From an uncultured delta proteobacterium (GTDB lineage: Bacteria; Desulfobacterota; Desulfobacteria; Desulfobacterales; UBA2156): DNA of 64,000 nucleotides. The stretch spans positions 32,001-96,000 of the forward strand of contig CAVTQK010000015.1 of the NCBI GenBank assembly GCA_963736855.1. The letters are read 5' to 3'. The translations under genes and the position numbers were made by a program. The notes under the pieces were generated by a model. The model made no database searches. It was given only the letters and a program-made list of their open reading frames with translations, and was not told the DNA's origin. Positions 1 through 64,000 of the stretch are shown in pieces (position 1 is the stretch's first letter; the number at the start of each line of letters is the position of its first letter).

Positions 1-39
1 CAACGGCATGGAATTTAAGGAATAACAAGCGAGGGGCGT

Positions 40-1353
40 ATGGATGATGCATTAATTCCCAAAGGGGTCAAACGTTGCCCACTACCGGAATTTCTCGTGA
101 AGCTGGGACCGGTGGTTGCTGTTTTGATCTGGGGCGTAGTCGCCATGTTCATGTGCTGGTTCAAGGGACTCAATCAGACCAACATGAACGACTCGTATGG
201 GTTTGCCCTCTGGATCTGGGCGGACCTGACGGTGATCGCCCTGGGCGGCGGCGCCTTTTTCACGGGTTTATTGAGGTACATCATTGGAAAGGATAAGCTT
301 AAAAATATCATCAACTTCGCCGTGCTCATCGGGTTTATCTGTTACAGTTCGGCATTGTTGATTTTGGCCATCGATATCGGACAGCCTCTGAGGGGATGGT
401 TTATCTTCTGGCATGCCAACGTGCATTCGATGCTCACCGAGGTGGCCTTCTGCCTCACCTGTTATTTCGGTGTCCTGACTATTGAATATCTGCCCCTGGT
501 TCTGGAAAATCGCCAGGTCGACCGAGTGTCTTTTTTTCACCATTTGAGTCACAACATGCATGAGGTCATGCCGATATTCGCTGCGACGGGTGCTTTTTTA
601 AGCTTTTTCCACCAGGGTTCTCTGGGAGGTGTCGCCGGTGTTCTCTTCGGCCGGACCTTTGCGTTTCGTGAAGGCGTATTCATCTGGCCCTGGACCTTTT
701 TCCTATTTACCTGGTCCGCGGCGGCGTACGGCCCCTGTTTTACCATTATGCTCGCCAAAATCACAGAGAAAATCACCAAAAAGAAGCTCATCAAGGATGA
801 TGTCTATGAGCTTTTGGCCAAGATCGCCGGATGGATGATGGCTACCTATATTATAGCCAAGATCATCGACACCTGGTACTGGGCTATGGTAACGGCTCCC
901 TCCAGAGGTCAGGGATTCATGGAGTTTTACTCCGACAACCCCTTCTACGGAATTTGGATCCTCGTTTTGGAGATCGTTGTCGGCGGTGTGATTCCGGCCC
1001 TTATCCTGATCACGCGGAAAGGGAGAAGCACTCCGACATTGCTGATGATCGCAGTGGCGTTGAGTGTCATCGGCGTTTCCGTCAATCGATGGGTCATGGT
1101 ACTCCAGGTCATGGCCGTTCCCGTGCTTACCTTTGAAGGATGGCCCATGTATTATCCCAGCTGGCAGGAAGTGGCCACGACCCTTCTGCCCGTGGCTTAT
1201 GGCATTCTTCTGGTGGCTTTTTCTTATCGCTATCTCCCGGTGTTTCCCCAGGAAGCGGAGCTGAATCCGATTGCTTCGGAATCCGAGGAGACGGCGGAAT
1301 CCGTTACGACCTCTGAAACCGCCGATGCAAAACTGAGCCCGGCCAAGGCATAA
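40..1353 (+). CDS. qrcD: NrfD/PsrC-family integral membrane subunit, quinone reductase complex QrcD-like
   Basis: 437 aa, about 10 hydrophobic segments, NrfD motifs (DIGQPLRGW, HQGSLGG, YYPSWQE); N-terminus MDDALIPKGVKRCP resembles QrcD. Confidence 0.75.
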   Translation: MDDALIPKGVKRCPLPEFLVKLGPVVAVLIWGVVAMFMCWFKGLNQTNMNDSYGFALWIWADLTVIALGGGAFFTGLLRYIIGKDKLKNIINFAVLIGFICYSSALLILAIDIGQPLRGWFIFWHANVHSMLTEVAFCLTCYFGVLTIEYLPLVLENRQVDRVSFFHHLSHNMHEVMPIFAATGAFLSFFHQGSLGGVAGVLFGRTFAFREGVFIWPWTFFLFTWSAAAYGPCFTIMLAKITEKITKKKLIKDDVYELLAKIAGWMMATYIIAKIIDTWYWAMVTAPSRGQGFMEFYSDNPFYGIWILVLEIVVGGVIPALILITRKGRSTPTLLMIAVALSVIGVSVNRWVMVLQVMAVPVLTFEGWPMYYPSWQEVATTLLPVAYGILLVAFSYRYLPVFPQEAELNPIASESEETAESVTTSETADAKLSPAKA

Positions 1354-1365
1354 AAGGAGGAGAAG

Positions 1366-1524
1366 ATGTTTCCATTTAACTTCGAATGGATCTGGGATAT
1401 GTCCCATATGGTCTTCATGGGGGGGCTCTGGTTTGCGCTGACGATCCTCGGTCTTGGCATGACCTATTGCGTGATTAAAGCCGCTATCGACGCGGCCAAG
1501 GGTAAAGGCGGCGGACACCACTGA
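1366..1524 (+). CDS. Small 52-aa single-TM protein (not in ORF track)
   Basis: AAGGAGG RBS at 1354-1360; MFPFNFEWIWDMSHMVFMGGLWFALTILGLGMTYCVIKAAIDAAKGKGGGHH*; followed by terminator. Confidence 0.8.
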   Translation: MFPFNFEWIWDMSHMVFMGGLWFALTILGLGMTYCVIKAAIDAAKGKGGGHH

Positions 1525-1542
1525 ATAGTTGGATATAGACGC

Positions 1543-1585
1543 AAAAAAGCGCTTCCGCCGGAGCAGTCGCGGGAAGCGCTTTTTT
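1543..1585 (+). terminator. Intrinsic terminator (possibly bidirectional)
   Basis: AAAAAAGCGCTTCC...GGAAGCGCTTTTTT inverted repeat with T-tract. Confidence 0.75.
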
Positions 1586-1598
1586 ATTAGGAGGATAA

Positions 1599-2852
1599 AT
1601 GGATCGGATCGTAATCGAGGGAGGGCGAGTGCTGAAGGGGGAGGTTCGAATCGGGGGCGCAAAGAATGCGGCTCTTCCGATTCTTGCATCCGCCCTCTTA
1701 ACGGACGGCTGGAATACCTTTTCCAATGTCCCGAATCTGATGGATGTGGAAAGCATCAATCGTTTATTGACCCACCTGGGGGCTTCGGTTGAAAGCGGTC
1801 CGGGGACGGTCCGGATCAACGCCGCCGGCCTGAACAACTCCGAGGCTCCTTACGATCTGGTCCGAAAGATGCGGGCCTCCATCCTTGTTCTGGGGCCCCT
1901 GGTGGCAAGATTGAAAAGGGCCAGGGTTTCTCTTCCCGGGGGATGCGCCATCGGTGCCAGACCCGTCAATATTCATCTGAAAGCCCTCTCGGAGATGGGG
2001 GCTGTCCTGGAACTCAAGGGCGGATATGTGGAAGCCGCCGCTGAGACCCTCCGTGGAAAGGAGCTCTTCCTGGATCTTCCGACGGTGACCGGAACCGAAA
2101 ACATCATGATGGCCGCGGCGCTGGCGGATGGACAGACCATCATTCGAAATGCCGCCCGGGAGCCTGAGGTGGTCGCCCTGGCAGACACCCTTAATAAAAT
2201 GGGGAGCTCGATCACCGGGGCGGGCACATCCGTCATCACGATACAGGGGGTTTCCTCCCTGTCCCCGGTTTCCGTGTCCATCATACCGGACCGCATTGAA
2301 GCCGGGACCTTCATGGTGGCGGCAGCCCTTACCCGGGGAGACGTCCTGCTGAAAGGGTGTGAGCCGGGACACCAGAATGCTCTCATCGACAAACTCACGA
2401 TGGCCGGGGCGAAGATTCAAACCGAGGAAGGGGCTATTCGCATCCGCGGATGCGATGTTGTTGAGAGCGTTGACGTAAAGACTCTCCCATACCCCGGCTT
2501 CCCAACGGATATGCAGGCTCAGTTCATGGTGCTGATGTCGGTGGCAAACGGTTTGAGTGTTATTTCAGAGACCATTTTTGAAGACCGGTTTATCCACGTC
2601 GGTGAGCTGCGCCGGTTGGGGGCTGACATCACGGTTTCCGGAAATACCGCCGCCATCAAGGGCGTGCCCATGCTTTCCGGGGCCCCGGTGATGGCAACAG
2701 ACCTGAGAGCCAGCGCCTCCCTGGTGCTGGCCGGCCTGGTTGCTAAGGGAAAAACAGAGATCAACCGGGTATATCATCTCGATCGCGGTTACGAACGACT
2801 GGAAGAAAAATTCGCCCGCTTGGGTGCTTTTATCAAACGCGTTAAAAGCTAG
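1599..2852 (+). CDS. murA: UDP-N-acetylglucosamine 1-carboxyvinyltransferase
   Basis: [19 protein letters not shown] (catalytic Cys), [17 protein letters not shown]. Confidence 0.98.
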
Positions 2853-2889
2853 TCCCCGCATTCGAGACATGACTCTGATTTGGACTAAG

Positions 2890-5514
2890 ATGAATCAGGG
2901 GCATTATCATCGCCCACTGATCCCTTTGCTGCTTTCCTTGATACTTGGGATCTTTGCAGGGATCGAATATCCGGGTCATCCTTTATGGGCAGCCGGCGCT
3001 GCATGCATTGCAGGGGCCTTCCTCATTCGGTGTCTTGCCCTCAAGAAAAGCACATCTTTTTCCCCGCTCATTTTCTTTTTTCTGATCGGTTATTTCAGTA
3101 TCCAACCCTGGGCGGCTCCCCGATTTTGTGATGATCATGTGGTGCGCTTAATCGGACCCGAAAAACAGCATCTCTTGGGAACCGTAGAGGAAGTGATTAA
3201 GAGGAGTGAAAAGCGGACCAGTTTTATACTTGGAAACATTTTCATAAGAAAAGGAGACTCAGAGGCGCCTTTCCCGGTGGTCGGAAAGATCCGTGTGTCT
3301 TGCTGGGGAAAAGCGCCGGATTTCTCCGCTGGGGATATCCTGTTCATGCTGGCGCGGATCCAACCCGTTAAGCATTTCAAAAATCCCGGCGGATTTGATT
3401 ATCAAAGACACTTGGCGTTTCAAGGTATATGGGCCACAGCCTATACGTCGGAAAAAGATCTGGTTGTAGAACCACATGAAGCTTCGGCATCCTTTTCCCA
3501 CCGTATTCGATCCTTCCGCCGAAGCCTTTCCCATTTCATCGACCAAAAGGTTATAAGCGAAACAAAACAGGAGGTCAGTGGCATCCTCAAGGCCCTGGTT
3601 CTCGGCGATCAAAGAGAAATTTCAACGGATCTCAGGGATGCCTTCAACCGAGTAGGAGTCAGCCATATTCTGGCCATTTCGGGGCTGCACATCGGCATTG
3701 TGGCTGGGGGAGCGTTTTGGATATTTGTCCGGGTGCTCTCCTTTTTCCGGATTTGTTTATGGCATGCCTGGACCCGGAAGGGGGCAGCGCTCTTATCCAT
3801 ACTTCCTGTCCTGATTTACGGGGAGTTGTCCGGATGGTCTCCCTCCACCCAGCGTGCCGTCATCATGGTCGGGGTTTTTCTTGCAGCTTTTTTCGTCGAA
3901 AAGGAGTATGAACCTTTCAATACCCTCGCTGTTGCCGCGCTGGGAATTCTGATCCTCGATCCCCCCGCCCTTTTTTCCATCTCCTTTCAACTCTCGTTCG
4001 CTTCTGTTTTCTGGATCCTTTTCGGCATGGGGAGAACAAAACACTGGTGGAAAAGATCCGCGAAAGCAGATCCGGAGCCCCTTTTCTTGCGGATTAAAAG
4101 ATGGATTCTCTCGTCTTTTATGGTTACCGCCTTTGCATCCCTGGGAACGCTCCCCCTTGTGATGATGTATTTCAATCAGGTCTCGCTGATTTCCCTGGTG
4201 TCCAATGTGGTGATTATCCCCCTCATGGGATTTATCGCCGTACCTGCAGGGCTGATGGCCGTTTTCCTGTATCCCATTCATCTTCAGACTTCGGCTTTTC
4301 TCATCCAGATCAGCAGCTTTGCCATTGAGCTGGCCATCTGTATGGTGCATCTCTTTTCCCGGGTGCCTTTTGGATCCATGAAAACGGTCACGCCGAGTTT
4401 TCTGGAGGTTATATTGTTCTACACGGCCATCTGGGCACTGTTCGATTTGGGAAAGCGGCAGAAAACGGCGCATCATTTTTCCATTATCGGGGAGAAGGAA
4501 AAGGGAGTTCTTCCGTTTGTAAATCGTTTCATCCGCAGGATGTTCACATCATATAGGAGCCAAACGGCACTTCTGGTTATCTCCGTTTTGGCAATCGCGG
4601 ACATCGGCTATTGGATGCATTACCGGTTGTGGCACAAGGATCTGCGGATCAGCATCATCGACGTGGGGTTAGGGAATGCGATTCTGGTGGAACTGCCGAA
4701 GGGCTACAATCTGCTCATCGACGGGGGAGGGTTCCCGGACAACGAGGCCTTCGATGTCGGGGCTAGTCTGGTGGCGCCGTTTCTATGGCGCAACAAGATT
4801 GTTTCCATCGACACCGTTGCCTTGTCCCACCCCGACGCCGATCATTTGAACGGCCTGGTTTACATCGCTCAAAACTTTGGTGTTAGAGAACTCTGGACCA
4901 ACGGTGAGCAAGAAGACTCCCATGCATACCGGAGGCTCCTTGAAATCGTTCGGGAAAAAGGAATTCCCATGCCTGCTTACGAAAGGCTTGAGCGGTCTTC
5001 CCGGATTCATGGAGCCCTCATTGAAATTTGGTATCCGCCCCCAGAGTACCAAGAAACAAAGAAAACGTGCCGATGGCGGAACTCCAACAACAATTCCATG
5101 GTCATCCGCATCCAATACGGAGATTATTCATTCCTCTTTCCAGGAGATATCATGGCAAAGGCGGAAAAAGAACTGATCGATATGGCCGGGAATGCGATTC
5201 GAAGCACCCTGATGGTGGCCCCGCATCACGGAAGCAATACTTCGAGCACCTTGGATTTCCTGGACGCCATCAAGCCGCAATATATTATCGTTTCCGCGGG
5301 GGACAAAGGGCCCCACCCGGAAGTTTTTGAACGATACCGTCGTCTGGGTGCAACCATTTTTCCGACCCACGTCTATGGCGCCATAAGGGTTTTCGCAGAC
5401 AATGATTCGCTAAAGATCGTACCGACGGTGAATAAAGCCCCATCTGTGTTCAGAAGCTTTGGCGTATCGTGGACCCCATACAAGTCGGGAATAGAGAACC
5501 CGGCTTATAATTGA
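2890..5514 (+). CDS. comEC: DNA internalization competence protein ComEC/Rec2 (start uncertain)
   Basis: NPGGFDY, SHILAISGLH, SFQLSF, C-terminal metallo-beta-lactamase domain (SHPDADHLNG, PHHGS). Confidence 0.93.
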   Translation: MNQGHYHRPLIPLLLSLILGIFAGIEYPGHPLWAAGAACIAGAFLIRCLALKKSTSFSPLIFFFLIGYFSIQPWAAPRFCDDHVVRLIGPEKQHLLGTVEEVIKRSEKRTSFILGNIFIRKGDSEAPFPVVGKIRVSCWGKAPDFSAGDILFMLARIQPVKHFKNPGGFDYQRHLAFQGIWATAYTSEKDLVVEPHEASASFSHRIRSFRRSLSHFIDQKVISETKQEVSGILKALVLGDQREISTDLRDAFNRVGVSHILAISGLHIGIVAGGAFWIFVRVLSFFRICLWHAWTRKGAALLSILPVLIYGELSGWSPSTQRAVIMVGVFLAAFFVEKEYEPFNTLAVAALGILILDPPALFSISFQLSFASVFWILFGMGRTKHWWKRSAKADPEPLFLRIKRWILSSFMVTAFASLGTLPLVMMYFNQVSLISLVSNVVIIPLMGFIAVPAGLMAVFLYPIHLQTSAFLIQISSFAIELAICMVHLFSRVPFGSMKTVTPSFLEVILFYTAIWALFDLGKRQKTAHHFSIIGEKEKGVLPFVNRFIRRMFTSYRSQTALLVISVLAIADIGYWMHYRLWHKDLRISIIDVGLGNAILVELPKGYNLLIDGGGFPDNEAFDVGASLVAPFLWRNKIVSIDTVALSHPDADHLNGLVYIAQNFGVRELWTNGEQEDSHAYRRLLEIVREKGIPMPAYERLERSSRIHGALIEIWYPPPEYQETKKTCRWRNSNNNSMVIRIQYGDYSFLFPGDIMAKAEKELIDMAGNAIRSTLMVAPHHGSNTSSTLDFLDAIKPQYIIVSAGDKGPHPEVFERYRRLGATIFPTHVYGAIRVFADNDSLKIVPTVNKAPSVFRSFGVSWTPYKSGIENPAYN

Positions 5515-5752
5515 CACCGGCAGATGATGTTGGTAGTTCTAACCCTGCAGTTGCATAAAAACATGACAAGGTATAGAAAAAAAGAATGATAACAGAGAAT
5601 TTGAATACGTTTAGGCATGGCTCGCAGTAAAATACTACGGCTTCGCCCTTGGACGCCTCGGATCTGGGACATCCTCAGCTTTTGCAACAACAGGGTTAAT
5701 CTGATTGTTATCGACAGACTGAGAAGGGGGATGTGCATTCAAACTCACGATT

Positions 5753-5905
5753 GATGGCTTCATAAAAAGTCCAATTTCTGCGTTGCGCTTCATCCCATTG
5801 CGATTTCGACGTACGATAAGTACGCCTCATCACACGGGATTCGCGACGCCTTGAACTTGAACTTTTTACTTTGCCATCTGACTTTCGACTTTTTACGAGT
5901 TCATC
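5753..5905. mobile_element. MITE-like element copy A (153 bp)
   Basis: Termini GATGGCTTCATAAAAAGTC / GACTTTTTACGAGTTCATC; direct repeat ACGATT at 5747-5752 and 5906-5911; homologous to 46088-46240. Confidence 0.85.
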
Positions 5906-6009
5906 ACGATTGAGGATCTGAAGAACATACGGGGAAAAGCCGCAAAGGCTTTGACGCTCCGGAAAGGGTAAACAAACCAATCTGAAGCAATCGACCGGAT
6001 TCTTTAAAA

Positions 6010-7113
6010 ATGAGAGTGGGTGACAAGGACATGCGGCCCATCTGGCTGGATGACCAGACCGGGACCGTGAAGGTGATCGATCAGCGATATCTGCCCCACC
6101 GCTTCGTTGTAGCGGAACTGAAAACCGTCGAGGATATCGTTAAGGCCATACAGGAAATGGTGGTTCGCGGTGCTCCCCTCATTGGTGTCACCGGAGCATA
6201 TGGTGTGTATCTGGCCGCAAAACAGGCGGCAGGCGTCATGGATGATCGCTTTCAACGGTTTTGCGGTCAAATCAAAGCCGCGCGACCTACGGCGGTCAAT
6301 CTGTCTTGGGGAGTCGATCGCGTTTACAGTAAGGCAGCCGGCATCTCTTTGCCGACTTCATGTATCGAAGCCGCCAAAAAGGAGGCGGCTGCCATTGCCG
6401 AGGAAGAGGCTGAAAATTGCCGGCGCATCGGCATACACGGGGTTCGGTTAATCCGGGAGGTAATGGCCGAAAAGACTCGGGGGCCGGTGAATATCCTGAC
6501 CCACTGCAATGCCGGATGGCTGGCCTGCATCGAATATGGGACCGCCACCGCTCCCATTTATGCGGCCCATGACGAAAGAATCGATGTCCATGTGTGGGTG
6601 GACGAAACCCGTCCGTTGAACCAGGGTGCAAGACTCACGGCCTGGGAGCTTGGCGGATACGGTGTCAAACACACCGTGATCACGGACAATGCCGGTGGTC
6701 ATCTCATGCAGCACGGCCTCGTGGATATAGTGATCGTAGGCACGGATCGAACCACTGCAACCGGGGATGTGGCCAACAAGATCGGCACATATCTCAAGGC
6801 ACTGGCGGCCAAGGACAACGGAATCCCTTTTTATGTGGCGCTTCCTTCCACGACATTCGATTGGAGCCTGGAAGACGGTGTCCGGGAGATTCCCATTGAA
6901 GAACGGGATCCCGATGAGGTCCGTTACGTACAGGGGCTTGATGGCGGAGTGAGCCGTCGGGTCCTCGTTCCTCCGGAAACAAGTTCCTGTGCCAACTACG
7001 CCTTTGACGTGACTCCGGCCCGGTTGGTCACCGGCTTCATTACCGAGCGCGGTGTTTGCAGTGCTTCGAAGGATGCCATCAAAGAGCTGTTCCCCGAAAA
7101 ATTCGGAGGGTAA
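6010..7113 (+). CDS. mtnA: S-methyl-5-thioribose-1-phosphate isomerase
   Basis: MVVRGAPLIG, RPTAVNL, LTHCNAG, DETRP.NQGARLTAWEL, GDVANKIGTY. Confidence 0.95.
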   Translation: MRVGDKDMRPIWLDDQTGTVKVIDQRYLPHRFVVAELKTVEDIVKAIQEMVVRGAPLIGVTGAYGVYLAAKQAAGVMDDRFQRFCGQIKAARPTAVNLSWGVDRVYSKAAGISLPTSCIEAAKKEAAAIAEEEAENCRRIGIHGVRLIREVMAEKTRGPVNILTHCNAGWLACIEYGTATAPIYAAHDERIDVHVWVDETRPLNQGARLTAWELGGYGVKHTVITDNAGGHLMQHGLVDIVIVGTDRTTATGDVANKIGTYLKALAAKDNGIPFYVALPSTTFDWSLEDGVREIPIEERDPDEVRYVQGLDGGVSRRVLVPPETSSCANYAFDVTPARLVTGFITERGVCSASKDAIKELFPEKFGG

Positions 7114-7123
7114 AACAGGGGAG

Positions 7124-7612
7124 ATGCTTTCCGAGCTTGAAAAAAAAATCATTGCCCTGATCCAGGGCGATATTGCCATCATCAAAAGACCTTACTTCCA
7201 GATGGCGCAACGGCTCTCCATATCAGAGGATGCGCTTCTCAAGACCTTGAAGGAATTATGCAAGAAAGGGGTTATCCGCCGCTTCGGCGCCACCCTTCGA
7301 CACCAGAAATCCGGGTATACGGCAAACGTGATGGCGGCCTGGCAGGTTGAAGAAGACCGGATCGAGGAAGTGGGTCAAAAAATGTCAAGGTTCCGTCAGG
7401 TATCTCATTGTTACCGTCGAAACCCGGCAGAAGGTTGGCCCTACAATCTCTATACCATGATTCATGGAAAAGACGAGGCGTCCTGCCTGAAAATCGTCCA
7501 AGAAATTGCAGAGAAGACGGGAGTGTCCTGTTACACCCTTTTGTTCAGCAAAAAAGAGCTGAAAAAGACCTCCATGGAATACTTCCCGGGGGCGCTGCCG
7601 TACGACGGCTGA
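7124..7612 (+). CDS. ahbB: Siroheme decarboxylase beta subunit (AsnC-like NirDL/AhbB)
   Basis: GVIRRFGATLRHQKSG, VSHCYRR, WPYNLYTMIHG, ELKKTSMEYF. Confidence 0.85.
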   Translation: MLSELEKKIIALIQGDIAIIKRPYFQMAQRLSISEDALLKTLKELCKKGVIRRFGATLRHQKSGYTANVMAAWQVEEDRIEEVGQKMSRFRQVSHCYRRNPAEGWPYNLYTMIHGKDEASCLKIVQEIAEKTGVSCYTLLFSKKELKKTSMEYFPGALPYDG

Positions 7613-7619
7613 TTCCATC

Positions 7620-8975
7620 GTGGGCATCCGGTCTCCCCATGTCCTGATTGTTAACCCCTGGATCCATGATTTTGCGGCCTATGATTTCTGGGCTAAGCCC
7701 ATGGGGATCCTACTGCTGGGGGCTGTACTGAGACGATGCGGTATCGACGTTTCTTATGTCGATTGCCTGGACCGTTTTCACCCCAGGGCCTCTTTCGCCC
7801 TTAGCGGCGTCCGTCTCGGCAAGGGTCCCTATCTAAAGACATGGATCCCAAAACCCGTAGGGCTTGAGGATGTACCCAGACGGTTTTCCAGGTACGGTAT
7901 TTATCCTGACTGGCTCCGGGAAGACCTTCTCCGATTATCTCCTCCGGATTTGATTCTGGTCACTTCCGTCATGACATACTGGTGGACCGGAGTTCGGGAA
8001 ACCATCATCGTTATTAAAGAAATGTTTCCTGCAACCCCCGTGGTATTGGGGGGGATCTACGCGACTCTATGCACCGAACATGCCCGACAAAGAAGCGGCG
8101 CAGACCGCGTTTTGAACGGCTCTGGTGAAATCCATGTCTTCAATCTGGCCGCAGAATTGACGGGGCGTTCCACGGAATCCTTACAAGCCCAAAGCGGATT
8201 CGATCCCGATAACCTGGATACCTGGCCATACCCGGTCCTGGATCTTTATAAAAAGATTCCTTACGTCCCTCTGTTGACATCCGTCGGATGTCCGTTTACT
8301 TGTTCCTATTGTGCGTCACACGCCCTTTTTCCGAAACGGATGCAACGTTCACCGGAGGCCGTCGTTCAAGAGATTCGCCATTGGCACATGGCGTACGGTG
8401 TAGCCGATTTTATACTTTATGACGATGCGTTTCTCATCGATGCACCCCATCATGCCATCCCGATCCTGGAAAGGACGATCCGGATGCATCTGCCCATACG
8501 TTTTCATACTCCCAATGCCCTGCATATTCGACAGATCACCCGATCGGTGGCTCGACTGCTCAAGCAGGCCGGGTTTCATACCATACGGCTGGGACTGGAG
8601 ACCACAGTAGTTGAAAATCGGGAAAGGCTAGACCATAAGGTGACCCTGGAGGAGTTCTCCCGGACCGCTGCCTACCTTTCTGAAGCGGGTTTTACCCGGG
8701 AACAGGTAGGCGCATACCTGCTGGTGGGGCTTCCGGAACAGGATTTTTCTTCCGTGGAATCGTCCATCAATACCGTGAAATCATGCGGGATCCGCCCCAT
8801 TCCGGCATACTATTCGCCCATCCCTCAGACTCCATTATGGAAGGCGGCGATACGCTCCTCTCGATATCCTCTTGAATCGGACCCTATTTTTTCAAACAAC
8901 GCTATCATGCCTTGCCAAAAGACGCCTTTTTCATGGGAAAGGATCACACAGATCAAACAATGGACATCAGACTGA
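7620..8975 (+). CDS. B12-binding-domain radical SAM protein
   Basis: N-terminal NPWIHDFAAYDFW..P.G, LGGIYATL; CxxxCxxC (CPFTCSYC). Confidence 0.88.
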   Translation: MGIRSPHVLIVNPWIHDFAAYDFWAKPMGILLLGAVLRRCGIDVSYVDCLDRFHPRASFALSGVRLGKGPYLKTWIPKPVGLEDVPRRFSRYGIYPDWLREDLLRLSPPDLILVTSVMTYWWTGVRETIIVIKEMFPATPVVLGGIYATLCTEHARQRSGADRVLNGSGEIHVFNLAAELTGRSTESLQAQSGFDPDNLDTWPYPVLDLYKKIPYVPLLTSVGCPFTCSYCASHALFPKRMQRSPEAVVQEIRHWHMAYGVADFILYDDAFLIDAPHHAIPILERTIRMHLPIRFHTPNALHIRQITRSVARLLKQAGFHTIRLGLETTVVENRERLDHKVTLEEFSRTAAYLSEAGFTREQVGAYLLVGLPEQDFSSVESSINTVKSCGIRPIPAYYSPIPQTPLWKAAIRSSRYPLESDPIFSNNAIMPCQKTPFSWERITQIKQWTSD

Positions 8976-9121
8976 TGCTTTTGAGGATCTGAAAACCGGT
9001 GAGGGCCGCGGCTGAATCTTGACATGGACTTCAGACGACCTGTATTTTGAATGTGCTTCATCCTGAATCCATGCTTAAATGAAGGTTCGGAATAATAAAA
9101 GAAAATAGAAAGGGGATTTTC

Positions 9122-10591
9122 ATGCTACACCTGAGATGGGTCGACATCGAGAAAAAGGGGGTAAAGAACCTGATCGTTCCGGTCCTTGAAGATCGGGAGA
9201 TCACCGATCACCCGGCGATTGCCGGACTTGTCAGGCACGCCAGGACAATTCCGGAATTTAAAGGAGAAAAAGGAGACGAACTGGTCTTGTACCGACCCGG
9301 AAGCCTCCCGGTGGAACGGGTGTTCTTTGTAGGTCTGGGAAAATACAAAACGTTGGATCGGGAAGTCTTGCGCGCCTTTGCCGGAAAAGGAATTAAAAAA
9401 GGGATCGGGATGAAGCTTGCGGAAGTGATGATTGAAATCCCCTCCCCGGAACGCATCCAAAGAGATCCGGAGGACATCCTCGAGCCCATTCTGGAAGGCG
9501 CTCTTTTGGCCAACCACCGATTCACCCGGTACAAGGAAGAGAAAAAAGAGCGTGAGCTGGAAAAAATCGAGTTCTTGGCACCGCCTCCGATGCAGCGAAA
9601 GTTTCGGGATCTGCCCGAATCCGTTGAGACGGTGTGCGGGGCGACACTCCTGGCCCGGGAGTGGGTCTCCATGCCCCCCAATGAGAAGAAGCCGAAGCAG
9701 TTTGCGAAAGCCGTCATCGGCAAGGCCAAAAAAGCGGGATTGAAGACAATGCTTCTGAGCGAAAAGGCCTTACGGCAAAAGGGGTTCGGTTCCATGCTTT
9801 CGGTTTCGGCAGGGAGCGAGAGCCAGGCTCAGTTGGTGGTCTTGGAACACCATCCCGTCAAGACAGGAAAGCCCGTTGTGCTGGTCGGCAAGGGGGTAAC
9901 CTTCGATTCCGGCGGAATCAACCTGAAACCCGGCGCCGGAATGGAAGAGATGAAAACGGATATGTCCGGAGCCGCAACAGTGGCAGCAACCCTCATCGCA
10001 GCGGCCCGGATGAATATGAAGCGAAATCTGGTGGGTGTGCTGCCGATCGTGGAAAACATGCCCTCCGGAAGTGCGACCCGGCCCGGAGATATTGTGAAAA
10101 GCTTCTTGGGGAAAACTGTAGAAATCCTCAATACCGACGCGGAAGGAAGACTGATTCTCATCGATGCCCTGGCCTGGGCGGGAAAGTCCTACCGGCCGGA
10201 GATCATGATCGATTTGGCTACCCTCACCGGAGCCTGTGTCGTAGCTCTGGGTGAAAAGATCGCCGGGCTCTTCACGCCTGATGACAGTCTGGCCAAGGTG
10301 ATCCTGGAATCGGGGGAAAGAACCTTTGAGCGCTGCTGGCGGCTTCCCATGCCCGACGATTACAAGGAACTGCTTAAAAGCGACCTGGCCGATATCCGGA
10401 ATGTAGCCGAGTCCCGGTGGGGCGGCGCCATCCAGGGAGCCTTGTTTCTTTCCGAGTTTGTGAAGGATTGTCGCTGGGCCCATATCGACATCGCCGGACC
10501 GGCTTCCGCCAAGAAGGAGGGCCCGTATTGCGGCGTCAGCGGGACAGGATTCGGAGTCCGACTCCTCTGCAATGCCCTGACCAGGCTTTAA
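9122..10591 (+). CDS. pepA: Leucyl aminopeptidase (M17)
   Basis: VGKGVTFDSGG, MKTDMSGAA, NTDAEGRL, WAHIDIAG. Confidence 0.96.
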   Translation: MLHLRWVDIEKKGVKNLIVPVLEDREITDHPAIAGLVRHARTIPEFKGEKGDELVLYRPGSLPVERVFFVGLGKYKTLDREVLRAFAGKGIKKGIGMKLAEVMIEIPSPERIQRDPEDILEPILEGALLANHRFTRYKEEKKERELEKIEFLAPPPMQRKFRDLPESVETVCGATLLAREWVSMPPNEKKPKQFAKAVIGKAKKAGLKTMLLSEKALRQKGFGSMLSVSAGSESQAQLVVLEHHPVKTGKPVVLVGKGVTFDSGGINLKPGAGMEEMKTDMSGAATVAATLIAAARMNMKRNLVGVLPIVENMPSGSATRPGDIVKSFLGKTVEILNTDAEGRLILIDALAWAGKSYRPEIMIDLATLTGACVVALGEKIAGLFTPDDSLAKVILESGERTFERCWRLPMPDDYKELLKSDLADIRNVAESRWGGAIQGALFLSEFVKDCRWAHIDIAGPASAKKEGPYCGVSGTGFGVRLLCNALTRL

Positions 10592-10608
10592 TCGCAATCA
10601 TATCCATT

Positions 10609-11085
10609 ATGGCTCAGGAAATCGAACGCAAATTTTTAGTCACGGGTGACGGCTGGAAGGCCCTGAGCTGTGGCATAGTGTGTCAACAAGGATATCTGAG
10701 CCGAACCAAGGATTGCGTGGTCCGGGTTCGAATTGCGGATGATAAGGCCTACCTCTCAGTGAAAGGCGCGGTGACGGCCATCACGCGAACGGAATTCGAG
10801 TATGAAATTCCCTTTTCAGATGCCGAAGTCCTGCTTTCCGATTTCTGCGAAAAACCGCTGATTCAAAAGACGCGTCATCTCATTTCCTACAAAGGATTCA
10901 TCTGGGAAGTGGATGAGTTCTCAGGGGAAAATAAGGGACTTGTCATCGCCGAACTGGAACTCGAAAGTGAAGATCAGGTATTTGAAAAACCCGATTGGGT
11001 CGGCCCGGAGGTCACCGGCGATCCTAAATATTACAACGCCAATCTGGTGAAAAATCCTTATAATCATTGGACCGGAAAAGGTTGA
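10609..11085 (+). CDS. CYTH-domain protein (triphosphate tunnel metalloenzyme)
   Basis: MAQEIERKFLV (ExExK), EFEYEIP, WEVDEF, AELEL; ATG at 10609. Confidence 0.92.
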   Translation: MAQEIERKFLVTGDGWKALSCGIVCQQGYLSRTKDCVVRVRIADDKAYLSVKGAVTAITRTEFEYEIPFSDAEVLLSDFCEKPLIQKTRHLISYKGFIWEVDEFSGENKGLVIAELELESEDQVFEKPDWVGPEVTGDPKYYNANLVKNPYNHWTGKG

Positions 11086-11140
11086 ACCCTTCAGATTTCT
11101 TCGGCAAAAAAGAGCAGTAGAGGCGAAAAATATTTCGCCC

Positions 11141-12466
11141 CTACTGATAGCCTTCTTTTTTTAGGGTATCCAGCCGGACGGCTACGGATCCGGAATGGGC
11201 TGAAAGTCCCTCGATGTCGGCCAACTGAATAACACTTTCGGCTTCCCGCAAAAACGCTTCCCTGGAATAATAGATGAGACTTGTTTTTTTTAGGAAATGA
11301 TCCACGGAAAGCGCGGATGCGAAGCGGGCGGTTCCTGCTGTCGGTAGTACATGATTGGGTCCGGCGATGTAATCTCCCATGGGTTCCGGAGAATAGGGGC
11401 CAATGAATACCGCTCCGGCATGACGGATCCGGGATAAGTGCGCCATGGGGTCTTCGATCATAAGCTCTAAATGTTCTGGTGCAACGCGGTTGGCCAGATC
11501 AAAGGCCGTGTTGAGGTCCGGGACGACAAGGATCAATCCGAATTGTTCGATGGATTTTCGGGCGATTTCTTTCCGGTCAAGGGTTTTCAGGCGGATTTCT
11601 ATGGCTTTTGAAACCTCTTCAGCAATATTCTGAGAATCGGTGATGAGAATGGCTGAAGCCAGCATGTCGTGTTCGGCCTGGGAGAGAAGGTCCGCTGCGA
11701 CGAATTCTGGATTTGCCTTGTGGTCGGCCAGGATTAAAATCTCACTGGGGCCGGCGATCATGTCGATTCCCACTTCTCCGGCCAGAAGCTTCTTGGCCGC
11801 CGTTACAAAAATATTCCCGGGCCCGACGATGACATCGACCTTCGGAATCGTTTGTGTGCCAAAGGCAAGGGCGGCAATCCCCCATGCGCTTCCGGCCTTG
11901 AAAACCGTATCGGCTCCGGCCATTTGGGCTGCCACCAGAAGATGTGGATTCACCGACCCGTCCGACGTCGGCGGGGTGATCATGACCACTTGTTTGACAC
12001 CGGCAATTTTTGCCGGGATGACCCCCATTAAAACGGAGGAGACCAGCGGTGTTTTGCCACCGGATCCTCCGGGTACATATACCCCTGCCCGATCCACCGG
12101 TCGCACCAGTTGTCCTAAAAGCGTTCCGTTTCGCTCTGTGTGTATAACCGAGGCGGGAAGTTGCCGCCGGTGAAAGGCCTCGATCTGGTTTTCGGCAAGC
12201 TTGATGGCTTTAAGGAAACGACGGCTGACCCGGGTTCTCGCTTGAGTGAATTCTTCGGGAGTGGCGAGAAGGGATTCGATTTTAAAGCCCGGAGCGTCGA
12301 AACGCCGCGTGTAGGAAAGCACGGCTTGATCTCCGTTTTTTTTCACGTCCTCCAGGATCTTCTGCACCGCCGTCAGGTCTTTTTTCCGGATGTGCAAACC
12401 CCGATTAACAATCTGCTCAAGCCTTTTTTCCGCTGCTGTCGAAGGAAACGAATAACCTTTCATCAT
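11141..12466 (-). CDS. hisD: Histidinol dehydrogenase
   Basis: [45 protein letters not shown]. Confidence 0.97.
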
Positions 12467-12660
12467 GAAACTCCGTCGATTTTAACATCCTGATGCTTTG
12501 GAATAGATTTGGCGACCAGTTTAGAGGGAACACCCGGTGAAGTCAACAGATACGCCTGCGAAAAACCCGAATGCATAAGATACCCGTTGACATGCGACGA
12601 TCATCAAAATAGGAAGAAACCTTTGGGGAAACGCCCGATAATTCAATATGGAGGATACAG

Positions 12661-13749
12661 ATGAAACAAAAACGGATTCACAATTTCAATGCCGGGCCCG
12701 CGGCCCTTCCGCTGGAGGTTTTAAAAGAGGTTCAGGAAACATTTCTGAATTTTTCCGGTTCCGGAATGTCGATCACCGAGATCAGCCACCGCTCTAAGTG
12801 GTTCGAGGATGTCATCAATGATGCGGTAGTAAGAACCCGACGCCTCTTGAAACTGGATGATCGGTATCATGTTTTGTTCATTCAGGGCGGGGCCAGCCTG
12901 CAGTTTTGCATGATTCCCATGAACTTTTTAAAAGATGGCGAGAGCGCGGACTATGTGAATACCGGCACGTGGTCCACGAAGGCCATCAAGGAGGCCAAAA
13001 TCCTCGGTAAAAAGGTCAATGTGGCGGCCTCTTCCGAGGATGACGGTTTTTCCTACATCCCCAAAAATATTTCCTTCAACGCGGATGCGGTGTTCTGCCA
13101 TATCACTTCCAACAACACCATCAAGGGGACCCAGTGGGAAAGGTTCCCGGATACGGGGAAGGTCCCTCTCATTGCCGATATGTCTTCGGATATCATGAGC
13201 CGTCGTTTTGATGTTAACCCGTTTGGGTTGATCTATGCGGGCGCCCAGAAAAATATCGGGCCTGCCGGTGTATGCATGGTGATCGTGCGCAAAGACATGC
13301 TGGAAAAAGTGCCCGGGAATCTTCCTTCCATGCTCAAGTATACCACCTATTCGGAATCCAACTCTTTGTACAACACACCCCCGTGTTTTTCGGTCTACAT
13401 GATACAACTGGTTTTGAAGTGGCTGGAGGAAAAAATCGGCGGACTGGAGAAGATGGAGGCCATCAACCAGAAGAAGGCAAAGCTTCTTTACGATGTCCTG
13501 GATGCCGGAGGCTTTTACCGTGGTACGGCTCGGCTCGGGAGCCGTTCCATGATGAACGTGACCTTCCGGCTTCCCTCCGAGGACTTGGAAACCCGGTTCA
13601 TCAAGGAAGCCATGGAAAACGATCTCGGAGGGCTGAAAGGGCATCGGAGCGTAGGCGGATGCCGTGCTTCCATCTACAACGCCACAGGGATAGATGGCCT
13701 AAAAGCCCTGGTGGATTTCATGAAGGTGTTCGAGAAGAAAAACGGTTGA
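12661..13749 (+). CDS. serC: Phosphoserine aminotransferase
   Basis: NFNAGPAALP, EISHRS, GAQKNIGPAG, LYNTPP, GHRSVGGCRASIYN. Confidence 0.97.
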   Translation: MKQKRIHNFNAGPAALPLEVLKEVQETFLNFSGSGMSITEISHRSKWFEDVINDAVVRTRRLLKLDDRYHVLFIQGGASLQFCMIPMNFLKDGESADYVNTGTWSTKAIKEAKILGKKVNVAASSEDDGFSYIPKNISFNADAVFCHITSNNTIKGTQWERFPDTGKVPLIADMSSDIMSRRFDVNPFGLIYAGAQKNIGPAGVCMVIVRKDMLEKVPGNLPSMLKYTTYSESNSLYNTPPCFSVYMIQLVLKWLEEKIGGLEKMEAINQKKAKLLYDVLDAGGFYRGTARLGSRSMMNVTFRLPSEDLETRFIKEAMENDLGGLKGHRSVGGCRASIYNATGIDGLKALVDFMKVFEKKNG

Positions 13750-13891
13750 AGGGTGGCTTGACTTTTTTTGCCGGGGTCGGTACCCTTGCTTTAACAAAAC
13801 GATCTGGAGGGTTGTCCAAATCCGGATGAAATTTCAGGGTCCGGATAATGAGAAACAGACAGGTTTTCAGCGTTGGGAAAAGGAGGGAAGC

Positions 13892-15634
13892 ATGGATAAG
13901 ATTCTGAGGATCGATGTGGGGGCCGAAGGCGGCCCGAAGATCAAAGTGACCGATCTCGGAGCATATGCCGGTCTAGGGGGCCGTGCCATGACTTCGGCCA
14001 TCGTATCAAAAGAGGTCCCGCCCCTTTGCCACCCCTTGGGGGCCGACAACAAATTCGTAATCGCTCCGGGAATTTTGAGCGGAACCACCGCTGCCATGTC
14101 CGGGAGAATCTCTGTGGGCTGCAAGAGTCCGCTGACCGGGGGCATCAAGGAAGCCAATTCCGGCGGGCAGCCTTCTCAGATGCTCGCCCGTCTGGGATAT
14201 GCGGCCATCATTTTGGAGGGAAAGCCCAAAGACGACACCCTTTATAAAATCTTCATCAACAAGGACGGAGTCAACATTAAACCGGACAACAGCCTGAAGA
14301 CTTTAGGCAATTATGATGTCGTCGAAAAGATGAAAAGTGAGTTCGGAGAAAAGATCGCCTGCATCTCCATCGGGCCGGCCGGTGAAATGAAGATGTCAGC
14401 GGCCTCCGTGGCCTGCACCGATATGGAACAGAGGCCGACCCGGCATTGCGGAAGGGGCGGTGTTGGTGCGGTCATGGGATCCAAGGGCATCAAAGTCATC
14501 GTCATCGACGACGAAGGGACCACCATGCGGATCCCCAAGGACGCTGAGAAATTTAAGGAAGCCAACCGGGTCTTCGTGGCCGGCCTGAAAAAGCATCCGG
14601 TTTCCGGCCAGGGTCTTCCGACTTACGGCACCAATGTGCTGACCAACGTCATCAACGAGGCGGGTGGATACCCCACCCGAAATTTTTCCTCCGGTCGATT
14701 CGAGGGGGCCTCCAAGATCAGCGGCGAAACCCAGGCTGCTCTGGAGAACGAGCGGGGGGGCGAAGGGTCCGCCACCCACGGATGCCACCGGGGCTGCATA
14801 ATCCGGTGCTCGGGGACCTTTTATGACAAGGACGGCAACTACGTTACCAAGCAGCCCGAATATGAGACCGTATGGGCCCATGGTGGCAACTGTGGCATCG
14901 ACGACCTGGACGTTATCGCTCAGATCGACCGACTGGATGACGACTACGGACTCGACACTATCGAAATGGGAGCCACCATCGGCGTGGCCATGGAAGCCGG
15001 ATTGGCGAAATTCGGGGACGCCCAGGCCGCTATCAACCTTGTCAAAGAAGTGGGGAAGGGGACCGACCTGGGACGCATCCTCGGAAACGGAGCTGCGGTC
15101 ACCGGAAAGGTCTTCGGCGTGGAGCGGGTACCCGTAGTGAAGGGACAGGCCATGCCGGCCTATGATCCGAGGGCGGTACAAGGGGTTGGCGTAACCTATG
15201 CCACCAGCACCATGGGGGCCGACCATACGGCCGGGTATGCGGTGACCGCCAATATCCTGGGCGTCGGCGGAACTGTCGATCCGCTGAAGCCGGTAGGACA
15301 GGTGGAGCTTTCCCGGAATCTCCAGATCGCCACTGCGGCCGTCGATGCTACCGGCATGTGCATCTTCATCGCCTTCGCAGTGCTGGACCAGCCGGAGACG
15401 TTTCAGGCTCTCATCGATATGATCAACGCCTTTTATGGACAGAACCTGACGGCCGACGACGTTGCCAATTTAGGTAAATCAATTCTGAAAAATGAAAGGG
15501 AGTTCAATAAAGCGGCGGGATTCACACCTCAGCATGATCGGCTTCCCAGCTATTTTATTAAAGAAAAACTCCCTCCTCACAATATCACCTTCCAGGTATC
15601 GGACACGGAGTTGGATCAACTGTTCAACTGGTAA
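13892..15634 (+). CDS. aor: Tungsten aldehyde:ferredoxin oxidoreductase family protein
   Basis: KSPLTGGIKEANSGG, GRGGVGAVMGSK, CHRGCIIRC, PEYET, YDPR; RBS AGGAGG before ATG 13892. Confidence 0.92.
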   Translation: MDKILRIDVGAEGGPKIKVTDLGAYAGLGGRAMTSAIVSKEVPPLCHPLGADNKFVIAPGILSGTTAAMSGRISVGCKSPLTGGIKEANSGGQPSQMLARLGYAAIILEGKPKDDTLYKIFINKDGVNIKPDNSLKTLGNYDVVEKMKSEFGEKIACISIGPAGEMKMSAASVACTDMEQRPTRHCGRGGVGAVMGSKGIKVIVIDDEGTTMRIPKDAEKFKEANRVFVAGLKKHPVSGQGLPTYGTNVLTNVINEAGGYPTRNFSSGRFEGASKISGETQAALENERGGEGSATHGCHRGCIIRCSGTFYDKDGNYVTKQPEYETVWAHGGNCGIDDLDVIAQIDRLDDDYGLDTIEMGATIGVAMEAGLAKFGDAQAAINLVKEVGKGTDLGRILGNGAAVTGKVFGVERVPVVKGQAMPAYDPRAVQGVGVTYATSTMGADHTAGYAVTANILGVGGTVDPLKPVGQVELSRNLQIATAAVDATGMCIFIAFAVLDQPETFQALIDMINAFYGQNLTADDVANLGKSILKNEREFNKAAGFTPQHDRLPSYFIKEKLPPHNITFQVSDTELDQLFNW

Positions 15635-15653
15635 CCGAACCGTGTAATGTGAT

Positions 15654-15690
15654 AAAGCGCGGGGAAGCCGGAAGGCTTCCCCGATGCTTT
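15654..15690 (+). terminator. Hairpin downstream of aor
   Basis: CGGGGAAGCC-GGAA-GGCTTCCCCG stem; short T-tract. Confidence 0.55.
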
Positions 15691-15724
15691 GATACCTTCT
15701 CCGGTTTGAGGAAAAGGAAAAACG

Positions 15725-16309
15725 ATGAAGGTAACCATTGAAACCCGAAGCTTACGACCGTTCATGAGGCTCCTGGAGGAGGGGGTAATCCTTCGGGTGC
15801 CCGAGGGGGTGTCTGTCCGAGAGGCCCTGGTGACGCATTTCGCATTGGATCCGCTTTATGTGGAAAACCGGGTCAGGACCCTGTTTTTAAACGGCAAACC
15901 CGTGGATGATCTGGATAACACGCGCGTATCGAATGGTTCGGTCCTTGCCCTTTCTGCGGCCATGCCCGGCCTCGTGGGGGCGACCATGCGCCGGGGCGGC
16001 TATTATGCGGCGATGCGCCAGCATATCGACCCCATAACACAACCTCCGGAGACCTGGAAAGCCTCCGGTAGGGTGACCTTCAAACTTTTCAACATGGTGG
16101 CACAGGATTTGCGGGAAGCCCTTTTCCAGGGGGGCGTCAGGATTCCCGTCGAGAGGTTTCAAACATTTTTAAATGACCAGGAAGAGGTCCTCAAGACCGT
16201 CTGTATCCGCATCTCGGCGGACGGCTCTTCAGTTTCCTTTTCAGAACTGTTGTCGATGACTTTTGATGAGGACGACGTTTTCCTGATCCTTATATCTTCT
16301 CCTGTTTGA
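15725..16309 (+). CDS. Hypothetical protein with ThiS/MoaD-like (beta-grasp) segment
   Basis: 194 aa, [21 protein letters not shown]...[12 protein letters not shown] resembles ubiquitin-like sulfur carriers. Confidence 0.7.
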
Positions 16310-16336
16310 AGGCGCTGTTGCGTCGGGCATTTTCAA

Positions 16337-17521
16337 TTATTCGCAAAGCTCGAAAAGCGCCGCAGCCCCCATCCCACCGCCGATGCACATGGTTTCGATG
16401 CCGTATTTCACACCCTCCGCTTTCATGTTGGCCAACAGCGTGGCGCAGAGTTTGGCCCCGGTGCATCCCAAGGGATGCCCCAGGGCGATAGCCCCGCCGT
16501 TGATGTTGACCTTTTCCGGATCCAGTCCGAGCTGTCGGATGCACGCAAGGGCCTGTGAAGCAAAAGCCTCGTTGAGTTCAATCAGTCCCACTTCCTTTAA
16601 GTCGATCCCGGTCTGGCGGAGCAGTTTGGGGACCGCATAGAGGGGCCCGAGCCCCATCTCGTCGGGCCTGCATCCGGCCACCGCATATCCTTTCAATTTG
16701 GCGATGGGGGAAAGCCCCAGTTGTATGACCTTCTCTTCGCTCATGAGTAATGATGCGGCCGCACCATCAGTCATCTGGGAAGAGTTGCCAGCCGTTACTG
16801 TCCCGCCGACCTTGAAGACCGGTTTGAGCTTGGCAAGATCATTCAGGGTGGTTTCGGGGCGAATGCCGTCGTCGTGTTCAATGAAAAAAGTTTCTTTTTT
16901 ATAGGTGCCGTTTTCCTGCAGGACGTGCCGGACTGCCGGAGTTGGAACGATCTCGGTAAATCTCCCGGTTTTCCGGGCCTCGGCCGCTTTCATCTGGGAA
17001 CGGTAGGCAAAGGCATCCTGATCCTCCCGGCTGACATGGTAACGCTTTGCGACGTTTTCGGCGGTGAGCCCCATGGAAATGAAGATGTCCGGATGGTTCT
17101 GGCTGAATTCCGGATGCGGTCTCGGAATACTCCCGAGCATCGGCACATATGTCATGGATTCCAATCCGCCACCGATGGTGATATCCACCCATCCGCACAT
17201 GATCCGCATGGCCGCCAGTGCGATGGCCTCGATGCCGGAAGAACAAAACCGGTTGATGGTGGCCCCGGTGACTTCCACCGGAAATCCCGCCATGAGGGTG
17301 ACGATTCTTCCGATGTTAAGGCCCTGCTCCGCTTCCGGGAAAGCGCACCCAATCATGATGTCTTCCACGTCTTTTTTTTCGACGTTGGGGGTCCGGGCCA
17401 CGACCTCGTTCAGGATGAAAGAGGCAATTTCCTCCGGCCGGGTGTCTTTCAGCGCACCTTTTGCCCGTTTGCACCCGGGGGTCCGTATGGATGTAACAAT
17501 ATAGGCATCTCTCATGGTCAC
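16337..17521 (-). CDS. fadA: Acetyl-CoA C-acyltransferase (thiolase)
   Basis: [29 protein letters not shown]. Confidence 0.93.
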
Positions 17522-17536
17522 TTCTCCTTCAGATTA

Positions 17537-19940
17537 TCAATTCCGTAAGGGTTTCCCGGTCTTGAGCATGTGTTCCACCCGGGCATGGGTTTTCGGCTCT
17601 TTCCAAAATTTAACGAAGGCTTCCCGTTCCAAAGCGAGGATGACGTCGTCCAAGACTTCTCCCTTGTCGCGGACATCTCCGCCGCTGATGACGCGGGCGA
17701 TATGCCGGGCGAGGAAAACATCATAGTCGGAAATAAATCCGCCCTGGGACATGTTGAAAAGCTCTGCGTTGGCCATTCCCTGTCCGGCCATTCCCATAAC
17801 TTTCACCGGACGCTTTAGTGGCGGTGTGTACCCCTCGAAAGCCATTTTGGCCGCCTCTTTTTTAGCCTCTCCGATGAGGTAATCTTTATTGAAAACGATG
17901 CGGTCGTTGGGTCCAAGAAATCCGATGCCCCTGGCATCGGCGGCCGAAGTGGAAACCTTGGCCGTGGCGATAGTGGTGAAGGCGGAAACGAAAAAGCGCC
18001 CCAGTTCGATATTGGTAACCGATTCCGGAATGCCGGAAATGATTTTGCGCCACAGATTCAGACACCCGCCGCCGGCCGGGAGGAGTCCCACGCCGAACTC
18101 CACCAGTCCCATATAGAGATCCGCATGGGCCACGATCCGGTCCGCGGAAAGGCAGAGTTCGCAGCCGCCTCCCAAAGTCAGCCCGTAAGGCGCCGCCACA
18201 ACAGGGAAGGGCGCATATCTGGCCCTCTGGAGCACATCCTGAAATTTTTTTACAACTTCTTCGATGACCTGGAATCGGCCCTGCATGGCCAATTGGGCCA
18301 TCAGAAAAAGATCCGCGCCCGCTGAAAAAGCCCCCGGCATGCCTCCGGCCTGGTTTCCGATGACCAGCCCCACCCCGTTCTGATCCACATGGTCGATGCT
18401 GAAATCCAACATCTCGATGATTTCATCGTTGATGGCATTCATCTTGGTGTGGAACTCGCAGCAGAAAACGCCGTCCCCTAAATCCACGAGGGTGGCTGAC
18501 GGACAGGAGCGGACGATCCGATCGGCGGCTTTGAGGTTCTTCAAGTAAGACGATGCTCGGGCTGACGCGAACCGGTTTGTAGCCGTTTGTGGAAAAGTCA
18601 TAATATTGAAGGTTGCCGTCCTCAAGTCGGTAGAAGGATTCGACGCCGGATCGGATCATCTTTTTGATCTTTTCCGGAACGGTAAAACCCTCTTGTTCCA
18701 TTCTATCCACGGATTCTTTCAGACCCACGGCGTCCCACTGCTCGAAGGGACCCATTTCGAAATTAAATCCCCACTTCATGGCATTGTCGATCTCGATGAT
18801 GGTGTCCGCAATTTCCGGGATCCGGTTGGCGGCATAAATCCACCCATTGGCTACTACTTTCCAGGCAAATCGCGCTCCGGCATCTTCTCCGAAAAGGATC
18901 GCCTTCATCTTGTCGGCAAGGGTTTGGGATTTATTGGCCTCGGCAAGGCAGGGAAAGACCGGTGGTTCGAATTCCTCATACTCGAAGGTGTCAGGGTTTA
19001 AAACCCTGGTAATTTTTTTCCCTTGGGGCGTCTTTTCGGTTTTATAAAAACCGCTTTCTGTCTTGTTTCCGAAGAGTTTGCGACGGATCATTTCCTGTAC
19101 AAAGGCCGGAAGGACATAGCTTTCCCGATCCTCGTCATCTCTTACCATATCGTAGGTGTTTTTAGCGATGAGTCCCAGAGTGTCGATTCCTACGAGGTCC
19201 GAAAGCCGGAAAAGCGCAGTCTTAGGCCTTCCTAAAGCCGGTCCGAATAGGGCATCCACATCTTGAATCTGAAAGCCCTCATGCACCATAAGATTGAGAG
19301 CCTTGAGAAGGCCCTGGACACCGATCCGGTTGCCAACAAAATTGGGGGTGTCCTTGGCCCATACGATCCCTTTTCCTAGAATCCTCTCCCCGAAATCCGA
19401 CACAAACGCCAGGATCTCCGGCAAGGTGGCTTCGCCAGGGATGATCTCCAAAAGCTTCATATACCGAACCGGGTTGAAAAAGTGAGTCCCCAGAAAGTGC
19501 TTCTTGAAGGCTTGGCTCAGACCTTCCGAGATGGCTTTCAAGGGGATTCCCGATGTGTTGGTGGAGACGATGGCATCGGGGTTTTTCACCTTTTCGATGC
19601 GCTGAAACAGTTCCCTTTTGACCTTCAGATTTTCCACCACCACCTCGATGATCCAGTCACAATCGGAAAGTTTGGAAAAATCGTCCTCCAAGTTTCCGAT
19701 ACGGATCCGATCCGCATCTTTGGGGGTCATAAAGAGAGGCGGAACGGATGAAAGCGCTGCCTGAAGGCCGTTTTTAACAATCCTGTTCCTTGCGACCGGG
19801 TCGTTTTTTTCGGAGTCTTTCAAATCTGGTGGGACGATGTCCAAAAGTAGAGTTTTCATGCCGGCGCCGGCGAAGAGAGCCGCAATGCCGCCCCCCATAA
19901 TACCGGAACCGATGACTGCAACCTGCCTTATTCTTCTCAT
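17537..19940 (-). pseudogene. fadN: 3-hydroxyacyl-CoA dehydrogenase/enoyl-CoA hydratase (FadN-type), split by a 1-nt frameshift near 18545
   Basis: Upstream ORF has VIGSGIMGG, HFFNPVRYMKLLE; downstream frame has CEFHTKMN, LGGGCE, MLKTGKPLRN; span 2404 nt = 801 codons + 1. Confidence 0.85.
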
Positions 19941-19987
19941 CTTAAAAATCCTCCTCCAAACGGGTGAAACGGATCAAAGGAAAAAAG

Positions 19988-20005
19988 TGAATGAATATTC
20001 ATTCA
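19988..20005. promoter_or_regulatory. Palindromic operator (FadR/YsiA-type TetR box)
   Basis: Perfect palindrome TGAATGAATATTCATTCA 48 bp upstream of fadN. Confidence 0.8.
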
Positions 20006-20250
20006 TTTATCAAGGCCTATCGGTTGTTGTCAAGGAAAAATCCGCCTCTCTTTCAAACGCATCTTTGCCTAAATGAGGCACTTATCGGCTTTCGGCTGGT
20101 TAATCGGATGATTGCAGACAGATGAAATTTGAATCTACCGTCTATGGCTTTAGAAATCCGGGGTCTTTTGGACTCAAATGAAAAAGCGAGTTCCGTTTCG
20201 ACCCGAATCTATAACCGATAATCGATACCAAACCATGGTATGCTACAAAA

Positions 20251-20268
20251 TGAATGAATATTCATTTC
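20251..20268. promoter_or_regulatory. Second FadR-type box (imperfect)
   Basis: TGAATGAATATTCATTTC, 16/18 match to the first box. Confidence 0.6.
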
Positions 20269-20276
20269 CTAGAAGA

Positions 20277-20390
20277 TCAAAAGATCCATTTTTTGAAGAT
20301 ATCGAGAATCACCTCCCGTCGGATGGGTTTGGAAATGTAGTCGTTCATTCCGGCTTCCAGGCACCGATCCCGGTCCCTTTTAAGGATCAC
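20277..20390 (-). pseudogene. C-terminal fragment of a receiver domain (hybrid kinase remnant)
   Basis: VILKRDRDRCLEAGMNDYISKPIRREVILDIFKKWIF*; the N-terminal part of the domain is absent. Confidence 0.75.
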
Positions 20391-20583
20391 AAGATGACAT
20401 GGCGAGATGACGGAGGCGCTTTACAAGCGCATAAAGATATGGAATACTCTTACCTAAGTTGATCGTTTTCAATTTGGCAAAAAAGAATTGTGTTTGAATA
20501 TCTTTGTGTTGGAACGGAGTTGACTCTTCCGATTGCCCACCCGTCGGGTGTACCATAAAAGGCATGCAGTGGAATGATTTGCC

Positions 20584-20713
20584 AAATTGAAAACCCTTTG
20601 GGATTTCCGATTTAACCGCATCTGCTACGTTGCCGAAAGCTCGACGTACGAACTGTACGCCTTCGCTTCCGGACGCCTTGCATCTGCGGCAAATTCGAAA
20701 ATCGCTCAATTTA
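20584..20713. repeat. Structured intergenic repeat sharing the core of MITE copies A/D but lacking their termini
   Basis: CTACGTTG...CGACGTAC-GAACT-GTACGCCT...CGCCTTGCATCT inside outer stems. Confidence 0.65.
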
Positions 20714-20764
20714 GGGGTCTTATAAAAACAGAACGAACGACGAATCGAAACGAACCGAAGAACT

Positions 20765-21106
20765 ATGGCAGACGTCAATGACATCGTCTTGATCCACCTG
20801 GAGGATAAACCCATCTCCTTTGCGCGAATCGAACGCATCGATCCGGACATCAAGCCCGGGTGGTTTAAGATAAAGTTCTTTTTGCTCCAAATTCCCCTGC
20901 AAAGCGTGGTTTGGATCCTTCGCGCCGCCTACATCAACGGCACCGAGTTCACCATGTCGGGAAAGCGGATGCGGATCGAACGGGTGGTCTGCCCCGAAGA
21001 GGATGTTTTTCCTGCCGATGAATCCCCGAAAACCAAGCTTGATAAAGAGTCCAGAGCCGGTGATGCCAAAGTCATCGACATGAGATCCCTTCTGAAAAAA
21101 CGATGA
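20765..21106 (+). CDS. Hypothetical protein
   Basis: 113-aa ORF overlapping the next gene (ATGA); protein-like composition. Confidence 0.75.
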   Translation: MADVNDIVLIHLEDKPISFARIERIDPDIKPGWFKIKFFLLQIPLQSVVWILRAAYINGTEFTMSGKRMRIERVVCPEEDVFPADESPKTKLDKESRAGDAKVIDMRSLLKKR

Positions 21107-21987
21107 CCGGCGGACATGAACAACGGGTTCTTTCCGCCTCCCGACGGACGGATATCCCGGCCTTTTATATGGACTGGTTCATGGATCGCCTCCGAAAAAA
21201 GACCTTCGAGTCGGTGAATCCTTTCAACGGTCGGATATCCGTCATTCCGGCTACATCGGAGACGGTTCACACCGTTGTCTTCTGGTCGAAAAATTTCGAT
21301 CCTTTTCTATCAGGCGGATATGGTCGGCGCCTCAACGAACAGGGTTTTAACCTCTTTTTCAATTTCACGGTCAATTCGGAGGCACCTTTCTTAGAACCGA
21401 AGGTTCCGCCTTTAAAAGAACGTTTGAAACAATTGGATGCACTTTGCGATCGGTTCGGCCCGGGATGCGTCACTTGGCGGTTTGATCCGGTTTGCTGGTT
21501 TGTGAACGGGAATGACATCGTGAAAGATAACCTGACCGACTTCGAAAGGATCGCCGAGCGCGCGATAAAAGCCGGCGTTCGGCGATGCATCACCAGCTTT
21601 ATGGACACCTATCCCAAGATCCAAAAACGGATAGCTCAAAAAGGTTCGCCGATGGCCGGTTTTACATTCATCGATCCGCCCATGGAAAAAAAGATCGCTG
21701 TTCTTTCTGACATGGAGAGGATCCTGGAAAGATCAGACATGCAGCTTTTAACCTGTTGCGAAGAAGAGATCCTGGAGGCGATGCCTCAGGGTTCCCGCAC
21801 CCGCAAAGCCTCGTGCATCCCCAACGATCTGCTTATGAAGCTTTACGGCGGCTGTCTTTCCACAAAAAGAGATTCCGGCCAACGGATCCGGAACGGCTGC
21901 GGGTGTATGGTCTCGGTGGACGTCGGGTCTTATCGGATGCATCCGTGTTTTCACGGATGCATGTTTTGCTACGCCAATCCGGCATAA
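21103..21987 (+). CDS. DUF1848 family protein
   Basis: SASRRTDIPAFY..W, FWSKN, WRFDP, C-terminal CxHxCxxCYA. Confidence 0.9.
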   Translation: MTGGHEQRVLSASRRTDIPAFYMDWFMDRLRKKTFESVNPFNGRISVIPATSETVHTVVFWSKNFDPFLSGGYGRRLNEQGFNLFFNFTVNSEAPFLEPKVPPLKERLKQLDALCDRFGPGCVTWRFDPVCWFVNGNDIVKDNLTDFERIAERAIKAGVRRCITSFMDTYPKIQKRIAQKGSPMAGFTFIDPPMEKKIAVLSDMERILERSDMQLLTCCEEEILEAMPQGSRTRKASCIPNDLLMKLYGGCLSTKRDSGQRIRNGCGCMVSVDVGSYRMHPCFHGCMFCYANPA

Positions 21988-22036
21988 TGGTCATTTAAGC
22001 CCTTTTTAATTATTTTAACGCCAGGGAGAATCCGTG

Positions 22037-23164
22037 ATGAAAAAAGAAACCCTTTGTGTACACAGCGGAACATATCATGATTCAGCTACTCGGGGAGTGA
22101 ACACCCCTATCTACACCTCGTCTTCCTATGAATATCTCGACCGCCAAGAGTGCCCTTATCCCCGATATTTCAATACGCCGAACCAGGAAGTGGTGGTAAA
22201 AAAAATGTGCGCCCTGGAACATGCCGAGGCCGGACTTCTTTTCAGTTCAGGCATGGCCGCCATCAGCACTTCGGTGCTTGCCCTTGCCGGCGTCGGGGAT
22301 CACGTCATTTTGCTGGACGATCTCTATGGTGGCACCCATGCTTTTGCCACGGGTGAGTTTCAACGATTGGGTATCGAGTATTCTTTCGTCGAAACCGATG
22401 CGAAGGCCATATTCAAGGCGCAAAAAAAGAATACCAGAGTTATTATCATCGAGTCACCCACCAATCCGCTGCTCAAGGTTCTTGATATCCGGAAAGTGGC
22501 CGATTTTGCGCGCAAGGAGGGGATTGTCACGATTATAGACAACACCTTCGCCACGCCCATCCACCAGAACCCCATTCTCATGGGAATCGACATCGTAGTG
22601 CACTCCGGCACCAAATACCTGGGAGGTCACAGTGATATCTGTTGCGGATTTGTCCTGACCAGTTCCGAAAAAGCGGCGCGGATCCGTTCGATGGCGCTTT
22701 GTCTGGGCGGCAGTTTGAACGCAATGACCGCATCTCTGATGGAGCGCAGCATCAAGACTTTGGCCATCCGTGTGCAGCGGCAGACGGAAAATGCCGAAAA
22801 AATTGCAGTCTTTTTAAGCGATCATCCAGCCATAGAAAAGGTGAACTACCCCGGTCTTCCCGATTTTCACGGCCATGAGATCGCTAAAACCCAGATGGCG
22901 GGTTTCGGGGCCATGCTCTCTTTTGAAGTAGATGTAAAACGGGTCCAGCCGGAGATTTTTGTCAGGCGGCTTGCCCTGATCCGACCCGCCGTCAGCCTTG
23001 GAGGGATCGAAAGCCTCATTTGTTCGCCCGCTTTGACTTCCCATGTCAAGATGTCTGTCGCAGAGCGTCAGCGGGTCGGCATCACCGATTCCCTGTTCCG
23101 GCTGTCGGTAGGGATCGAGGATGCTCAGGATCTTAGGGACGACCTCGATCAGGCGCTGCGATAA
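22037..23164 (+). CDS. Cys/Met metabolism PLP-dependent enzyme (cystathionine gamma-synthase/lyase family)
   Basis: FSSGMAAI, ESPTNP, DNTFATP, HSGTKYLGGHSD, SLGGIESL. Confidence 0.93.
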   Translation: MKKETLCVHSGTYHDSATRGVNTPIYTSSSYEYLDRQECPYPRYFNTPNQEVVVKKMCALEHAEAGLLFSSGMAAISTSVLALAGVGDHVILLDDLYGGTHAFATGEFQRLGIEYSFVETDAKAIFKAQKKNTRVIIIESPTNPLLKVLDIRKVADFARKEGIVTIIDNTFATPIHQNPILMGIDIVVHSGTKYLGGHSDICCGFVLTSSEKAARIRSMALCLGGSLNAMTASLMERSIKTLAIRVQRQTENAEKIAVFLSDHPAIEKVNYPGLPDFHGHEIAKTQMAGFGAMLSFEVDVKRVQPEIFVRRLALIRPAVSLGGIESLICSPALTSHVKMSVAERQRVGITDSLFRLSVGIEDAQDLRDDLDQALR

Positions 23165-23269
23165 AAGTCCTCAAACAAGTCATCCGCGAAAAGAAGAAAA
23201 GTGTTTGAAAATGCCCTGCATAATAACGGATCCAAAAGGGATGGAATGAACCCGGTGGTCGTGTTTAAA

Positions 23270-24277
23270 ATGACCATCGGATCGGTGCATTTGGAAAACC
23301 CTTTCGTTTTGGCGCCCCTTGCCGGAATTTCCAGCCTTCCTTTGCGCCTGATGGCAAAAGAGTGGGGTTGCGCATTGGTGTGCTCCGAGATGATCAGTGC
23401 CCAGGGCCTGGTCAGAGACAAGCGACGATCCATGAAAGTGCTGCAAAGCGACCCCAGAGAAAAGCCTCTTTCCGTTCAGATTTTCGGAGCAGATCCGGAT
23501 ATCATGGCCGAAGCCGCCCGGATCGTAGCGGATGCAGGAGCCGATATCCTAGACGTCAACTTCGGATGTTCCGTGAAAAAAGTGATCAAGACCGGAGCCG
23601 GCGTGGCCTTGATGCGGGAACCGAAACGGGCAGAGGCCGTTATCCGATCGGTTCGGAACGCCGTCCGAATCCCGCTTAGCCTCAAGATCCGTTCAGGTTG
23701 GGATGCGGGGGGCGCTCAGGCGCTTCAAATCGCGGCCATCGCCGCATCACTTGGTGCGGACGCTGTGACCGTGCATCCCCGATCGGCTAATCAGGGATTC
23801 CGGGGTGCTGCCGACTGGTCCATCATACGGGCGGTGAAAGAAAGCATTTCCATCCCGGTCATCGGGAACGGGGATGTCTTTTCAGCTCAAGACGCTGTTC
23901 ATATGCTGGAGGCTACCGGTTGTGACGCGGTTATGATCGGCAGAGGCGCTGTCGGTAATCCCTGGATTTTTTCCCAGGCTTTGGACCTGTTGCAAGGAAA
24001 GAGCCCGCCGCCGGTTTCCATGGCGTTGCGGACGGAAGCGATGGAACGCTATGTCAGGGGGATGACCGAGTATCTTGGGGAAAAGCGGGCATGTTACATG
24101 CTGAGAAGCCGCCTGGATTGGTTTGTCAAGGGTATTCCCCATGCGGGCCGGTTCAGGGAGGCGATCAAGGCCATTTCATCGGAAGCCGAAGCGATGGAAG
24201 TCATCCGTTCCTTCGGGATCCAGGCTCAAGCATCTTCCGGAGTCGATCTCAGTTCGGAAGGCCTACCCCTTTCCTAA
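23270..24277 (+). CDS. dusB: tRNA-dihydrouridine synthase B (start uncertain)
   Basis: LAPLAG, SEMIS, QIFG, DVNFGC, KIRSGW, GNGD, VMIGRG. Confidence 0.9.
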   Translation: MTIGSVHLENPFVLAPLAGISSLPLRLMAKEWGCALVCSEMISAQGLVRDKRRSMKVLQSDPREKPLSVQIFGADPDIMAEAARIVADAGADILDVNFGCSVKKVIKTGAGVALMREPKRAEAVIRSVRNAVRIPLSLKIRSGWDAGGAQALQIAAIAASLGADAVTVHPRSANQGFRGAADWSIIRAVKESISIPVIGNGDVFSAQDAVHMLEATGCDAVMIGRGAVGNPWIFSQALDLLQGKSPPPVSMALRTEAMERYVRGMTEYLGEKRACYMLRSRLDWFVKGIPHAGRFREAIKAISSEAEAMEVIRSFGIQAQASSGVDLSSEGLPLS

Positions 24278-25233
24278 TCGATGCCGACTGAACTTCCCTC
24301 TACGAAAGGACCCCCGGAGATGATACGGGCCGTGGATGTGTCCGAATCCAAATTCATGATTTTAATCTGACCCACCGGTTTTCCAGGGAGGATGAATCGC
24401 TGGCCGCCGATACCCTGGACGATCGAGCCTCTTTCGAAGACGGTGAGCAACGTTCCGATTTTCAGCCCCTCCCGTTTTCCAGAAGAGAGAAAAACCTTAT
24501 CCTCCTTGACGGAGGAGACGTATCCTCTCCAGGGAAGATCGTCGACGGCTTCACAAATCGCTCCGGCCATCTCTTCCGCGATCTGAAGCAGTGCCTGGCG
24601 GATTGGCGGAACTTCCGCACTTTTTACGGACCGGATCTGTTCGTAGGTGACTTCATCCACCTCGGTTTCGAAATAAAAGTCCTCGGATAAGATCTTGGTG
24701 CTGGTGAACGTATCAAAGACCTCGGCGTCGGCATGGGCCTGAAGAAGGTGGCGATCTCCTTTGAGCCAAAGGATGCCGCGTTTTTCGATTCGGATCCCGA
24801 TGCTTTGGATGCTGATTGAGGCGATAGTATTAAACCCCTGGCGTCTTCCTGACTCGGACAGTGAAAATACGTCAATGGGTTCGGATGCCTTTCGTGGTGC
24901 GGCCAGGGTTTTGTCGGATCCTAAAAGGTCCTTTCCGGTTTCCAGTAAGACCGCCGAGCATTTTCTGAGGATGGCCAACGACAACGGTTTTTGAAATGCG
25001 GTTTCCAAGGCTTCACCTTTAAGAACCGTCTTGTTGGTAAGGGGCAGAAGGGCCATGCGGATTTTCAAGGAGCCGGAGGAAGCGCTCAAGTCCCGGGCGA
25101 TCTTTCGGGTTGTTTTGTCCACCGTTGAACAACCGAAGAAACCGGCCACGAACAAGATCAGAAGGATTCCTGTAATTCCCGAGAAGCCTTTGAGGCCCCG
25201 AACGCCGTGATTAACGGCCACGCTGTTTTTCAT
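24274..25233 (-). CDS. Putative lipoprotein (CsgG/FlgT-like C-terminus)
   Basis: Hydrophobic leader ending FFGC (lipobox-like); C-terminal V.LSSG...GLKIG..L.V. Confidence 0.65.
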   Translation of the reverse strand: MKNSVAVNHGVRGLKGFSGITGILLILFVAGFFGCSTVDKTTRKIARDLSASSGSLKIRMALLPLTNKTVLKGEALETAFQKPLSLAILRKCSAVLLETGKDLLGSDKTLAAPRKASEPIDVFSLSESGRRQGFNTIASISIQSIGIRIEKRGILWLKGDRHLLQAHADAEVFDTFTSTKILSEDFYFETEVDEVTYEQIRSVKSAEVPPIRQALLQIAEEMAGAICEAVDDLPWRGYVSSVKEDKVFLSSGKREGLKIGTLLTVFERGSIVQGIGGQRFILPGKPVGQIKIMNLDSDTSTARIISGGPFVEGSSVGID

Positions 25234-25618
25234 ATGCCGCCTTGACTCTGGTGGTGATGCCGCCTCGGGCGGTGAACTCTCCTGAGACCGCTATTTCTTT
25301 CGGGTGCAACCTTTCCACCAGATGGTTTAAAATGGAGTTGACGACGTGTTCATAGAAAATGCCGACATCGCGATATTGGAGCAGATAAAACTTCAAGGAT
25401 TTCAGCTCCACCAGTTTTTGATCCGGGATGTAGTTGATGGTGATTTTTCCGAAATCCGGAAGGCCGGTCATGGGGCAGACCGAGGTATATTCCGGTTGTT
25501 CGATGGTAATCTCGATATCCTTTCCGGCATACTGGTAATCGATGACATCCAAGAGATCGGCACGGACCGTCTCAGAGCCTTTGGCACGGTAGCTGAGTTT
25601 AGGATGTTTTCGAACCAT
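25211..25618 (-). CDS. queF: NADPH-dependent 7-cyano-7-deazaguanine reductase
   Basis: EYTSVCPMTGLPDF, ELKSLKFYL, FYEH, F.ARGGI. Confidence 0.95.
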   Translation of the reverse strand: MVRKHPKLSYRAKGSETVRADLLDVIDYQYAGKDIEITIEQPEYTSVCPMTGLPDFGKITINYIPDQKLVELKSLKFYLLQYRDVGIFYEHVVNSILNHLVERLHPKEIAVSGEFTARGGITTRVKAAYEKQRGR

Positions 25619-25904
25619 ATGCTGTCTTCAACTCCGAAAAAAAGAGCTGTACCGCAGTTAAGGAAAGTATCCCCTCTTTTAGAGAAAATCCGTTTCCAAG
25701 TCAAATGATAACGGGGTGAAAAATAAAAACTGCATAGACCTGCTCCGACTTGCTCCTTGTTTTATCTGAAGCTGTTCGATTGACTTTAAAAAAACAACAT
25801 CCGGATGCAACCGGTCTTTTTTTGATTTGCTTGGAACTTTTTGACATTGCGTCGGAATCTTGATACCTAGAAATAGAAAAATCAATTGATAAAGGGGACA
25901 GTAT

Positions 25905-26081
25905 ATGGGAGAGACCCAGGAGTCGATAGTGTTGAAGACCGCCAAGGAAATTGTGGTGAAATTCATCGAAGTGGGCAGGGTTTCCCCCAATAATTTCAAC
26001 GAGGTCTTTAAAAGCATCTACCAAACCGTGAAAGAGTCGGTCCGGGGAATCGAGCAGGTATTGGAAGAAGACCAGGATTGA
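25905..26081 (+). CDS. Small 58-aa helical protein (not in ORF track)
   Basis: RBS AAGGGG; MGETQESIVLKTAKEIVVKFIEVGRVSPNNFNEVFKSIYQTVKESVRGIEQVLEEDQD*. Confidence 0.75.
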   Translation: MGETQESIVLKTAKEIVVKFIEVGRVSPNNFNEVFKSIYQTVKESVRGIEQVLEEDQD

Positions 26082-26093
26082 AGCGGCTCTGTT

Positions 26094-26117
26094 CCGGATA
26101 TTTCATGAAATATCCGG
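26094..26117. terminator. Hairpin between convergent genes
   Basis: CCGGATATTTCATGAAATATCCGG palindrome. Confidence 0.55.
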
Positions 26118-26118
26118 G

Positions 26119-28851
26119 CTAGTGGGCCTCAGCCCAGTTGGCGCCCAAAGCGAGATTCACCTTCAGCGGTACCCTGAGTTCCCAGACTCCTTCCATGGCA
26201 TCCCGCACCAGTTCGGAAACGACTTTTGTTTCATCCGGAGACACCTCGAAGACCAGTTCATCATGAACGGTCAGGATCATGGAGCTTTTCAGATCCTTTT
26301 TCCGTAGCACCTCATCCGCACGGATCATGGCGACCTTGATCAGGTCGGCCGCCGTCCCCTGAATCGGCGTGTTGATGGCGGTGCGTTCGGCAGACTGCCT
26401 GACGACCGCGTTCCGGCTGTCGATATCCGGCAACGGCCGCGTGCGGCCCAGGAGCGTGTAGACTCTTTTTTGCGCCTTGGCCTCCTGAAGGGTCCGATCA
26501 ATGTAGATCTTGACCCCTTGATACCGGGAAAAGTAATGACTGATGTAGGCTTGTGCCATTTTCTGGCTGATGCCGAGTTCCTGGGACAGCCGAAAGGCGC
26601 CCATGCCGTAAAGGATTCCGAAGTTAATAACCTTGGCCTGCCGCCGCAGTTCCGGAGTCACCATTTCCGGGAAGACTTCGAACACCTCGGTGGCGGTGCG
26701 GGTGTGAATGTCCTCTTCATTTAAAAACGCCTTGATCAGGATGGGATCTTCGGAACAATGCGCCAGGATCCGGAGTTCGATCTGAGAGTAATCCGCGGAC
26801 AGGAGCCGCCAGCCTTCCCGGGGAATGAAGGCGCTGCGGATCTGTCGTCCTTCCTCGGTGCGGATGGGGATGTTTTGCAGATTGGGGTCTGAGCTGCTCA
26901 GGCGGCCCGTGGCGGTCACGGTTTGGTTGTATGACGTGTGGATGCGTCCGGTTTCCGGGTGAACAAGTTCAAGGAGGGCGTCGGCATAGGTGGACTTGAG
27001 TTTGGAAATAGTGCGATGCCTCAGGATATGTGCCGGCAGCTCGTGTTGCGTTGCCAAAGCGGTAAGCACAGCCACATCCGTAGAATAGGCGGTTTTTTTC
27101 CGGGTCTTTTTCTGCACCGGTAAGCCCAATTTGTCGAACAGGATTTCACCCAGCTGCTGGGGAGAGTTGATGTTGAACTCCTGACCGGCCATGGCATGAA
27201 TCTGTCTTTCCAGGGTTTCGAGTTGGTATTCGAAGGATTTGGTCAAATCCTTCAGGCGGTTTTGATCCACCTGGACCCCGTGCATCTCCATTCGTTTGAG
27301 CACCGGAACCAGCGGCATCTCCACGGTTTCAAAGAGGGAGACAAGGCCTGCCTCCTTGAGCTTTTCAAAAAGGAGGTGACGGGCCATCAGGGTTATGTCG
27401 GCATCTTCGCAAGCATAAAAGGAGGCTTTTTCAAGGGGGACTTCCGAAAAGGAAACGCATTCTTTTCCTTTCCCGGCGACCTCGTGATATGCGATTTTCC
27501 TGTAACCCAGAAAGTCCATGGCGATCCGATCGAGGTTGTGGGCGCGTTTGGAGGGGTCGATAAGGTAGGATGCCACCATGGTATCGAAACTGACGCCGGA
27601 AAGTTCCAAGCCGCATCGGTTCAACACGATCCAATCGTACTTGATATTCTGGCCGATCTTCTCGATTTCTGGGTCTTCGAAAATCGGTTTCAGGGCGTCA
27701 AAGACGAGTTTCTTTTTAAGCTGTTTTTGGGTTGAATCGATGCGATGCCCCAATGGGATATAAAATCCCTCGTGATCCCGGACGGACACTGAGATACCCA
27801 CCAATTCGGCCCGCATGGGATCCAGGGCAGTAGTCTCAGTGTCGATGGCGAATCGCGGGGCTTCCTTGAGGAGCGAAATCAGCGTGGCCAAGTCTCTTTC
27901 GTCTGTAACAAGCCGGTAATCCTTTCGGCATTTTTCCTCAGGCGCCGAGAAGGTCTCCATCAGTTGCCTGAATTCCAATTCCTTGAAAAGCTCCAGGAGC
28001 CGAACCGGATCCGGGCCTTTATAATGAAATCGCTCCGGGTCAAATTCGACGGGAGCATTCGTGTCGATGATCACCAGAGATCGGCTCAAGAATGCCCGGT
28101 CTTTGTTTGCCAAAAGACTTTCCTTCAGTTTCGTTTGCGCCACCTTTTCGATTTCGGCATAGAGAGACTCCATGGAGCCGAATCGGCGGATCAGCTCAAA
28201 GGCCCGCTTGGGGCCGATGCCCGGAACCCCTGGAATGTTGTCGGAACTGTCCCCGGAAAGGCCGAAGGCATCCACCATTTGATCCGGACGGATGCCGCAA
28301 TCAGCCAGGACGGTCTTCGCGTCGATCGCCTTGTTTTTCATAGGATCCCAGATCACGGCTCTTTCGGTAACCAGTTGCGTGAAGTCCTTGTCTCCGGTCA
28401 CCATCACCACATCGAATCCTGATTCCTGGGCGGACCGGGCCAGGGTTCCGATAAGATCGTCGGCTTCAAACCCGGGTACTTCGATACTCGGGATCTTGAA
28501 CCCTTCCACGATCGCCTTGATGTAGGGAATTTGCTGGACCAGGTCTTCGGGCATGGGAGGCCGGTTGGCTTTATAGTCTTTGAAGATCTGATGCCTGAAG
28601 GTGGGGCCTTTGGCGTCGAAGCATATGGCGACGAAAGCCGGCGTGCGCTCCTGGATGAGTTTCAAGAGCATCCGGGTAAATCCGAAGACGGCATTGGTGG
28701 GGAGGCCCTTAGAATTGGAGAGACCCCGAATGGCATGGTAGGCCCGGTGGATGATGGCGTTTCCATCGATGAGATAAACTCTGGGCGGACTTGCTGTTCC
28801 TTCGGCGACGGGGCGATCTTTCAATCCAAGGCGCTCTTTTTCCATCGTCAT
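26119..28851 (-). CDS. polA: DNA polymerase I
   Basis: 5'-3' exonuclease (LIDG, EADD), 3'-5' exonuclease (DTET), ADYSQIELR, NFGILYG, VHDE. Confidence 0.98.
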   Translation of the reverse strand: MTMEKERLGLKDRPVAEGTASPPRVYLIDGNAIIHRAYHAIRGLSNSKGLPTNAVFGFTRMLLKLIQERTPAFVAICFDAKGPTFRHQIFKDYKANRPPMPEDLVQQIPYIKAIVEGFKIPSIEVPGFEADDLIGTLARSAQESGFDVVMVTGDKDFTQLVTERAVIWDPMKNKAIDAKTVLADCGIRPDQMVDAFGLSGDSSDNIPGVPGIGPKRAFELIRRFGSMESLYAEIEKVAQTKLKESLLANKDRAFLSRSLVIIDTNAPVEFDPERFHYKGPDPVRLLELFKELEFRQLMETFSAPEEKCRKDYRLVTDERDLATLISLLKEAPRFAIDTETTALDPMRAELVGISVSVRDHEGFYIPLGHRIDSTQKQLKKKLVFDALKPIFEDPEIEKIGQNIKYDWIVLNRCGLELSGVSFDTMVASYLIDPSKRAHNLDRIAMDFLGYRKIAYHEVAGKGKECVSFSEVPLEKASFYACEDADITLMARHLLFEKLKEAGLVSLFETVEMPLVPVLKRMEMHGVQVDQNRLKDLTKSFEYQLETLERQIHAMAGQEFNINSPQQLGEILFDKLGLPVQKKTRKKTAYSTDVAVLTALATQHELPAHILRHRTISKLKSTYADALLELVHPETGRIHTSYNQTVTATGRLSSSDPNLQNIPIRTEEGRQIRSAFIPREGWRLLSADYSQIELRILAHCSEDPILIKAFLNEEDIHTRTATEVFEVFPEMVTPELRRQAKVINFGILYGMGAFRLSQELGISQKMAQAYISHYFSRYQGVKIYIDRTLQEAKAQKRVYTLLGRTRPLPDIDSRNAVVRQSAERTAINTPIQGTAADLIKVAMIRADEVLRKKDLKSSMILTVHDELVFEVSPDETKVVSELVRDAMEGVWELRVPLKVNLALGANWAEAH

Positions 28852-28956
28852 TCTTTCAATCCAGTCATATCTATTGGGATGTGCTCCCATGCTGAAAATT
28901 GAAACATATTGATAGTGGGGCACTCATTGACAGCTTCGTCTATCGAAATTAACTTT

Positions 28957-29146
28957 GATGAAATCGTAAAAAGGCTGATTTTTCTCGCGCCGCAAGTCTT
29001 TTCGGAAGATCCAAAGGGTTTCGCTAAATCTCAAGAACTCGGCACAAGTGCCTCAAACAGCTTGAGATTTTTAACGCTCAACCCTTTGCCTCTCTTTTTC
29101 CGAAAAGACTTGTATGGTGCTCACAAAATCTTTTTACGAAGCCATC
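28957..29146. mobile_element. MITE-like element copy B (190 bp, opposite orientation, different internal sequence)
   Basis: Termini GATGAAATCGTAAAAAG / CTTTTTACGAAGCCATC; direct repeat AACTTT at 28951-28956 and 29147-29152. Confidence 0.85.
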
Positions 29147-29233
29147 AACTTTATTTGTTATACAAAATCGACATACCGGGATGTTAATCTACCACGGATT
29201 CCAAAAAACGACAAGCAAAGCCGGGAAGGAAAA

Positions 29234-29656
29234 ATGCCAGACGGACGCATCCTCATCGATGAAAATGAGATCCGAAGCTTGCTCACACAAATTAAAATCG
29301 TGGCAGTATTGGGGGTAAGCCCCAAGCCCAACCGTGATTCCCATCGGGTGGCTAAATACCTCAAGGACCACGGATACCGGATCATCCCTGTCCGTCCCGG
29401 TCAAAAAGAGATTTTAGGAGAAAAAGCGTATGCGTCGCTTAATGAAGTACGGGGTATTGTCGATCTTGTAAATGTGTTTCGGCGGTCGGAACAGGTTATG
29501 GAGCATGCGAAAGAATCGTTGAGGATTAAACCGAGGGCGTTTTGGATGCAACTGGATATCGAAAATGAAGCAGCGGCTAGGCTTTTAACGGAAAACGGAA
29601 TCGACGTGGTGATGAACCGCTGTATCAAAATCGAACATGCGCGAATCTTCCAATAG
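29234..29656 (+). CDS. CoA-binding domain protein (YccU-like)
   Basis: VAVLGVSPKPNRDS, IIPVRP, VNVFRR, WMQL, VMNRC. Confidence 0.92.
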   Translation: MPDGRILIDENEIRSLLTQIKIVAVLGVSPKPNRDSHRVAKYLKDHGYRIIPVRPGQKEILGEKAYASLNEVRGIVDLVNVFRRSEQVMEHAKESLRIKPRAFWMQLDIENEAAARLLTENGIDVVMNRCIKIEHARIFQ

Positions 29657-29861
29657 ACAAAGCTATCTGCAGCGGCGTCGTAAAGGCAAAGCATATGTCT
29701 GCCACTGCTGCAATCAGGAAGTTCCTTTTTGCTGGACATGTCGATGCGGGTTCGAGATCTGTCAGGAGTGTATGAAGGAAAATTTCTGGGGCATGTCTTG
29801 CAATGGTATCACCTGGCAGTGCCCGGACTGCGGCGCACAAAACGGTTTTGGAAACCAGTGA
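29637..29861 (+). CDS. Small Cys-rich (11 Cys) putative zinc-binding protein
   Basis: CHCC, CxC, CQEC and CPDC motifs in 74 aa; overlaps the upstream gene. Confidence 0.75.
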   Translation: MRESSNRQSYLQRRRKGKAYVCHCCNQEVPFCWTCRCGFEICQECMKENFWGMSCNGITWQCPDCGAQNGFGNQ

Positions 29862-29931
29862 CAACCCCACAGACGGTGTCTAGGGGCGTTCCGTATCCAT
29901 TGCTTAGATTTAGAAACAACATCTTGGGGGG

Positions 29932-31851
29932 TCATTTCAGACAGCTTTCCACATTAGAAAGCAGCCCTTTGGTCGTCCATCGGAACTTGTCCATGAACAG
30001 CCGGTCGCTTAAGAAATATTCCTTTTTCTTCTGACGATCCAGATAATCTGAAAATTGCTGGGGTCCGCCGTTATACATGGCATAGACGACGCCGGCGACG
30101 GTTTCCTCGGTCATGAGGTCTTTTTGCTTCATTTGTTTGAGTTTGGGGAGGGCGTACTTGAGGAAGTAAAGATCGAGGATTTCGCATCCGGCAGCTGCAT
30201 TGTAATGGATATTCCACATCAGCAGGTTTAAATCGTAAATTCCGCGCCAGGCCCGTCTGTTGACTTGCATGATCCCCACAGAGGTCTGGTTGTAGGAGAG
30301 CAAATAAGTGATCTTCCCGCTTTCCATGACGAACTGCCGAAAGCAACTCTCCTGCCAGGCTGTGGAAAGGGTTAGTCGCTTGTAGAAATCGTGGTAGACA
30401 CGAGGCAGGGCGCTTTTTTTCAACAACGCCGAGGAGGCATGGGTCAAGAGATGTTCAACCTTCTGAATGTAAGATTCCGTTTCTCCGTCAGGGGGAAGCC
30501 AAATATCGAGGCGCGGGGATTTTGGTATCACTTTCTGGGTTTTTGCCCAGGCGGGTGCGACTGAAAAAAAAACCGACAGGACGGTCATGCTTCTTTCCCA
30601 TGGAGTCATGCTTGAGGTGTCTTGATTTAGGGGAACATCCGTTTCATCGGAGGGTCCGGTATCTTCTTCGAAATCCAAGGGGGGTGAAGCGGCAAGACCA
30701 AGGATTTCCCTGAGCTCCTGGCTGAATTGAAGACTATACTCCAAAAAGACCGGCTTTTTCCGACTGATTAGGCGTGCCAGCCGGATAAGGCCTTCCCGGC
30801 TGATCTCGATTCCCAGAGTCGGGCCGAGGCGATCCAGAGTTGCCAGGGCATCTGTCGCCGTGAAGAAGGCCAGGTAGGCCAATGTAAACTCCGAAGATTC
30901 GTGTCCGAGGTGGTTTCGAAAAACCGGAGAAAGCTTCTCCCAGGCTTTTACAAACTGCTCTCTCACGAGGTCTTTTTCCAGGGTTCTTTCAGTCAATTCC
31001 GTTGTGAATCGATAACGCGTGTCGAGGAGGGTTTCAAAGATCGTTTGGCGATCTTCCTCAGAAAGGGGTTTTCCGGAAAGAGACATGATCATGTAAACCA
31101 GGAAAGCGTCCCAGGTTTCCCAGTTTTCGATGATTTTTTTGATTTCTTTTTCCGATATAAAAATCGGCTTCTTTTTTGTCTTAATATCGTAAATTTCCTT
31201 TACATCCGCCAGGATATCGATTCGCACGGCCTGGGGTTCAATGCGTACATCCCCGAGGCGAAGACTTTTCAACAGTGCATCGATCCGGTCGGTTCTTTCT
31301 TCAGGTGCAACCGATGCAATGAACGATTTCATTTCATCGATGGGGGGTTTGAGATCCAGAACGATTCCGTCGATGTAATGGTGGATTTGCGTTTTAATCA
31401 GGTTCCAGACCATGTCGGTGACGGTTTGGAGCCGGTGTTTTTCATCATATATTTGAGAATCGACGGTCTGAAAGGTGAGTTTGAGATTCTGATGGTCCAC
31501 CTGAGGCCGAATGAGCAGCGTCAAATAGCCGACCCATTCGACGGGCATCAGGCAGTTGTTTCTAAAGAGGGCGCCTGTGCGGATCAGTGTCCGAGTCTCA
31601 CAACGCAACAACCCATTGGTTTCCGAAAAGACCGGGTCGGAAATACGGATGAAATTGCAGCCGTCCCCTTCATCCAGGACCACGGCGCTTTTACCAGGGC
31701 CTTTAAAAGCGTGGTAAACGACCAGGGACTCTAATAGCGGATAATCAATGGTGAGCGGAAGTGTGACGGCTTTCAGTTCGGTTCCGCCCGCCGCAGACAC
31801 CGCCAGAAGGATTGTGCAGAGACTTAAAATAAGAATTCGCAATCGCTTCAT
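29932..31851 (-). CDS. Secreted protein with C-terminal lytic transglycosylase (SLT) domain
   Basis: Signal peptide MKRLRILIL...; AWQESCF, GIMQVN, MYNGGP. Confidence 0.82.
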   Translation of the reverse strand: MKRLRILILSLCTILLAVSAAGGTELKAVTLPLTIDYPLLESLVVYHAFKGPGKSAVVLDEGDGCNFIRISDPVFSETNGLLRCETRTLIRTGALFRNNCLMPVEWVGYLTLLIRPQVDHQNLKLTFQTVDSQIYDEKHRLQTVTDMVWNLIKTQIHHYIDGIVLDLKPPIDEMKSFIASVAPEERTDRIDALLKSLRLGDVRIEPQAVRIDILADVKEIYDIKTKKKPIFISEKEIKKIIENWETWDAFLVYMIMSLSGKPLSEEDRQTIFETLLDTRYRFTTELTERTLEKDLVREQFVKAWEKLSPVFRNHLGHESSEFTLAYLAFFTATDALATLDRLGPTLGIEISREGLIRLARLISRKKPVFLEYSLQFSQELREILGLAASPPLDFEEDTGPSDETDVPLNQDTSSMTPWERSMTVLSVFFSVAPAWAKTQKVIPKSPRLDIWLPPDGETESYIQKVEHLLTHASSALLKKSALPRVYHDFYKRLTLSTAWQESCFRQFVMESGKITYLLSYNQTSVGIMQVNRRAWRGIYDLNLLMWNIHYNAAAGCEILDLYFLKYALPKLKQMKQKDLMTEETVAGVVYAMYNGGPQQFSDYLDRQKKKEYFLSDRLFMDKFRWTTKGLLSNVESCLK

Positions 31852-31859
31852 GAGGGGGC

Positions 31860-33128
31860 TCACAACCTCTGTGATAGATAGATATAGGCCGGCAGTCGAA
31901 CGGAACGCTTCAGTTTGTTGAAACAAGCCAGCGCCTCCGTTTTGGATTCCCGGCGGTCCAGGGGCGAAAAATAAAGGGCACCCTTGCCGAAAGACCGGTT
32001 CATGGTGTTTTGTGCAAAATTCAGCAACGACGGCAAATGGTCGGGAGGAAGGCGTTTCCCCAGGACGATGTTGGCGGTGATTTCGATATTCGGATACCGT
32101 TGATTAACCTCCAACATGCGTAAAAATGCCTCCTTGACCCGTGATACATCAACCGGTTTTTTTAACAACGCCAGGGTTTCAGGGTCCATGGATTCGAGAC
32201 CGAGATTGATGTAGGTGCGATAAGGGAGTCGGTTCAGGCTTTCAAACAGGGATTCCTCGGCCTTGAGCATGGCATCAACGCTGCCGAAAAGAAACAGCCA
32301 CGCATCCTTCAGGTACGATCGATCCAGTTCGAAGATATCGCAGGCATTTTCGGCGGCAAATATCAAAAGCTCTTTTCCGACCAAAAGGGCGTCATGCTGG
32401 CCTAAAAATACCGCATTGTAATTGGGAAGATCTTGGTCCAGAAACACCTTCATCCGTAACATTTGGGCCATAATGGCATTTTTACTCAGAGGTGTAAACG
32501 TATCCCGGGTTTTGAACCTGCAAAATCCGCAATGATAAAGGCAGCCCCGTGCTATGACGACCGGGATTACCGCATAATCGACATGGCGGGTATCCGGAGG
32601 AAGGATGGTAATCTTTTCACCGAGAATCCGATGGAAGCGCTCGGATCGATGCTTTAATGCGGCCTCGTTTGCGGTTGAGGCTTTCCGCAAAAAAGCCTTC
32701 AAGGGGAGCGGGAGATCCTGTCGGCTTAAAGTGTCGAGTTTTTCAAACAAAGGGTTCAGCCCGGACAGGGCATCTCGGACTGAGGGGGATACAAAGGGGC
32801 TATACCTGAAAAAGGGATTCTCATCGTAACTCAGACAAGGAAAATAATATTCTCCTGTGATATCAAAAATGTCGTTGTAGCTGCCGACGGAATAATAAAT
32901 CCAGTCGTTTCCCATGGTGCGTTTCAGCCATTCCGCTGGATGCGGCCAATCCCGATGGCGACCCTGAATGTATTTGATCTCTGCGTTGAGGTTGAACTGG
33001 ATCAGGTGTTTAGAAGTTCGAATTTCGTGGTATTGGCCGTGGCGCATGGGCACGCTGAGTTTAATATATTCGCGGACCCCTTCGCGGTTTAAAAATATGC
33101 TCAAATCATCGAAGGCGTACGCTGTCAT
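31860..33128 (-). CDS. Radical SAM protein with uncharacterised N-terminal domain
   Basis: CLYHCGFC motif, YINLGLES. Confidence 0.85.
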   Translation of the reverse strand: MTAYAFDDLSIFLNREGVREYIKLSVPMRHGQYHEIRTSKHLIQFNLNAEIKYIQGRHRDWPHPAEWLKRTMGNDWIYYSVGSYNDIFDITGEYYFPCLSYDENPFFRYSPFVSPSVRDALSGLNPLFEKLDTLSRQDLPLPLKAFLRKASTANEAALKHRSERFHRILGEKITILPPDTRHVDYAVIPVVIARGCLYHCGFCRFKTRDTFTPLSKNAIMAQMLRMKVFLDQDLPNYNAVFLGQHDALLVGKELLIFAAENACDIFELDRSYLKDAWLFLFGSVDAMLKAEESLFESLNRLPYRTYINLGLESMDPETLALLKKPVDVSRVKEAFLRMLEVNQRYPNIEITANIVLGKRLPPDHLPSLLNFAQNTMNRSFGKGALYFSPLDRRESKTEALACFNKLKRSVRLPAYIYLSQRL

Positions 33129-33188
33129 AGGCGCAGTTTTTTTGCTTCATTGCCGCCCGGTTTTATCCAGGATTTCTGTAATCCGATA

Positions 33189-33824
33189 TCAACCGGCATG
33201 CGTCGGCGTACCGTTGAGGATCGCTTCAAGGTCTTCCATGCGGTGGAGGTGATAGTCGGCGGACAGTGCCGCATTTTTATAGGCAATGAAGAAGACCCCA
33301 GCACCTTCAGCGGCTCGCGCATCGACATCCGAGTCCCCGACGTAGACGACCTGTCGGGGATCGGTCTGAAAATAAGTTAAAATCTTTTGCAGCTGCTCGG
33401 GGTGAGGTTTTGGGTTGACGACATCCCGGGCGCAAACGATCAGATCAAAATGGCCTGTCAGACCGTGCGATTTGATGACCGCATCCATGGTATCGGTGCG
33501 GTTGGTGGCGATGGCCGTCTTATAACGGGGCCTAAGTCGGGAAAGAAGTGGGAGCAGTCCTTTTTCCATTTCCATTTCCTGGATAAACGGACGGTAATCC
33601 ATCTGTCTGCGGAAGCGCTCCGCCGCTTGATGTTCCTCGTCGTCGGGAAACAGATAACGCATGGATGCCGCCACCGCATGTTTGTGCACGAATGCGAATT
33701 GTTCGGCTGTTATTTCCGGCTTTCCCAGGTGCTGGAGGACCGAGTTGTAATAGGCCCTATTGGCTCGATCGGTGTTGAAGAGGACTCCGTCACAATCAAA
33801 GACAACGATCTTGATACCTTTCAT
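33189..33824 (-). CDS. HAD-superfamily hydrolase (phosphoglycolate phosphatase-like)
   Basis: FDCDGVL, ATNR, KPHP, YVGDS..D; start overlaps the upstream stop (ATGA). Confidence 0.92.
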   Translation of the reverse strand: MKGIKIVVFDCDGVLFNTDRANRAYYNSVLQHLGKPEITAEQFAFVHKHAVAASMRYLFPDDEEHQAAERFRRQMDYRPFIQEMEMEKGLLPLLSRLRPRYKTAIATNRTDTMDAVIKSHGLTGHFDLIVCARDVVNPKPHPEQLQKILTYFQTDPRQVVYVGDSDVDARAAEGAGVFFIAYKNAALSADYHLHRMEDLEAILNGTPTHAG

Positions 33825-34561
33825 TGAGTTGTTTCTTCTTTTCCAGGCAGAGGATCGGACAGCTCTCCATAGACCCATATCCGGATCTCCGGGCGCATGT
33901 TCAGGTCGGTGGGAAAGACGACGACTTCATGATAAGTCCCTTTGGCAGCCTGGTTGTTGATAACCGTCAGCAGGTATTCTTCGGTCGTTTCGCTTTGGAT
34001 TTTCTCCAGGGAATAGGTGACGTTTTTACCCTTGGCATCGGCGAGTTCCGCAAGGGTGAATGGATATTTTTTCTCGGGAATGATGCGGACTGTACCCTTG
34101 ATGGGAAAGCCTGCCGGTCCTCGCAAAATGATCCTGGCCGGTGTGATGGAAGCGAACTTTTCAACGGTTCCTTCGATAACGAAGGCGATATAGGGTTTAT
34201 GGGTGTCGTTGGTGGAAATAATCACCTGCTTGGCCACCCGTCTGCCGCCGTAGCCATAAGTGTTGATTTTTACGGTGATCTGTCCCTCGCCGCCGGGAGG
34301 GATTTGCCTCGAATACGAGGCCGCCGTACACCCTCAGTCTGTTCTGACGTTGAATATTTTCAGTTCTTCGTTTCCCTTGTTGAAAATCTTGAATTGGTGG
34401 TCCACCTCAAGGCCCTCAAGGACGGTGCGGAACACGTGCTTTGGGTTAGGTGCGACCGCATCGGGTCCTTTCAATGCAGGGGAATCTTTTGCAAAAACGG
34501 TTTGAATCGTCAAAATGGCTAATAATGCCGCCAAAATCAGCATGGTTTTTTTTACTTGCAT
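33821..34561 (-). CDS. Secreted DUF1573/Ig-like protein, probable selenoprotein (TGA codon 76 at 34334-34336)
   Basis: Track ORFs 34334-34561 and 33821-34237 are in one frame, joined by TGA + 32 sense codons: F.N.G...L.I.NVRTD-U-GCTAASYSRQIPPGGEGQITV. Confidence 0.82.
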
Positions 34562-34744
34562 TCAACAGGCTCCTTATCCGGTGAAGCATTCATCGTAGAC
34601 AGGCTATACGGCTTCAACTTCCTTTTCTTTTTATCTTTACCAATAAAGAGTGGATCTGACAAGGCTGTCTTTGATCTTTATTTTCCGACAGATACCTTCC
34701 GCCGGTTGGAAACTTGCGCCCTCTGACCCGAGCCTTGAACCGGA

Positions 34745-37204
34745 TCACATTAGGTCATAGGGATCCACGTCGATGATCACCTGGACGCCGGGAGGCGGAC
34801 GCATTCCCTTGCCATGGATCATCAAATCCGAAACAAACCGATTCAGTGTGGAGACTTTCCGGCTTTTTAAAAGGATATGCCATCGGAATCGGCCGGCGAT
34901 TTTAGAAAGCGGTGCTTCTATGGGACCCAATACCATTAATTCTTGCATACGGGCTTTGGTTCCGGTTTTCAGGCCGCGACACGCCGATCCCAGCTCCACG
35001 GCCCACTTTCGGGTCTTGTCCACATCTTTCCCCGATACCTTGAAGGCGATGATACGGGAAAACGGCGGATAGTCTAAAGACTTGCGGAACCGAATCTCCT
35101 GGTTATAAAAACGTTTAAAATCCTGGTCTCTGGCTGAGATAATGCTGAAATGGTCGGGGTTGAAGGTCTGAAGGATCACCCGGCCGGGTTGATCACCGCG
35201 GCCGGCCCTGCCGGAGACTTGGGCGAGTACCTGGAAGGTCCGTTCCGATGCCCTGAAGTCGGGGAAATTCAAAGATGAATCCGCGCAGATGATCCCCACC
35301 AGGGTGATATTCGGGAAATCGTGGCCCTTGGCGACGATCTGCGTGCCGATCAGGATATCGATAGCTCCGGTTTTCAACTCCGTCAGCAGTGACAGAAGTG
35401 ATCCTTTCTTTCGCGTGGTGTCCCGGTCCATCCGAGCCACATTCGCCTCAGGAAACAGGGTCTTAACGGCGGCTTCCAGTTTTTCTGTGCCCATTCCCAA
35501 GTTTTTAATCGTTCCGGACCCGCAAAGATCGCACGGACCGTCGGCCTGCCGGGTGTATCCACAATAATGGCAGACATGGAGGTTGTCGCCTTTATGATAG
35601 GTCAAAGAGATATCGCAGTGTCGGCAGGTGACCGGCTTCCCGCAAACCATACAAATCGGAAAACCGGCGAACCCCCGGCGATTGAGAAAAAGGAGGACCT
35701 GCTCGCCCTTGTCGAGGGTTTGTTTCATGGCGCTGACAAGCGCATCCGTTAAATGGCGACGGGCGCCGCGTCGGTGTCGGGATTCCTTTAAATCCACCAC
35801 CGTCACTTCCGGAAGCTTTCGCTCTTCAATTCGGCCGGGTAACTCCAAACCAACGAACTTCCGGGCTCGGACGTTAAAGTGGGACTGAATCGACGGAGTT
35901 GCGGATCCCAAAAGCGCGATGCTCTTTCCGAGCATGGCCCGAACCACCGCCAGATCCCTGGCCTGGTAGTGGAGGTCCGTTTCCTGTTTGTAGGATGTGT
36001 CATGCTCCTCGTCGACGATGATCAGACCGATGCGTTTGAGAGGGGCAAAAACAGCCGATCTGGCACCGATGGTCAGATGAGCGTCTCCTTTGAGGATGCG
36101 CATCCACTGGTCGCGGCGTTCACCCTTAGACAGGCCGCTGTGCAGTACTGCCACCTGGTTGCCGAATCGCGCCCGAAAGCGCCTTTCCGTCTGGGATATC
36201 AGGGCGATCTCAGGGACCAGGATCAGGGTGGATTGGCCACGGTTCAGGGCTTCCGCCGCCAGATGCATATACACCTCGGTTTTTCCGCTTCCGGTCACTC
36301 CTGCGAGCAGGAAGGTCTGATACCCCTTTCCCATAGCCGAAAGGACCGCTGTAACTGCGCTTTCCTGGGAATCGGTCAAACGAAGCTCCCGATCCGGTGC
36401 GACAGGTTCACCGAAGGGGTCCCGATAAGCTGTTTTGGAATAGACCCGTATCCAGCCCTCCCTTTCCAGAGATGGGATCAGGCGTGAAGCATTCCGGACA
36501 ATATCAAAAAGCGCTCGAACCGGTGCCTCCTTGAGATCTTCGAGGGCGGAAAGGATTTGTTTCTTAGCCTTGGAAATCTTGCTTGTGGATGGGAGCGGAT
36601 TGACCAGAGCGACGTATCGTTCCTGTTTGACCCCTACGGGCCCTTTGAGCACCTTTTCCTTTTGGATCCAGCCGAGATTTTTCAGGGGGTGTAACCGGGC
36701 TTCTCGAAAGCGATTCTTCAGGATCTGCTTAAAAGTGGTGGGCTTCACAGGGCCGGTTTTCAAAAGGCCTAATATGTGCAGGTCCTCCGGATTCGCATCC
36801 CCGGATTCCAGAATGCTGCGCCCTTTTTCAGTCAGAGAAACCATGTCCAGATCATGCACGGCGATGCCGGATGGAAGGGCGCACGCGACGACTTCTCCTA
36901 CAGGGTGCAGGTAATATTCGGAGATCCATTTGAAAAACGGGACCATATCCGACGGAAAGAGAGGAAGCGGGTCCAGCACATCCAGAATCGACTTGATCTC
37001 GAGAGATTCGATGCTTTCAGAGGTTCCCAGGATATATCCGCTCAGACGCCGCCGGCCAAAGGGAACCAGGACCTTTACCCCCGGTTCAACGGCTCCTATG
37101 GAAGCGTTGGGAATCCGGTAGGTAAAGGTCTGGTGAACCGGAAGAGGAATCGCGACCTCGACGAAGGTTGATCCAGGATGTTCGGGTTTTTTCTTGACTT
37201 GCAT
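34745..37204 (-). CDS. priA: Primosomal protein N'
   Basis: GVTGSGKTEVY, DEEHD, SATPS, LNRRG, four CxxC pairs, QVSGRAGR. Confidence 0.97.
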   Translation of the reverse strand: MQVKKKPEHPGSTFVEVAIPLPVHQTFTYRIPNASIGAVEPGVKVLVPFGRRRLSGYILGTSESIESLEIKSILDVLDPLPLFPSDMVPFFKWISEYYLHPVGEVVACALPSGIAVHDLDMVSLTEKGRSILESGDANPEDLHILGLLKTGPVKPTTFKQILKNRFREARLHPLKNLGWIQKEKVLKGPVGVKQERYVALVNPLPSTSKISKAKKQILSALEDLKEAPVRALFDIVRNASRLIPSLEREGWIRVYSKTAYRDPFGEPVAPDRELRLTDSQESAVTAVLSAMGKGYQTFLLAGVTGSGKTEVYMHLAAEALNRGQSTLILVPEIALISQTERRFRARFGNQVAVLHSGLSKGERRDQWMRILKGDAHLTIGARSAVFAPLKRIGLIIVDEEHDTSYKQETDLHYQARDLAVVRAMLGKSIALLGSATPSIQSHFNVRARKFVGLELPGRIEERKLPEVTVVDLKESRHRRGARRHLTDALVSAMKQTLDKGEQVLLFLNRRGFAGFPICMVCGKPVTCRHCDISLTYHKGDNLHVCHYCGYTRQADGPCDLCGSGTIKNLGMGTEKLEAAVKTLFPEANVARMDRDTTRKKGSLLSLLTELKTGAIDILIGTQIVAKGHDFPNITLVGIICADSSLNFPDFRASERTFQVLAQVSGRAGRGDQPGRVILQTFNPDHFSIISARDQDFKRFYNQEIRFRKSLDYPPFSRIIAFKVSGKDVDKTRKWAVELGSACRGLKTGTKARMQELMVLGPIEAPLSKIAGRFRWHILLKSRKVSTLNRFVSDLMIHGKGMRPPPGVQVIIDVDPYDLM

Positions 37205-37296
37205 CAGTGGATCTCTTAGCAATCCTTTATGGCTTTATAACCGAAAAGATTCCACTCTTTTATCCGGGAAGGCATATTTCTTTGGACCTTTGTCTT

Positions 37297-37405
37297 AATG
37301 GCTTTGTAAAAAGCCGAAAATGAACCGTATTCCAGGTAATTCGAACGGTTAGAAAAAGCCTGGACCCCGGTTTTAAACGGGGCCGACAACTTTTACGAAA
37401 TCATC
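37297..37405. mobile_element. MITE-like element copy C (109 bp, degenerate)
   Basis: AATGGCTTTGTAAAAAG ... ACTTTTACGAAATCATC termini; no intact target duplication. Confidence 0.65.
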
Positions 37406-37504
37406 AACCAGTAATGGTTCAAGAAACGAAATATTGGCATAAACGGGCAAAAGAATCCATGGTTCTTATAAATACTCCTATCCAGAATCGAGATCGAGAC
37501 CTCT

Positions 37505-38197
37505 ATGGATTCGCGCTATTTGCAACCTACCGCCATCATCGATAGCGACCATGCGGCCATCCGCCGATATGCGGATGAAACCGTCGGGGGAATCGGCGAT
37601 GACGCGAAAGCCAAAGCCGTGCGTCTTTATTACCGCGTGCGGGATGAAATCTGGTACGATCCATACACCCCCTTTTATCGCCCGGAACATTATCGCGCCA
37701 GTTTCATCCTTTTGCGCCAGAGGGGATTTTGCGTACCCAAGGCTTCCCTTCTGTGTGCGCTGGGAAGGGCATGCGGGATCCCCACGCGGATCGGGTTTGC
37801 CACCGTTCGCAATCATCTGGCCACACGCCAGTTGATCGATTACATCGGAACGGACCTGTTCGTCTACCACGGTTATGTGGAGTTTTATCTAAACGGGGCA
37901 TGGATTAAAGCAACCCCGGCATTCAATAAACAGCTCTGTCGGAGACATAATGTGGAACCCCTCGAATTCGACGGCAACCGGGATTCTATTTTTCAGCCTT
38001 ATAATAGCAATAATCAGCTATTCATGGAATACGTGGCCGATCACGGGACCTTTGCCGATATTCCGGTTGAAGAGATTATTTCCGCCTGGAAAAAAGCCTA
38101 TGGTGAAGATCGGATGAATCGTTGGATTGCCGAGTTTGAAGAAAATCAAGGCGTTTTGCATAGAAACTTTTTAAAGGAAGATGTGGTGAAAGATTAA
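37505..38197 (+). CDS. Transglutaminase-like domain protein
   Basis: YLQPT.IID.DH, GFCVPKA.L.CAL.RA.GIP.R, HG, W.KATP. Confidence 0.9.
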   Translation: MDSRYLQPTAIIDSDHAAIRRYADETVGGIGDDAKAKAVRLYYRVRDEIWYDPYTPFYRPEHYRASFILLRQRGFCVPKASLLCALGRACGIPTRIGFATVRNHLATRQLIDYIGTDLFVYHGYVEFYLNGAWIKATPAFNKQLCRRHNVEPLEFDGNRDSIFQPYNSNNQLFMEYVADHGTFADIPVEEIISAWKKAYGEDRMNRWIAEFEENQGVLHRNFLKEDVVKD

Positions 38198-38491
38198 AAG
38201 ATGATTGACATCGACCTGCGGAATCCGCTGCGCCTGACGGCCACGCTGAGATCTTGACCCGGATAACCATTTTCCGGTATTCCACATTCTCCCTGCCCTG
38301 GCGCATATCAAAGGGTTTATCCATGTGATCCAATCCCAGAAGAAAGCCAAGTGGGCGGGATGAGGAGTGCCCATACCCCTCTTTCAGCAGTCAGGGTTGT
38401 TCGAAGTCCCTGAAGCAGATTTTTAGAATTCGGAAGACCATTATCAGTTTGTAATGCTTTCCAATAATGGTTCGTTTTGACGAAGGAAATC

Positions 38492-39772
38492 ATGACGAAG
38501 GATACCTGTAATACGATCCGGGATCCACACCGGTGGGTGGTATTTTTAACCATCTGCCTGGTTTACTTCTTCGTGTATTTTCACCGGGTCTCCACATCGG
38601 TGATTGTATCGGATCTAGTGGAAACATTTAAAATCGATGCCACCGCATTGGGGTTCATGTCATCCATGTATTTTTACCTTTACGCGCTGGTCCAGCCCCT
38701 GGTCGGCCACCTGACGGACCGAATCGGCCCGCGGCGGGTGATCGGATGGTGGAGCATCACCGCCGCAGCAGGGTGTATCCTTTTCGGGTTGGCGCCGAGC
38801 ATCGGGTGGGCGACCGTTGGCCGGGGCCTCATCGGTTTCGGAGTCGCGGGGGTTTATGTGCCGGCTATCAAGGCTTTTTCCCTGTGGTTTCAAAAGAAGG
38901 ATTTTGCCACCATGGTCGGGTTTCTCTTGTCCGTGGGCAACTTGGGTGCTGTGATCGCCACCACACCCCTGGCATGGGCAGCCGGCACCTTTGGATGGCG
39001 TCCAACCTTTTTTCTCATCGGCGGAGTGACTCTGGCGCTGGCCCTGATCACGCTGTTCTTTACCCGGGATTATAAAAGCCCATCAACCGGAAATCCGGCG
39101 GTGGGTCCTCCGGTACCTGAAGAAAAGCCAGGGCCGCAGCCGGGCTTTCTCAAAGTGCTGGCATCTGTCGATTTCTGGATCATCGCTATGATTTTCTTCG
39201 GAATTTACGGCACGCTGGTGACCCTTCAGGGGCTTTGGGCCACCCAGTTTCTGATGACGATCCTCAATGTGGACCGGATCTACGCCAGCAACCTCAACAT
39301 GGTGATTCCCATCGGCGTCATCATCGGCGCTCCCGCAATCGGTTGGTTCAGCGATCGCTTTTCTCTAAAAAAGGAAAAGGTCTTGATCGGAATCGTGGTC
39401 GTTTATGCCCTGACATGGGCGGGGATTCTTTTTTTCGGCGCTTCTCTTCGAGCATTCGGCATGGCAGCGGTTTTCATGGTGATGGGAATGGCTATAGGCG
39501 GGTTCATCACTGTACTCTGGGGGCTTGTCCGGGAAACTACGCCCTCAGGAATCCTGGGGTTGACTTCGGGCATGCTCAATCCCGCCCCGTTTTTCGGCGT
39601 GGCCGCCTTCCAGGTTCTAACCGGCGCGATTCTGGATCGGGCTGGGAGAATCAACAACCTTTACTCACTGTCAGGTTTTAAAAGCGCATTTTTGGCGTGT
39701 CTGGCCTGCATCCTAATCTGTCTGGTTCTGTCGATTTATTTACAAAGACGCATCGGACGCAGATCCTCCTGA
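38492..39772 (+). CDS. MFS transporter
   Basis: About 12 TM segments, G.L.DRIGPRR motif A, FGWR. Confidence 0.92.
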   Translation: MTKDTCNTIRDPHRWVVFLTICLVYFFVYFHRVSTSVIVSDLVETFKIDATALGFMSSMYFYLYALVQPLVGHLTDRIGPRRVIGWWSITAAAGCILFGLAPSIGWATVGRGLIGFGVAGVYVPAIKAFSLWFQKKDFATMVGFLLSVGNLGAVIATTPLAWAAGTFGWRPTFFLIGGVTLALALITLFFTRDYKSPSTGNPAVGPPVPEEKPGPQPGFLKVLASVDFWIIAMIFFGIYGTLVTLQGLWATQFLMTILNVDRIYASNLNMVIPIGVIIGAPAIGWFSDRFSLKKEKVLIGIVVVYALTWAGILFFGASLRAFGMAAVFMVMGMAIGGFITVLWGLVRETTPSGILGLTSGMLNPAPFFGVAAFQVLTGAILDRAGRINNLYSLSGFKSAFLACLACILICLVLSIYLQRRIGRRSS

Positions 39773-40098
39773 AGTGAAAATTATCTGATCAAGTTACATT
39801 TTTCAAAAAGTTCCGGGCAGTTCTATATCTTGTATAAAAGACCGATAACCGTTTTTAGTTTTTCTTGATCTACATGGTTAGAAGATTCCGATCACTTCGT
39901 TCAGCTTTTTCACCAGTTGCCCATACCCTTCATGAATAAAAGCCCCAAGCTGAGCAATGAGGGAATACGCAAAAGCAAATTACGTAACGGTACACGGCAG
40001 TTGTGAAACGGCTGACAATGAATAGTGATTTACTTTTATTTCAAAACCGATACCCCCTTGTCTTGCCTTCAATCATCATTACTGTGACCAACGGCATC

Positions 40099-40641
40099 TC
40101 AATCCTCCTTCATGCACGGCTGTTGGGTAAGAAGGGCGTGACCCGCCTTTCCGGGACGCTTCTTTTCAATGAATGGATTTACAGTGATTCTCTTCCTGGC
40201 TTCCCAGTAATCCAGATGTTGACCTTCTCCAACATCTATAGTTCCAGGACCGACGATTTCATAACCGATAGCTTCATAGAACCTTCTGGACGGAAGTGAA
40301 ACGGATAATGTTATCTGATCCAATCCTTTTGTTTTAGCTACTCTTTCCAATTCATTCATGATGAGTTTGCCGTAGCCGCAATGCTGGTTTATGGGCGAAA
40401 CAAAAACGCCAAGCACCTCATTGCCGACCAATGCTCCCGTCGCCGCTATCGCAAGGTTCTTTTCGAAGATAAGAATTTTGCCCTTTTGGCTTCGCTCACG
40501 GATTTTTAGATTAGAATGGAAGTCTTTGAAAAACTGAACGGCGCGTTCAGGGTAAACCTTGGAGTAGGAAACGTCGATAGTGTTGTGAATCATTCTGCGA
40601 AGGGAATTCAAGTCTGAAAGCAAGAAATCTCTAAGACCCAT
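40099..40641 (-). CDS. GNAT-family acetyltransferase
   Basis: VFVSP..QHCGYGK motif A, FYEAIGY. Confidence 0.85.
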   Translation of the reverse strand: MGLRDFLLSDLNSLRRMIHNTIDVSYSKVYPERAVQFFKDFHSNLKIRERSQKGKILIFEKNLAIAATGALVGNEVLGVFVSPINQHCGYGKLIMNELERVAKTKGLDQITLSVSLPSRRFYEAIGYEIVGPGTIDVGEGQHLDYWEARKRITVNPFIEKKRPGKAGHALLTQQPCMKED

Positions 40642-40769
40642 TTTCCTCTGGCTTAAACCGTTTCCCTTCAAAGCGAATGCCTGAAGTTTGCAAAAGCCCT
40701 TTGGCGGCGGGAGAATCTTTCAATATTTTTCCTATTGGAATCCATTTATGTAAATAAACAGGAATGCCA

Positions 40770-41219
40770 CTATTTGAAATTCTTTTTTCTGATATATAAG
40801 ATTTTAACCACTTGGGCTATTTTCTCCCCTGCTTCATTCTTAATATCCACTGAAAACTCGGCAAAATATTTCTGTCCCCCTGAAGTGTTACAGATTATTT
40901 TTTCGATTTGTTCTTTATTGATTAAAAAATCTGCAGTGACAGTTCCCTGGCCCGGCTTGATAAAATCAATGTGCGCTTCTTTATCCCAGACAATATACTC
41001 TTTTCCTAATATCTGGATCAACATCAACATATAGAAGGGATCGGTCATTGCATATAAAGATCCTCCGAAATGGGTTTTGACATAATTTCGGTTGTACCAC
41101 CTCATCTTCATCCGTACGCATATTTCTCTAAAATCTGGAGAAATGCTCCTGACGGTAATTCCTGTTCCCCAGTAGGGGGGATATAAATTTATTAAAAGTT
41201 TAAGGTAACCGGGACCCAT
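40770..41219 (-). CDS. DUF4442/YiiD-like hotdog-fold thioesterase
   Basis: NLYPPYWGTGI, NRNYVKTHFGGSLYAMTDPF, VWDK. Confidence 0.88.
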   Translation of the reverse strand: MGPGYLKLLINLYPPYWGTGITVRSISPDFREICVRMKMRWYNRNYVKTHFGGSLYAMTDPFYMLMLIQILGKEYIVWDKEAHIDFIKPGQGTVTADFLINKEQIEKIICNTSGGQKYFAEFSVDIKNEAGEKIAQVVKILYIRKKNFK

Positions 41220-41490
41220 TTTTATTTCTAAAGCATCCGCGATAATTTCTTTGTCAAAAAAAGAGTTCGCTATATGGGATCAAAATCAACATGACGGTCC
41301 TTCAATCATTCTGGACATAACATGATCCTTGCCTGTTTTGCTACCCAATACCTAAGCAATGTAAGGGATGCCGCCGTTACGGATGGCCGGTTGATGTCTC
41401 GGAATCTTATTCAAAGGAATAAATACGGAAACGGTAAGCTCACTTATGAGCCCCCTGGAATCTCATCATCCGGTAAGAAAATTTTTCAGA

Positions 41491-41727
41491 TTATCGATCC
41501 GGGCGCCATTTGATTTGAAATTCAATTTCTTCCTCTGAAGCGTCGCGCTCGTGCTCAATATTGATCACGGCATTCGGTGGTATTAAAATCCGCTCTCCCG
41601 CCACCTGTATCCGAAACCGATTTCCCTTTTCAATGCAGTCCGCCAGTCGTCTGAGCTTTTTAGCAAACTGTCGGTTTGGATAGTTCTTCTCAATATCCCT
41701 TTTCCGTTTTTTATTTTTTTCCAACAT
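41491..41727 (-). CDS. Amphi-Trp domain protein
   Basis: KLRRLAD.IE.G..F.IQVAGERI..P, EEIEFQIKW. Confidence 0.85.
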   Translation of the reverse strand: MLEKNKKRKRDIEKNYPNRQFAKKLRRLADCIEKGNRFRIQVAGERILIPPNAVINIEHERDASEEEIEFQIKWRPDR

Positions 41728-41769
41728 AGAATTTAATCCTCCGATTGAGACTGTTCGTTGACGCAGAGA

Positions 41770-44700
41770 TCAGACCAGCGCTTCCCGGACCTTGCGGGCG
41801 ATGGACTCCAGGAAAAACGGTTTTTCAATAAACTGAACGCCTTCATCCAATACGCCTTGATGTGCGATGACGTTGGCCGTGTAACCGGACATGAACAAAA
41901 CTTTGATCTCCGGCTTCAGAAGTTTGATCTTTTCAGCCAACTCCTTTCCACTCATCAGCGGCATCACCACATCGGTTATGAGAAGATGAATCGGATCCGA
42001 AGTCTCCTGCACCCGTTCGATGGCTTCATTGCTGGTGTCGGTTGCAACGACATTGTAACCGAGCTTCTTCAGCATGGCTTGCCCCATAGCCAGAATCCCG
42101 GGATCGTCTTCCACCAGGAGAATCGTTTCCCCTTTCCCCCGGGGATATTCATTTGGTTTTGCATCCGGTTCCTTTCCGGCCTGCCCTTCATATCGGGGAA
42201 TGTAAATCTTAAACGTGGTCCCTTGTCCGGGTTCGCTGTAAACATTGATGAACCCGTTATTCTGTTTGACGATGCCGAAAACCGTAGCCAGTCCCAACCC
42301 GGTCCCCTTCCCCACTTCTTTGGTGGTGAAAAACGGCTCGAAAAGTCGCGACTGCGTTTCCTGATCCATGCCGCCCCCGTCGTCGCTCACCCCCAGCATG
42401 ACGTACTGACCTGGGATAAAACCGACATGATCCTTGCAATACGCCTCGTCTAAAATCACATTTTTCGTCTCGATGGTGACCTTCCCCGCACCTGAAATGG
42501 CGTCACGGGCATTGACACAGAGATTGGCCAGCATCTGATCAATCTGGGCCGGATCCATCTTCACCATCCATAAATCCGCATCCGGCTTCCATAACAGATC
42601 GATGTCCTCGCCGATGAGCCGCCGGAGCATCTTAAGCATCCCCTCTAATGTATCGTTGAGATCCAGTGCTTTCGGCGCGATGGTCTGCTTCCGGGCAAAG
42701 GCCAGAAGCTGCCGCGTCAGATCCGCCGACCGTCGCGCCGCCTTTTCGATTTCCTCAAGGTCTGTATAAAACCGATTCCCCGGCTTCAAGTCCAAAAGCA
42801 TCAGTTCCGCACGGCCCAGAATTACTCCCAGCATATTGTTGAAATCGTGCGCCACACCCCCTGCCAGACGCCCCACCGACTCCATCTTTTGGGCTTGAAT
42901 CAGCTGATCCTGTAACTTTTTCTGCTCGGCCTCCGCAATTTTACGGTCCCGGATATCCCGGAAAAAGCCCACCAGGGCTTCCTTTTTCCCGAACAGGGTC
43001 AATGCGGCATAGATCTCGATGGGAATCTCATCCCCGTCCTTTGACACGATAGAGATTTCAACAGGTTTTGGTATAATCTCGCCTGACAGCCGTCGCCGGT
43101 ATCGAATCCTCCCCTCTTCCTGATCCGCCGGAGCGAGAAGGTCAAGCCAGGAGGTTTTTTCCAGGATGTGTTTCGGTAAGCCTGTGAGCCGCTCCACTTC
43201 CTCATTTGAAAAAATAATGGCAGCGTCGATACCCTCCTGATCCTGAAGCACAATCACACCCTGTCTTGCAACACCGGCGGCATCGAATAGGGTCCTGTAT
43301 CTTGCCTCGCTCTCTTCCAGCGCCTCCTCCGTACGCTTGCGTTCTGTAATGTCATTGATGGTGCCCATAAGATAAAGCGGCCTGCCTTCATTATCCCGAC
43401 GCAGCGCCACGCTCACTTCGGCCCAGACGATGGACCCGTCTTTATGCATATATCTTTTGACATATTGTTCTGTTTCTTTTTCACCGGATAAAAGCGAATC
43501 AACGATCCGTTGAGTTGCTTCGACGTCATACGGATGCGTGACCTCCTGCCATTTCAGGCTCGGGCGTTCCGCTTCCGAATATCCCAGCATTTTGTAAAAA
43601 GCATTATTGGCGTTAATCTCGCCCGTGGGCAACGTAATGCTTTTCCCAATCGGCGAGTACTCGTACACATACTTAAATTTGTCTTCGCTCTCTTTGAGTG
43701 CCTCTTCCGCCCTTTTGTGGCTGATGATTTCCCATGTCACATCGGCGATATAGGAAACAATCTCCGAATCTTTCTCGGTGTAGTCGGCGGCTTTATTCCC
43801 CACCCCCAGGATGGCGACGACCCTGCCTTTCCGCATCACGGGGACCACCAGTTCCCGCACCACCGGGGTGTGCCCTTCGGGCATTCCCTTTTTGTGCGGA
43901 AGGGATGCATAGTCGTTATGGATGACCGGTTTTTTCTGATACACGCAGTCCGTCCAGACCCCGGCCCGGTCAATGCCGTAGTGCATCCCTTTCCCCTTGG
44001 CCCGGCAGAATTCCTTGAGGGTACGGGTGGACCATGCTTGAAGAGAAAGGGTTTTCTGGTCGGCTTCCACGAAATGATAAAACCCGATGGGGCTTTCTAC
44101 GATGGCGCTCACGTCATCCAGGGCACAGGTCATCAGCTCATCCAGCGTGTGCTCTGCGGCGTATCCGATAAGCTTAAGGCGAGTTTCCATCAGCCTCTGG
44201 GACAGACGATCTTTACTCTGATCCCGAAAAACCAGGACCACGCCGATAATTTTCCCCTGGTCGTCCCGAACAGGGGCACCGCTGTCGGCGATGGGAATTT
44301 CCTTTCCGTCTCTGGCGATCAACAGGGTATGGTTGGCCAAACCTACTACCATACCTTCCTTGAGAACCCGTGCCACAGGATCTTCCGCCGGTTTGCGCGT
44401 TTCCTCGTTGATGATGCAAAAAACCACGTCCGATCCTTTTCCCAGGGCTTCCTTCTCTTTCCATCCGGTGAGCGTTTCCGCAATCGGGTTCATGAGTTCA
44501 ACTCGGCCTTTTTCATCCGTGGCGATCACCGCATCACCGATGGCTTTGAGGGTCACGGTCTGCTTTTCTGCGGCGGTGCGCAATGCGGCTTCCGAGTGAT
44601 AGAGCGATTTGTAGTGGGCCTTGAGATTTCGCTGCCATGCAAGCAGTCCTGCCGTACCCGCAAGCGCGACGGCACCCAGCATCAGCAGGAGGATCAGCGC

Positions 44701-45597
44701 CGATCGGAATCGCCAACCCGAGAACGCCTCAACTGCGTCCATCTTGGATACCATGAACCATGGAGTATATGGGATGGGAAGCATCGCCGCCACAACCTCT
44801 ATGCCGCGATAGTCCTTCCCCTCCATGATTCCGATTTTCCCCTTTACAACCATGGCTGCGGGAAGATCGGAGCGATTCAAGGGGATCCGGAGTTTCAACG
44901 CCGTATCCTTTTGGTGGCGCAGTTCGTTTAAAAAAAGGACATCGTCCCCGTCCTTTTGAACCAGAAGCGTTTCGGCGGTTTGGGATGGGGTGGGCCAGGA
45001 CTGGATGAGAGGATATAAAAACCGTGAGGCATCACATATCAATATCACGGCTCCGATGGGCGTTGGGTCGCCTTGTTGATTCAACAGGGGAGCGACCACG
45101 GAGATGTGGGGATGCGGGTATTCAGTATCTATGTGCAGCGGCGTCAAGACCGGTTTGCCCGAAGCGATGGCAATCTCAAAGGCGGCGGCAAACCCTTCGT
45201 GAAATTCCGTTTTTTTGCCCAGACTCAGCCGCACCCGTTTTTGAAGGTCCGCCAGAAGGATGTCCGAGTAAACATTCCGTTCCTGCATCGTCTTAAATCG
45301 TCGAAGAATCTCGGAGGCTTCATGCCCGTTGGACCCGGCTAAAAAGCGTTTCACGGACTCGATGAGGGCGCGCCGCTCCATCAGGATGGCGGCATCGGCC
45401 AGCCGTTCCGCCCGCCAATCGGCGATCTGTCGGACTTTGAGTTCGGCTATGGACCAGAGGTGCGCCTCCACCTCCTTTCGCTGATGTTTGTACTGATCCC
45501 TGAAAAACCAGACGCCGCCGGCAAGAAGGGCAAGAATCATTCCTGCAAGACCGACTTTTATCCATAGGGGAAATGCCTTTTCCCTGACTTGATCCAT
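41770..45597 (-). CDS. Membrane hybrid sensor histidine kinase (Cache-PAS-GAF-PAS-PAS-HisKA-HATPase-REC)
   Basis: AHDFNN, NARDA, FFTTK..GKGTGLGL, LLITDVVMP. Confidence 0.95.
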   Translation of the reverse strand: MDQVREKAFPLWIKVGLAGMILALLAGGVWFFRDQYKHQRKEVEAHLWSIAELKVRQIADWRAERLADAAILMERRALIESVKRFLAGSNGHEASEILRRFKTMQERNVYSDILLADLQKRVRLSLGKKTEFHEGFAAAFEIAIASGKPVLTPLHIDTEYPHPHISVVAPLLNQQGDPTPIGAVILICDASRFLYPLIQSWPTPSQTAETLLVQKDGDDVLFLNELRHQKDTALKLRIPLNRSDLPAAMVVKGKIGIMEGKDYRGIEVVAAMLPIPYTPWFMVSKMDAVEAFSGWRFRSALILLLMLGAVALAGTAGLLAWQRNLKAHYKSLYHSEAALRTAAEKQTVTLKAIGDAVIATDEKGRVELMNPIAETLTGWKEKEALGKGSDVVFCIINEETRKPAEDPVARVLKEGMVVGLANHTLLIARDGKEIPIADSGAPVRDDQGKIIGVVLVFRDQSKDRLSQRLMETRLKLIGYAAEHTLDELMTCALDDVSAIVESPIGFYHFVEADQKTLSLQAWSTRTLKEFCRAKGKGMHYGIDRAGVWTDCVYQKKPVIHNDYASLPHKKGMPEGHTPVVRELVVPVMRKGRVVAILGVGNKAADYTEKDSEIVSYIADVTWEIISHKRAEEALKESEDKFKYVYEYSPIGKSITLPTGEINANNAFYKMLGYSEAERPSLKWQEVTHPYDVEATQRIVDSLLSGEKETEQYVKRYMHKDGSIVWAEVSVALRRDNEGRPLYLMGTINDITERKRTEEALEESEARYRTLFDAAGVARQGVIVLQDQEGIDAAIIFSNEEVERLTGLPKHILEKTSWLDLLAPADQEEGRIRYRRRLSGEIIPKPVEISIVSKDGDEIPIEIYAALTLFGKKEALVGFFRDIRDRKIAEAEQKKLQDQLIQAQKMESVGRLAGGVAHDFNNMLGVILGRAELMLLDLKPGNRFYTDLEEIEKAARRSADLTRQLLAFARKQTIAPKALDLNDTLEGMLKMLRRLIGEDIDLLWKPDADLWMVKMDPAQIDQMLANLCVNARDAISGAGKVTIETKNVILDEAYCKDHVGFIPGQYVMLGVSDDGGGMDQETQSRLFEPFFTTKEVGKGTGLGLATVFGIVKQNNGFINVYSEPGQGTTFKIYIPRYEGQAGKEPDAKPNEYPRGKGETILLVEDDPGILAMGQAMLKKLGYNVVATDTSNEAIERVQETSDPIHLLITDVVMPLMSGKELAEKIKLLKPEIKVLFMSGYTANVIAHQGVLDEGVQFIEKPFFLESIARKVREALV

Positions 45598-46087
45598 AGC
45601 AGACGCTCCGTTTGTCTATTCTCTTTCTTTCAAGTTGTTTTCCGTATCATGTAAGCGGTGGTAAGACCGGACGATGTTTCAGCGAATCCAATCTAATGCG
45701 ACGGTCTTTTTCCGCCTTAAAGGATGGAGTTTTATTCCGGCAAGACATGTTCCGTGGGGTTTCTACATCGGCACTTGGATAGACCCTTGAACCCTTTAAA
45801 TTAATCTCCTCAGTAACTTTTTTCATTGGTGTCGTTACTTCGTTCAACAGGAGCCGTCTGAAAAATACGGGCATTTTCTCGAAAGGGTATTGGAGTGCAG
45901 GCGGCATCAGATGCTTCGAATCGCTTTTATCCGATTGAAAAAAGAATTGTTGGGTTGGGTTGAACCTGCGATTAATGATTTCTACAGTCAATTCATCTCA
46001 AATTATGCGCATTAATAAAATATAAAGCAGGTTGTGAAAAAAAGCTAATGGAAGAGCATATATTAACTACTATAGCATGTCAAATTT

Positions 46088-46240
46088 GATGGCTTCGTAA
46101 AAAGTCCATCTGCTGCGTTGCGCTGCATCCTTCGTCATTGCGGCGTACCCATATATACGCCTCATTCCTCAGGATTTGCGCGCCTTGCATCTGAAGCTTT
46201 TTACTTTGCCATCCTAATTTTGAGTTTTTACGATTTCATC
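46088..46240. mobile_element. MITE-like element copy D (153 bp)
   Basis: Termini GATGGCTTCGTAAAAAGTC / GAGTTTTTACGATTTCATC; direct repeat AAATTT at 46082-46087 and 46241-46246. Confidence 0.87.
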
Positions 46241-46360
46241 AAATTTGATTATCAAACCGCTTGCAAGAGGCTCTTCAATAGTATTGAAATAAAAATTCGG
46301 AGCGTATAGAGGATTTTTAAGAGGAATTCATGTTTCTATTGGTATATGAAAGGAGGGGCC

Positions 46361-46666
46361 ATGCTTTCCAAAGAACAAAACGACGCTTACAGGACATTTT
46401 ACCAATCGGCACGGCAAAATCCAACCCTGGATCCCAAGACCACCCTCCTGGTGCATGTGGCCACGGCCATGGCCATCGGGTGTTATCCCTGAGTACGCAA
46501 CTACCTTGGCGTGGCCAAGGCTGAGGGGATAACTGAAAAGGAGATCGGTGCGGTGCAGGCCATCGTGATGGCGGTTTCTGCAGGGAGGATAAATGCCCAG
46601 CTTCGAGAGATCCGGGAAATCGATGAGGAGGCTCGAAAGAAGGAGATGTCCCAGATCACCCCGTAG
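46361..46666 (+). CDS. AhpD/carboxymuconolactone decarboxylase-family selenoprotein (C41-Y-P-U44; TGA 46490-46492); not in ORF track
   Basis: RBS AGGAGG; MLSKEQ...LDPKTTLLVHVATAMAIGCYP-U-VRNYLGVAKAEGITEKEI...; hairpin CCTTGGC-GTG-GCCAAGG 11 nt after the TGA. Confidence 0.88.
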
Positions 46667-46856
46667 TTTCGAAAATTCCGGAAAGTGGGTTTTTTACGCG
46701 CTTAAAACGCTTGTATTTGCGGCGGGAAGTGAAACTCGGGTTTACAGGGCTTGAACCGCTTGATATGGAGGGGGAAAGACAGCCCTGAACTGTTTCTGAT
46801 GACAGGAAGCCCATGCTCGAAGGATCCGTTATTGCTACCAGAAAAGGGGGGTACCC

Positions 46857-47360
46857 ATGTTTGAAAGACGCAAGACCATAAAATCGGAGGAAAACATCGA
46901 ATCGGCGGAAAAACAAGTCGAAATCGAGCCGGTACCGATGGCCCTGAAGGAGGGGAAAACCATCATCGGTGAGCAGATCACCATCGAGGGTGATATCCGC
47001 GGCCAGGAAAATTTAATCATCGAGGGATCGATGAGAGGAAAAATCGCGCTGGAAAAACACCATGTGATGGTTGGCCCCAAAGGTAGATTTGAAGGAGAGA
47101 TACAAGCCGATAATGTGACCATCAGCGGCCATCTGATCGGCAACATTTTCGCCTCCGGGAAGGTCAAAATCACCAAAGAGGCCGATTTCAGCGGAGAAAT
47201 TAAAGCTAAAAGCATCGCGGTGGAAGATGGGGCCTTTCTCAAAGCGATCATCGAGTTGGAAAAAGACACCAAAAAAGTGATTCCGGCTATTGGAAAAGCC
47301 GCCCGTGAGGAGACTAAGGCGACCATCACCCCGTCGGTGGCTGCCGGCAGAGCAAATTGA
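46857..47360 (+). CDS. Bactofilin (polymer-forming cytoskeletal protein)
   Basis: TIIGEQITIEGDI...LIIEG...G.I.A..V.ISG...GNI.A...V.I. Confidence 0.92.
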   Translation: MFERRKTIKSEENIESAEKQVEIEPVPMALKEGKTIIGEQITIEGDIRGQENLIIEGSMRGKIALEKHHVMVGPKGRFEGEIQADNVTISGHLIGNIFASGKVKITKEADFSGEIKAKSIAVEDGAFLKAIIELEKDTKKVIPAIGKAAREETKATITPSVAAGRAN

Positions 47361-47986
47361 GCCTGCCCGATGGTGAACGCCTGATGGACGACTTATCGTC
47401 CGGGCCCGATACATCCGTGCACACCAGTATGATCCTGCAGCTCTTCGTGGAACTGTTGGGTCAAAGAAAAAAAGTCTGTCTTCTTGATTTGGGGCCCATC
47501 ATCGGCACCAATATCGCATTTTTTTCCCATCGGGCCAGTCGACTTTGCGTCTGCGACCTGTTCGGTCGTTTAGACCAGGCGCTGAGTCGAAAGCGCCCCC
47601 TGGACGAGGCTTGGCGGAATTTGAATTATCCGCCGGCGCACTTTGACGGCATCCTGTTGTGGGATTTCCTGGATCACCTGGAAAATGCCTGGGCATTGCG
47701 CATGGTGCAAGTGATGAGCCGGTGGATCAAGCCTGAGGGGTTGGTGGTCGTGCTCTCCGGCGACCAGCAAAGGCCTCAGACCTCGGTGACCGCCTTTGGT
47801 GTTGATGATGACTTTCGGCTTCAGGTGAAGTCGATCCCCCGATTGCACCTTCCGGTCTACCCGAGGCAGAACAGGGAGATCATGGCGTTGATGCATGCCT
47901 TTTCATCCATCAAATCCTTCATTTATCGAAACGGAATCCGGGAATACCTGTTCCGGTTTGAGAACGCTGCAAAACGCCCAATTTAA
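47357..47986 (+). CDS. Class I SAM-dependent methyltransferase-like protein
   Basis: LLDLGP, FDGILLWDFLDHL, KPEG. Confidence 0.7.
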   Translation: MSLPDGERLMDDLSSGPDTSVHTSMILQLFVELLGQRKKVCLLDLGPIIGTNIAFFSHRASRLCVCDLFGRLDQALSRKRPLDEAWRNLNYPPAHFDGILLWDFLDHLENAWALRMVQVMSRWIKPEGLVVVLSGDQQRPQTSVTAFGVDDDFRLQVKSIPRLHLPVYPRQNREIMALMHAFSSIKSFIYRNGIREYLFRFENAAKRPI

Positions 47987-48049
47987 GACACGGAATGGAA
48001 TCGGGATTCCATTGCCGTTACGGGATAGCTTAAACCGTGAGGGTAAGGT

Positions 48050-48817
48050 TCACAGGAACCCGCCGAACTCGGCGCGGATCACTTCGTACAATTCGTTTCC
48101 GATGGAAATCCCGAGATCGATGAACTGAGGGCCGTATCGTTTTCCGGTTTGAGTCCGGAAGGTATGCCGGATCCTTTGAATCAGTTCCATGCCTTTAGGA
48201 TAATAGTCGATGAACTGGAGAAGGGGGGTCTTGAAAAAAGATACCATATCCCAGATGGTGTCTGAAAAATTGTCGGGTCCCCATCGGAATTTATCGCTGT
48301 CGTAAAGGCAATCCGCGATCAGGATGCCTTCCGGATCGCGGATGGGAGGACTTTTTTTAAAGGCCTCATGACTGCGTATGGCCCCGCAGATCTGTTCCGT
48401 CTCTTCCTTGGAAAAGGGAAATGCCTTCAGGATCTTCCTGGCGTAAATCGCCCCCTTTGCAGCATGCTCGCGTTGTTTTCGTTTGACGTCATGCAGCAGA
48501 CCGGCACACTGCACGAGGCGGATTTTTCGATGGATCTCCGGTATTGCGTATCCGGCCATGGTCCCTTCGATAATCATCAGAGCGCCGGCGTCCAGTGAGA
48601 CTTTTACGGCATGATTCAGCCCATGGCCTAAATCATTGTCCAGATGCTGTGCCAGGAAATCCAACAGCCGGTAGACGACAGGATCGGCTTTAAAAAGTTT
48701 TTTGGATAACGTATTGGCCTTACGGTAGCGGCGATAGAAATCTGCTTGGGGATGGCGGGATATGATTTCCTTGGCGCGGCTCTGAATCTGCGTGTAAACC
48801 GGATCCATGGGATTCAA
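48050..48817 (-). CDS. HD-domain protein
   Basis: GHGLNHA, GLLHD, HA..GA, LYDSDK. Confidence 0.85.
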   Translation of the reverse strand: MNPMDPVYTQIQSRAKEIISRHPQADFYRRYRKANTLSKKLFKADPVVYRLLDFLAQHLDNDLGHGLNHAVKVSLDAGALMIIEGTMAGYAIPEIHRKIRLVQCAGLLHDVKRKQREHAAKGAIYARKILKAFPFSKEETEQICGAIRSHEAFKKSPPIRDPEGILIADCLYDSDKFRWGPDNFSDTIWDMVSFFKTPLLQFIDYYPKGMELIQRIRHTFRTQTGKRYGPQFIDLGISIGNELYEVIRAEFGGFL

Positions 48818-48895
48818 AGGTGTGTCATGGGGGGGGAGGGAAGTCCGCGTGCCCGAACAGGCTTTCCTCTTCGTTTTATTATCGATCCAACAGGG

Positions 48896-49396
48896 TTATA
48901 CAGCGGGCAAAGTAAGCTTCGTCTCGCAGACTTTCCACCGACCTTGTTCCCTGACGACTTTAAAGGTCTGATCCAGCGGATAGCTTTCTCCAAGCAAAAA
49001 TATCTGAGCGACCCAGGTGAAGACCGGATGAATCATGCGTTTGCGGGCGCCGGCGATTCGAACGGTAGCGCTATTTTTATCGGTATAGTGAGTGTGGGTT
49101 TCCATATGGACCAGTTTGCTGCGCATATATCCCTTGTCAAATCCTCGCACACGTGCTTCCTCTGATGCCTTGGAAAGGAGTTCGTCGACGATATCCGATT
49201 CCTCGTTCTCCTTGGCCTCGTTGCAAAGAAGCGCGCCCATGGATGGATCCAGCGCATAATATGCTTTTGCAAACTTGACCGCAGCCCGACTTGGGGTATC
49301 CACCTGGTCGGCAAAGACGAACATGACCTGTAAAAACACCGCCAAGATTATTGCCAATACGAATGCGAAGACGTTGCTTTTTTGGGTATCGGTCAT
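48896..49396 (-). CDS. Membrane-anchored hypothetical protein
   Basis: RBS GAGGGAGG; N-terminal TM segment; C-terminal V..E.GRWKVC (NTF2/DUF4878-like). Confidence 0.7.
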   Translation of the reverse strand: MTDTQKSNVFAFVLAIILAVFLQVMFVFADQVDTPSRAAVKFAKAYYALDPSMGALLCNEAKENEESDIVDELLSKASEEARVRGFDKGYMRSKLVHMETHTHYTDKNSATVRIAGARKRMIHPVFTWVAQIFLLGESYPLDQTFKVVREQGRWKVCETKLTLPAV

Positions 49397-49583
49397 CGGT
49401 TTCCCTCCCTCACAAGAATACGGATTATAACGGGCTATGGCAAATCAACTCAATCCATTTTTTTACCATAGGGGATACCGGATGACAAGAATTTTTAATC
49501 GAAGTGTTTAATCGGGATTTTTTAATCGGGGCGAGGATTTGTTCCGACACGTTTCTAATCCGAAAGAAACGGCGGCTTTTTTA

Positions 49584-49612
49584 TTGACCCTCAGACTGTT
49601 TTTGATTATTTT
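49584..49612 (+). promoter_or_regulatory. Candidate sigma70 promoter left of the IS
   Basis: TTGACC-N17-TATTTT. Confidence 0.35.
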
Positions 49613-49638
49613 GATCGGAAATCCATCCTCACAAAAAC

Positions 49639-50897
49639 CAGTAGTGTCCCAACGTTGAAATTTGAAACTGATGTAACTATATAATATTAAATAAAAATAT
49701 TCTAATTATGACATTTTTCGATTTGAAATTCATTCGGGGAAAATGGGAAGTTTCTCCATTATTCAAGGAGGAACAAACCCATGAATTCCGGGAAAACCAT
49801 TTTTGCCCAAGTGATGGATTTTCTACCGTCCTACGAATTTCATCGATGCGTTCAGCGATACAATGGAAATTACAAAATCAAAAGTTTTTCATGTTGGGAT
49901 CAATTTCCCTGCATGGCTTTTGCCCAGCTCACGTATCGAGAGAGTCTCCGGGATATTCAGGCATGCCTGAGGGCGGCTCAGCCCAGGCTTTATCATCTGG
50001 GCATTCGGGGCAAGGTTTCCCGAAACATCCTGGCCCATGCCAATCAAGTTCGAGACTGGCGGATCTATGCCGATTTTGCGCAGATTCTCATTACCAAAGC
50101 CAGAAAGCTCTATGTCAACGATTCTATCGGCGCGGAATTGGATCAGACCGTTTATACATTGGATTCCACGACGATCAATCTGTATCTTTCTCTTTTCCCT
50201 TGGGCCAAATTCCGGAAAAGAAAAGCGGCGGTGAAGCTGCATACACTTTTGGATTTGCGGGGAAGCATTCCCAGCGTGGTGATCATTACGCCCGGCAAAG
50301 TCAACGATGTAAGAATTGCCAGACTTTACAGAATTCATCAAACCGGCGCTTTCTTTGTTACCCGCTCAAAGGACAACTTCCGATTTTGAAGGCTTTGCTC
50401 CCAAAAAACAGGGTCGGAATCCATCCGATGCGACCAGATCATTGTCGCCCACAATTTTTATACCAAAAAAGATTATCCGGCCAAGATGCGGCGCATCCGG
50501 TACCTGGATGCCGTAACCCAAAAACAGCTCACGTTTTTAACCAACAATCTCTCACTTTCCGCCTTAACCATCGCCGATCTTTATCGGCCCTGATGGCACG
50601 TGGAGTTGTTCTTCAAATAGATCAAACATCACCTGCGCATCAAAGCATTTTACGGCACCACGAAAAATGCGGTCAAAACCCAAATATGGATCGCCATCAC
50701 AGTTTATGTGCTGGTCGCAATTGTGAAAAAGCTTCTCAAATTGAATCAAAGCGTCTAAATCATTTTACAGATTCTGAGCGTGACTCTTTTCGAGAAAACG
50801 CCCATTTTAAAAGCATTCACAGAGATGCCTTACATAAATCAAAATTTACTAGCTGATAAACAATTGAAATTATTTGAATAACATTGGGACACCTATG
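49639..50897 (+). mobile_element. Decayed IS4-family element
   Basis: Imperfect 18-bp TIRs (CAGTAGTGTCCCAACGTT / CATAGGTGTCCCAATGTT, 14/18) flanking a transposase pseudogene. Confidence 0.85.
49781..50881 (+). pseudogene. IS4-family (DUF4372) transposase pseudogene
   Basis: MNSGKT.FAQ, AQLTYRESLRDI, LDSTTI, KLHTLLD; apparent internal deletion, frameshift and premature stops (e.g. VELFFK*IK). Confidence 0.9.
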
Positions 50898-50923
50898 ACG
50901 AAAATCTTTACTTTTGATATCGC

Positions 50924-53195
50924 GATGAAGAAGAACGGAATTCAAAAGAGCATGGTAACAAGGCTTATCGTTTCTGTAGGCATCATTGTGTTTCTGAGTA
51001 TTGCCGTTTGGGCATTTTTCAACATCAGCTATCAAAAGCGAAAGGTGATGCGAGATCTCAGGGATCAGACCCAGAGGCTCAGCACGGCAATTCGCATGGG
51101 CGCTCACTATGCCATGATGGTCAACTCTCGGGATGACATCAACCAGATTATCCGCAACATCGCAACGCTTCCCGAAATAGAATCCGTTCGAATATACAAT
51201 AAGGAAGGAAGAATAAAATATTCCAACGTTCCTCATGAAGCTGAACGGGTGACCAATATCCGATCTGAACCGTGTGTCATTTGCCATCGAAATGAACCCC
51301 CGGAACCTCAGCTTCCCATAGTCGATAGGACACGGATCTTCGTGTCGCCGGAAGGAAAGCGTGTCTTGGGGCTCATCAGTCCAATTTTAAATGAAACCGG
51401 TTGTTCATCGGGAGATTGCCATGCACATCCTGAGGGGAAGAAAATTCTGGGAGCTCTGGATGTGGTGGTATCAATGGAGAGCGCAGATGCAGAGATATTT
51501 TTAATTGAAAAGGGAATCATCGGTCTTGCCGTCATTCTGTTCATGTTTACTTCTACGTTCATTTTCTTTTTTGTGGTCCGTTTTGTGAAGCGCCCCATTG
51601 CCAATCTTATCAGCGTCACTCGGCGGATATCCAGAGGAGATTATTCCGGAAAGTTGTTGATCGATCAGCAAGACGAGATGGGGGAACTGGCACAGGCCAT
51701 GAACCGCATGATGGAAGAGATCGGAAGAAAACAGGCCGAGCTCGATGAGCAGGGAAAACGGTTTCAAGGTCTTTTTGAAGGGGTTCCCTGCATCATTACG
51801 GTTCAGGATCGCAATTATCGTTTGGTCGGATATAATAAAGAGTTTTCAGATCGATTCGATCCCAAGCCCGGGGATTTTTGCTTTCGTGCTTATAAGGGGA
51901 GAGACTGCAAGTGCATCATCTGCCCCGTGGAAAAGACCTTCGAAGACGGTCAGTCCCATACCAGTGAAGAGGTCGGACTCAACAAGGATGGTACCAAGAC
52001 CTACTGGGTTGTCCGTACCGCTCCGATCCGAAACGAAAAAGGAGAGGTCGTGGCGGCCATGGAGATGAACTTGGACATCACCGAACAAAAAATACTCGAA
52101 GAGAAGTTGGCCGCATCTGAGAGAAAGTATTATGCCGTATTCGAGAATATCCCCAATCCTGTTTTCGTCGTGGATCTGGACACACTGACCATCCTGAACT
52201 GCAATGAAAGCGTCACAGGTGTTTACGGATACCCGAAAGCGGATCTGATCGGCAAGCCCTTTACGGACCTTTTTATTGAGCAGGAGCGCAGCGGATATAC
52301 CTCCCAGATCCGATCCGTCAGACCCATCACCCAAGCCAGGAATGTGGGGAAGGAGGGGAAATCGCTTTTTGTCAACTTCAGGATTGCGCTTTCGGAGTAT
52401 GATGGTCGTCAGGTGTTTTTAATAACTGCCAGCGACATTACCAAACGACTCGAAACCGAGCAACAGCTCATCCATGCGAGCAAAATGGCTACTTTGGGTG
52501 AAATGGCCACAGGCGTGGCTCATGAACTGAATCAGCCCCTTGCCGTCATCAAGACCGCCAGCGGCTTTTTTATGAAAAAAATCAAAAAAAATGAGCCGAT
52601 TGAAAAAGAAGTTCTCCTGACCATGTCCGAAGAGATAGATCGGCATGTGGATCGGGCTACCAAGATTATCAACCATATGCGGGAATTCGGGCGAAAATCT
52701 GAAGATAACTTGGTTCCCTTCAACGTCAACGAAACCCTGAAAAGAGCTTTCGAGATTTTTAGTCAGCAGTTGAAAGTGCGAGGGATCGAAGTGACATGGG
52801 AAATTCAGGAAGATATTCCCCTGATTAAAGGGGATCCTGATCGCATGGAGCAGGTCTTCATCAATCTGCTGATCAATGCCAGAGATGCCATTGAGGAAAA
52901 GTGGAACGCTAGAAAATACAGTCCCGGGGACAAAAGAATCATCTTAAGGACCATGTCGGACGGAAAGCAGATATCGGTGGAGATCGAGGATACAGGTCCG
53001 GGGGTTCCGGAAGCTATTTCCGAAAAAATATTCGAGCCGTTTTTCACAACAAAAGAAGTCGGAAAAGGAACTGGGCTAGGACTCTCCATAAGTTATGGAA
53101 TCGTCAAAGACTGCGGCGGTAAGATTCGCGTGGTCTCTGAACAGGGAAAAGGCGCAAGGTTCATCATTGAATGTCCGGTAGCGGAGAAAATATGA
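50924..53195 (+). CDS. Sensor histidine kinase: periplasmic heme-c-motif domain, HAMP, two PAS domains (start may be 50895)
   Basis: CVICH and CSSGDCH between two TM segments; AHELNQP; FFTTK..GTGLGL. Confidence 0.92.
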
Positions 53196-54346
53196 CGCAA
53201 GGTATAAAAAGTTCGCCGGTTCTACTAGTTGACGATGAGGAGGGAATCCGTAAGGTTTTAGGGATCAGTCTGAGGGACATGGGATATGTGGTGGACACGG
53301 CGGAAAATGGCCTCGAAGCTTTGTCTCTTTTCGAAAAGGAAAAACATGCCATCGTCCTGACGGACATTAAGATGCCGCATTTGGACGGCATCGAACTATT
53401 AAGGCGGATCAAGGAGATCCATCCCGATACCGAGGTGATAATGATTACCGGTCACGGCGACATCGATCTTGCAATTATGAGCCTAAAGAACGAAGCCACC
53501 GACTTCATCACCAAACCTATTAATGATGAAGTCCTGGAGATAGCGCTCAAACGAGCCAGCGAACGGATTTCCATGAAGAGACAACTCCGGGAATACACGG
53601 AAAACCTCGAGTCTCTGGTGGAAGAAAAGACCAAAAGGCTCATGGAAGCCGAACGTCTGGTCGTCGTCGGCCAAACCGTGGCGGATCTTTCCCATGCCAT
53701 AAAGAATATTGCGGGAGGATTGAGCGGAGGCATTTTTGTTCTTGGAAAAGGGATTGAACTGGAGGATAAAACTTATATACGGCAGGGATGGGAAATGATC
53801 CGTGGGAATGTGGATAAGATCAAGAACCTCTCCTTGGATCTTCTCGGCTTTGCCAAAACCGCCGGAGTTCAATTTCGCTTGGCCGACCCTAATGATCCCG
53901 CCAGAGAGGTTGTGGAACTTATAAGGCCAAAAGCAGAAGAGGTCGGCATTGCCGTAGAACTCGACCTATCTTCCAGATTGAAACCGATTTACATGGATCC
54001 GGACGGAATCCATCGGTGTCTTCTGAACTTGCTTACCAATGCGGTCGATGCCTGTATGGCATTTGACAGGAAAGAAGAGATTAAGAAAATCCGTGTGACA
54101 ACCGAACCGCAATCAGGCTTGGGAGTGGTTTATCGAGTTGAAGACAACGGTATTGGAATGGAAAGTTCCATCAAAGAGAAACTCTTCCAACGTTTTTTTA
54201 CCACTAAGGGGATGGAGGGCACCGGCATCGGTTTGATGATATGCAAAAAGATCGTCGATGATCATGGAGGAAATATCGAGTTTGAATCGCTGAAACATGT
54301 CGGATCCACCTTTACCGTTAGGCTTCCAGAAAGAAACAGCCCCTGA
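53192..54346 (+). CDS. Response regulator-histidine kinase hybrid (REC-HisKA-HATPase)
   Basis: LLVDDE, TDIKMP, ITGHGD, SHAIKN, GTGIGL; ATGA overlap with upstream gene. Confidence 0.92.
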   Translation: MTQGIKSSPVLLVDDEEGIRKVLGISLRDMGYVVDTAENGLEALSLFEKEKHAIVLTDIKMPHLDGIELLRRIKEIHPDTEVIMITGHGDIDLAIMSLKNEATDFITKPINDEVLEIALKRASERISMKRQLREYTENLESLVEEKTKRLMEAERLVVVGQTVADLSHAIKNIAGGLSGGIFVLGKGIELEDKTYIRQGWEMIRGNVDKIKNLSLDLLGFAKTAGVQFRLADPNDPAREVVELIRPKAEEVGIAVELDLSSRLKPIYMDPDGIHRCLLNLLTNAVDACMAFDRKEEIKKIRVTTEPQSGLGVVYRVEDNGIGMESSIKEKLFQRFFTTKGMEGTGIGLMICKKIVDDHGGNIEFESLKHVGSTFTVRLPERNSP

Positions 54347-54574
54347 TTCCCAACGTCCGAATTCAAAAATAGATCCCGAAGTCCGTGTCCGGTTCCCAGT
54401 TTACTATATCCTTGAATTCCTTTTCAAAGGCCTTTCCCATTTCTGGCCGACCAACCCCACCAAAGTCCAATTTCGATCATAACTTATTAAAAATATTAAC
54501 ATAATAAATACGTTTAAAAAATGTGAAAAAAGTATTGACAAAGGAATTCTTTCTTGACAATAAAGATCAACAAT

Positions 54575-54599
54575 TTTCTTGAGTATTATAATCAAGAAA
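54575..54599. promoter_or_regulatory. Palindromic operator candidate upstream of rrf2-hmc
   Basis: TTTCTTGA-GTATTATAA-TCAAGAAA; TTGACA hexamers at 54535 and 54554. Confidence 0.55.
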
Positions 54600-54607
54600 G
54601 GTTCGAT

Positions 54608-55054
54608 GTGATTAAAGCACAAAAAAAATGCCAATACGCACTAAGAGCGGTTTTCGAATTGGCCCGACACAAAGGAAAGGGGCCCGTTAAAATCTCTCAA
54701 ATCGCCCGGTCCCAGGCCATACCGGTTCGCTTTTTGGAAGTAATCCTGGGACAACTGAAAAATAGCGGCATGGTCGAAGCGAAACGGGGTTATTTCGGAG
54801 GATATCAACTCATTCGCGATCCGGCGGAAATTTCTGTGGGAGAAATTTTCCGGCACATGAGACGGCAAGCCGTTCCGGACCGCTGTATCGTCTGTATTTC
54901 TGGGGCCAATTGCCCGTTTCATGGAAACTGCGCCTTTGCGTCCATGTGGAACCGGGTCAACGAAGCCGTAAAAAAGATTTACAACGAGATCACTATCGAG
55001 GACCTCCTCGAGGAGGAAAAGCAGAATGTGCTTTATCACGATATGGTTACATAG
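54608..55054 (+). CDS. rrf2: Rrf2-family transcriptional regulator (start uncertain)
   Basis: YALRA..ELA, FLEVIL..LK..G.V...RG..GGY.L; Cys cluster CIVC..C..C. Confidence 0.9.
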   Translation: MIKAQKKCQYALRAVFELARHKGKGPVKISQIARSQAIPVRFLEVILGQLKNSGMVEAKRGYFGGYQLIRDPAEISVGEIFRHMRRQAVPDRCIVCISGANCPFHGNCAFASMWNRVNEAVKKIYNEITIEDLLEEEKQNVLYHDMVT

Positions 55055-55093
55055 ACAGTTGTCAATCACTGCGCCAAGGATAAGGATTTACGT

Positions 55094-56698
55094 ATGAAAC
55101 GGGGGAGACTTTGGAGAAGATGGGTACCTGTCATGTTTGTGGCAGTCGCCTTTTCGTCATGGGGTTTTGTAGCCTATGGACTTCAGGTGCTTGCCAAAAC
55201 ATCCGAAATCCGGAGACCGGATGTCGTCGCCATTGACGGCTTGAAACAATTCGGTGCCATTGAAAGGCCTGCGGTTCTCTTTCTTCATGACAAACATACC
55301 GAATTCATGGAGAAGAAAAAGAAAGACTGCAGCGTTTGCCACATGACCGAACAGGAGAAGCTTTCTCCCAAATTCAAACGCATCAAAGACACGACTCGAG
55401 AAGAGATAATGGATATTTATCACGTGCAGTGCATCGCATGCCATAAGGAAAGCCGAGCAGAAGTCGAAAGTCCGGGTCCGGTTGCTTGTGGGCAGTGTCA
55501 TATTGATAAATCCGCCACCATATCCTCCCGGGAGCCTATGGATATGGATAAGTGGCTTCATACCCGACATTCCACAGCATTAGAGAAAAAGTGCGAGTTG
55601 TGCCATCACGAATACGACTCCAAGGCTAAAAAACTTTACTATGCCAAGGAGCAGGAAGGATCCTGCCGTTACTGTCATAAGTCTGTTACAGAGGAAAACC
55701 GGATCTCCATGCGTCTGGTTTCCCATGCCTCATGCATCGATTGCCATCGCAAACGGATCGCATCCTCTTTGAACGCCGGGCCTGCCAGATGCGCCGGATG
55801 CCATGATCTTGCGGCTCAAAAGGCTTTCGAGAAGGTGGAGCCGCTTCCCCGTATGGAGAGAAAGCAACCGGATGTGCTTTTTGTCAAAAAGAGTCAGGTC
55901 CGTGAAGTCTCAGAGACAGTAGATATTCGGATGAACCCGGTTCCTTTTGACCATAAGGCCCACGAGGGATATAACACAACGTGCCGAGTCTGCCATCATG
56001 CCGACCTCAAATCCTGCAGTACGTGCCACTCCATGGAGGGTACAAAGGAGGGAAAGGGAATCAAGCTGGCCCAGGCCATGCATCAGATGGATAAGAATCA
56101 AAGCTGTATGGGATGCCATGAAACCCGGAAAACCGACAAGAATTGCTCCGGATGTCATGCGCACCTCTCAAAGACCCGCGAGCCTGATAAAGGAACGTGC
56201 ACCCTTTGCCACATGTCGCCTCGGCAGCCTTTGAAGAATCCTTACACCGAAGCGGCGGGGGGGGAAATGGCTCGGAAGATGCTCGAAGAGCGCCCAACCA
56301 TGATAGATACTTTTGATATTGCCGATATACCTGAAAAAGTTGTTATCAAGATCCTTTCCAAACAATATGAGCCTGTGGAGCTGCCCCACCGGAGGATCGT
56401 TGCGACTCTGGTCAAGAATATCAAGGAAAAGCCTTTGGCCCAGTATTTTCACAGAGAGAAGGGGACGATCTGTCAAGGGTGTCATCATAACAGCCCCGCA
56501 GCCGTCAAACCGCCAAACTGCGGAAGTTGCCATGGCAACCTGTTCCAAGAAAACAATCTCCATAAACCGGGATTAATGGCGGCATATCACCAGCAATGCA
56601 TGGGGTGTCATCAAAAGATGGGAATTGAAAAGCCGGCGACAACGGATTGCACGGCTTGCCACATCGAAAAGAAACGATGGTTAACTTCGGGAAGCTAA
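55094..56698 (+). CDS. hmcA: High-molecular-weight 16-heme cytochrome c
   Basis: Signal peptide; 16 CxxCH motifs counted. Confidence 0.93.
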   Translation: MKRGRLWRRWVPVMFVAVAFSSWGFVAYGLQVLAKTSEIRRPDVVAIDGLKQFGAIERPAVLFLHDKHTEFMEKKKKDCSVCHMTEQEKLSPKFKRIKDTTREEIMDIYHVQCIACHKESRAEVESPGPVACGQCHIDKSATISSREPMDMDKWLHTRHSTALEKKCELCHHEYDSKAKKLYYAKEQEGSCRYCHKSVTEENRISMRLVSHASCIDCHRKRIASSLNAGPARCAGCHDLAAQKAFEKVEPLPRMERKQPDVLFVKKSQVREVSETVDIRMNPVPFDHKAHEGYNTTCRVCHHADLKSCSTCHSMEGTKEGKGIKLAQAMHQMDKNQSCMGCHETRKTDKNCSGCHAHLSKTREPDKGTCTLCHMSPRQPLKNPYTEAAGGEMARKMLEERPTMIDTFDIADIPEKVVIKILSKQYEPVELPHRRIVATLVKNIKEKPLAQYFHREKGTICQGCHHNSPAAVKPPNCGSCHGNLFQENNLHKPGLMAAYHQQCMGCHQKMGIEKPATTDCTACHIEKKRWLTSGS

Positions 56699-56716
56699 AG
56701 TTTCAAGGAGTCTCAG

Positions 56717-57799
56717 ATGGGGATAACGCGCAGGAAATTTTTAGTATGGATGGGATCCGCCGGAGCGGCGGCAACCGTCGGCAACGGGGCCCATGCAGCT
56801 GCCACCAAGGAATTCAAGGGGCATCCGAATGCCTCCGGCGTCCTGTTTGATACGACGCTATGCATCGGCTGTCGAAAGTGCGAGGAAGCGTGCAACCGTG
56901 TCAATGATCTACCCCCCCCTTCCCAGCCGTTCAGCGACTTGGCGGTTTTAGACAAACCGCGAAGGACCACGGCAAAGACTTATACGGTGGTCAACCGCTA
57001 TGCGGACACCGGTTCCGGATCGGGACCGGTATTCAGGAAAATCCAGTGCAATCACTGCCTCGAACCGGCATGCGCGTCGGCGTGTTTCGTGCGGGCGTTT
57101 ACTAAAACAGCAACGGGAGCCGTCACCTATGATGCTTCAGTCTGTGTGGGCTGTCGGTATTGCATGATTGCCTGCCCTTTTGAAATCCCGACCTACGAGT
57201 ACAATGAAGCGTTCACGCCGCGGATTATGAAATGCACCCTGTGTCATCCCCGGCTGGTTAAGGGTCTGCTGCCGGGGTGTGTGGAAGCGTGTCCGAAAGA
57301 AAGCCTCACATTCGGTAAACGCGATGATTTGCTGAAAATCGCCCGGGAACGTATCCGGAAATATCCGGGCCGATATGTGGATCATATCTACGGAGAGCGG
57401 GAAATGGGGGGAACCAGCTGGCTTTATCTCTCCTCGGTCCCGTTCTCTGACATCGGGATGCGGGAGGACTTGGGGACCGCTCCGGCACCAGAACTGACCG
57501 CCGGCGCACTGGGGGCCGTACCCATGGTCGTCGGACTTTGGCCGGTCCTGTTAACGGGCGTCTATGCCATTTCCAAACGCAAGGAAAAGATCGCATCTCA
57601 GGAAAAAAACCAGGCGGTTGTCGAAGCCCTGGAAAAGGCTCGGCTGGAAGCCGAGGCAAAACTGAACGCCTTCCGGGAAAAGTCTGAGAAGGAAAAAGCC
57701 CAGGCCCTTGAAAAGGCGGTTGCGAAAGCCTTGGAAGAAGCTAAGAAAGAAATGGTCGAAATAAAAATTGAAAAAAACGGAGCCGAGGAGGAATCCTGA
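56717..57799 (+). CDS. hmcB: Hmc periplasmic Fe-S subunit
   Basis: Tat signal TRRKFL; four 4Fe-4S motifs; C-terminal TM segment and E/K/A-rich tail. Confidence 0.9.
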
Positions 57800-58971
57800 T
57801 GTCCGAACAAACCGCCGTCGTAAAAAAATCAATTTTCAGCCCATTCAATATCATTGCGGGGATTATCGTGGTCATCGGTCTGGGAATCACCGCGCAACGG
57901 TTCACCAGCGGCTTGGCCTCGGTGTCGAATCTCTCGAACTATAATCCCTGGGGCATATGGATCGGGTTTGATCTACTCGTGGGTGTCGCCTTGGCTGCAG
58001 GCGGCTTCGTTACCTCCGCCGCAGTCTATATCTTCGGATTTAAAAAGTACCACAGTGCCGTACGTCCGGCCATCCTAACCGGATTTCTCGGCTATACCCT
58101 GGTGGTGCTGGCTCTCCATTATGACGTGGGCCGGCCTTGGCGCCTGCCATATCCATTTATTATTCAGCAAGGAACTACCTCTCTTTTGTTCGAGGTGGCA
58201 GCCTGTGTAGCCCTTTATCTGACGGTGCTCTTCATCGAGTTTTCACCTGCTGCCCTGGAGTGGCTGGGCCTCAAACAGGCCAGGAACCTGGTTGTCAAAC
58301 TCACCATGGTATTGACCATCTTCGGAGTCGTCCTTTCCACGCTCCATCAATCCTCTTTGGGGGCTCTTTTCTTGATTACACCGTCCAAGCTGCATCCGCT
58401 GTGGTATTCATCCTATCTTCCCATCTACTTTTTTGTTACGGCAGTTATCGCGGGGTTGTCCATGGTCATTTTTGAAAGCACCTTGTCCCACCGTTACTTT
58501 CACGACGAGATGGATGCCACCCACCTTGCGGAAAGCGCCTCCGTGACCCTGGGTTTTGGAAAAGCGGCTTCCCTGGTGCTGGTGGGATACTTTTTCATCA
58601 AGGTTATCGGAATCGCCGCTGGGAATCACTGGCGCCTACTGGGCACCGGTTACGGAATCTGGTACCTCGTGGAACTTCTCGGATTCGTGGCGCTTCCGGC
58701 GTTTCTTTACGCCATCGGCGTCCGGGAGAAAAACCTGAAGGTGATCCGGTGGACGGCGGCGCTCACCGTGCTTGGCATCGTGGTCAACCGGTTCAATATC
58801 TGCTTGGTTGCGTTCAACTATCATCTCCCTTCATCGGAACGTTATTTTCCCCACTGGAAGGAGATCGGCATATCGCTCTTCATCGTCACCCTGGGGTTGA
58901 TCGCGTATCGGTTCATTATTACGCGGATGCCCGTATTGTATGAACACCCGGAGTACCGGGACACACATTAA
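57799..58971 (+). CDS. hmcC: Hmc NrfD/HybB-type membrane subunit
   Basis: PWGIWIGFD, DVGRPWR, STLHQSSLG, YFPHW.E. Confidence 0.9.
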   Translation: MSEQTAVVKKSIFSPFNIIAGIIVVIGLGITAQRFTSGLASVSNLSNYNPWGIWIGFDLLVGVALAAGGFVTSAAVYIFGFKKYHSAVRPAILTGFLGYTLVVLALHYDVGRPWRLPYPFIIQQGTTSLLFEVAACVALYLTVLFIEFSPAALEWLGLKQARNLVVKLTMVLTIFGVVLSTLHQSSLGALFLITPSKLHPLWYSSYLPIYFFVTAVIAGLSMVIFESTLSHRYFHDEMDATHLAESASVTLGFGKAASLVLVGYFFIKVIGIAAGNHWRLLGTGYGIWYLVELLGFVALPAFLYAIGVREKNLKVIRWTAALTVLGIVVNRFNICLVAFNYHLPSSERYFPHWKEIGISLFIVTLGLIAYRFIITRMPVLYEHPEYRDTH

Positions 58972-58986
58972 AGGAGCGGCAAATCC

Positions 58987-59133
58987 ATGGACGGTATCTT
59001 TCACACATTTCACGATTTTATGGTCCATACCAAGGCCATAACCTACCTGCTGATCGTCGTCGCTTTGGCGGGCATCACCTGGTGGTGGGGGTTCCTGACG
59101 GAAGGCGACCAGGACGAGCATCCTCATGAGTAA
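58987..59133 (+). CDS. hmcD: Hmc small membrane subunit (48 aa; not in ORF track)
   Basis: RBS AAGGAG; MDGIFHTFHDFMVHTKAITYLLIVVALAGITWWWGFLTEGDQDEHPHE*; lies between hmcC and hmcE. Confidence 0.85.
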   Translation: MDGIFHTFHDFMVHTKAITYLLIVVALAGITWWWGFLTEGDQDEHPHE

Positions 59134-59151
59134 GTTGCAAGGAGACAACCG

Positions 59152-59829
59152 ATGTATCAGTTTGTAACCGGACCTTTGGCATGGCTGGCCTTCGGCATTT
59201 TCTTTGTCGGTTGCGTTGTAAGGATTGTATTGTATGTTAAAGGTCTCAACTGGCAGATGGATCGGGTAACCTACGGGGTCAACATATCGTATGGTGTCAG
59301 GGGAGCCCTGCGGTCGATTTTTTACTGGCTTTTACCCTTGGGGACTACAAGCTGGAGAAAGAACGCCGGATTCAATATCGTTGTTTTCATCTTCCATTTC
59401 GGGCTATTGTTCACCCCTTTGTTTTTATTGGCTCACAATATTCTGCTGAAGGAAAGATGGGGATTCGGTTTATGGTCCATGTCTGAAGCGGCGGCGGACG
59501 GGATGACCGTTTCGGTGATCGTCACTGGACTGATTTTGGTTTTCCGGCGCATCGCTTATCCGGAGGTTCGGATCATTACCAATGCACACGATCGCCTGAT
59601 CATGGCCATTTCCATAGCGCCGTTCGTAACCGGTATACTGGCCCATCATCAGATAGGAAACTACGATTTTTGGCTGATCCTCCATATATTGTGCGGTGAG
59701 ATCTTTTTAGCTGCCATACCGTTTACCAAATTATCCCACTTTGTCCTTTTCTTTGCATCAAGGGCTCAACTGGGTATGGATTACGGAATCAAACGGGGAG
59801 GCATGAAAGGAAAAGGGCTGGCGTGGTGA
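59152..59829 (+). CDS. hmcE: Hmc NarI-like membrane cytochrome b
   Basis: TGPLAW, His ligands (FH, AH, LH, SH), IPFTKLSH. Confidence 0.9.
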   Translation: MYQFVTGPLAWLAFGIFFVGCVVRIVLYVKGLNWQMDRVTYGVNISYGVRGALRSIFYWLLPLGTTSWRKNAGFNIVVFIFHFGLLFTPLFLLAHNILLKERWGFGLWSMSEAAADGMTVSVIVTGLILVFRRIAYPEVRIITNAHDRLIMAISIAPFVTGILAHHQIGNYDFWLILHILCGEIFLAAIPFTKLSHFVLFFASRAQLGMDYGIKRGGMKGKGLAW

Positions 59830-59874
59830 TAAACACGCGCTGTGACTCCAACCGAAGGGATTCGGGAGAAAAAA

Positions 59875-61263
59875 ATGCCTGAAGGAAAACTCTGCAATAA
59901 ACAACCGGTGACCACCAAAGAACAACTCGATGCACTTCTCGCAGATAAAGGTGGCAAGCAGTATTATGAAGAGATGAGCCATCTGGAGGTGGATAACAAG
60001 GCGCTTTGGGCTACCCTCCAGAAAACTTGCAAATCCCGGCTTAGAACTTGGCTGGAGATCTGTACACACTGTGGTTTGTGCGCGGAAAGTTGCTTTTATT
60101 ATCTAGCCAATGGCCGGGATCCCAAGCAGGTACCTTCCTACAAGATCCAGGCAACCTTGGGTGAAATGATTCGACGTAAGGGAGACGTGGACAATGCCTT
60201 CATGCAGATGACCATGGACACCGCCTATTGCAAATGCACCTGCTGCACGCGCTGCGGCGTTTACTGCCCTTTCGGAATCGATACAGGCATTATGTTCGGC
60301 TATGTACGCGGCCTCCTCTTCTCTCAGGGTTTCACCCCGTGGGAGATGAAAATCGGATCCGGAATGCACCGTATCTACCGGGCCCAGATGGATGTTACCA
60401 GCGAGGATTGGGTGGAGACCTGTTCATGGATGGCTGAGGAATATGCAGACGATTGGCCGGGTTTGGAGATTCCAGTCGATAAGGAAAATGCGGACATCAT
60501 GTATACCGTCAACGCAAGGGAACCGAAGCATTACCCGGAAGACATTGCCGAGGCCGCAATCCTGTTTCATATCGCCGGGGAAAATTGGACCGTCCCCAGC
60601 GAAGGGTGGGAAGAGACAAGCCTGGCCATGTTTGCCGGGGACTGGGCCGGCTGCAAGATGCAGGTGGAAAACGTCTATGCAGCCATGAGCCGGTTGAATC
60701 CGAAACGCATGGTGGTCACCGAGTGCGGTCATGCCTATCGGGCCACCGTCATTGAGGGGCCATATTGGGCTGGATTGAAGACTGGAAAAACCCCCGTCGA
60801 AAGCTACCACTATGTGGAATGGGTGGCCGAGGCGCTGAGGACCGGGAAGCTCAAGATCGATCCGGCCAAGAAAATCAAGGAGCCGGTAACCTACCAGGAT
60901 TCATGCAACTACATTCGGAATGCCGGCCTGAAAGATATCGCCCGGGAGATTATGAGTTATATTGCCGAGGATTTCAGGGAAATGAATCCGTGTAAAGAAC
61001 ACAATTTCTGCTGCGGCGGCGGAGGCGGATTGAACGGTATCGGACGATATCGGGAACAGCGGAATATCGGCATGAAAGTCAAACTGAATCAGATCGTTGC
61101 GACCGAGGCAAAACTGGTGGTCGCCCCCTGTCACAATTGCTGGGATGCCATCCGGGACATGGAGGAAATATACAAACCGGGCATCCGTTGGAGTTTTTTA
61201 AAGCCTCTTCTCATCAGCATGGTGGAGGTCCCGGAGCATCTGAAACCCTCGGAGGAGGAATGA
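59875..61263 (+). CDS. hmcF: Hmc cytoplasmic HdrD/DsrK-like Fe-S subunit
   Basis: CxxCxxCxxxC twice; ECGH, CCGGGGG, CHNC (CCG domain). Confidence 0.9.
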
Positions 61264-61279
61264 CCGGATCGGGCTACCG

Positions 61280-61816
61280 ATGAACCAGGTGATTCTTCAA
61301 AACAACGGCATCCTCCTCCATGAAACGAAAGTCGTGACGGGAGGGCCACTCCCTTTTCTCAATCATGAGATCCTGTTGGATGTCGGATTTACGCTCAGGA
61401 GTTATTTTCGAATGCTGGGAGCATATTCGATCCTGCAGGAATTGAACGCTTTTATTTCCATGCTCATGGAGCAGTATCGGAAAAGTCCTGGAAGCGGGTG
61501 CACCTACCCCGGATTGGATCATCTGGAGTTCAACAGAACGGTGGAAATGATCGGTTTCCCCGGAAAACCTAAAATGGAAATTTACACCGTTTTTCAAGGA
61601 GTTAGAAAAATGGAGCGCCTCGAGATCCGATCCATTCGCATCGAAAACCTTTTAGATATGCCGGTGAAACTGGGACGATTGAAACACATTGTCTTCGGAG
61701 ATAAAATGGACGTGTTTGAATTCGATACGATTTACACCCTATTTGAGTTCGTGGATGGAATCGCCTGGGAACTCAGTTTTCATGGAACCCCCATGGAATG
61801 CCAGATAAGGAGATGA
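61280..61816 (+). CDS. Hypothetical protein in the hmc operon
   Basis: 178-aa ORF tightly packed between hmcF and the USP gene. Confidence 0.75.
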   Translation: MNQVILQNNGILLHETKVVTGGPLPFLNHEILLDVGFTLRSYFRMLGAYSILQELNAFISMLMEQYRKSPGSGCTYPGLDHLEFNRTVEMIGFPGKPKMEIYTVFQGVRKMERLEIRSIRIENLLDMPVKLGRLKHIVFGDKMDVFEFDTIYTLFEFVDGIAWELSFHGTPMECQIRR

Positions 61817-61819
61817 CCC

Positions 61820-62746
61820 ATGTTCAAAAAAATCCTTTTCGCCACAACAGCATCCCCCACCTGTGACAACGCAGCCAAGGTGGCTTTTGATCTCGAGACG
61901 AAATGGGAAGCAAAGCTGTTTGTTTTTCACGTGCTGGGCATTCCCACGCGTGGTTTCAGCTCCTTTGTCACGGACTCCCGGACCGGAGAGACGGAGACAG
62001 TGGATCTCGATTATATTGAATGGGTCAAGGAAGAAATGAAAAACACTTATGGGGATCTCCTGAAGTACAGCACCGACGTCGAAATTGACACTGTTCCCGG
62101 AGTACCGCACCGGGAAATTTTGCGAAAGGCACGGAAAGAAGATGTGGACATGATCATCATGGGCGCCCATACGCGACAGGAAGATGTGGGTGCCACCCGG
62201 TATCGGGGAGTGGTGGGAAGCACCATGCAAAAGGTGGCCAAAGCCGCCCGTTGTCCGGTCGTCATTATCAGCCGGCCGTGTACAACCTGCTGGAAACTGT
62301 TTTCCAACATCGTCTTTGGGACTGATTTTTCCAAAGCCTCGGATTATGCATTTCTCTGGGCCTTCAAACTGGCCAGGGAAATCGGTGCCGCCATCCATAT
62401 TTTTCACGCATGCGACATCAACATGGGATCGGCGGGGAGAGTCGAAGGTCAGGAGGAGATCGAGGCCAAGATACAGGCTGCCCGAAAAAAGATCGATGAA
62501 CGGTATATATCCAAAATGGACGGATATGAAAAGCATAGCGTCGAGATCTGGGAAGGGACGCCTTATGTGGAAATCCTGAAATTTTCAAGGGAAAAGCAGG
62601 CCGATCTTATTGTGATGGCACATCATGCACGGGAGCTCGACCCTGAAAAGGCTCTTCTCGGAAGCACAGTGGAACAGGTGGTTTTAAGGGCTTCATGTCC
62701 TGTGGCGAGCGTCAATCATCCGGACAAAGTTGTGGACATGGAATAG
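61820..62746 (+). CDS. Tandem universal stress protein
   Basis: MFKKILFAT, DMIIMG, GST...V, second domain GTDFS...LGSTVEQVV. Confidence 0.93.
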   Translation: MFKKILFATTASPTCDNAAKVAFDLETKWEAKLFVFHVLGIPTRGFSSFVTDSRTGETETVDLDYIEWVKEEMKNTYGDLLKYSTDVEIDTVPGVPHREILRKARKEDVDMIIMGAHTRQEDVGATRYRGVVGSTMQKVAKAARCPVVIISRPCTTCWKLFSNIVFGTDFSKASDYAFLWAFKLAREIGAAIHIFHACDINMGSAGRVEGQEEIEAKIQAARKKIDERYISKMDGYEKHSVEIWEGTPYVEILKFSREKQADLIVMAHHARELDPEKALLGSTVEQVVLRASCPVASVNHPDKVVDME

Positions 62747-62764
62747 CATCACAGCGTTGCGTGT

Positions 62765-63163
62765 ATGGAAAAGAAGAGGATTCTCATCGTCGACGATGCC
62801 ATGGACATGCGAATTTTTCTTTCCGCCCTTTTCAACACCTCCGGTTTCCACGCGGTCGCCGTGAAAAACGGCAAGGAAGGAATCCGAAAAGCCAGAGAGA
62901 TCCGACCCCATCTGATTATACTGGACGTTATGATGCCCGACGAAGGGGGAGCGGCCATGTACCGGGATCTTAAAGCCGATAAAGGGCTTGCAAACATTCC
63001 GGTGGTGATGCTCTCCGCGGTGGAGAAGAAAACCTTCTACCATTACCTAAAAATGTATAAACTCCATCAGAACGAAGACATGCCGGAGCCGGAGGCCTAT
63101 ATGGAAAAGCCACCGGATCCCGAGGTTCTCATCAAGTTAGCCAAGACCTTATTGGCTTGTTGA
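62765..63163 (+). CDS. Single-domain response regulator
   Basis: ILIVDD, LDVMMP, IPVVMLS, EKP. Confidence 0.92.
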   Translation: MEKKRILIVDDAMDMRIFLSALFNTSGFHAVAVKNGKEGIRKAREIRPHLIILDVMMPDEGGAAMYRDLKADKGLANIPVVMLSAVEKKTFYHYLKMYKLHQNEDMPEPEAYMEKPPDPEVLIKLAKTLLAC

Positions 63164-63382
63164 TACAGTCCTTTATAATAAAACCCTGAAATAAGCCTCG
63201 TTTTCTCCAAGTGTGTTAATCTCGTCACTATCGGAACACCCGATTCATCCAGTGTTTTTCCATTTTGTTCTTGACTTGGAAATACCTCTTTGCTAATTCC
63301 GCTCATGATTTTTGTGCAATAATTTCTATTGGTATAAAATATTTGTCAAATTGAGCAAGCTATCAGCTTTCAGAATCCGTTA

Positions 63383-64000
63383 ATGTTTTCGCGAATCGTT
63401 CCTGTCGCCCAGAAGCCCTTGACAGTTTCCCAGGCAGCCGCTTTATGCGGGGTTAACCGAAATACCATCGGGTTCTGGATTCGTTCAAAAAAGCTCAGAG
63501 CCCAAAGAATGGGCCGGAACTATACCATTCCCGTAGAAGAGCTGATCTTTTTCTTAAAGACATCGGGGCAGCCGATTCCAGAGTCTATCGGCGGAAAGGG
63601 ACTCAGGGGACCCTATTTCCGATCCATGCAGAAATGCTGGCAGTTATTAAAGAAATCCGAACATGCGAAAGATTGTCAGGAGTGTACGGTTTTCAACAAC
63701 GAACTCGAAGTCTGCTTCACCGGAAAAGAAACCAGCACCTTCGGGTGCAAGAACGGATGTCACGAGTGCGAATATTATCTGGAGGTTTACCACTCAAGGA
63801 TCCAGTTCATTCATCAGATCGCTTTTCCGGCGGCTGTTTACAAAGACATGTTTTTTTGGGGATCCAACGAAATGTGGGCCGAACTGTGTGGAGTCAAGAT
63901 TAATGAAATGGTCGGCATGGGCATTGAGCAGTTTTACCACCCGGATTCGCTTGGAATGGTGATATCCAACAACAATAAGCGATCCTTAAAGGATCCGTCA
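63383..64000 (+). CDS. Excisionase-like HTH regulator with Cys-rich and PAS-like domains (runs off window; not in ORF track)
   Basis: LTVSQAAALCGVNRNTIGFWIRSKKL.A...GRNY.I; CWQ..CQEC..C..C..CHEC; G..IEQFYHPDS. Confidence 0.85.
   Translation, partial: MFSRIVPVAQKPLTVSQAAALCGVNRNTIGFWIRSKKLRAQRMGRNYTIPVEELIFFLKTSGQPIPESIGGKGLRGPYFRSMQKCWQLLKKSEHAKDCQECTVFNNELEVCFTGKETSTFGCKNGCHECEYYLEVYHSRIQFIHQIAFPAAVYKDMFFWGSNEMWAELCGVKINEMVGMGIEQFYHPDSLGMVISNNNKRSLKDPS

Follow-up and report, generated by a model that had tools for sequence, protein, structure and literature searches.

An intact OS_HP2 (DUF1573) selenoprotein gene behind an in-frame TGA in a Desulfobacterales genome, with a predicted role in periplasmic thiol-disulfide exchange

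The OS_HP2 family was named as a predicted selenoprotein family by Zhang and Gladyshev in 2007 (PMC1976440), and a "DUF1573 domain-containing protein" with the motif UGC is tabulated in PMC9312934 and PMC13188914, both of which cite the 2007 paper. In the accessible parts of these sources, PMC13188914 files the DUF1573-UGC family as predicted, not experimentally verified, and considers most such selenoproteins likely to be redox proteins. Our literature search on periplasmic Ig selenoproteins returned nothing on the OS_HP2 family. The literature found on DUF1573 consisted of selenoprotein reviews and proteome or transcriptome tables, none giving a function, and no experimental study of OS_HP2 came up in the search; subscription papers and supplements may hold more. 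Two Ig-fold systems were used for comparison. [quoted passage not shown]

The stretch of DNA that we analysed (the window, 64,000 nucleotides) contains a minus-strand frame that runs from ATG 34561-34559 to the stop TGA 33823-33821 and encodes 246 residues with a single internal TGA, which bears out the one-frame reading of the first-pass annotation; that annotation did not give the strand. The features of the gene are as follows.

33821..34561, minus strand: OS_HP2/DUF1573 selenoprotein gene, 246 aa, Sec at residue 76 (frame and family profiles)
34334..34336, minus strand: in-frame TGA, selenocysteine 76 (codon 76), context NVRTD-U-GCT
34328..34330, minus strand: Cys78, sole cysteine of the protein (column invariant in the 37-row alignment)
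34490..34561, minus strand: probable cleavable (SPI-type) signal peptide, residues 1-24 (read by eye)
34570..34575, minus strand: Shine-Dalgarno-like AAGGAG, 8 nt before the ATG (sequence)

Gene calling with table 11 cuts this gene in two, leaving one ORF of 75 aa (34334-34561) and another of 138 aa (33821-34237), and the database entry P0002 is the 138-aa C-terminal piece. U76 and C78 of the U76-G77-C78 motif are the only chalcogen residues of the protein, and neither column varies in the 37-row alignment when TGA is read as C. A plus-strand ORF of 232 aa (33824-34522) was rejected as an antisense shadow, the family match falling on the minus strand. A promoter and terminator scan of 31500-35000 gave counts at shuffle level, and only 0.05 of the words occurred in the two RNA runs.

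The protein matched NCBIfam NF041425 (OS_HP2 family (seleno)protein) with 125.6 bits (cut-off 100, residues 38-134) and Pfam DUF1573 (PF07610) with 66 bits (cut-off 26.1, residues 40-132), and the gene is almost certainly an intact member of the OS_HP2 (DUF1573, UGC) selenoprotein family. It shares with the family the domain, the UGC motif, the single Sec, the downstream stem-loop and the bacterial group, and no family-level difference was found. The first-pass annotation had placed the protein outside the classical selenoprotein families, which is wrong, because NF041425 was matched over its cut-off and the family was predicted in 2007 (accessible text of PMC1976440). Since OS_HP2 is already catalogued, our finding is a correct fix of the annotation rather than a new family.

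The TGA codon was then compared with assembled contigs of three studies (runs X1, X4 and X5) that span it and have 8, 22 and 23 other letters, respectively. No difference or indel was seen at 34275-34366 among the differences listed (7 others are not listed), so a sequence error at the codon found no support in this comparison, which used contigs, not raw reads, and in which X1 may be the source sample. The Sec machinery is complete in the genome: selA (523.5 bits), selB (381.4 bits) and selD (373.9 bits) were all above their cut-offs, selD itself having one TGA, and tRNA-Sec(TCA), that is selC, was detected on contig C21 by ARAGORN.

Of the 151 genomes sampled from the order, 143 had a match to NF041425, which was over the cut-off in 136. 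The best 150 matches listed (77 more exist) comprised 128 with one TGA, 1 with TGA and TAG and 21 without a stop, so the TGA is not private to this genome but occurs in at least 128 one-TGA matches across the order. Sampling of the whole phylum gave matches in 49 of 121 genomes, among them both TGA and open copies, and the named relatives were mostly Desulfobacterales. Once 10 duplicate loci had been removed, loci L006-L137 yielded 124 distinct copies, which were pooled. The codons at the Sec column were 102 TGA, 17 TGC, 4 TGT and 1 TCT, a Sec:Cys ratio which is not the natural frequency, because 20 regions were chosen for having no stop. The TGA thus stands in a column that holds Cys in 21 homologs, as the earlier annotation had claimed from the domain motif. 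In a midpoint-rooted FastTree tree, taken without its support values, the Cys copies fell in several separate places, mostly with a decayed hairpin. Loss of the Sec machinery was rejected as the origin of the Cys copies at the priA-HAD locus, where selA was kept in 5/5 of such genomes tested. In one copy (L121) the Sec column holds Ser (TCT), and the motif reads S-G-C. Sec is therefore not indispensable, since Cys replaces it in genomes that keep selA and Ser replaces it in L121. Tandem pairs of a Sec copy and a Cys copy were seen at the HAD locus in L016 and L059, and two database proteins (P0004 and P0006) have Trp at the Sec column, possibly from a gene caller's reading of TGA as Trp.

Two hairpins follow the TGA at the positions that had been described from the sequence.

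34306..34321, minus strand: SECIS hairpin 1, nt 13-28 after the UGA (12-nt spacer), compensatory pairs in Sec copies
34283..34302, minus strand: SECIS hairpin 2, nt 32-51 after the UGA, GGC apical loop

The fold in this gene alone was modest: z was -2.39 over 77 nt, where 3 of 200 shuffles did as well, and -0.56 when the fold was limited to the first 47 nt. Among relatives the hairpins exceeded chance by far. The 5-bp core of hairpin 1 was complete in 91/102 TGA copies vs 1/21 Cys copies, and synonymous re-coding of the same peptides gave an expectation of 2.4 (maximum 8 in 500), as against the 91 observed. Two of its pairs alternate between U-A and C-G among copies. All six pairs of hairpin 2 were complete in 54/102 TGA copies, where 2.0 were expected, and in 0/21 Cys copies; its four basal pairs were complete in 93/102 vs 4/21. 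These counts include related copies, which are not independent of each other. The hairpins are under selection in TGA copies only.

Neither hairpin is a plain case of the bacterial SECIS consensus, which in the accessible text of PMC13188914 requires one of the first two loop positions to be G, 16-37 nt from the UGA. Hairpin 1 fits here only if six bases, the first of them G, are taken as its loop, and that G occurs in 21/102 TGA copies. The GGC loop of hairpin 2 sits 39 nt from the UGA, just beyond the consensus range, and conservation of its loop Gs is not independent evidence, because the PPGGEG peptide also fixes them. Canonical SECIS elements are found in 87.4% of bacterial selenoprotein entries, the rest being unexplained (PMC13326102), and in our literature search no description of a second SECIS stem-loop from these bacteria came up. 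Short contig pieces of other organisms (runs X1 and X2) match only the stretch of UGA and hairpins (34283-34337), which makes it the most conserved DNA of the gene. A genome-wide screen for TGA read-through gave 175 candidates, mostly false, and those listed included a few known selenoproteins with G-containing loops.

The window has another candidate selenoprotein, an AhpD/CMD-like frame at 46346-46666 (plus strand) with a TGA at 46490-46492 in a C-x-x-U motif and a downstream hairpin with a GUG loop. It matched the NCBIfam AhpD-type selenoprotein models below cut-off; the AhpD-type class is listed in the accessible part of PMC13188914.

The N-terminus of the OS_HP2 protein, judged by eye, has a basic start, a hydrophobic stretch and a V-F-A site after residue 24, and is without a lipobox Cys. 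In 4 of the 30 loci L008-L037 (L018, L022, L023 and L035), an N-terminal OmpA-family domain of the cell-wall-binding type is fused ahead of a Sec-containing OS_HP2, and these fusions support a periplasmic location. The export that had been proposed earlier is thus probable. The rest of the protein is predicted to form two domains.

34160..34450, minus strand: domain 1, DUF1573/NF041425, ASH/PapD-like Ig fold with U-G-C (profiles and predicted structure)
33848..34159, minus strand: domain 2, ASH/PapD-like Ig domain without cysteine (structure search)

Modelled with AlphaFold2 (37 rows, U as C; pLDDT 93.5), the mature protein was all-beta and formed two domains. Its U-G-C motif (model residues 52-54, entered as C-G-C) is in a loop of four residues between strands 43-50 and 55-59 (DSSP). 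Both domains match ASH/PapD folds (HYDIN, CEP192, VesB, pilus chaperones). The best match of domain 1 was 2QSV (Z 14.1, rmsd 3.4, 105 aligned); VesB (Z 12.1) and ASH/PapD-like domains of HYDIN and CEP192 matched as well, and domain 2 alone gave weaker matches of the same class (best Z 9.2, rmsd 2.9, 98 aligned). 2QSV is a Porphyromonas gingivalis protein of unknown function whose two domains both match (Z 8.1 for domain 2), but it has no cysteines at the aligned motif and is only 12-16% identical to OS_HP2 in sequence. The fold therefore does not need the U-G-C motif. A PDB sequence search with the single protein gave nothing significant (best E 0.41), and with the alignment it gave 2QSV alone (E 0.035). 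Among the 50 matches listed for each of the two fold searches, neither CsgC nor the DsbD N-terminal domain appeared.

The neighbourhood of the gene has two conserved members.

33189..33824, minus strand: HAD-family hydrolase, downstream, conserved neighbour (family scan)
34745..37222, minus strand: priA, upstream, conserved neighbour (name from motifs, not from a family scan)

The probable ATG of the HAD gene overlaps the OS_HP2 stop (ATGA), and a HAD gene lies within 300 nt downstream in 87/102 Sec copies. The upstream gene, which we take to be priA from its motifs, was found in 41/80 loci (flanks up to 5 kb, some shorter). Beyond the HAD gene, 29932-33128 (minus strand) holds a radical SAM gene and the gene of a probably exported protein of 664 aa, which has a weak SLT transglycosylase match at its C-terminus; neither is conserved beside OS_HP2 (0/80 and 1/80 loci, respectively). 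At the main orthologous locus, with priA upstream and a cytoplasmic HAD hydrolase downstream, there is no redox neighbour.

Redox neighbours exist at other copies, namely at the second Sec copy (thioredoxin, DsbD/CcdA-type), at the Cys copies that adjoin hdrA and at one copy after a rhodanese gene. The second copy in this genome (L007:1162-1863, minus strand, on G000 contig C23) has one TGA, with a thioredoxin gene on one side, a DsbD/CcdA-type membrane gene on the other and small thioredoxin-like genes (MTH895/ArsE-family) nearby; its hairpin 1 is degenerate (3/5 pairs) and its hairpin 2 is retained. The hdrA gene adjoins 8/21 Cys copies vs 0/102 Sec copies, in flanks whose lengths differ from 1.5 to 5 kb. 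HdrA is cytoplasmic and so is a poor fit as the partner of an exported protein. The hdrA-adjoining Cys paralogs (L024, L118, L119, L122, L125, L126, L133 and L134) are mostly in one clade, and that of L119 also adjoins an IscA/HesB-family gene. At L131:2692-3978 (minus strand), a Cys-type domain lies in frame behind a membrane segment with a weak BT_3928 match, presumably MauE/DoxX-like, with a rhodanese gene before it and a thioredoxin-like gene after it.

OS_HP2 is, in the reading that we prefer and hold to be somewhat probable, a predicted periplasmic selenol/thiol-disulfide exchange protein that acts like CsgC or the DsbD N-terminal domain. SelB with Sec-tRNA would read UGA76 by means of the in-frame SECIS, and the protein would be exported to the periplasm and form two ASH/PapD-like Ig domains. 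In an exposed loop, U76 and C78 would alternate between the selenol/thiol and a strained selenenylsulfide, so that disulfides (or persulfides) of envelope proteins could be reduced or reshuffled, as by CsgC and the DsbD N-terminal domain. The Ig surfaces would bind the clients, and electrons would come from a CcdA/DsbD and thioredoxin relay.

The likeness to CsgC lies in a periplasmic Ig-like beta-sandwich with an invariant CxC, for which a redox couple was measured in CsgC, while export of OS_HP2 was judged by eye and from the OmpA fusions. CsgC, however, is a single domain with Cys only, belongs to a curli operon and has its motif joining the BC loop to strand C, whereas OS_HP2 has two ASH/PapD-like domains and Sec, with no curli context seen (CsgC from the accessible text of PMC3173608). 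The motif position does not match either: in CsgC the motif precedes the third main strand, whereas U-G-C follows it (our strand labels). OS_HP2 may work like CsgC, but it is not a CsgC. With the DsbD N-terminal domain it would share a periplasmic Ig fold that carries a redox-active cysteine pair, and one paralog adjoins DsbD/CcdA membrane domain and thioredoxin genes. The DsbD domain has a Cx5C in the FG loop and is fused to a membrane domain (same source and extent), whereas OS_HP2 is a free UxC protein. We tentatively suggest, as a more speculative proposal, that OS_HP2 is a selenium-based catalyst of periplasmic disulfide/persulfide exchange on an ASH/PapD scaffold, of an evolutionary origin independent of CsgC and DsbD and near-universal in Desulfobacterales. 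Its UGA would be recoded by a two-hairpin SECIS, with hairpin 1 as the spacer through which SelB can reach the G-loop of hairpin 2, 39 nt away.

The lack of a redox neighbour at the main locus is the strongest point against the redox reading, and other explanations were weighed against it. Soft metals are bound by selenolate/thiolate pairs, so U76 and C78 would suit as ligands in a periplasmic protein that binds or sequesters Hg, Cu or As, and the MTH895/ArsE-family genes near the second copy point the same way. We regard this as unlikely, since no metal transporter or regulator was among the conserved neighbours in 90 loci and presence in nearly every sampled genome of the order (143/151) suits housekeeping more than resistance. 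It is distinctly unlikely that the protein is a PapD/ASH-type envelope scaffold or chaperone in which the U-C bond is structural or regulatory, not catalytic. The folds of both domains, the motif-free 2QSV and the OmpA fusions would all agree with such a scaffold, but order-wide Sec with two selected hairpins is costly for a structural bond, and Sec usually marks a catalytic site, most such proteins being likely redox (accessible text of PMC13188914).

A periplasmic carrier of sulfane sulfur or selenium, serving persulfide/polysulfide handling in sulfate reducers, could be imagined from the Cys paralogs that adjoin hdrA clusters and a rhodanese gene. We give it a slim chance, because hdrA was in 0/102 Sec-copy flanks (1.5 to 5 kb) and the conserved neighbours of the main locus include no sulfurtransferase. 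The gene callers' split of the frame and the C-terminal piece in the databases (P0002) would also be expected if the TGA were a true stop, in a pseudogene, a split gene or an assembly error. This we find hardly credible, given that 102 distinct copies whose frames are intact all have their TGA in one column, that the hairpins are specific to TGA copies, that the Sec machinery is complete and that the TGA region is unchanged in the contigs of three studies.

The repair of this gene matters because OS_HP2 is split by standard callers in most genomes of a large sulfate-reducing order, and the biology of OS_HP2 has so far been known by prediction only. The accessible texts on OS_HP2 contain neither a fold nor a location, a neighbourhood or a drawing of the SECIS; we add the Ig-fold domains, the inferred location, the gene neighbourhood, the OmpA fusions, the Cys paralogs and the two-hairpin SECIS. 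If the redox reading holds, the few known Ig-fold catalysts (CsgC and the DsbD N-terminal domain) would be joined by one that uses selenium, and the two-hairpin SECIS of OS_HP2 would be a testable model for SECIS elements outside the consensus.
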